A DNA stretch of 24,418 nucleotides from Eubacteriales bacterium (lineage in GTDB: Bacteria > Bacillota > Clostridia > Oscillospirales > CAG-272). The stretch is from positions 1 through 24,418 of the forward strand of contig JAZRGI010000168.1 of the NCBI GenBank assembly GCA_045644105.1, written 5' to 3'. Each line of letters opens with the position of its first letter. Positions within the stretch are counted from its first letter, which is position 1. This document shows positions 1 to 24,418 of the stretch, piece after piece. Position numbers and translations under genes: made by a program. Under the pieces are notes generated by a model that saw only the letters and a list, made by a program, of their open reading frames with translations, was not told where the DNA came from and did not search any database.

Positions 1-1
1 G

Positions 2-2818
2 GAACGAAACGAAGTAAACAAAAGCATCGAGATGTTGCCCGAAAAGGTACGGCAGATCATTCATCTGCACTACTTTGAGGATCTTTCCATTGCGGAGATC
101 GCCGATCGGATGCGTATTTCCGAGGGAACGGTCAAGCGGCAACTTCACGATGGACGAAAACGAATCAGAAAGGAACTTTGCGCGATGAATGAAAAGTATA
201 GTGATACACTTGTTGAGCGTGTTATGAAAAAGGTTGAAGAACTGAAATTGTGGCAGGTCAAAAACGATAAGAGCGGTTTTGAAAAGGTCTATTCGCAGGT
301 GCTTCGCGAGGTAGAGGAGCTTCCCGAATGTGTCGAAAAGCAACACGCGCTTGCCGACGTTCTGATGCGCGGTTGGTGGTGGTTGCCCGGCGAAAAGAAC
401 GACGCGTTGTTTGCCCGCATTGCCAATGCCGCTATGGAGGGTAAGAATGAGGAGGTCATGACCTTTATTGTTACCCGTGAGGATTACAAAGTGAACGGCG
501 GCAACGCGCGTATCGAGTTTATCCGTGAAAAGCAGATCCCGCGTCTTGAACAGGCGGGCTTTGTCAAGACGCTTGCTCGCGAATGGTTTTGGCTTGGCAG
601 AGAGTTATTCGGCAAGGGAAAGACCGAGGAGGGCAGTGCCGCATACGACAAGGCGGAGGAAATTCTTGGCGCATCGGATGCCTACCGTGTGTTGGTGCCC
701 TATGCTCGCAGAATGGAGGAAGAGCTACTCACACGCTATCAGGAAAAGACAAAAGAGCGTTACCGTGTCGGAGGCGAGGTGAACGAGATCCGCATGATCG
801 ACGGCAAGGCTCGCTATTGGCAAACGATCGAGGTGATCAAGGGCTATCTTTGCTCGGTCGATCGCACGGCGAATGCGATTTTCCGCAACGCATCGGGGTG
901 TGACGCAAGCTTTTTTGCCGACGTTCCGCTTGGTGGTCAGTCGATAGGCTCTGATGGCAGCACCTTGCGCTATCTTTCGGATGGTGAAACGGTGGAAACG
1001 CCCGCGGGTTGCTTTGACGGTTGTCAGATTTGGGAGGTCAGACGTTGGAGCGATTGGTCGGAGAAGGTCGTCTGCAAAACCTATTATAAGGAGGGCGTCG
1101 GCATTGTCCGTCAGGATCATATCGCCGACGGTGCAACCGTGGTTCACACGCTCAATGCTTATGAAATCAAAGGCGGTAGCGGTTTGTTACCCTTCCATGC
1201 GGGAAACACTTGGACGTACGCCTCCGATTATTCACCCGATGCGATATTTGACGAGCTGCAGTTTACGGTTGCCTATGCCGACGAGGGGCGCGTGTTGATT
1301 GGTTGTTGGGACAACGTTGAGAGAATGAAATACGACGAGGAATCGTGGTTGGATGCCGTGCAGGAGATCGCCAACGAATACTGTCACTCTCAAAAAAGCG
1401 GAAGCGAGAAGATCTGTGACGTATATCCCGCGATTGAGCGTGCCGAGCGACTTGCCGCAACGCCTATGCAAAAGGCTTATACCAAAGCGGCGGCATCGGT
1501 AGCAAGAAGAATATTGGCAACCGATCCAACCTTCAACCCCGATCATACGGCTACGGGACATTGGAATTTCTTTACCAGATGCTACGTCCAAAAGAAAGCC
1601 GATTCTCTTTGTTGGACAGGATACAATCCCCGTTGGTCGTTTGAGTGGAAGTGGATGGGCACGGTGGCACATGCCGACTGGCCGATACTGTACAACGATA
1701 TTTTGGGGATTTTGCAGGATGCAACAAATTGTATTTGGTCGGACGAGTGGTGCATCGGTGCCTCGCCCGTTGTCGAATACACCAAGTGGGACAGAACCGT
1801 TAAGACGCAGATTACCTGCGAGAATGGCGGAACGGTTACCACGAAAGCCGGAACCTTTGAAAACTGCTTCAAGCTCTGTCTTGATATCGGCGGTATGGCA
1901 GATGGATGGTCGTATCGTGGTGGTAACAAGGTTTACTATTTTGCCGAAGGAATCGGAATCGTTCGTACCGAGAATGAATATTGCGGTGGCGCAAGAACGG
2001 CGGTTTACGAGCTGACCTCTTACGAGGGCGTTGGCGAAGGATTTATGCCTCTTGCTGACGGTCTTGTGCGTCGATATGATGCACTAAATCTGACCGACGG
2101 TTTTGTGGGAGCGGTAGAATACACCTGCGTTGCTGATGAGGACGGAGATATTGTTGTATTTGCAGATCGCACGGGTATTCGTGAGCTTCCGCCTCCCATT
2201 ACCGAGTATTCTGTGATTCAAGGAGAGATGATTGAGCAGAAACTATGGAATGAGGGAAAATGGAAGGAAGGGCATATGAAGTACGGTGCCAACAACTTCC
2301 ATCTTATGCTCCACCTGCTTGCAAGACCGAGCCGTAATCGAAATAATGCAAAAAGATCGATTGAGATCAATGGCTTCTACATGAATATGATGGAGCTGCT
2401 CGGCGAAAACGGCATCGTTCCGCCTGCGTGGTATAATCTGTATGCTTGGACGGCCACTGTGAAATCGGCGGCATTGTTCGGTGACGGACAAAAGGAAGAG
2501 GGTTATGCAATGCTTGATACTGTCTTGAACTATTGCGAGTTGATCTCTCAAAACAAGAAGGGGGATCTGCTTGACACCGGAAAAGCAGAACTTCTTGGAG
2601 GATCAAAATACGAATATAAAAAATGCGTTATCGTACTTCCTGACGGTTCCAAGGAGCTGATTTCGTATGATTATCGAATGGAGTTTGATGCGAGCAATTT
2701 TGTTTATTGTCTTACTGCCCGTAGCGGTTGGGAATGGTTCAATCCCGTTCGCAATGAGGAGCGTTTCAAGGAATACGTAGAGCGTGCCAAGAAAATGGCA
2801 GACAGCATTAAGAAATGA
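2..2818 (+). CDS. ECF-type sigma-70 factor (region 4 visible, 5'-partial) with ~870-aa C-terminal extension
   Basis: The frame is open from the window edge (ERNEVNKSIEMLPEK...), so the true start lies upstream. LPEKVRQIIHLHYFEDLSIAEIADRMRISEGTVKRQLHDGRKRIRKEL matches the sigma-70 region 4.2 HTH pattern. Region 2 is not visible. TPR-like helices and two copies of a TxxTxAGxFxxC...YxxEGxGIVR beta-rich unit follow. Confidence 0.8.
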   Translation, partial: ERNEVNKSIEMLPEKVRQIIHLHYFEDLSIAEIADRMRISEGTVKRQLHDGRKRIRKELCAMNEKYSDTLVERVMKKVEELKLWQVKNDKSGFEKVYSQVLREVEELPECVEKQHALADVLMRGWWWLPGEKNDALFARIANAAMEGKNEEVMTFIVTREDYKVNGGNARIEFIREKQIPRLEQAGFVKTLAREWFWLGRELFGKGKTEEGSAAYDKAEEILGASDAYRVLVPYARRMEEELLTRYQEKTKERYRVGGEVNEIRMIDGKARYWQTIEVIKGYLCSVDRTANAIFRNASGCDASFFADVPLGGQSIGSDGSTLRYLSDGETVETPAGCFDGCQIWEVRRWSDWSEKVVCKTYYKEGVGIVRQDHIADGATVVHTLNAYEIKGGSGLLPFHAGNTWTYASDYSPDAIFDELQFTVAYADEGRVLIGCWDNVERMKYDEESWLDAVQEIANEYCHSQKSGSEKICDVYPAIERAERLAATPMQKAYTKAAASVARRILATDPTFNPDHTATGHWNFFTRCYVQKKADSLCWTGYNPRWSFEWKWMGTVAHADWPILYNDILGILQDATNCIWSDEWCIGASPVVEYTKWDRTVKTQITCENGGTVTTKAGTFENCFKLCLDIGGMADGWSYRGGNKVYYFAEGIGIVRTENEYCGGARTAVYELTSYEGVGEGFMPLADGLVRRYDALNLTDGFVGAVEYTCVADEDGDIVVFADRTGIRELPPPITEYSVIQGEMIEQKLWNEGKWKEGHMKYGANNFHLMLHLLARPSRNRNNAKRSIEINGFYMNMMELLGENGIVPPAWYNLYAWTATVKSAALFGDGQKEEGYAMLDTVLNYCELISQNKKGDLLDTGKAELLGGSKYEYKKCVIVLPDGSKELISYDYRMEFDASNFVYCLTARSGWEWFNPVRNEERFKEYVERAKKMADSIKK

Positions 2819-3036
2819 AAAACAAGTTACCCATAGGTGAATATCTGCTCGGCTATCGTAAGGAGCACGGAGTTACACAAGCGGCACTTGGAGCGCTTTT
2901 GGGCGTCAGTGCGGCTGCCGTTTCCAAATGGGAACGGCAGCAATCCTATCCCGACATCTTTCTGCTACCCGACATTTCAAAGCTTCTCGGAATCTCGATT
3001 GACATTTTGCTGGGAACGAAAAGCATAAGTCGATAA
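2815..3036 (+). CDS. XRE/Cro-CI family HTH transcriptional regulator (73 aa)
   Basis: IGEYLLGYRKEHGVTQAALGALLGVSAAAVSKWERQQSYPDIFLLPDISKLLGISIDILL is a classic HTH_3 pattern. It overlaps the upstream stop by ATGA (2815-2818). Confidence 0.92.
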   Translation: MKNKLPIGEYLLGYRKEHGVTQAALGALLGVSAAAVSKWERQQSYPDIFLLPDISKLLGISIDILLGTKSISR

Positions 3037-3080
3037 TTTTTCAGTCATGACCACTAGCCGTGCCGGTGGTTTTCAGAATA

Positions 3081-3121
3081 CAAAAAATCCCCGCCGAGCA
3101 TTTGCACGCTCGGTGGGGATT
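3081..3121. terminator. Intrinsic terminator, probably bidirectional
   Basis: Stem aatccccgccgagc (3086-3099) / gctcggtggggatt (3108-3121) with one G-U pair. An A-run on the left gives a minus-strand U-tract, and the sequence to the right is T-rich. Confidence 0.75.
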
Positions 3122-3284
3122 GCAGTTTGTTTTTTCTTTTTCGTTTTTTTCACGGCCGTTTTGTTTGCTTGTTTTGGCGCCTTATTTTTTTGTGCCGTCG
3201 TTGGCTTTGATGCTTTTGCGGTTTTGGGAGATGTCTCCGCGGTTTCGGCGGTGGTTCATAAATATCAATTCGAACAATTATAGT

Positions 3285-3334
3285 AAAAAACAAATCCGAA
3301 CCAATTTCGATTTACGAAACAGTTCGGATTTGTT
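3285..3334 (-). terminator. Terminator hairpin after the distal tRNA-Glu 3'-end copy
   Basis: 13-bp perfect inverted repeat aacaaatccgaac (3289-3301) / gttcggatttgtt (3322-3334), followed on the minus strand by a T-run. Confidence 0.75.
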
Positions 3335-3355
3335 ACGTTTGGTGACCCGTAGCAG

Positions 3356-3460
3356 AATCAAGAACTGAAACGCGCACGATAATGCGGTGATATACCGTAG
3401 ACAACATTGGTGCGCGTTATGGCATAACCCTTGCAGGCTCGGGTTTGCACAGTTCGATTC
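3356..3460 (-). ncRNA. Putative structured element, unit B (three-way junction; RNA or ssDNA)
   Basis: P1 3362-3367/3450-3455, P3 3370-3377/3410-3417 with a 32-nt loop, P2 3426-3430/3441-3445. Same topology as unit A with compensatory changes. Strand is inferred from the upstream tRNA operon. Confidence 0.55.
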
Positions 3461-3475
3461 ATAAAGATTACAAAG

Positions 3476-3523
3476 CAAAAGAAAAGAACGACATTGCTAA
3501 CGCAACATCGTTCTTTTCTTTTG
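3476..3523 (-). terminator. Terminator hairpin after the proximal tRNA-Glu 3'-end copy
   Basis: 16-bp perfect inverted repeat caaaagaaaagaacga (3476-3491) / tcgttcttttcttttg (3508-3523). Confidence 0.8.
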
Positions 3524-3540
3524 TTGGTGACCCGTAGCAG

Positions 3541-3642
3541 AATCAGGACTGAAGCGTGCGCGTTAATGGTGGATTCATTTTAAGAAAATCATAGCGCACG
3601 CTATGGACGAAAATCCCGTTGGGATTTTGTCGCAGTCCAATT
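3541..3642 (-). ncRNA. Putative structured element, unit A (three-way junction; RNA or ssDNA)
   Basis: P1 3546-3551/3633-3638, P3 3554-3561/3594-3601 with a 32-nt loop, P2 3610-3617/3621-3628. The junctions aa and tatgg are identical to unit B. Confidence 0.55.
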
Positions 3643-3659
3643 ATTTAACGAATGATTAA

Positions 3660-3703
3660 CAAATAAAAACAGACTCCGCTAAAGCGAAGTCTGTTTTCAT
3701 TTG
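3660..3703 (-). terminator. Terminator of the tRNA-Met/tRNA-Glu operon
   Basis: Long imperfect hairpin caaataaaaacagactccgc-taaa-gcgaagtctgttttcatttg immediately 3' of the CCA. The minus strand ends in gtttttatttg. Confidence 0.8.
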
Positions 3704-3704
3704 T

Positions 3705-3779
3705 TGGTGACCCGTAGCAGAATCGAACTGCTGTTACCGCCGTGAAAGGGCGGTGTCTTAACCGCTTGACCAACGGGCC
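3705..3779 (-). tRNA. tRNA-Glu (TTC)
   Basis: Reverse complement is GGCCCGTTGGTCAAGCGGTTAAGACACCGCCCTTTCACGGCGGTAACAGCAGTTCGATTCTGCTACGGGTCACCA. Anticodon arm CCGCC-CT-TTC-AC-GGCGG, T-loop TTCGATT, encoded CCA. Confidence 0.98.
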
Positions 3780-3856
3780 TGGTAGCGGGAATTGGACTTG
3801 AACCCATGACCTACCGGGTATGAACCGGTTGCTCTAGCCAACTGAGCTATCCCGCC
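3780..3856 (-). tRNA. tRNA-Met (CAT), most likely elongator
   Basis: Reverse complement is GGCGGGATAGCTCAGTTGGCTAGAGCAACCGGTTCATACCCGGTAGGTCATGGGTTCAAGTCCAATTCCCGCTACCA. It has a paired G1 and no 3xG-C initiator anticodon stem. The loop UUCAUAC resembles Bacillota elongator Met rather than Ile2. Confidence 0.93.
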
Positions 3857-3876
3857 AAAATTACCAACGCTTGAAT

Positions 3877-3905
3877 ATTATATCACACGTTGATCGATTT
3901 GTCAA
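3877..3905 (-). promoter_or_regulatory. Sigma-A promoter of the tRNA operon
   Basis: Minus strand TTGACA-17 nt-TATAAT with TGn extended -10, about 20 nt upstream of tRNA-Met. Confidence 0.9.
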
Positions 3906-4057
3906 CCCCTTTTTTTGAAAAAAATAAAAAATATTTTGCGGTCTTCCGGGGGCATTGTTGGTGTACCCAATCTCCGGCATTGTTTTGCCTTTATCGGTGA
4001 AATTTTTCGTGGCATTTGATTGGTATATCGTCGTCTATGGGAATGTCCTCTCTCATG

Positions 4058-4092
4058 AAAAAAGGCGCGATTTCCCAACGGATACCGCGCCT
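4058..4092 (-). terminator. Intrinsic terminator of the DUF1508 gene
   Basis: aggcgcg/cgcgcct stem followed on the minus strand by a T6 tract. Confidence 0.7.
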
Positions 4093-4115
4093 CTGCGATG
4101 ATAGAATTGTTTGTC

Positions 4116-5246
4116 TTATGCCTGGGGAGCTTCCAACTCAATGGTTGCCGAGATAATGAACTTCTTTACCGATTCGATAATCTTTTCGCATTGCGGTTTG
4201 TTATCATACGATTCTCCGATAAAGGAGGGGGCAGACCCGATGTTCTTGAGAACGTAACGGTAGTTGCCGAACTTATCTCTGTCTACAAAGAAGTTACCTA
4301 CGTAAGCGGCACGTTTGAAAGAATCAATACCGTCACGGCAAGCCTTTTCGTTTGCGTAGTAGCGGCTTGCATAGAGAATCTGACCGTTATTGGCGGTGAG
4401 ATAGAAGCAATATTGCTTTTCTCCCTCCGCACAGATCTCAAACTTACCCATCTTCTGTGCCTGAGCCTCTGCCTTTTCAACCGCCTTCCAGTCGATGTCA
4501 TCGGGAGTTCTCTTACTGAGCTTTGCCGATTCATAAGCGGCAAGTGCCTGTTTATCGGGAACATAGCGAATGACCTTTGCGTTGCAGGCGAATTTCTTAA
4601 CCGACTCAACGCACTTCATGCATTGTTCCTTCGTCGTATAGTTTTCGCCGTAGTACTTGCGCGCCAGAATGAAGCGGTAGCGATTGTACTTGTCAATTCT
4701 AACGTCGAACTTACCTTCTGAAACGGTTTTCTTAAAGGTCTTAATGCCGTTAAGCGCGCCGAGAAGGGTGGTGAAGCTGGGGCTATCAAAAAGCACCTGT
4801 CCGTTGTTGGCAACCAGATAGAAGTGATAACCGTCTACCTCAAGCTCAAACTCATACTTACCGCACACCTTTTGTCCGCTTTTTAAGATCTCTTCATCGG
4901 CTTCCGCAATTGCCAGATCAAATGCCGCGCGAATGTCATCATCGGTTGTCGTCATGAAAAATGGACGTGCCGTAGTTGTTACGGTCGGCTTACTGGTATT
5001 GGTTGCCGTCTTGGCAGTCGCGGTCTGCTTTGCGGGTGCTGTCGGTTTGGCGGGGGCAACGTTTTTTGCCGACACCTCGGACGTTGCGGCGGCTTTTGGG
5101 GTTTCAACCGGTTGCGTTTCTGCGGGTACTTTTACGTTCTTGATCGAAGGCCCTTCAGGCGTTGCGGCGTTTGATTGCTCGGCTACGATCGCCTCTTGCT
5201 CCACCTTTTGTTTTTCTTTTTTTGCTTTTCTCTTGAACAGTCCCAT
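4116..5246 (-). CDS. DUF1508 (YegP/UPF0339-like) repeat protein with a long low-complexity N-terminus
   Basis: Units such as YHFYLVANNGQVLFDSPSFTT and YCFYLTANNGQILYASRYY, plus two partner units ending in ESVKK. The N-terminal ~125 aa are Lys/Ala/Thr/Pro-rich. RBS ggagg. Confidence 0.85.
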   Translation of the reverse strand: MGLFKRKAKKEKQKVEQEAIVAEQSNAATPEGPSIKNVKVPAETQPVETPKAAATSEVSAKNVAPAKPTAPAKQTATAKTATNTSKPTVTTTARPFFMTTTDDDIRAAFDLAIAEADEEILKSGQKVCGKYEFELEVDGYHFYLVANNGQVLFDSPSFTTLLGALNGIKTFKKTVSEGKFDVRIDKYNRYRFILARKYYGENYTTKEQCMKCVESVKKFACNAKVIRYVPDKQALAAYESAKLSKRTPDDIDWKAVEKAEAQAQKMGKFEICAEGEKQYCFYLTANNGQILYASRYYANEKACRDGIDSFKRAAYVGNFFVDRDKFGNYRYVLKNIGSAPSFIGESYDNKPQCEKIIESVKKFIISATIELEAPQA

Positions 5247-5289
5247 AAAATACCTCCAACAAAATAAAATCGATAAAAGTTTTCACTCT

Positions 5290-5318
5290 ATTTTAACACA
5301 ATCGAAATGAATTGTCAA
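5290..5318 (-). promoter_or_regulatory. Sigma-A promoter for the DUF1508 gene
   Basis: Minus strand TTGACA-17-TAAAAT with extended TG. Confidence 0.75.
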
Positions 5319-5367
5319 TCCAATTTGGAAAAAGAAGATTATATTTTTTCCGTTTTATAAAAAAATA

Positions 5368-5396
5368 TTGAAATGAAGGATCAAATATGCTATAAT
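5368..5396 (+). promoter_or_regulatory. Sigma-A promoter for the EEP operon
   Basis: TTGAAA-17-TATAAT with extended TG. It is divergent from the promoter at 5290-5318. Confidence 0.75.
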
Positions 5397-5467
5397 GTTA
5401 TTGATTCTACCGAACGAAACAAAGACTCTGATAAAATTTGGAAACTACACAAAGGAGAATTTTAAAA

Positions 5468-6679
5468 ATGAAGCTGAACCAGAATGATCTGAAAAAGTTT
5501 TGCATTGTTTATGCGTCGGATGCGCCCGAAATGGATCGCATTGCGCAACAACTGACTCAACTGCTCAAGGAGAAGCTTGGCGTTGTACTCGAGTGCTATT
5601 CGGATGCCTACATATCGGAGCGCGAGTATGAGATCCTGCTCGGTTGCACAAAGCGTGCTTTTAGCCGTGCTTGCTATACCGAGGGCGGTGTTGCTCCTAT
5701 GACCTATCGTGTCATCCTTGAAGGTACCAAGCTTCAGATTGCCTGTGGCGGTGCCGCATCTGCAACTGCGTTTTTGAAGGCGCTTGAGCAGATGATTGGC
5801 GACGGTGCGGTGCCGGAGGAGTTGGTGGACGGTAGTTATCTGGAAAACGAGTTGACCGGTCTTTCGATCGTTCCTTTGACCGAGGGCAGCACCCTTCGTG
5901 TGATGACCTCCAACGTCCTGACACACTGTTGGGAGGGAAATCGCGGCTATCCTTCGGTTGCTCACCGTGCAGAGATGTATGCCGCAACTCTGAACGCATA
6001 TCAACCCAACCTCATCGGTATTCAAGAAACCGACCTTCCCTGGATCGACTATCTGCCCTATTATTTTGAGGCGTTGCGCGTCTATTCGGGCGGTAAGCTT
6101 GACTATGCTTGCCTTGAAAACAGCTACCAGATGCCCGATGGTACGTGGATTCCCAACTATACCTCTCTGATCTACCGCAAGGATCGTTTTGACGTATTGG
6201 AGAGTGGTGCCGTTGCATATCCCTACGCCGTCAAGGAACTGAAGTTGAAGTGCCGCACCTGTACGTGGGCGATTTACAAGGATCGTATGGACGGTGAGCT
6301 TTACGGTGTATTCAACACACACTGGTCGTTTACCGCGGAAGAAACCGAGATCAGTATCCGCATGGGGCTTGAAACGGTGCATGAGAAGCAGGCAAAGTAT
6401 CCCGGTCTTCACGTATTCTGCACGGGAGATTTCAACAATCACCTTAACAAGTCGATCGAGAAATTCAGTGAACGCAGCGGTTTTGGCGATTCCAAAGACG
6501 AGGCGAAGAAGAATGGATCGCTCATCAACGAGAATCCCGGTATTCCCGAAAAAATTTACATCGACCACGTCTTTTTCAACGAGGGTGTAACGGTTACACG
6601 CCATGAAACGATTGATGCGCCCTTTACCGCAAAAATGTCCGACCATATGTTCCAATACGGAGATTTTGTACTCCAATAA
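5468..6679 (+). CDS. Endonuclease/exonuclease/phosphatase (EEP) family protein with one GH20b-like N-terminal alpha/beta domain, no signal peptide
   Basis: EEP motifs LRVMTSNV, GIQET, GDFN, IDHV, SDH. Start moved to ATG 5468, which follows the RBS aaaggag. Confidence 0.85.
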   Translation: MKLNQNDLKKFCIVYASDAPEMDRIAQQLTQLLKEKLGVVLECYSDAYISEREYEILLGCTKRAFSRACYTEGGVAPMTYRVILEGTKLQIACGGAASATAFLKALEQMIGDGAVPEELVDGSYLENELTGLSIVPLTEGSTLRVMTSNVLTHCWEGNRGYPSVAHRAEMYAATLNAYQPNLIGIQETDLPWIDYLPYYFEALRVYSGGKLDYACLENSYQMPDGTWIPNYTSLIYRKDRFDVLESGAVAYPYAVKELKLKCRTCTWAIYKDRMDGELYGVFNTHWSFTAEETEISIRMGLETVHEKQAKYPGLHVFCTGDFNNHLNKSIEKFSERSGFGDSKDEAKKNGSLINENPGIPEKIYIDHVFFNEGVTVTRHETIDAPFTAKMSDHMFQYGDFVLQ

Positions 6680-6697
6680 GCAAATAGGAGAGTCGAT

Positions 6698-8434
6698 ATG
6701 ATGAAAAAATTCTGCAGATTGCTCTGTCTATTGCTTGCCATTGCAACATTGTTGTCGTTATCGGTATCCTGCCGCGATGAGGACATCTTGTCGGACGAAG
6801 AGCCGGAGGAGCAGGGAATTGTCATTGTCAGCAAGGGAGTTCCCCATTATACCATTGTTTACGCCAAGACACTCAATAGCGAGTGTGTGGAACTTGCCTA
6901 CAAATTGCAGGACGAGATTCGTGAACGCGTTGGTGTCACGGTACAGATCAAGGTTGAGGATGATCAGACCGATGCCGATGCAAAGGAAATCCTGATTGGC
7001 GACACCGCTTATGAAGAAAGTAAAACTGTTTCCAAAATGATTGGGAAAAAGCAATATGCCATTATGGCAGAGGGAAACAAGATTGTTGTTGCCGCAAAAA
7101 GCAGTTTTATACTTGAAGAAGCCCTCTATTACTTTATCGAGCAGTTGATTCCGCGCAACGTTAAGACGGTCAGTGGAAAGTTTTCACTTTATCATGAGGA
7201 CATTATTGCTGATTACGAAGAGCTGTCCGAACCCCTCTTTAACGGAGAGAGTCTGTCCAAGTATTCTATCGTATACTCCAAAAATGTTCCGGGCATGGAG
7301 GATCTCGCCGCAGATCTTGCAAAGCGTATTAAGAGTGCGCTCAAGTTGGATATTGACTACTATCCCGACACCTTCCGTGAGGAAACCGAATACGAGATTC
7401 TGGTTGGTTTGACCAACCGTGACTACAGTGTAGCGCTTTTTGCCGACGGAAACGTTCCGTTGATGTCCCACAAATTGGTGGTTGACGGAACCAAAATTCA
7501 CTTTGTGGCTGCAGGCGGATACTCCATGGGAGAATTGGTTTCGAAGTTTGTTTTAGGCTACGTGCTGGGCACCAATTTACGCAATCTGCGTGACGGTGTC
7601 TATATGGATACCGATCTGATGCCGATTCGCTCGCAAGCCTTGACCGAGGGAAGCACGCTTCGCGTTATGACCTCAAACGTGCTTGCGGACATTTGGGAGG
7701 ATAACCGCGGATATCCGTCGATTGAGGCGCGTGCCGAAATGTATGCCGCAACGTTGAGCGTTTACCGTCCCGATCTGGTTGGTATTCAGGAAACCGACCA
7801 GGCTTGGCTCAACACCTTGCCGTACTATCTTGGGTATTTGAAAACTCATTTTTCTCTTGATTACGAGTGGATCGAAAACACCTTCAAAACGACGTCGGGA
7901 AGCAAAGTTCCCAATATGAGTTCATTGATCTACCGCAAGGACGTCTTTTCTTTGGTGAGTAGCGGAGCGCAGGAGTTTTCCTTTGCCAACGATAAAAAGT
8001 ATAAGATCCGTGTTGCCACGTGGGCGGTGTTTACACATAAGCAGAGCAACGAAAAGTATGCGCTTGTCAACACGCACTGGTCGTTTACTGCGGAGGAGGG
8101 CGCGATCTCCGTGGAAGAGGAGTGCGCTTTGATTGAGTCGCTCAAGAAAAAATATGACGGATTACACGTTTTTTGTACGGGTGACTTCAACAACCACTTG
8201 AACAGTTCCTTTGGACTTTTCAAGACGACAAGTGGATTGACCGATTCCAAAGAGGCGGCAGACGAAAACGGCGTATTGATCAATAGGAATGCAGGAATTC
8301 CCGAAAAGATCTACATTGATCACGTTTTGTTCAATGACGGAATCACAGTAACGCGACATGAAACGATCGAGCATGCCTATGCAAGCAAGATGTCCGACCA
8401 CTTGCCGCAGTACGGTGACTTTATTGTAAATTAA
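6698..8434 (+). CDS. Lipoprotein with two GH20b-like N-terminal domains and an EEP phosphoesterase domain
   Basis: Signal peptide MMKKFCRLLCLLLAIATLLSLSVS-C. Two IVY...EIL(I/V)GxT domains. EEP motifs MTSNV, GIQET, GDFN, IDHV, SDH. Confidence 0.87.
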   Translation: MMKKFCRLLCLLLAIATLLSLSVSCRDEDILSDEEPEEQGIVIVSKGVPHYTIVYAKTLNSECVELAYKLQDEIRERVGVTVQIKVEDDQTDADAKEILIGDTAYEESKTVSKMIGKKQYAIMAEGNKIVVAAKSSFILEEALYYFIEQLIPRNVKTVSGKFSLYHEDIIADYEELSEPLFNGESLSKYSIVYSKNVPGMEDLAADLAKRIKSALKLDIDYYPDTFREETEYEILVGLTNRDYSVALFADGNVPLMSHKLVVDGTKIHFVAAGGYSMGELVSKFVLGYVLGTNLRNLRDGVYMDTDLMPIRSQALTEGSTLRVMTSNVLADIWEDNRGYPSIEARAEMYAATLSVYRPDLVGIQETDQAWLNTLPYYLGYLKTHFSLDYEWIENTFKTTSGSKVPNMSSLIYRKDVFSLVSSGAQEFSFANDKKYKIRVATWAVFTHKQSNEKYALVNTHWSFTAEEGAISVEEECALIESLKKKYDGLHVFCTGDFNNHLNSSFGLFKTTSGLTDSKEAADENGVLINRNAGIPEKIYIDHVLFNDGITVTRHETIEHAYASKMSDHLPQYGDFIVN

Positions 8435-8440
8435 GCAGAT

Positions 8441-8479
8441 GGCGGACGTTTTTATTTCATAAAGACCGTCCGCCTTTTT
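8441..8479 (+). terminator. Intrinsic terminator
   Basis: ggcggacg (8441-8448) / cgtccgcc (8467-8474) followed by ttttt. Confidence 0.7.
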
Positions 8480-8534
8480 AGAAAGTGCGGTTGCCGAAGA
8501 GGGGAACCGTCAACACTAAAAAGGAGATAAAACC

Positions 8535-9434
8535 ATGAAGCTTTCTACCTCTACGGGCGATTTTGCCGCTTATACGCAACATCAAAGCGAGGCGATCGGA
8601 TGGATTGCGCAGGCGGGATTCCGTTATATTGATTACAATTTTGCTACCGATTGCGCGCGTGGCAACGGTATTTACGGCGGTGACTTTGAAACCTATGTTG
8701 ACGGTATCAAACGACGCGCCGACGAGCTTGGCGTTGCCTTTGTGCAGGCGCACGCTCCGGCGGGACAACCCTTTGTCCGCGGTTGGGATGAGTTGGTCGA
8801 GCAGACGGTTCTTTGCGTCAAGGCGTGTGCCAAGCTCGGGGTTAAGAATCTTGTCGTTCATTCCGCCTATGCTCCCGACATGACGGTGGAGGAAACCATT
8901 GAAAAAAACAAGGAATTCTATACCCCTATTCTGCAGGCGGCAGAGGAGCATGACGTTTATATCCTCACCGAGAACTTTAACAAAATGACCAAGCCGAACG
9001 TCTTCTGGATCGACAACGCAACCGATCTGTTGCGCCTGATCGAATACGTTGACCATCCGCTTTTCCAAGCGGTTTGGGATACGGGACACGCAAATCTGCA
9101 GGAGCTTGCGCAGGATGCCGAGCTACGGTTGCTCGGTTCCCATGTCAAGGCACTGCACGTGCAGGACAATCTTGGTGACCGCGATGCCCATCTTGCCCCC
9201 TATATGGGAACCCTGAATCTGGATGCCGTCATGCACGGCTTGCAGGAGATCGGCTTTAACGGATACTTCAACTTTGAGGTTGGCCCATTCTTTACCCAAG
9301 CGGGACGCCGCAGAGATTACGAGGCGGATAAGCGCTTGAAGCTTCCTCCGATCGAGCTTCGGTTGAAGGCAGAGGAGCTGCTTTATGAGATCGGCAAATG
9401 CGCGCTTCAAGCTTACGGTTGCTTTGAGGAATAA
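8535..9434 (+). CDS. Sugar phosphate isomerase/epimerase family (xylose-isomerase-like TIM barrel, AP_endonuc_2)
   Basis: Metal-ligand motifs LTEN, WDTGHAN, LHVQDN, DAHLAP, FNFEV. RBS aaggag. Confidence 0.88.
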   Translation: MKLSTSTGDFAAYTQHQSEAIGWIAQAGFRYIDYNFATDCARGNGIYGGDFETYVDGIKRRADELGVAFVQAHAPAGQPFVRGWDELVEQTVLCVKACAKLGVKNLVVHSAYAPDMTVEETIEKNKEFYTPILQAAEEHDVYILTENFNKMTKPNVFWIDNATDLLRLIEYVDHPLFQAVWDTGHANLQELAQDAELRLLGSHVKALHVQDNLGDRDAHLAPYMGTLNLDAVMHGLQEIGFNGYFNFEVGPFFTQAGRRRDYEADKRLKLPPIELRLKAEELLYEIGKCALQAYGCFEE

Positions 9435-9457
9435 CTATATTTTTTACGGCGTTTACA

Positions 9458-9483
9458 AAAAGGCGGTTGACAGACCGCCTTTT
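9458..9483 (+). terminator. Intrinsic terminator whose stem-loop contains the next -35 box
   Basis: aaaaggcggt-tgacag-accgcctttt. Confidence 0.75.
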
Positions 9484-9496
9484 CCTATGGTATAAT
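9467..9496 (+). promoter_or_regulatory. Sigma-A promoter for the third EEP gene
   Basis: TTGACA (9467-9472)-18 nt-TATAAT (9491-9496) with extended TG. Confidence 0.75.
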
Positions 9497-9571
9497 AAAT
9501 TTACTTGAGGCGCGTTGCGGGCGCGGAACGCCTGTAACGTGTTGTCATGCTAATGAAAGCGAGGAACGAAA

Positions 9572-11281
9572 ATGAAGAACTTCTGCAAATGGTTGTGTTT
9601 TCTTTTGGCTTTGGTGATGTTGGTGTCCTGTACCAACGGTGCGCCGGAGGAGCCGACGCCAAAGGATGAGGGAACTCTGATCGTCAGACAGGGAATTCCG
9701 CAGTATTCGATTGTATATGAAGAGGGATCCAACTATGTCGATCTGATCAACCGCGTTGCGGACACGGTCAAGGAATATACGGGTGCACAACTTACGGTCA
9801 AGGAAGAATCCTCCGAGCAGGATGCAAATGCAAAGGAAATTCTGATCGGTTCTACCAAGTATGAGGAATCGGTTGAGGCAAAAAAAGAGCTGAAAAAGAA
9901 TGAATACGTCATCAAGGCGGTCGGCAATAAGATCGTTATCGTCGGAGCTAATGACGATGCACTGGAGGATGCGCTTTACTACGTAAAGGACGAACTGATC
10001 CCCAAAAATGCAAAACGTGTTGACGGAAAAGCCATGCTATATCACGAAGACTATGAAGGAACCTTTGTAGCGCCGACAGAGATTCTGTTTAACGGTGTAC
10101 CGATTTCCGAGTTCAGTGTGGTTTATTCTAAAACGGTTCCCGAAATAGAAGCGCTTGCTCAGACACTCGCAACCCACATTGGCAATCTGTTTAAGAAAAC
10201 GGTTGCTTGCTACAGTGATGAGGAACCTGAGCGCGAGTACGAGATTTTGCTCGGATTGACCAACCGTGATTTCAGTGCCGAGTGTTTTGCCGAGGCGCAG
10301 GTGCCCTTGATGTCTTACCAATTGGTGGTTGCAGGCGACAAGGTTCAGTTTGCTTGCCCCGGTGCGTATTCTGCCAATGAAATGGTAACCGAGTTTCGTT
10401 CTGCCTATCTGATGGCGATCTCCTATCGCAATCTGCGTGACGGCGTCTATATGGATAAGAATCTGTTGACGGTAACCGAGCAACCTCTGACCGAGGGTAG
10501 CACGTTGCGCATTATGACTTCCAACATTCTTGCCGACCGTTGGGTGGGAGATCGAAACTATCCCTCTGTTGCAAAGCGCGCGGAGATGTACACGGCAACA
10601 CTAATGGTTTACCGTCCTTCTTTGATCGGTGTACAGGAAACCGATGATTTGTGGACCGTCCATCTTCCGTACTACATCGATTACCTGGGCGATTACCTGT
10701 ATATGAACTACGAATGGATCGAAAATACCTATCCGATCTCTCCCGGAAAAGTGGTTCCCAATATGACTTCCATTATTTATTCCAAGGATGAATTTACTTA
10801 CGTGGATAGCAGTATGCAGGAATTCAGTGCTTTTAATCATACTGCATATAAGCTTCGCGTTCTGACGTGGGGTATCTTTACGCATAAGGCATCCGGTGAG
10901 AAATACGCGTTGGTAAACACGCACTACGATGGTGATATCAAGTACGGTCCCGATGAAATCAAAGAGCAGGCGGCTCTTGTAACCAAGATCAAGAATAAGT
11001 ATTCGGGTATTCACGTTTTCTGTACGGGTGACTACAACAATCACGGCGGATATAATATCGGCGATCTCAAAAAGGCTCTGAATATGTTGACAACCAAAGA
11101 TATTGCAAAGACGAGCGGGACGCTGGTGAACGAGATACCGGGTATTCCGGAGGGTATCTACATCGACCATATCTTTACCGAAACGACCAACGTAGTTACC
11201 AGACATGAAACCATCGACGTCAATTTTGCGAGTATCCTTTCGGATCACCGTCTGCAGTACGCCGATATCATTGTAAAATAA
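9572..11281 (+). CDS. Lipoprotein with two GH20b-like N-terminal domains and an EEP phosphoesterase domain (paralog of 6698-8434)
   Basis: Signal peptide MKNFCKWLCFLLALVMLVS-C. Motifs LRIMTSNI, GVQET, GDYN, IDHI, SDH. Colinear similarity to 6698-8434. Confidence 0.87.
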   Translation: MKNFCKWLCFLLALVMLVSCTNGAPEEPTPKDEGTLIVRQGIPQYSIVYEEGSNYVDLINRVADTVKEYTGAQLTVKEESSEQDANAKEILIGSTKYEESVEAKKELKKNEYVIKAVGNKIVIVGANDDALEDALYYVKDELIPKNAKRVDGKAMLYHEDYEGTFVAPTEILFNGVPISEFSVVYSKTVPEIEALAQTLATHIGNLFKKTVACYSDEEPEREYEILLGLTNRDFSAECFAEAQVPLMSYQLVVAGDKVQFACPGAYSANEMVTEFRSAYLMAISYRNLRDGVYMDKNLLTVTEQPLTEGSTLRIMTSNILADRWVGDRNYPSVAKRAEMYTATLMVYRPSLIGVQETDDLWTVHLPYYIDYLGDYLYMNYEWIENTYPISPGKVVPNMTSIIYSKDEFTYVDSSMQEFSAFNHTAYKLRVLTWGIFTHKASGEKYALVNTHYDGDIKYGPDEIKEQAALVTKIKNKYSGIHVFCTGDYNNHGGYNIGDLKKALNMLTTKDIAKTSGTLVNEIPGIPEGIYIDHIFTETTNVVTRHETIDVNFASILSDHRLQYADIIVK

Positions 11282-11291
11282 TACAAACCGA

Positions 11292-11325
11292 AAAGAGGGC
11301 GGGGCATAGTGGCTCCGCCCTCTTT
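11292..11325 (+). terminator. Intrinsic terminator
   Basis: aaagagggcgg / ccgccctcttt inverted repeat followed by a T-rich tract. Confidence 0.75.
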
Positions 11326-11365
11326 GTAATGTCGTGTATTTTCCTTTTCTTTTCTGTTTTTTCAC

Positions 11366-11394
11366 TTGCATTTTGGATGGAATACTGATATAAT
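11366..11394 (+). promoter_or_regulatory. Sigma-A promoter for GH32
   Basis: TTGCAT-17-TATAAT with extended TG. Confidence 0.65.
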
Positions 11395-11434
11395 AAGATT
11401 GTTGGATTACCATATGTATCCGGAGGAGAGCAAA

Positions 11435-13039
11435 ATGAAAATCGTCATTCAAAAGAAATATCTGATCATTCCCGTCAACGTCAACACCGTTTCCAAAAAG
11501 CTTTGCTTTTACGAGGGACAGGGGGAAGATCGACGCATGGTTATGGATTTTGACTGCAATCTGGATCTTCTAACCCCCAATTATTGGGGCTATCTTGACG
11601 TGTCGGCTTATCTTGGAAAAAGCCTTGAATACGCAACCGATCCGGAAATGGAGTTCGTTTTGGAGCAGACCGACGTCAAGGAGATCGATGGTCTGTATCA
11701 AGAGGAGTACCGCCCCTTTATACATTATACGCCAAAGCTGGGATACAACAATGACCCCAACGGTCTGATCAAATATGACGGAACCTATCACCTGTTCCAT
11801 CAGTACAATCCTTTTAGCACCGAGTGGGGAAATATGCATTGGGGACACGCCGCAAGCCCCGATCTTTTGCATTGGGAAGAGGGGGATATCGCTTTGTTTC
11901 CCGATACCTTTGGTACCATGTATTCGGGCTCTGCCATCGAGGACGTTCACAACGTCACGGGCTTGCAGAAGGGTGAAAAAACGCCAATGCTGCTCTATTA
12001 CACGGGCGCGGGTGATCGCAATCTGATCTCTGCCGAAAAGAAGCGCACACAGTGCCTTGCATACTCTTTGGACGGTGGCAGAAGCTTTGCCAAGTACGAG
12101 GGCAATCCCCGCATCAATACCTTCCGCAACTGGACGTGGAACCGTGATCCCAAGGTGGTTTGGGTGGAGGAGCTTGCAAAATACGTCATGATGCTCTATC
12201 TCGGTTCCGATCAGTTTGGTCTGTTTGTTTCGGAGAATCTGTTGGATTGGAGCTTTTTGCAACAGGTGACCATTGTCAAGGAAGCCGAGTGTGCCGATCT
12301 TTTCTCCTATGTGGTGGACGGAATCAAATATTGGGTGCTTTTGGGCGCATCGGATATTTATATTGTCGGTGTGTTTGAGAACGGCAGATTTGTGCAGAAG
12401 ACGCAGGAGAAGCAACTCAACATTGCCGGTGTCAACTATGCGGCGCAAAGCTTTTCTGGCATGGACGACGGCAGAGTTGTGCGTATCCCCTGGATGAAGC
12501 TATGGGTGCCAAACAGTCGCTTTACCCATCAGATGGGCATTCCGGTTGATGTTAAGCTTACAAAGAGCGAAAACGGACTTTGCCTGATTTCCAATCCCGT
12601 TGAAGAACTTCGCACACTCTATACCGACGGCGAGGTGCGCGAAAATCTTGTACTCAAGGACGAGATTCGAATTCCCTTGAAGCGCGCGGCATACGACATT
12701 TCTATCCAAGCCGAGTTCAAGGGGGAAATCCACGTTCGCGTTTTCGGACATCTTATCAAGTTTAAGGCATCGGAAAATCTCGTTACCTTTGTCAAGCCTG
12801 CCAAGAGCTTCCGCGACGGCAAGGTTCCCGTCAGTATGGACTCGACCTCGGTGGACGTGCGCATTGTGGTTGATCGTTGCTCGTTTGAATTATTTATCGA
12901 CGGTGGAAAGATTAACGTATCCCTGCCGTATATCTGTGACTATAATCTGCCCTATCTGTCGGTTTTTGCAACCGAAGAGGTACACGTGGACAAGCTGGAA
13001 TATCACAGACTTGCGCCGATTCACAAGGAGCAGAAATAA
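11435..13039 (+). CDS. Glycoside hydrolase family 32 (beta-fructofuranosidase/levanase-like), cytoplasmic
   Basis: Catalytic motifs NDPNG, RDP and EC, plus YHLFHQYNP, HWGHA, SGSA and YAAQSF. Start ATG 11435 follows ggagga. No signal peptide. Confidence 0.93.
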   Translation: MKIVIQKKYLIIPVNVNTVSKKLCFYEGQGEDRRMVMDFDCNLDLLTPNYWGYLDVSAYLGKSLEYATDPEMEFVLEQTDVKEIDGLYQEEYRPFIHYTPKLGYNNDPNGLIKYDGTYHLFHQYNPFSTEWGNMHWGHAASPDLLHWEEGDIALFPDTFGTMYSGSAIEDVHNVTGLQKGEKTPMLLYYTGAGDRNLISAEKKRTQCLAYSLDGGRSFAKYEGNPRINTFRNWTWNRDPKVVWVEELAKYVMMLYLGSDQFGLFVSENLLDWSFLQQVTIVKEAECADLFSYVVDGIKYWVLLGASDIYIVGVFENGRFVQKTQEKQLNIAGVNYAAQSFSGMDDGRVVRIPWMKLWVPNSRFTHQMGIPVDVKLTKSENGLCLISNPVEELRTLYTDGEVRENLVLKDEIRIPLKRAAYDISIQAEFKGEIHVRVFGHLIKFKASENLVTFVKPAKSFRDGKVPVSMDSTSVDVRIVVDRCSFELFIDGGKINVSLPYICDYNLPYLSVFATEEVHVDKLEYHRLAPIHKEQK

Positions 13040-13050
13040 GAGACTTTGCG

Positions 13051-13099
13051 CAATGCAAAACGGAGTACGAACGTCTTGTTCGTACTCCGTTTTGCATTG
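13051..13099. terminator. Bidirectional terminator (22-bp perfect inverted repeat) between convergent genes
   Basis: caatgcaaaacggagtacgaac (13051-13072) - gtctt - gttcgtactccgttttgcattg (13078-13099). Confidence 0.85.
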
Positions 13100-13115
13100 T
13101 ATGAATTTTTTGGAA

Positions 13116-13433
13116 TTATTCCTCAATGAATTTTACGGCGGTACCATATACCATGATCTCTGCCGCGCCGTCCATAATGGAGGAGGATGAATAGCGAACG
13201 TTTACAATGCCGTCGGCACCAAGTGCTTCGGCTTCTGCGATCATGCGCTTGGAGGCAATGGCTCTTGCCTCCTCCATCATCTGCGTGTAACCCTTTAACT
13301 CGCCGCCCACAATGGTTTTAAAGCCCTGCAACAGATCCTTTCCAATGTGCTTGGATTGAATGGTGCTACCCTTTACCAAAGAAAGGGTGGCGATTTTTTT
13401 GCCGGTGATAAAATCGGTATTGACTACGATCAT
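13116..13433 (-). CDS. YbjQ family (UPF0145) protein
   Basis: Typical motifs KGSTIQSKHIGKD, IVGGELKGY, EALGADGIVNVR, YGTAVK. 105 aa. Confidence 0.93.
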   Translation of the reverse strand: MIVVNTDFITGKKIATLSLVKGSTIQSKHIGKDLLQGFKTIVGGELKGYTQMMEEARAIASKRMIAEAEALGADGIVNVRYSSSSIMDGAAEIMVYGTAVKFIEE

Positions 13434-13462
13434 TGTATTTATCCTTTCTCAAAAAAACACGG

Positions 13463-14275
13463 TCAGTCGGGAAGAACGCCTTCCATCATCTTCAGGTTCC
13501 AAAGTTTTGCAAGACCTCTGATAACGTCGTCGGGAATGACATTGACAACGTGACCGAGCGCGAGCATATAGATCATAGCCGTTTTTTCGACCGTTTCGAT
13601 CAGACCGAATGCCTCGTCCAGATCTTTACCCGTGCCGTAGATACCGTGGTTGGTCCATACGACCAAACGGTGCTCCTTCATTTTCTCTGCGGTGGCAATA
13701 CCGATTTCCTCGGTTCCGCAAACCATGCAGGGAAGAACGCCGACACCATCGGGGAATACGACAACGCACTCGGTGTTGGACTGCCAGAGCTTGTGCGTAA
13801 ACTCCTTCTCATCGGTGGAGCAAACGGTGTTCATGGCAATGGTGTAGGTGGGGTGAGAGTGCGCTACGACTCTGTGGTTAGGATCCTGCTCAAGTCTTAC
13901 AATGTGGCTCATCATGTGCGCAGGGAACTCGGAGGTAAACTTACCGCCGTCCTTGTATCCCCAAAGCAGTTCGGCAGTGGTGCCGTCCTTGGAGATTCTG
14001 ACGATACCGAGGTTGGTTTCGGGATCCTTTTGTACATTCTTGAAGTACTTTCCGGTTCCGGTAACGATAAAGATCTTGCCTGCAAGCTTGGTTGCGTCAA
14101 AGCCGGTGGGAATGGTTCTGATGACGTTGTTCAGGTCGAGGTATTCCGCAACCTCTTCTTCCTTGAGCAAGTAACTGATGTTACCGCCGTTTCTCTCGTC
14201 CCAGCCCTGTCTGTACATATTGGCGGTGGTTTCGCACATTTCGACGATAAAGGGGGCCTTTAAAATGTCTTTCAT
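13463..14275 (-). CDS. rhaD: Rhamnulose-1-phosphate aldolase (class II aldolase)
   Basis: GWDERNGGNIS, TSEFPAH, HSHPT, LVVWTNHGIY, FGLIETVEK. RBS gaggag. Confidence 0.93.
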   Translation of the reverse strand: MKDILKAPFIVEMCETTANMYRQGWDERNGGNISYLLKEEEVAEYLDLNNVIRTIPTGFDATKLAGKIFIVTGTGKYFKNVQKDPETNLGIVRISKDGTTAELLWGYKDGGKFTSEFPAHMMSHIVRLEQDPNHRVVAHSHPTYTIAMNTVCSTDEKEFTHKLWQSNTECVVVFPDGVGVLPCMVCGTEEIGIATAEKMKEHRLVVWTNHGIYGTGKDLDEAFGLIETVEKTAMIYMLALGHVVNVIPDDVIRGLAKLWNLKMMEGVLPD

Positions 14276-14316
14276 TGGATACTCCTCAATTATTTTAATT
14301 TTTTTATTACAGGAGT

Positions 14317-14345
14317 ATTATACTTTATTTATATGATTTTGTCAA
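14317..14345 (-). promoter_or_regulatory. Sigma-A promoter for rhaD-ybjQ
   Basis: Minus strand TTGACA-17-TATAAT, perfect consensus. Confidence 0.85.
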
Positions 14346-14492
14346 TACGTGTTTTCAATTTTTTTTCACATGCCTTTCAAATGGCTTATGAATACATTTT
14401 CCTTTAAAGTTTTTTGCAGGCTATCGGTTGGAGTATTTCGTAGGTTCAGGAAAGAAGTTTGACAAAAAGTTTTTTCAATGCTAAAAAACAAT

Positions 14493-14521
14493 TTGACATT
14501 TTTCAAAATATATGTTAAAAT
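14493..14521 (+). promoter_or_regulatory. Sigma-A promoter for the metallophosphoesterase
   Basis: TTGACA-17-TAAAAT with extended TG. A weaker TTGACA-17-TAAAAA lies 34 nt upstream (14459-14487). Confidence 0.7.
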
Positions 14522-14562
14522 ATATCGTATAGAGCAAATTTAAAACATTAGAGGTGGAAAAA

Positions 14563-16152
14563 ATGAAAAAGTTGACAGTTTTTTTGCTTATTTGCGCCCT
14601 TACCCTGTCTTTTGTGGGCGGAGTCGGAATCACGGCGGAAGAAGCTGACGGTGAGAGCGGCGGTCAGGTGCTTGCAAGCTTTCACGTTATTTACGACGTC
14701 CATGTGCCGAGAGATACGGCGGCGTACGAGCTTGCGTTGAAGAATATGTCCAAGATCAATCCCGACACGACGATTGCTTTGGTAATCGGCGGCGACAATA
14801 CCGCGCTCAATGAAATGTCTGAGGTGGAAACGTTTTACGGTTTGTTGAAGCAGTACAATCCCGTCAGTGCGGAACAGACGGTGGTTATTATGGGCAACCA
14901 CGATGCTCGCGGACCGAACGAAAACGGAAATTGGGTGTCGGATCCAACGGCTACCTTCCCGTATTGGTCAACCGCAAAGGCGATCTATACGTCCTACAAT
15001 AAGGACTATATGCCAGCGTCGGCACAGGAAACCCTTTACCACGTAAAGGAGTTGGGCGGATATACCTTTATCGCACTCAATACCGAGCTTGGATTGAAGG
15101 ATCAGATGTATATGTCCGACGAGTATCTGGCGTGGTTTGAGCAAACCATGAAAGAGGCATACGAGGCAGACCCCAACAAGCCGATCTTCATTATCTGCCA
15201 CCAGGCAATGCAGGATACGGTTTGGAGAAGTTGGAACTACGGCTTGGATAACGTGAGTAGCAACTACGACACCGGTTTGGACGAAAAGGTGCAAGCAATA
15301 TTGGAAAAGTATCCCACGGCGGTCTTTATCAGTGGTCATATGCACAACGAGTTCAATGAGATCGAGGCGGTTCTGCGCCCCTGGGCAAGCTTTGTAGACG
15401 TGCCTGCGCACTATGCCGACGCAAACAAAGGCCGCGAGGGCGGTCAGGGATATGAGGCAGAGATTTACAGTGATAAAATCGTCTTCCGCGCCGTTAATTT
15501 TGCAAAAAACGAGTGGTACCCCGAGTACGACCTTGTGATTCCCACCATGAACGGCGGTTTTTCGGCAATTTATCAGGCCGCTAAAAATCAGATCAAGAAT
15601 CATCCCGATAAGTTTGACATCGACGACCGTTTTACCCTGAGTGAGATGAACAAGCTTCTGACCAGAAAGTATAAGAATGCCGACAGAGAAGGTCAATTCT
15701 ACTATACGGAGAAGGACATTGAGGTGATCCGCACATTGGCAGAGCAGGTCAAGACGATGGCAGGTCCCATTTTCGGAGAGGAAATGGCGTTTAAGGATGC
15801 CAGAGTAAATCTGAATTTGGACGCAAACGAAAAGATTACGATATCGCCTTACATCGGTGATGAGGCGGTTCAGAACAGACACTTGATATGGACTTCCTCC
15901 AATGAGAAAGTTGCAACGGTGGTTGACGGAGAACTGACGGCGGTTTCGGTTGGACAGGCGAGAATTTCGGCAGTTTCGGCTTACGATAGCTCGGTAATCG
16001 CCGAGTGCGTCGTTAACGTAACCGGAACGGGAACCAACGGCGACGGAGGAGATCAAACATCTGCAAAAGGATGCCGAGGAAGTATCGGTGTCTTGCCGAT
16101 GGCATTGATCCCCATGCTTGCTCCGATCCTCCTCAAAAAGAAAAAGAAATAA
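14563..16152 (+). CDS. Secreted calcineurin-like metallophosphoesterase with Ig-like (Big_2) domain and C-terminal Cys/TM/poly-Lys tail
   Basis: N-terminal signal peptide. Motifs DVH, GGDN, GNHD, CHQ, GHMH. WTSSNEKVATVVDGELTAVSVGQARI is Big_2-like. Tail GCRGSIGVLPMALIPMLAPILLKKKKK. Start ATG 14563 follows gaggtgg. Confidence 0.88.
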   Translation: MKKLTVFLLICALTLSFVGGVGITAEEADGESGGQVLASFHVIYDVHVPRDTAAYELALKNMSKINPDTTIALVIGGDNTALNEMSEVETFYGLLKQYNPVSAEQTVVIMGNHDARGPNENGNWVSDPTATFPYWSTAKAIYTSYNKDYMPASAQETLYHVKELGGYTFIALNTELGLKDQMYMSDEYLAWFEQTMKEAYEADPNKPIFIICHQAMQDTVWRSWNYGLDNVSSNYDTGLDEKVQAILEKYPTAVFISGHMHNEFNEIEAVLRPWASFVDVPAHYADANKGREGGQGYEAEIYSDKIVFRAVNFAKNEWYPEYDLVIPTMNGGFSAIYQAAKNQIKNHPDKFDIDDRFTLSEMNKLLTRKYKNADREGQFYYTEKDIEVIRTLAEQVKTMAGPIFGEEMAFKDARVNLNLDANEKITISPYIGDEAVQNRHLIWTSSNEKVATVVDGELTAVSVGQARISAVSAYDSSVIAECVVNVTGTGTNGDGGDQTSAKGCRGSIGVLPMALIPMLAPILLKKKKK

Positions 16153-16168
16153 TATCGCTTACATTTGC

Positions 16169-16200
16169 AAGGGCTGCCTCGAACATTCGAGGCAGCCCTT
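16169..16200. terminator. Terminator hairpin between convergent genes
   Basis: 15-bp perfect inverted repeat aagggctgcctcgaa / ttcgaggcagccctt. Confidence 0.8.
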
Positions 16201-16249
16201 GTGTGCTGCTTTTCACATTTTTTATATATCATTGCTTTTCCGCCCATTT

Positions 16250-16822
16250 TCAAAATGACGGAATATAGATACCGTATCCCCGGCCTAACTTTTCACCGCG
16301 ACGCAGATAATCCACATAGGCGCGTCGGAGGGATGTATCGGTTGGCAAACGATCCGGATTTTGTTCCAACGTATCAAAAATCCGCCAAAGATTGGGCGAG
16401 CTTTCAAGATGAATACCGCCGCCAAGAAGCTCAAAGCGTTTACTGAAAGCAACGATATTGGATGTTGCGGGAAGCATTTTCTCGTGTTCGGGAAAGAGAA
16501 GCCAAGAACTGCAAGTAAAGACGCAGGGATTTAGGTTTAGCCTGGATGAAAAAAGCTCGATTGCACGCTGGAAGGCTTTGTCACAAGCATCGGGGGAAAG
16601 CGGTTCTCCGGTTCGCGGGATATGGGTGGTAATCACAGTGCTTTCCTCGTTTAGACAAATACCGTTTTTTTTGTAGGTTTTGCCAAACGGATGTGGGTCA
16701 AAACGCAGTCTGCCAAGCACAAATCCATTCAACTGAAAGGTAGGCTTAAAGCATGAGGCAACAAAGGATCCCCATATACCGTATAATTCATAGCATTCAA
16801 AAAGCTTAAAAAAATCAGTCAA
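16250..16822 (-). pseudogene. N-terminally truncated glycopeptide-N-acyltransferase-like protein (GNAT-like C-terminal domain)
   Basis: LGRLRFD, HIPRTGEPL, CSSWLL, SNIVAF and LWRIF match the C-terminal half of this acyltransferase family. TTG start without a clear RBS, and tandem in-frame TAA stops about 35 nt upstream. It could also be an intact short protein. Confidence 0.55.
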
Positions 16823-16890
16823 ATATGTTTTTATAACAAATTTTCCTTTTTGGGATTATTATAGGTATAGTGTTTATTTGCCATATTTTT

Positions 16891-18159
16891 TTATATTTTT
16901 TTGTATTCTTCCATAAAGACGACCTTGTCGCTAAGTCTGGATTCCTCTGCAGCAAAGGCTACAAGGTGGTTTTCAACCGATTCGGAAATATCGGCAATCG
17001 CATAGCCCTTATATTTTCCTGTCATCAACTGACAGAAGGCGCGGATAATGCCTGCGTCACCGCCGCCGTGCCCGCCCTCGATGCTTTCATCGGCTACAAA
17101 ATTACGAATGGAGAATTCCTCGCGCTTGCGAGTGGTGAAATCGTAGACGCTGACAACGTCCTGTCCCATACGCGCCTCCAATTCACCCTTGGTTCCCATA
17201 ATACGAATACGACGTCCGCCCTCGTTGAATACGCTCATGACGAAGGAGGCGGTTGCTCCGGATTCGTACTCCATGTTTACAACCTGTTGGTCGACCACAT
17301 CGTTGTCGCAACCGAACACACATCTGCCATACATGGTTTCGGAGATCAGCTTTTCAATATCCTCCTCGCTGGGATTGCGCATCTTGGTTGCATGACGTGC
17401 AAACCATGCAACCTGACGTTGACGGTAAAGCTTGATGGCACTGTAAGGACATTCCTCTTCATGAGGACAACCCTGATTGCAAAATTCGGGGGCGTCTGCG
17501 GGCTTGTTCTTTGCGCAAAAATAATTCAGGGAGCCAAAGCTTTGTACCTTTTTGCAGGTCTCACCCATCAACCACTGAATGATGTCGATGTCATGACAGC
17601 TCTTGGAAAGGATCATGGGGGCGCTGTCGGAGGTCTTATGCCAATCGCCGCGAACGTAGCTATGTGTGTAGTGCAGGTCTCCAACCGCTTCGATATGTAC
17701 GATGTTCATTATCTTACCCACTCGACCTTCGTTGAGCAGCTTTTTGATCAGTGTGAAAAAGGGGGTGTATCGTAAAACGTGACACACCAACACCATAACG
17801 CCCTTTTCCTTGGCTGCCTTTTCAATTGCTACACATTCTTCGGGCGTGGGAGCTGCCGGCTTTTCCAAAAGCAAGTGATATCCCTTTTCGATGGCTTTCA
17901 TAGCCAGTCTGAAGTGATCACGGTCTTGCGTTGCAATGATTGCCGCATCTGCCATTTTCGGTTGATCCAACAGATCCTCGCCGTACTCGTAGAAGCACTC
18001 TTCGGGAAGATCAAAATTTTCCTTGATATAGTCGCGTCTTATGGGATTTGGGTCTGCAACTGCCACCAACTCCATCTCGGGGCAATGCTTTTTGCCTTCA
18101 TTTACGTAGGTCGAGCCGCGACCGCCGGCACCTACCAAGATGATCTTTACCTTATCCAT
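16891..18159 (-). CDS. Gfo/Idh/MocA family oxidoreductase
   Basis: Rossmann IILVGAGGRG, LLLEKP, VCHVLRY, HSYVRGDW, SKSCHDID, HGGGD. Start moved to ATG 18159 after an aggaaggg RBS. Confidence 0.92.
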   Translation of the reverse strand: MDKVKIILVGAGGRGSTYVNEGKKHCPEMELVAVADPNPIRRDYIKENFDLPEECFYEYGEDLLDQPKMADAAIIATQDRDHFRLAMKAIEKGYHLLLEKPAAPTPEECVAIEKAAKEKGVMVLVCHVLRYTPFFTLIKKLLNEGRVGKIMNIVHIEAVGDLHYTHSYVRGDWHKTSDSAPMILSKSCHDIDIIQWLMGETCKKVQSFGSLNYFCAKNKPADAPEFCNQGCPHEEECPYSAIKLYRQRQVAWFARHATKMRNPSEEDIEKLISETMYGRCVFGCDNDVVDQQVVNMEYESGATASFVMSVFNEGGRRIRIMGTKGELEARMGQDVVSVYDFTTRKREEFSIRNFVADESIEGGHGGGDAGIIRAFCQLMTGKYKGYAIADISESVENHLVAFAAEESRLSDKVVFMEEYKKI

Positions 18160-18219
18160 TATCCGATCCCTTCCTTTTTTATCAGTTTCCAATAATCGTT
18201 TTTGTGTGGATCCTTTTTT

Positions 18220-18248
18220 AGTATAACACGAAAGCCTTGGGTTTTGAA
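18220..18248 (-). promoter_or_regulatory. Candidate activator-dependent promoter for the oxidoreductase
   Basis: Minus strand TTCAAA-17-TATACT with extended TG. A weak -35 next to an AT-rich region fits AraC activation (inference). Confidence 0.45.
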
Positions 18249-18378
18249 TGGTTTATTTGACTGATTATTATGTGTTATATGATACTTTTCAAGATGATTG
18301 TTTGCTCTGCTTTGTATGAATATTGTGTCAAAATGATGTTTTATATGCAATATTAGGAGAAATGTGGAGGTTGCTTGG

Positions 18379-18407
18379 TTGACTTTTGCTTTGAACCGTG
18401 CTATAAT
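18379..18407 (+). promoter_or_regulatory. Sigma-A promoter for the AraC gene
   Basis: TTGACT-17-TATAAT with extended TG. Confidence 0.75.
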
Positions 18408-18440
18408 GAATGTATTAAACGATACAAATAAGGAGTCGTT

Positions 18441-19367
18441 ATGTCTTTTTATCGATATGCCTATGAGGCGCTTGGTAATTTCAGCACTTCCAATTACACG
18501 CGGTCATTGGTTCCGTTTCGCCGTGATGACGTTGTTTCCAATCCCTACTTTACCTACCGCTTTTATACGTCGGAGGCGGAAAATGTGAGTAACCAAAGCT
18601 GTTATGTGGTGTCAATCGGTTATGAACGTCGACCACATAACGAGAAGATTCAACGTGCGCGCAGCTATAACCGATATTCGATTCATTATTTTATCAAAGG
18701 GAAGGGGCGATACAACGGAGAAGGCTTGTGCGGTGGGAAAATGCTGATCGTTCCTCCGTGTGAAAATTTGTTTTTTGAGAGCGATCCACTTCATCCACTT
18801 GAATTTTATTATATATCTGTTTCCGGAGAGGGAAGCGAAGGCTTGTTTAAGAGTGTGGGCGTTGGGATGACGGCTTGCTGCTTGGAATGTCCCTTTATAT
18901 CCAAAATTCCGGATTTGTTTTATTCGCCCTTGTTTGAGCGGCATCAGGATACCGATCCCGCTTTTTATTTGATGGGACTATTGATGCAGCTGATGGGATA
19001 TCACAAAAAGCATAATATTGCCGAGCCGGAGGTTGTAAGGGGCACAGCATTTTACTATTATCGCCAGGCAATCTGCTATATAGATTCGTATTTGCTTTCC
19101 GATATCACGCCAGATGGTATCGCGCGATTCTTAAATATTTCGGGTTCTTATTTCAGAAGAATTTTTTCCATGTACAATGAAAACTCTGTGTGGGAATATA
19201 TACTCAAGCAACGATTTAAATATGCGGCAAGCAAGCTTGCACTGACACAGTGCAGTGTGCAGGAGGCGGCAGAATCGATAGGATACAATGATTACGTGCA
19301 TTTCAGTAAAATGTTTAAAAAAATAATCGGCGTGCCGCCGAGTGTATATAGGGAACAGAGTGTGTGA
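18441..19367 (+). CDS. AraC family transcriptional regulator
   Basis: Cupin-like YSIHYFIKGKG. C-terminal double HTH ITPDGIARFLNISGSYFRRIF...SVQEAAESIGYNDYVHFSKMFKKIIGVPPSVYR. Confidence 0.93.
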   Translation: MSFYRYAYEALGNFSTSNYTRSLVPFRRDDVVSNPYFTYRFYTSEAENVSNQSCYVVSIGYERRPHNEKIQRARSYNRYSIHYFIKGKGRYNGEGLCGGKMLIVPPCENLFFESDPLHPLEFYYISVSGEGSEGLFKSVGVGMTACCLECPFISKIPDLFYSPLFERHQDTDPAFYLMGLLMQLMGYHKKHNIAEPEVVRGTAFYYYRQAICYIDSYLLSDITPDGIARFLNISGSYFRRIFSMYNENSVWEYILKQRFKYAASKLALTQCSVQEAAESIGYNDYVHFSKMFKKIIGVPPSVYREQSV

Positions 19368-19387
19368 ATCAAGCAAAGGTTATAAAA

Positions 19388-19415
19388 GAGGGAGCAAGCC
19401 GAAGCCTGCTCCCTC
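19388..19415. terminator. Bidirectional terminator
   Basis: gagggagca / tgctccctc stem flanked by A-runs, between convergent genes. Confidence 0.7.
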
Positions 19416-19441
19416 AAAATGTTGTTATTTAGGCTGAATTA

Positions 19442-19990
19442 TTAACCGAAGTATCTCTCAAGAAGTCCCTTGAATGCTCTGCCGTGGCGAGCCTCGTCCT
19501 TTGCCATCTCATGAACGGTGTCGTGGATCGCGTCGAGGTTGAGTTGCTTTGCCATCTTTGCAAGTTCAAACTTGCCTGCGGTTGCGCCGTTTTCTGCCTC
19601 TACGCGAACCGAGAGGTTCTGCTTGGTGGAGTCGCTGACGCACTCGCCCAGAAGCTCTGCGAACTTTGCCGCATGCTCTGCTTCCTCAAGAGCTGCTTCC
19701 TTCCAATACAGCGCGATCTCGGGATAGCCCTCTCTTGCCGCAACGCGCGACATTGCAAGGTACATACCAACCTCGGTGCATTCGCCCTGGAAGTTTGCGC
19801 GCAAGCCCTCAATGATCTCTGCGGGAGCATCCTTTGCGATGCCTACTACGTGCTCGGTTGCCCAAGTCTTTTCGCCGCTTTCTACGATCTCCTCAAATTT
19901 TTCACCGGGTTGCTTGCAAAGGGGGCATTTATCGGGGCGTACATCGGACTCAACGATTTCTCCGCAAATTGTGCATCTCCATTTTTTCAT
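19442..19990 (-). CDS. rbr: Reverse rubrerythrin (N-terminal rubredoxin + ferritin-like diiron domain; NADH peroxidase-like)
   Basis: WRCTICG...CPLC rubredoxin comes first, then [22 protein letters not shown] and DEARHG diiron motifs. Confidence 0.93.
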
Positions 19991-20011
19991 AACTGTGTTC
20001 TCCTTTAAAAA

Positions 20012-20401
20012 TCAATTTTTTTGTTGTCTTTCTTTTTCGTACCGACACGATGCGGCACATCTTTGCCTTTTTTCACAGGCATTCTTTTTTTCGGGCGGGC
20101 AGGCGCAGCCAATCTCACACACACTGCAGTTGCCGATCTGTATGGAGATCGGTTTTCCGTTTACCAGCGCGTCCGCCATTTTCTCATGCGCGCTTGAGAG
20201 CAGCATGGTGACGGTGGGGCGCGAGATCAACATTTGCGCGGCAACCTCCGCCTGACTCAAATGCTCCAGATCGTGTAGCCGCAACACCTCGTATTCATCG
20301 GCTTCCATCATAACCGTGTCATCGCCGTCAAGGACGATGGGGGAGAAGAAGTGATGTCGCGGGGTGGAGCAGATGACGCGAGCCTTTTTCGGTCTTGCCA
20401 T
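20012..20401 (-). CDS. DUF134 (UPF0251) HTH protein with Cys-rich C-terminus
   Basis: MARPKKAR, DEYEVLRLHDLEHLSQAEVAAQMLISRPT, KMADALVNGKPI, then 7 Cys within 28 aa. Confidence 0.9.
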   Translation of the reverse strand: MARPKKARVICSTPRHHFFSPIVLDGDDTVMMEADEYEVLRLHDLEHLSQAEVAAQMLISRPTVTMLLSSAHEKMADALVNGKPISIQIGNCSVCEIGCACPPEKKNACEKRQRCAASCRYEKERQQKN

Positions 20402-20459
20402 GGGGGTTCCGCCTTTCTGCTTTTTTTGTTCTCGGAGTCTTTCTCTCCTTGACGATCAT

Positions 20460-20488
20460 ATTATAGCACAGTTTCTGACATATGTCAA
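20460..20488 (-). promoter_or_regulatory. Sigma-A promoter of the DUF134-rbr operon, with a 12-bp palindrome over the -35
   Basis: Minus strand TTGACA-17-TATAAT with extended TG. Palindrome TGACATATGTCA at 20476-20487. Confidence 0.85.
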
Positions 20489-20610
20489 TAACTTTTTGAA
20501 AAAAACTTTAAAATTTTTTTGTTTTTTTTTCAGATTGATGATTTTGCCATGCGGACGCGCGTGCGATTATTATATAAATGTAAATTCATTTTCAAATCGG
20601 GGAAAAGGAC

Positions 20611-20639
20611 TTGACAAACGTGCTTTTTTCGGGTACAAT
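20611..20639 (+). promoter_or_regulatory. Sigma-A promoter for the carboxypeptidase
   Basis: TTGACA-17-TACAAT. The 'start' of the ORF track at 20611 is actually this -35 box. Confidence 0.8.
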
Positions 20640-20679
20640 TTTGGTAGTAACATTAGGAAAGGAACTGCCTGTCGTACCG

Positions 20680-21822
20680 ATGCAAGAGAAATCAACCGCA
20701 ACCGCCGGACAAAAAAATGCTTTTTCTCCGTTTGATCTGTTTTTGTTGATCCTTACGATTTTTGAGGTGCTTCTTCTGGTTGTCGTTCTGACGCGCTCCT
20801 TCGCGCCGTCGGTACCGCCCGCAGAGCAACCCGACAATCGGGAAGAGCAAACACAACCCACCCCCGATGACGATCCGCCCCCGGTTTCCAAGCCTGTATT
20901 TTCGCAGGGCGCGATTTCGACAATTCCGCAGGCAAATGCCGATACGGTAACCCTGACGACACAGATCGACTCCAATTATGCAATTCTGATTGACGCCGAG
21001 ACGGGAATGATCTTGGCGCAAAAGGGTGCGGACGTTGCCTTCGCGCCTGCTTCCATGACCAAGGTGATGACTTTGATCATTGCCTGTGAGATGTTGGACG
21101 AAAGCGACCTTGAACGCGAGGTGATGATGACCGACGAGATGTTGCTTTACGTTACGTCGGGCGCGTATTACAACACCGGACGTGCGGGATACGAGCCGGG
21201 TTTGAAGACCAAAATGAAGGATCTGCTTTACGGTATCGGTGTGCAATCCTTCTCGGACTGCACGGTAATGGCGGTTGCGTCGCTCTGTCCTGCCTCAACC
21301 GTTGCCGAGTCGGAGCGATTGTTTGTTGCCCGTATGAATCAAAAGGCAGAGGAAATGGGGCTTCGGAATACCAAATTTGATAATATTGTAGGGCACGAAA
21401 GCGAAAACAACTACAGTACCGCCGCAGATATCGCGGCAATCATGTCGTATGCTCTGCAGTGTCCCATGATCAAGGATATTCTCTCTGCCAAGACGTATGA
21501 CTATCATGTATGGCGCTTGGAACCGGATGCCACATACGAGCGTTGGACCTATCATTTTTACAGTACGCTCTTTAATGCCAATCCGAAGAGCAGCAGTCGT
21601 ATCAAGGCTTATGAGAATTACTACGGAAAAACCTTTGCTCTGTCAAGTGCCGTTCTGGGTGGCGGAAAGACCGGAACACTTGAGGAGAACACCAATGTTT
21701 TTTCGTTGGTCACTTACGCCGTGAAGGACGGAAGGCTCTATATCGCGGTTACGGGCGAAACCGCCAAGAACTACGCCGTTATGAACGATGCAAAAATTCT
21801 GTATGATACATATCTGAAATAA
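20680..21822 (+). CDS. Membrane-anchored D-alanyl-D-alanine carboxypeptidase-like protein (peptidase S11)
   Basis: SxxK (ASMTK, Ser at 21052) and KTG (21667). The SxN position reads SFS. N-terminal TM helix and Pro-rich linker, no C-terminal PBP5 domain. The exact start is uncertain. Confidence 0.88.
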   Translation: MQEKSTATAGQKNAFSPFDLFLLILTIFEVLLLVVVLTRSFAPSVPPAEQPDNREEQTQPTPDDDPPPVSKPVFSQGAISTIPQANADTVTLTTQIDSNYAILIDAETGMILAQKGADVAFAPASMTKVMTLIIACEMLDESDLEREVMMTDEMLLYVTSGAYYNTGRAGYEPGLKTKMKDLLYGIGVQSFSDCTVMAVASLCPASTVAESERLFVARMNQKAEEMGLRNTKFDNIVGHESENNYSTAADIAAIMSYALQCPMIKDILSAKTYDYHVWRLEPDATYERWTYHFYSTLFNANPKSSSRIKAYENYYGKTFALSSAVLGGGKTGTLEENTNVFSLVTYAVKDGRLYIAVTGETAKNYAVMNDAKILYDTYLK

Positions 21823-21826
21823 AATG

Positions 21827-21864
21827 AGATGGGAAGAAGGCAAACACTCTTCCCATCTTCTTTT
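21827..21864 (+). terminator. Intrinsic terminator
   Basis: agatgggaaga / tcttcccatct followed by tctttt. Confidence 0.7.
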
Positions 21865-21910
21865 ATTGCGACATATACTGTATCAAAAACAGATTAGGAG
21901 GCGTTTGAAG

Positions 21911-22507
21911 ATGTTGATTACCAAGCCCTATAACCGCGAGCGAGCGGTGACCTATGCCAAACGTTGGGCGCTTGACCGCAATCCGTTGTTTGTTGATTTT
22001 ACCGGGATCGGTGGGAACTGTACCAATTTTGTTTCGCAGTGCGTGTTGGCGGGGAGCTGCACCATGAACTACACGCTCGACTTTGGGTGGTATTATCTTT
22101 CACCCGAAGAGCGTGCGCCTGCATGGAGCGGCGTGGAGTTCTTCTATGATTTTATGATCGGTGCGCCTGCGTTTGCCTCGCAGAACGGCGGCGTAGGGCC
22201 TTATGCCACGGCGGTCGGGAAGGACGGTGTGGAGATGGGCGACGTGATCCAGCTTGCCAACCGTGTGGGGGATTGGTATCATACGGTGATCGTCAGTGGT
22301 TTTGACGGTGATGAGATCCTGGTTTGTGCGCAGTCCAACGACGCGCTTGACCGTCCGCTCTCTACCTATACCGCGGCGGCAGACAAACGCTTTTTGCATA
22401 TCGAAGGTGTCCGTATTGAGATCAATGACGACCTCTGCTATGAACGTCTGATCGCGGGGGACGCGGTTGATCCGTTGCCGCCTGCGGAGTTGGAAGAGAA
22501 CGTATAA
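21911..22507 (+). CDS. Amidase_6 (putative amidase, NlpC/P60-like) domain protein
   Basis: YNRERAVTYAKRWA, GGNCTNFVSQC (catalytic Cys), GDVIQ, WYHTVIV (His). Start ATG 21911 follows aggagg. Confidence 0.88.
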   Translation: MLITKPYNRERAVTYAKRWALDRNPLFVDFTGIGGNCTNFVSQCVLAGSCTMNYTLDFGWYYLSPEERAPAWSGVEFFYDFMIGAPAFASQNGGVGPYATAVGKDGVEMGDVIQLANRVGDWYHTVIVSGFDGDEILVCAQSNDALDRPLSTYTAAADKRFLHIEGVRIEINDDLCYERLIAGDAVDPLPPAELEENV

Positions 22508-22521
22508 GTTGTCACCGAAAA

Positions 22522-22558
22522 AGAAGCCTGCGTGAGCAAATTGCATGCGCAGGTTTCT
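22522..22558 (+). terminator. Intrinsic terminator
   Basis: agaagcctgcg / cgcaggtttct stem followed by a T-rich tract. Confidence 0.65.
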
Positions 22559-22621
22559 ATTTGTTTTTGGGGAAGAGGACACTACGTTGATACAGGTTGA
22601 CTGTAAAATTTGCTTTTTCAC

Positions 22622-22650
22622 TTTACAAATTCGGAAAAAGGTGATATAAT
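22622..22650 (+). promoter_or_regulatory. Sigma-A promoter for the LRR lipoprotein
   Basis: TTTACA-17-TATAAT with extended TG. Confidence 0.7.
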
Positions 22651-22689
22651 GAGGATGTTACTAAAAATCGCCTTTTTAGGAGAAGAGTC

Positions 22690-24399
22690 ATGAAAAAAAG
22701 GACGTTAAGTATTTTATCATTGATTTTAGGTTGCCTGCTTTTGTTTGCGGGATGCGGCGGAACCGTACAAGAGCCGATAGAACCCGGAGAAACCGGTACA
22801 ACCGAGGGGTTGGAATACTATTCTTTGCCGGACGGCACTTTTGCGGTGTCCGCAGGCACAACTCTCTACCTCTCGGAAATTATCATTCCCGAAACCTACA
22901 AGGGCAAGGCAGTGTCCACCATTCTTCCGGAGGCATTCCAAAATGCAACCAATCTTACTTCGATTACAATTCCCGACAGTGTGACGAGCATTGGCGATTC
23001 TGCCTTCAATGGTTGTACCGGCTTGACGAGTATCACGATTCCTAACAGTGTGACGAGCATTGGCAATTCTTCCTTCTCGGGTTGTACGAGCTTGACGAGC
23101 ATTACGATTCCTAACAGTGTGACGAGCATTGGCGATTCTGCCTTCTATCGTTGCACCAACTTGACGAGTATCACAATCCCTAACAGCGTGACGAGTATTG
23201 GCAAAGGGGCGTTTGCTGATTGCAGTAGCCTTGAAAGCATCACGTTGCCGTTTGTAGGAGCAACAAAGGACGGTACGGGGGGAACAAACTTCGGCTACAT
23301 TTTTGGCACATGGTCCTATTCGACGAATAATGACTACGTTCCCGCCTCGCTTAAGACAGTTGTTATTACAGGTGGCACGAGCATTGGCAATACTGCTTTC
23401 TATGGTTGCACCGGCTTGACGAGCATCACAATCCCTGACAGTGTGACGAGCATTGGCAAAGGGGCGTTTGCTAATTGCAGTAGCCTTGAAAGCATCACGT
23501 TGCCGTTTGTAGGAGCAACAAAGGACGGTACGGAGGAAACACACTTCGGCTACATTTTTAGCGCTGGTTACCACGTTCCCGCCTCGCTTAAGACAGTTGT
23601 TATTACAGGTGGCACGAGCATTGGCGATTATGCCTTCACTGGTTGCACCGGCTTGACGAGTATCACGATTCCCGAAGGTGTGACGAGCATTGGCAATTAT
23701 GCCTTCAATGGTTGCACCGGCTTGACGAGCATCACAATCCCCGACAGTGTGACGCGCATTGGCTATTCTGCCTTCGAAGGTTGCACCGGCTTGACGAGTA
23801 TTACGATCCCGAGCAGTGTGACGCGCATTGGTAATTATGCCTTCCGTGATTGCGCCGGCTTGACGAGTATCACGATCCCCAAAGGTGTGACGAGTATTGA
23901 CAATTCCGCCTTCTATGGTTGCACCGGCTTGGAATCAATTACCGTGCAAGAGGGAAATGTAAATTATATTTCTATTGGAAACTGTTTGATTGAAAAGGAA
24001 ACAAAAACTTTGATTGCCGGTTGTAAAAATAGTGAGATTCCTGCCGATGGTAGTGTAAAGAGCATTGGCGATCATGCCTTCTATCGTTGCACCGGCTTGA
24101 CGAGTCTTACGATTCCGAGTAGTGTGACGCGCATTGGCGATAATGCCTTCCTAAATTGCACTGGATTGACAAGCATCACAATCCCCGGCAGTGTGACGAG
24201 CATTGGTCGTTCTGCCTTCGGTGGTTGCATCGGCTTGACGAGTGTCTATTACACCGGCACTGCCAAAAAGTGGAGCGCGATTAGCATTGGTTCCAATACT
24301 CCGTTGACAAACGCAACGGTCTACTATTACAGCGAAACCCAGCCCGCCACCACGGGCAACTACTGGCACTACGTTGACGGTGTGCCTACCAAGTGGTAA
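22690..24399 (+). CDS. BspA-type (LRR_5/TpLRR) leucine-rich-repeat surface lipoprotein
   Basis: Lipobox LFAG-C. Many 23-aa repeats of the form LTSITIPxSVTSIGxxAFxGCTG. Confidence 0.95.
   Translation: MKKRTLSILSLILGCLLLFAGCGGTVQEPIEPGETGTTEGLEYYSLPDGTFAVSAGTTLYLSEIIIPETYKGKAVSTILPEAFQNATNLTSITIPDSVTSIGDSAFNGCTGLTSITIPNSVTSIGNSSFSGCTSLTSITIPNSVTSIGDSAFYRCTNLTSITIPNSVTSIGKGAFADCSSLESITLPFVGATKDGTGGTNFGYIFGTWSYSTNNDYVPASLKTVVITGGTSIGNTAFYGCTGLTSITIPDSVTSIGKGAFANCSSLESITLPFVGATKDGTEETHFGYIFSAGYHVPASLKTVVITGGTSIGDYAFTGCTGLTSITIPEGVTSIGNYAFNGCTGLTSITIPDSVTRIGYSAFEGCTGLTSITIPSSVTRIGNYAFRDCAGLTSITIPKGVTSIDNSAFYGCTGLESITVQEGNVNYISIGNCLIEKETKTLIAGCKNSEIPADGSVKSIGDHAFYRCTGLTSLTIPSSVTRIGDNAFLNCTGLTSITIPGSVTSIGRSAFGGCIGLTSVYYTGTAKKWSAISIGSNTPLTNATVYYYSETQPATTGNYWHYVDGVPTKW
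22957..24240 (+). repeat. Intragenic 69-nt LRR repeats, including a near-identical 255/237-nt block duplication
   Basis: Recurrent gtgacgagcattggc and ggttgcaccggcttgacgag. Block 23161-23415 is repeated at 23416-23652 with an 18-nt indel. Confidence 0.92.
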
Positions 24400-24418
24400 A
24401 TATCAAACAACGTCAAAA

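Follow-up and report, generated by a model that had tools for sequence, protein, structure and literature searches.

The two repeat units that follow tRNA-Glu in the window (the whole stretch of DNA analysed, 24,418 nt) are members of a large family of folded, gene-less repeats found in one genus of uncultured gut Clostridia, and this repeat family has apparently not been described before. They are analogues, not homologues, of the tRNA-linked repeats (TLRs) of E. coli (RtT/RttR, RrA/B/F). The explanation that we prefer, and that we hold about as firmly as we doubt it, is that they form a new family of TLR-like modules that host recombination spreads and reshuffles through shared homology, and that the units are probably small RNAs made by read-through.

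In the window the units lie on the minus strand behind a tRNA-Met/tRNA-Glu operon, and the features of the locus, in the order in which this strand is read, are as follows:

3877..3905, minus strand: sigma-70 promoter, consensus, of the tRNA-Met/tRNA-Glu operon (TTGACA, 17-nt spacer, TATAAT, plus an upstream TG; matches 12/12)
3780..3856, minus strand: tRNA-Met(CAU)
3705..3779, minus strand: tRNA-Glu(UUC) with encoded CCA, the final 20 nt of which (3705-3724) are the repeated core
3659..3704, minus strand: hairpin T1, an intrinsic-terminator-like stem right behind the tRNA CCA, which opens unit 1 (-28.9 kcal/mol, z -10.6)
3536..3651, minus strand: three-way junction of unit 1 (P1, 3633-3642 x 3541-3551; P2, 3606-3631; P3, 3553-3602), with an R1 score of 93.9 bits, a single-sequence fold of z -4.0, and covariation
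3525..3544, minus strand: tRNA-Glu 3' end, exact copy 1, the closing part of unit 1 (3525-3704, 180 nt)
3476..3523, minus strand: hairpin T2, which opens unit 2 (-31.1 kcal/mol, z -9.1)
3351..3468, minus strand: three-way junction of unit 2 (P1, 3450-3460 x 3355-3367; P2, 3422-3448; P3, 3369-3418), with an R1 score of 104.5 bits and a fold of z -2.4
3340..3359, minus strand: tRNA-Glu 3' end, exact copy 2, the closing part of unit 2 (3340-3524, 185 nt)
3289..3334, minus strand: hairpin T3, the ancestral terminator of the locus (-23.6 kcal/mol, z -6.0), found directly behind tRNA-Glu or tRNA-Lys in unit-less relatives

An exact search for the terminal 20-mer of tRNA-Glu gave three occurrences in the window (3705-3724, 3525-3544 and 3340-3359), at spacings of 180 and 185 nt; the 1.76-Mb assembly holds no further copy, and none is expected by chance (0 in 100 shuffles). 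The initial annotation had noticed this twofold recurrence, a different strong hairpin behind the tRNA end and behind each copy, and a homology that continues into the T-loop with one or two extra nucleotides, and all of this was confirmed, the hairpins folding at -28.9, -31.1 and -23.6 kcal/mol and the T-loop copies of units 1 and 2 carrying one and two extra bases, respectively. It had also stated that the window lacks an integrase, and indeed no integrase or transposase domain was found in the 18 large ORFs scanned. A scan of the window with Rfam 15, at gathering score and with E up to 10, returned the two tRNAs and noise and nothing more. In the promoter scan, the only promoter-like site near the units on the tRNA strand was the tRNA operon promoter at 3877..3905; none was found inside the units, in which a TATAAC-like junction is not conserved.

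The genes around the locus were also inspected. Downstream of T3, two genes (2-3036, plus strand) are convergent with the tRNAs: a small gene of the XRE-type HTH class (2815-3036, plus strand) overlaps the stop of a neighbouring gene of more than 928 aa, which carries sigma-70 region 4 at its N-terminus and a part resembling DUF3108 and within which the contig ends. Further along, three consecutive large paralogues (5438-11281, plus strand), each with a C-terminal endonuclease/exonuclease/phosphatase domain, form a row that also includes a GH32 hydrolase and a TIM-barrel protein of the xylose-isomerase-like kind, and a protein with two DUF1508 domains is encoded upstream of this row (4116-5246, minus strand).

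The extent of the family was determined with a covariance model (R1) built from 15 units of relatives. A total of about 300 matches were found in 60 of the 78 genomes of the genus, with a maximum of 15 in one genome. The model found nothing in sister genera of the same family (0/7), and among the other sampled genomes of the order it matched 2 of 150, one clearly (G036) and one weakly. Among named records, the closest are MAGs of uncultured Clostridia from deer caecum, and the family is young. G036 is the sole clear carrier outside the genus, and the flanks of its unit (L019, G036:C29; T3 and the argS-side terminator) are about 96% identical to genus sequences; the sequence of this contig suggests a recent transfer or mis-binning. 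In the genome of the window itself, tRNA-Lys at the end of a contig is followed by a third unit.

Linkage to tRNA genes was analysed in 132 units together with their flanks. Wherever an upstream gene lies within reach, the 3' arm and the tail of the unit are those of that gene, and the 5' arm fits the tRNA more loosely, with many G-T pairs, as if it followed the 3' arm by compensation. Units stand behind tRNA-Glu(UUC) (two T-stem variants), tRNA-Glu(CUC), the tRNAs for Lys, Val, Arg, Gly, Pro and Ala, three tRNAs for Ser, and tmRNA, so the analogous units behind other tRNAs that the initial annotation had thought worth seeking do exist, behind at least 12 tRNA species plus tmRNA (at least 13 RNA genes). 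Several units are preceded by a pseudo tRNA 3' end in place of a tRNA (L057 in G008, L064 in G074, L053 in G067, L063 in G009, and L074:6270-6300 in G022). This stretch of about 30 nt (TAGTTCG...CACCA) directly follows a protein gene's stop codon, has a terminator behind it, and may be an att remnant of another type of element.

On the tRNA strand, each unit runs from its terminator hairpin through a short spacer and a folded body to the copy of the tRNA end, and carries no genes of its own. The body begins with an 11-nt reverse complement of the tRNA T-loop region, and this antisense arm pairs with the T-loop copy at the body's far end to form helix P1, in which the extra base is bulged; a hairpin (P2) and a 9-bp helix with a long loop (P3) lie within P1 and form a three-way junction with it. 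Both window units adopt this junction when folded singly, with the z values given above, and RNAalifold returned the same junction for the 15 units of relatives. Across 49 units, 96.3% of the cells were paired and both sides had changed in 15 of 22 pairs, which none of 500 shuffles reached, whereas pairing was about 32% in a control on the same units with the partners slid by one column.

The tRNA-derived stretch of the units corresponds to positions 52-76 of the cognate tRNA, with one or two extra bases after C56. Such an extra base is present in 123 of 127 units (A in 54, T in 52, C in 9, and CT, TT or AA in a few; none in 4), and no constraint on its identity was seen. The arms of P1 read (C/G)AGTTC-N-GAYTC, copying the tRNA T-loop, and the 16-nt tail behind P1 is unpaired; a candidate pairing of this tail with the spacer upstream of P1 brought no gain (-4.4 vs -4.3 kcal/mol for shuffled tails) and was rejected. 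How far the tRNA copy reaches at its 3' end differs among units, from about 9 to 20 nt: of the 115 typed units, 45 have the full copy and the others a shorter one, and both window units have the full 20/20 nt. The strand asymmetry of P1 (G-T 89 vs A-C 27) is opposite in direction to that of P3 (G-T 11 vs A-C 24), and the folding energy of the whole unit is not lower on the sense strand.

Comparison with relatives indicated that the units are inserted DNA and that their number varies, both as the initial annotation had supposed. At the tRNA-Met/tRNA-Glu locus, there are no units in five genomes (G019, G023, G016, G061 and G062), one in about a dozen, and two or more in the window, G024, G018, G001 and G005. 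Precise empty sites, with T3 immediately next to tRNA-Glu, are found in G019, G061 and G062. Because CCA is followed directly by AACGT and hairpin T3 in the empty sites, identical to the context after the window's last copy, we conclude that T3 is the ancestral terminator and that the units are insertions between CCA and T3. An equally clean empty/filled pair is available at tRNA-Lys (G053 vs G049).

T3 was also considered as the end of a mobile element, and this was ruled out: argS and other housekeeping genes follow it in the empty site of G019, and it is a common terminator of tRNA-Glu and tRNA-Lys in the genus. Together with about 30 nt downstream (to roughly 3258), T3 forms a conserved module that is 90-98% identical in 23 of 61 genomes of the genus, where it sits behind tRNA-Glu, tRNA-Lys and once another tRNA-like end, and often at contig ends. 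Such conservation is unusual for a terminator common to different tRNA operons.

Tandem arrays could also have arisen in place, by tandem duplication of one ancestral small-RNA gene behind tRNA-Glu and divergence of the copies, without any transfer from locus to locus. The arrays of many relatives do contain recent tandem copies that are near-identical, terminator included, and the TLRs of E. coli are treated as sRNAs (PMC8144298), but we judge this origin very improbable. The two window units are about 60% alike, and each is closer to a unit of another genome: T1 and the 5' half of unit 1 are about 90% identical to the single unit of G058, and the closest relatives of unit 2 are the tRNA-Glu units of G043 and G017. 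The window units come from different sub-lineages of the family, which fits two separate gains rather than one local duplication and agrees with the serial insertions that the initial annotation had proposed. Also against duplication in place are the spread over at least 13 different RNA genes with matched arms and a tree of the interiors (arms excluded) in which the tRNA type changes 42 times, compared with a minimum of 10 and a mean of 75 in shuffled data.

One genome, G048, has a Glu-linked unit and an Arg-type unit whose interiors are about 95% identical and whose arms and flanks all differ, with breakpoints where P2 starts and where P3 ends. Since these units share the interior and neither arms nor flanks, interiors are transferred from one locus to another or undergo conversion. 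Together with the occurrence of units behind many tRNA types, this exchange of interiors largely refutes the duplication in place. Another unit, L064 (G074:C216), is chimeric, with a body and 5' arm of the Glu type and a 3' arm of the Lys type that leave P1 weakened, and is a direct trace of recombination between units of unlike tRNA type. Across the genus, units are gained, lost and tandemly duplicated, swap interiors among loci, and can bracket cargo.

The 3' ends of tRNA genes are classical integration sites, and the copies of tRNA ends might be attR remnants of successive integrase-borne islands or prophages that were later deleted. We give this origin next to no weight. A classical integrase island does occur in tRNA-Ser of one genome, G076, with a plain 27-nt tRNA fragment beside the integrase, but this att fragment lacks the junction as well as the extra base. 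The conserved, covarying structure and the narrow size range of the units are unlike random deletion remnants, and neither units nor unit motifs had a match in phage, plasmid and IMG/VR collections, in keeping with the initial annotation's view that these are not random remnants of large islands. It had further named a fixed copy number with no homologous units at other tRNAs, or a position at the ends of large ICEs or prophages, as findings that would count against its reading; copy number varies, with homologous units elsewhere, and no such ends were found.

The G076 island (L189:2719-3900, G076:C7) lies in tRNA-Ser(GCU), where the tRNA fragment adjoins the integrase gene and Ser-type units lie beyond, and it allows an ordinary att scar to be compared with a unit side by side. 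Its tyrosine integrase, which stands beside a unit, was rejected as a mobiliser: it belongs to an ordinary tRNA-Ser island that merely displaced older units from the tRNA.

Sublocations of tRNA-integrating islands were reportedly described by Williams in 2002. The units resemble CIMEs and tRNA islands in that direct repeats of a tRNA 3' segment flank the insert, the tRNA stays intact, accretion is in tandem and the element lacks an integrase. They differ in measuring about 180 nt rather than kilobases, in having a covarying folded module in place of arm-type protein sites, in the extra base that interrupts the repeat, in the variable limits of the repeat, and in that no partner integrase was found. 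Neither an uninterrupted att identity block nor a fixed crossover is seen, and no tyrosine integrase tracks the units, PF00589 having 4-8 matches per genome in unit-bearing and unit-less genomes alike.

The initial annotation had explained the units as a tiny non-autonomous element mobilised in trans. The units are indeed real, non-random, structured and evolutionarily mobile; the proposed mechanism, mobilisation by a tyrosine recombinase or an HUH/Y1 transposase, found no support, as no such enzyme tracks the units. The Y1/HUH transposase (PF01797) is present in 14 of 78 genomes, unrelated to unit presence, and was not found in G018 (15 units), G015 or G022, the latter two being 95% complete; Y1 in unit-carrying genomes, as for miniature derivatives of IS200/IS605 (PATE), is therefore not what is seen. 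The DEDD recombinase (PF01548) of IS110 bridge-RNA elements was likewise rejected, with matches in 0 of 5 near-complete genomes, and the arms of a unit are complementary to each other, unlike the bridge-RNA logic of two separate target halves. Nor was there support for the crossover in the T-loop that the initial annotation had suggested, since the extra base is inside the tRNA-derived stretch and is not a crossover scar, and since the repeat limits vary.

Pairs of units bracket genes in five genomes, over 1.5-9.6 kb, and no recombinase was found in any of the five stretches:

G036: cargo of 1.5 kb, ECF-type sigma factor
G022: cargo of 3.3 kb
G018: cargo of 9.6 kb, sugar-utilisation genes, behind tRNA-Ser
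G076: cargo of 2.3 kb
G087: cargo of 1.45 kb

The direct repeats around the cargo run from the start of P1 to 20 nt beyond T3 in G036, from the terminator to the core in G022, and from the spacer to 75 nt beyond the core in G018. A homology between the window cargo and that of G036 was considered and rejected, sigma region 4 alone being in common, and a large serine recombinase beside the distal unit of G022 was set aside as part of a separate adjoining element.

These stretches bear on the main alternative, which we hold to be less likely than the preferred explanation and in which the units are miniature integrative cassettes mobilised in trans. The folded strand (P1 with its extrahelical base) would mimic the duplex T-loop region of a target tRNA gene, and recombination of the unit with this gene would be carried out by a trans-encoded enzyme, in the manner of the integron attC or the CTX-phage attP; cargo-less units would be empty cassettes, and cargo between units loaded ones. 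The precision of filled and empty sites, tandem arrays that begin at the tRNA, the re-fitting of P1 to each target tRNA, the integrase-less cargo between units in G036, G022, G018, G076 and G087, and the fast spread inside one genus all speak for it, as does a bulged base that keeps a fixed position in 123 of 127 units and may be any base; the excess of G-T pairs in P1 suggests that a single strand folds. However, no candidate enzyme emerged (Y1 in 14/78, IS110 in 0/5, tyrosine recombinases with and without units), the limits of the cargo repeats differ case by case, the 3' extent of the tRNA copy is variable, and an extra base within the tRNA-derived stretch is a misfit with a conservative crossover. 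The units also lack an attC-type GTTRRRY box, and in a preprint on mobilome sequencing the tyrT repeats of E. coli gave raised coverage and no circular-DNA signal (bioRxiv 10.1101/2024.07.17.603846).

Taken together, the variable limits of the cargo repeats, the tandem copies that include the terminator and the variable extent of the tRNA copy fit homology-driven recombination better than a fixed crossover. Homology alone, in turn, does not explain the clean insertions flanked by 20-25 nt, the arms matched to new tRNAs, or the retained extra base.

As in integrons, arrays grow from one fixed site, each unit ends like an attC in an imperfect palindrome with an extrahelical base whose structure is conserved over sequence, and cargo genes without a recombinase lie between sites. 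The differences are that no IntI/attI/Pc platform is seen beside the arrays, that there is no R-box (GTTRRRY) consensus, that the arms of the palindrome copy the neighbouring tRNA, and that most of the present units are gene-less. In its full form, a tRNA-homing cassette system with the units as recombination sites, a folded single-stranded T-loop mimic, an obligatory extrahelical base and a trans-acting enzyme, the idea appears rather doubtful to us. If it were true, empty and gene-carrying cassettes would be stacked behind tRNA and tmRNA genes, the loaded ones with sugar utilisation genes, sigma factors and nuclease-like genes, and the system would be a functional parallel to integrons that had arisen in gut Clostridia.

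To our knowledge, TLRs have been known in E. coli since 1978, have no agreed origin or function, and are treated in print as an enterobacterial oddity. The repeats of the tyrT operon (RtT/RttR) were reportedly described by Egan and Landy in that year. In E. coli, ten loci carry a total of 22 TLRs, between 1 and 5 each (Stenum et al. 2021, PMC8144298), and the 3' end of each consists of 18-19 nt of the 3' end of the upstream tRNA or rRNA (PMC8144298). The TLRs of the rrn operons, the RrA, RrB and RrF sRNAs, have a terminator on either side; they are read-through transcripts that undergo processing and bind both Hfq and CsrA (PMC8144298).

The present units share with the E. coli TLRs a same-strand position immediately after a tRNA or rRNA gene, an arrangement of 1-5 tandem units of about 130-180 nt per locus at several loci per genome, 18-20 terminal nt that exactly repeat the upstream gene's 3' end, and a 5' arm complementary to that copy (10 nt in E. 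coli, the 11-nt P1 here); like the rrn units, they stand between two terminators. In MG1655 tyrT (L190:1205-1738), each 178-nt RtT repeat has a 10-nt arm, GGGGAAGGAT, which is complementary to its own copy of the tRNA-Tyr end and lies 91 nt upstream of it, a pairing of which no mention was found in the literature account of TLRs (PMC8144298). The RtT repeat also holds an internal T-loop-like motif, GGTTCGAC.

The present units differ from the E. coli TLRs in their three-way-junction interior and in their phylum (Clostridia), in the pairing, which involves tRNA positions 52-61 with an inserted base here and 58-67 in E. coli, in a strong terminator of its own for every unit, and in that they also bracket gene cargo. 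In position, 3'-end identity, number of units per locus and number of loci per genome they agree with the TLRs as defined for E. coli. They are not members of RF00391: this Rfam model of RtT scored 133-138 bits on the MG1655 tyrT control and had no match in the window at gathering score or with E up to 10, from which we conclude that the architecture is common to both and the family is not.

Under the preferred explanation, that of TLR-like modules, homology among tRNA ends, terminators and units would allow host recombination to drive spread and turnover with no dedicated integrase. Transcription from the strong tRNA promoter would read through the preceding terminator and yield a small RNA, by analogy with the rrn TLRs of E. 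coli, and the tRNA-like 3' end may act as a processing or stability signal. That the tRNA promoter is the only one near the window units supports read-through, and a role of the units as RNA is likewise suggested by the E. coli precedent. On the other side, a very strong terminator before each unit should leave little read-through, the strand asymmetry is mixed, with P1 and P3 opposite, and the units that bracket cargo look more like recombination sites than like RNA genes. As for host recombination, flanks of 20-25 nt of tRNA end are short for a RecA-type process, which also leaves unexplained the fit of both arms to each new tRNA and the extra base kept at one position of the T-loop.

The units represent a family unrelated to the TLRs of E. 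coli that follows the same logic, with an antisense arm, a folded core, a copy of the tRNA 3' end and bracketing terminators. Within a single genus of uncultured ruminant-gut Clostridia it has grown to hundreds of copies, which follow at least 13 RNA genes. Its young age, its many copies and its clear empty and filled sites make it well suited to finding out whether repeats of this kind act as small RNAs, as recombination sites or in both ways.

What the first reader, a model, noticed from the sequence alone, without database searches (positions are those of the whole stretch)
3362..3638. Covarying three-way-junction structure shared by both array units
Seen: both cores (93 and 94 nt) have the same layout. 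P1 is ggactg/cagtcc in unit A and gaactg/cagttc in unit B (1 compensatory pair). An invariant aa junction follows. P3 is gcgtgcgc/gcgcacgc in A and acgcgcac/gtgcgcgt in B (3 compensatory pairs in 8 bp). An invariant tatgg junction follows. P2 is aaaatccc/gggatttt in A and aaccc/gggtt in B. Four compensatory changes with conserved unpaired junctions indicate selection on structure rather than on sequence. I cannot match it to an Rfam family I know. Inference: a functional ncRNA, or an ssDNA recombination or transposition substrate.
Basis: seen in the sequence. Interest (0 to 1): 0.82.

Follow-up and report, generated by a model that had tools for sequence, protein, structure and literature searches.

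The report
Folded repeat modules trailing tRNA genes
The two units are copies of an apparently undescribed ~105-base folded DNA/RNA module found hundreds of times in one genus of gut Clostridia, always just behind a tRNA or tmRNA gene; its closing stem is built from a copy and an inverted copy of that gene's own T-loop, so it behaves like a tiny insertion element aimed at tRNA genes.

Summary
Observation confirmed and much extended. In 80 distinct homologues 97% of pair cells are standard pairs and 19 of 25 pairs show compensatory changes. No Rfam 15 family matches.

The context changes the reading:
- The array flank is the 3' end of tRNA-Glu(UUC), so the units lie on the minus strand, downstream of tRNA-Met/tRNA-Glu.
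- A covariance model finds about 300 copies in 61 of 78 genomes of the genus, and almost none elsewhere in the order.
- Every first copy sits 49-64 nt behind a tRNA or tmRNA gene (10 kinds), on the same strand.
- The P1 3' strand plus tail copies that gene's T arm and 3' end, with 1-2 extra bases in the T loop. The P1 5' strand is its reverse complement.
- Copy number at one tRNA varies from 0 to 3 between species, and an empty site exists.

Best reading (about 0.5): a cargo-less integrative module (terminator + spacer + folded unit) inserted by recombination within the tRNA 3' segment. The enzyme is unknown. An RNA role is not excluded.

This scan noted analogous families earlier in Patescibacteria. 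I found no published description.

The parts
3877..3905 (-). Promoter of the tRNA-Met/tRNA-Glu operon (TTGACA-17-TATAAT with TG)
   Evidence: Consensus scan, 12 of 12 matches. A pattern match only.
3780..3856 (-). tRNA-Met(CAU)
   Evidence: ARAGORN; Rfam tRNA, 62.6 bits.
3705..3779 (-). tRNA-Glu(UUC), the gene the array is attached to. Its last 20 nt (3705-3724) are the repeated 'flank'.
   Evidence: ARAGORN; Rfam, 62.8 bits; repeat family D1.
3665..3698 (-). Terminator hairpin T_A, the first part of module A. It now serves as the terminator of tRNA-Glu.
   Evidence: Inverted repeat I1 and the sequence itself. 67 of 74 family members have such a hairpin within 85 nt upstream.
3536..3643 (-). 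Unit A, the folded core (three-way junction). + strand coordinates: P1 5' strand 3633-3643; P2 about 3607-3632; P3 3554-3561 with 3594-3601; P1 3' strand 3540-3551 with the bulged base at 3545.
   Evidence: CM hit, 88.9 bits, E 1e-21; fold; alignments A1 and A2.
3525..3544 (-). Tail of unit A, a 20 of 20 copy of the last 20 nt of tRNA-Glu (GATTCTGCTACGGGTCACCA)
3476..3523 (-). Terminator hairpin T_B, the first part of module B
   Evidence: Inverted repeat I2, 22-nt arms, 91% complementary; terminator scan.
3351..3460 (-). Unit B, the folded core. + strand coordinates: P1 5' strand 3450-3460; P2 about 3423-3449; P3 3370-3377 with 3410-3417; P1 3' strand 3355-3367 with the bulge at 3360-3361.
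   Evidence: CM hit, 99.3 bits, E 1e-24; fold. Its core is 71-72% identical to the single units of G027 and G017.
3340..3359 (-). Tail of unit B, a 20 of 20 copy of the tRNA-Glu 3' end. On the insertion model this is the displaced original 3' end.
3289..3334 (-). Original terminator and flank of tRNA-Glu
   Evidence: Inverted repeat I5. The same flank directly follows tRNA-Glu in G019, which has no unit, and follows the unit in G048.

Best explanation
Each 'array unit' is one copy of a small, protein-less insertion module. Read on the tRNA strand, the module consists of:
- an intrinsic-terminator hairpin;
- a 12-25-nt spacer;
- a ~105-nt three-way-junction core.

The core's closing helix P1 pairs an 11-nt reverse complement of the neighbouring tRNA's T-loop region (5' strand) with a direct copy of that region carrying 1-2 extra bases in the T loop (3' strand). 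A copy of the rest of the tRNA 3' end follows.

Proposed mechanism:
1. Modules enter by recombination inside the segment shared with the tRNA gene (at least GATTCTSC, up to the last 20 nt).
2. The tRNA is rebuilt from the module's copy and receives the module's terminator.
3. The old 3' end is pushed downstream, behind the folded core.
4. Repeated entry next to the tRNA, plus unequal crossing-over between the short direct repeats, stacks modules into arrays.
5. Other elements, notably large-serine-recombinase (LSR) elements, later insert at the tail/terminator junctions and appear as 'cargo'.

Shown: the architecture, the covariation, the exclusive tRNA/tmRNA association, the match of P1 and tail to the neighbour, and presence/absence between species.

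Inferred: that entry is site-specific recombination by a trans-acting enzyme (not identified), that the fold on the tRNA-sense strand is what the enzyme reads, and that the newest module lies next to the tRNA.
For: - The flank is the tRNA-Glu 3' end.
- Empty site: in G019, tRNA-Glu is followed directly by the flank that follows unit B in the window. Seven further congeners have tRNA-Glu with no unit, and others have 1-3.
- The CM finds units in 61 of 78 genomes of the genus, up to 14 per genome. Many lie at contig ends, as repeats do. In the sampled order, only G048 outside the genus has them, so 2 of 151 genomes including the window's own.
- All 60 units with an upstream gene in the fetched locus follow a tRNA or tmRNA on the same strand. 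First units lie 49-64 nt after it, behind 10 gene kinds.
- The P1 3' strand and tail match the neighbour's T arm, even among the three T-stem variants of tRNA-Glu(UUC). The P1 5' strand is complementary to it. All 79 copies whose 3' strand was aligned in A2 have 1-2 extra bases in the T-loop copy.
- Core similarity does not follow target type: median identity is 0.51 for the same type and 0.49 for different types. One unit is chimeric, with a Glu-type 5' strand and a Lys-type 3' end.
- 67 of 74 units have a terminator-like hairpin upstream but only 40 of 78 downstream, which fits a terminator + unit module.
- No promoter-like site lies before the units.
- Unit B groups with the single units of G027 and G017, while the tRNA-proximal unit A has no close relative.
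- Wobble pairs favour the tRNA-sense strand: 72 G-U against 31 A-C overall, and 15 against 3 in P2.
Against: - No recombinase is tied to the units. IS110 transposases (7 of 78 genomes), Y1 transposases (14 of 78) and one LSR clade (28 of 78) do not track them. The own genome has no LSR homologue.
- No free or excised form was seen, and no copy in phage, plasmid or IMG/VR collections.
- A 165-185-bp circle is an awkward recombination substrate.
- Tails are often shorter than the full tRNA end. A module with such a tail could not rebuild a tRNA, so those copies must have entered at another unit or decayed since.
- Recombination alone does not explain why the part of P1 left of the extra base, and the 5' strand, match the local tRNA.
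- The strong, sequence-conserved P3 and the semi-conserved loop motif CACCGCAT would also suit an RNA-protein complex.
- Transcription could not be tested. No run covered the units.
Confidence: 0.5

Rival explanations
1. The unit is a functional non-coding RNA made from the tRNA operon transcript by read-through and processing, or from an unrecognised promoter. This would resemble the rtT/RttR RNA released from the E. coli tyrT transcript. Its T-arm-like helix and tRNA-like 3' tail would engage something that reads tRNA ends, or the tRNA itself.
For: - The fold is strongly conserved and covarying, with G-U pairs mainly on the tRNA-sense strand.
- P3 has a conserved sequence and its loop carries a semi-conserved motif.
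- The unit is always on the same strand as the tRNA, at a fixed distance.
- E. coli rtT units likewise end in the last 19 nt of tRNA-Tyr.
Against: - 67 of 74 units are preceded by a terminator-like hairpin, with only a 12-25-nt spacer.
- No promoter-like site was found in the window.
- Only about half are followed by a terminator.
- Copy number varies from 0 to 3 at one tRNA among congeners, and 17 of 78 genomes have none.
- Tails are often truncated.
- Rfam RF00391 (RtT) does not match, even at E <= 10.
- Expression is untested.
Confidence: 0.2
2. The units are passive scars. They would be the att-proximal ends of larger, now-deleted islands integrated in tRNA genes, later multiplied by unequal crossing-over. 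The fold would be inherited from the parent elements and do nothing in its present place.
For: - Arrays of partial tRNA 3' ends are the known signature of islands integrated in tRNA or tmRNA genes (PMC4383910, PMC9897764).
- Near-identical tandem pairs, as in G005, G008, G018 and G033, look like simple duplications.
- Decayed LSR gene ends lie next to some units.
Against: - About 300 copies have the same size and complete fold, with 97% of pair cells intact. Only three of the 81 aligned copies were partial, two of them cut by a contig end.
- No parent element carrying the unit inside its own att arm was found. The LSR elements seem to insert beside units rather than contain them.
- The unit was not found in phage or plasmid collections.
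Confidence: 0.12
3. The units are kept by the host, or by other elements, as landing pads. Each complete tail plus terminator recreates the tRNA-end/terminator junction that LSR elements use as attB, so incoming elements land behind the tRNA gene rather than in it.
For: - In six loci an LSR gene ends in a tRNA-end-like stretch (AGTTCGGA..TCACCA + A-run + terminator), followed directly by a terminator + unit module.
- In G008 the sequence after CACCAA is the same as after the next unit's tail.
- Diverse cargo lies between units: GH2/GH28 cluster, nuclease, sigma factor, DUF4379.
Against: - This does not need, or explain, the three-way junction or the inverted T-loop copy.
- Most arrays carry no cargo.
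- LSR presence does not track unit presence.
Confidence: 0.08

Closest known systems
Genomic islands and integrative elements at tRNA/tmRNA genes (tyrosine-integrase islands, T-loop or 3'-end sublocation; Islander database PMC4383910; tRNA fragments PMC9897764; tycheposons, bioRxiv 10.1101/2020.12.28.424599)
   Same: - The targets are tRNA and tmRNA genes.
- The gene's 3' segment is duplicated and the gene is rebuilt.
- Elements stack in tandem, and empty and filled sites both exist.
   Different: - Each module is 165-185 nt with no gene and no integrase.
- A conserved, covarying three-way junction abuts the repeat.
- There is an extra, inverted copy of the T-loop region.
- The T-loop copy is 1-2 nt longer than the real one.
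Folded single-strand recombination sites: integron attC sites, and the CTX-phage attP(+) hairpin used by XerCD (from my own knowledge)
   Same: - Two inverted copies of a target-like sequence, about 85-90 nt apart, pair into a stem with a bulge at its centre.
- Structure is conserved more than sequence.
- The sites separate promoter-less cassettes or tandem copies.
- One strand seems to be preferred.
   Different: - The R'/R'' consensus GTTRRRY/RYYYAAC is not met (GTTCNGA).
- The stem is only 11 bp and closes a three-way junction.
- There is no integron integrase and no dif-like site.
- The target is a tRNA T loop.
E. coli tyrT-tyrV rtT repeats (RttR RNA, Rfam RF00391)
   Same: - Tandem units of about 178 bp lie directly behind a tRNA gene on the same strand.
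- Each unit ends in the last 19 nt of that tRNA, starting inside the T loop.
- Each unit holds a GC-rich hairpin and a further T-arm fragment.
   Different: - No sequence or CM similarity; RF00391 is absent from the cmscan list at E <= 10.
- In E. coli the hairpin sits between the two halves of a direct T-arm copy, and there is no inverted T-loop copy closing a junction.
- It is one locus, not a dispersed family.
IS110/IS1111 bridge (seeker) RNAs and group II intron EBS-IBS pairing (from my own knowledge)
   Same: An internal 11-nt segment is complementary to the sequence on both sides of the point where the element's end meets the target. It changes with the target.
   Different: - No IS110 transposase or intron-type reverse transcriptase is next to the units. 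IS110 occurs in only 7 of 78 genomes.
- The guide-like strand pairs with the element's own end in a plain helix rather than in internal loops.
Analogous 'structured cassettes behind tRNA genes' noted earlier by this scan in Patescibacteria (e1-2052733, e1-4397417, e1-797756, e1-1105514, e1-1917257, e1-841090, e1-3333760, e1-988950)
   Same: - Small folded non-coding units lie only behind tRNA/tmRNA genes.
- They are bracketed by an inverted and a direct copy of the gene's 3' end.
- They are stacked, they vary between relatives, and they match no Rfam family.
   Different: - The phylum is different: Clostridia from herbivore gut.
- My model R1 found nothing in the one Saccharibacteria genome tried, so homology is not shown.
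- Those notes are unchecked AI notes.

Membership tests
tRNA/tmRNA-targeting integrative element (genomic island) | A direct repeat of the target gene's 3' segment flanks the insert, and the gene stays intact | tested here: met
   The 20-nt copies at 3705-3724, 3525-3544 and 3340-3359 are identical, and tRNA-Glu is intact.
tRNA/tmRNA-targeting integrative element (genomic island) | An empty site exists in relatives | tested here: met
   In G019, tRNA-Glu is joined directly to the flank that follows unit B. Seven further congeners have no unit at this tRNA.
tRNA/tmRNA-targeting integrative element (genomic island) | The element encodes its own integrase | tested here: not met
   The units are 165-185 nt with no plausible ORF. 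Pfam finds no integrase among the eight long ORFs scanned in window 1-11281, and the own genome has no homologue of the unit-adjacent LSRs.
Integron attC site / CALIN | R''/R' boxes RYYYAAC...GTTRRRY, with L boxes and extrahelical bases | tested here: not met
   The P1 strands read ..ATCGAAC.. and GTTCNGA. GTTRRRY fails at position 4. One bulge is present.
Integron attC site / CALIN | An integron integrase (IntI) is present in the genome or next to the array | not tested
   No IntI-specific search was run.
RtT/RttR RNA (Rfam RF00391) | A match to the covariance model | tested here: not met
   cmscan of 3000-4100 at E <= 10 lists 23 weak hits, and RF00391 is not among them.
Any Rfam 15 family | A score at or above the gathering threshold | tested here: not met
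   Only the two tRNAs pass.
IS110-type element with bridge RNA | An adjacent DEDD transposase (PF01548) | tested here: not met
   None in the own genome; over the cut-off in 7 of 78 genomes, against units in 61 of 78.
IS200/IS605 PATE or REP/RAYT | A Y1 HUH transposase in the genome; dispersed insertion without a long target repeat | tested here: not met
   PF01797 occurs in 14 of 78 genomes and not in the own genome. The units are restricted to tRNA/tmRNA flanks and carry a 9-20-nt target copy.
Structured ncRNA gene | Base pairs supported by covariation | tested here: met
Structured ncRNA gene | Transcribed as a discrete RNA | tested here: inconclusive
   No DNA or RNA run covered 3370-3700. 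There is no promoter-like site, and a terminator lies upstream in 67 of 74 units.

The most novel reading that the evidence does not exclude
The module chooses its target by base pairing. The 11-nt 5' strand of P1 would act as a guide (as RNA or as folded single-stranded DNA). It reads the T-loop region of one particular tRNA/tmRNA gene across the future joint, CAGTTC|GATTC. In the resting module it holds the element's own end against the copied target, with the extra base marking the joint. Changing the guide would retarget the module, which would explain one core family sitting behind ten different genes. This would be a protein-less, programmable insertion cassette served by an unidentified host or trans-acting enzyme. 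It may be shared in principle with the analogous families this scan noted in Patescibacteria.
Probability: 0.2. Interest if true: 0.92.

Novelty: new variant of a known kind. Interest (0 to 1): 0.72.

Why it matters
If the reading holds, tRNA-gene flanks in a common group of herbivore-gut Clostridia are populated by a miniature mobile module.
- Its recognition helix is written in the sequence of its target.
- It carries its own terminator, so the tRNA gene is repaired on entry.
- It creates stacked attachment points where larger elements then land (carbohydrate-use genes, nucleases, sigma factors, serine-recombinase elements).

That would add a new way in which tRNA genes organise genome plasticity. 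If targeting is by base pairing, it would also offer a compact natural model for programmable insertion. Similar architectures in Patescibacteria (earlier scan notes) and the old, unexplained E. coli rtT repeats suggest a wider class that has escaped description. Even on the most sober reading, this is a well-supported new structured repeat family that annotation pipelines and Rfam currently miss, and it breaks assemblies at tRNA loci.

Tried and rejected
- **Rfam.** Only the tRNAs pass at gathering thresholds, and nothing is credible at E <= 10 on 3000-4100.
- **Hammerhead or other small ribozymes, attC consensus.** The junction and R-box sequences do not fit.
- **IS110 bridge RNA and IS200/605 or RAYT links.** The transposase families are rare in the genus and absent from the own genome.
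- **LSR as the units' enzyme.** The LSR clade is in 28 of 78 genomes, including unit-free ones, and is missing from unit-rich ones. The junctions suggest that LSR elements insert beside units.
- **Recurrent neighbouring proteins.** Clustering all ORFs from the unit-bearing loci gave only the LSRs plus ordinary AraC and MATE paralogues.
- **Phage or plasmid origin.** BLAST against phages and plasmids gave no match. Two pattern scans of IMG/VR returned 94 loci, none with a CM hit.
- **Genome-wide 15-mer scan.** Nearly all hits were chance. It served to identify two congeners: Clostridia bacterium RGIG4228 (roe deer colon) and Eubacteriales bacterium fecal_MAG_404.
- **Metagenome scans.** Neither the array boundary nor a unit motif gave a match.
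- **Expression.** The RNA and DNA runs laid on the locus cover only the tRNAs and flanks.
- **Literature.** Three full-text searches returned results and a fourth call was rejected; with one paper read, none gave a description of such units.
- **Coding.** The ORFs overlapping the units (3278-3478 on the minus strand, 3431-3583 on the plus strand) are rejected. Homologues differ by indels that are not multiples of three and vary in the manner of helices.

Full report
**1.

On the + strand, unit A's core is 3546-3638 and unit B's is 3362-3455. Each folds on its own into the same three-way junction. The minus-strand z-scores against shuffles are -4.2 (A) and -2.2 (B). No Rfam 15 family reaches its threshold apart from two tRNAs, and a permissive scan of 3000-4100 gives only noise.

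**2. What the 'array flank' is**

ARAGORN and Rfam place tRNA-Met(CAU) at 3780-3856 and tRNA-Glu(UUC) at 3705-3779, both on the minus strand. The 20-nt sequence repeated at 3705-3724, 3525-3544 and 3340-3359 is the reverse complement of the last 20 nt of tRNA-Glu, GATTCTGCTACGGGTCACCA. That stretch runs from the second half of the T loop to CCA. The units therefore lie downstream of the tRNA operon on its own strand. The operon has a perfect sigma-70-type promoter at 3877-3905.

Read in that direction, the locus is:
- tRNA-Glu;
- hairpin T_A, spacer, unit A, tRNA-end copy;
- hairpin T_B, spacer, unit B, tRNA-end copy;
- the original terminator and flank.

In congener G019 the tRNA is joined directly to that same flank with no unit. 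This is an empty site. Other congeners have 0, 1, 2 or about 3 units at this tRNA.

**3. The fold is under selection**

I aligned 20 units from 14 genomes on the tRNA strand.
- RNAalifold returned P1 (which extends by GAATC/GATTC across a bulge), P2 and P3.
- 97.1% of cells are standard pairs and 13 of 25 pairs have double changes.
- None of 500 shuffles reaches these values, and slid controls give 22-47% paired.

A covariance model (R1) then collected 81 copies, 80 of them distinct. In these, 97.2% of cells are paired and 19 of 25 pairs show double changes, in 262 cells. This alignment is fitted to the model, so it leans towards the structure.

Two caveats on the helices:
- P2 varies freely in sequence.
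- P3 is nearly fixed in sequence and falls into two classes, AGCGTGCGC and AACGCGCGN. Its covariation therefore counts few independent events.

The P3 loop carries a semi-conserved motif, CACCGCAT.

Wobble pairs favour the tRNA-sense strand:

| Helix | G-U on the sense strand | A-C (G-U on the antisense strand) |
|---|---|---|
| All | 72 | 31 |
| P1 | 51 | 14 |
| P2 | 15 | 3 |
| P3 | 6 | 14 |

The folded strand is therefore probably the window's minus strand. This is suggestive, not decisive.

**4. It is a large family tied to tRNA genes**

R1 finds units in 61 of 78 genomes of the genus, up to 14 per genome and about 300 in all. Many lie at contig ends. The own genome has a third copy at the end of contig C254, behind tRNA-Lys. 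Among 151 genomes sampled from the order, only the own genome and G048 have hits.

Two congeners could be identified from public records: 'Clostridia bacterium RGIG4228' (roe deer colon) and 'Eubacteriales bacterium fecal_MAG_404'.

Position relative to tRNA genes:
- In the fetched loci, all 60 units with an upstream gene in reach follow a tRNA or tmRNA gene on the same strand.
- First units start 49-64 nt after the gene. Second units start at about 210-245 nt.
- The genes are Glu-UUC, Glu-CUC, Lys-UUU, Val-CAC, Gly-CCC, Pro-CGG, Ser-GCU, Ser-GGA, His and tmRNA.

**5. P1 is written in the neighbour's sequence**

In every case the 3' strand of P1 and the tail copy the neighbour's T arm and 3' end. 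Examples are GAGTTC-n-GACTCTCCGATGGGTCACCA behind tRNA-Lys and GGGTTC-n-GAGCCCCAT behind tRNA-His. The 5' strand is the reverse complement of the same 11 nt.

This holds even for the three T-stem variants of tRNA-Glu(UUC) that occur in different species. All 79 copies whose 3' strand was aligned in A2 have 1-2 extra bases between TTC and GA of the T-loop copy: A 34, T 31, C 6, and two bases in 9. These form the bulge in P1. One further copy, in G009, lacks the extra base.

Tails vary from 9 nt to the full 20 nt, so the constant shared segment is about GATTCTSC.

Core similarity (P2-P3) does not follow target type. Median identity is 0.51 within a type and 0.49 between types. One unit, in G083, is a chimera with a Glu-type 5' strand and a Lys-type 3' end. 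Cores have therefore moved or recombined between tRNA loci.

**6. The module includes a terminator**

67 of 74 units have a terminator-like hairpin within 85 nt upstream, but only 40 of 78 have one downstream. No promoter-like site precedes the units in the window. Relative to the empty site, each insertion adds one hairpin, one spacer, one core and one copy of the tRNA end. This is what integration into the shared segment would give: the tRNA is completed by the incoming copy and receives the incoming terminator.

Unit B's core is 71-72% identical to the single units of G027 and G017. The tRNA-proximal unit A has no close relative, with a best match of 60%. This fits entry next to the tRNA, but it is an inference.

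**7. Cargo and serine recombinases**

On some contigs two units are separated by 1.5-9.7 kb:

| Genome | Content between the units |
|---|---|
| G018 | GH2, GH28, ROK kinases, SIS, GDSL (9.6 kb) |
| G022 | Five small ORFs (3.7 kb) |
| G090 | A 184-aa ORF |
| G092 | A DUF4379 protein |
| G048 | An ECF sigma factor |

In G069, an ATPase and a YhcG nuclease lie upstream of a unit pair, with no tRNA or further unit within the 4.5 kb fetched upstream.

In six loci a large serine recombinase (LSR) gene ends immediately before a terminator + unit module. Its conserved C-terminal codons read AGTTCGGA..(17 nt)..TCACCA, followed by an A-run and a terminator. In G008 the sequence after CACCAA equals that after the next unit's tail. 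I read this as LSR elements inserting at the CCA/terminator boundary of tRNA genes or unit tails. They use the arrays rather than moving the units.

LSR presence (28 of 78 genomes) does not track unit presence. Neither do IS110 transposases (7 of 78) or Y1 transposases (14 of 78). Clustering all neighbouring ORFs revealed no other recurrent protein. The enzyme that places the units is unknown.

**8. What could not be settled**

- **Transcription.** The public runs that share words with the locus cover only the tRNAs and flanks.
- **A free form or a carrier.** None was found in the phage, plasmid, IMG/VR or JGI metagenome collections.

The choice between a DNA-level recombination site and an RNA therefore rests on indirect evidence. 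The upstream terminators, the missing promoter, the insertion polymorphism and the dispensability of the units all favour DNA. The sense-strand wobble pairs fit either RNA or single-stranded DNA.

**9. Comparison with known systems**

- **tRNA/tmRNA-targeting islands.** The units share the duplicated 3' segment, the rebuilt gene, the stacking and the empty sites. They lack an integrase and any gene, and they add a covarying junction and an inverted T-loop copy.
- **Integron attC sites and the CTX-phage attP(+) hairpin.** The units resemble these in pairing two inverted target-like sequences into a bulged stem. They fail the attC consensus and have no known partner enzyme.
- **E. coli rtT repeats behind tyrT-tyrV.** These are the nearest described look-alike by position. 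They are 178-bp units ending in the last 19 nt of tRNA-Tyr, starting inside the T loop, with a GC-rich hairpin between T-arm fragments. The build differs, and RF00391 does not match.

Earlier notes of this scan describe analogous, apparently undescribed families behind tRNA genes in Patescibacteria. Those notes are unchecked, and R1 found nothing in one Saccharibacteria genome. Common ancestry is therefore open.

**10. Verdict**

This is a real, strongly supported, apparently undescribed structured repeat family.
- Best reading, about 0.5: a miniature integrative module aimed at tRNA and tmRNA genes.
- RNA gene, about 0.2.
- Passive scars, about 0.12.
- Landing pads, about 0.08.

The most novel reading not excluded, at about 0.2, is that the 5' strand of P1 is a guide that selects the target tRNA by base pairing.

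Noticed in passing
L211:5156-6670 (G033:C2); L054:47-1009 (G083:C216); L059 (G009:C5); L316 (G009:C139); L317 (G061:C88); L006:63-368 (G008:C139): A clade of large serine recombinase genes ends in conserved codons (H/N)SSD..SP(T/N)K. The DNA reads like a tRNA T-loop-to-CCA end that is 5 nt too long, followed by an A-run and a terminator. A terminator + unit module follows directly. These elements seem to insert at the CCA/terminator boundary of tRNA genes or unit tails.
   Followed up: partly
L031:3262-3290 (G022:C95) and L212:4440-4470 (G069:C133): The same 29-nt stretch, AGTTCGATTTAGCTTGGCATTGGCTCACC, precedes a terminator + unit module in two species, with no recombinase gene in front. It may be the last remnant of a lost serine recombinase gene.
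   Followed up: no
L054:1045-1143 (G083:C216): A chimeric unit. The 5' strand of P1 is of the tRNA-Glu type (AAATCGAACTG). The 3' strand and tail are of the tRNA-Lys type (GAGTTCAGACTCTCCGATGG), which leaves 2-3 mismatches in P1.
   Followed up: partly
L316:1037-1135 (G009:C139): The only unit seen without the extra base in its T-loop copy (TTTGAGTTCGACTCTCCG). It lies next to a broken serine recombinase gene.
   Followed up: no
L031:6643-6715 (G022:C95); also L070, L018 and L088 downstream of tRNA genes: Short repeats of the type AATGAAG/CTTCATT, with about 22-nt spacing, cluster near several tRNA-proximal arrays. They could be protein-binding sites of other integrated elements.
   Followed up: no
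window 3182-3259 (-): A 25-codon ORF rich in Arg and Lys (MNHRRNRGDISQNRKSIKANDGTKK) lies just beyond the array. In E. coli the rtT repeats overlap the small basic Tpr ORF. This is probably coincidence.
   Followed up: no
window 2-2818 (+) and 2815-3036 (+): A 938-aa ORF begins with sigma-70 region 4 and carries a long extension with a DUF3108-like stretch. A 73-aa XRE-type HTH protein follows. In G048 an ECF sigma gene lies between two units, at L214:3231-4553.
   Followed up: no
L309:850-1540 (E. coli K-12, tyrV-rttR): Each 178-bp rtT unit holds a copy of the tRNA-Tyr T-arm 5' half (AGGTTCGA). A GC-rich hairpin of about 75 nt follows, then the last 19 nt of the tRNA (AATCC..CCA). The T-loop copy is therefore split by a structured insert.
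   Followed up: partly
L086:1718-3172 (G090:C79): The 1.4-kb insert between two tRNA-Gly units is flanked by the two halves of what looks like one terminator hairpin (AAAAAGAAGAGAGCCTC ... GAGGCTCTCTTCTTTTTT). It looks as if the insert had entered the loop of the hairpin.
   Followed up: no
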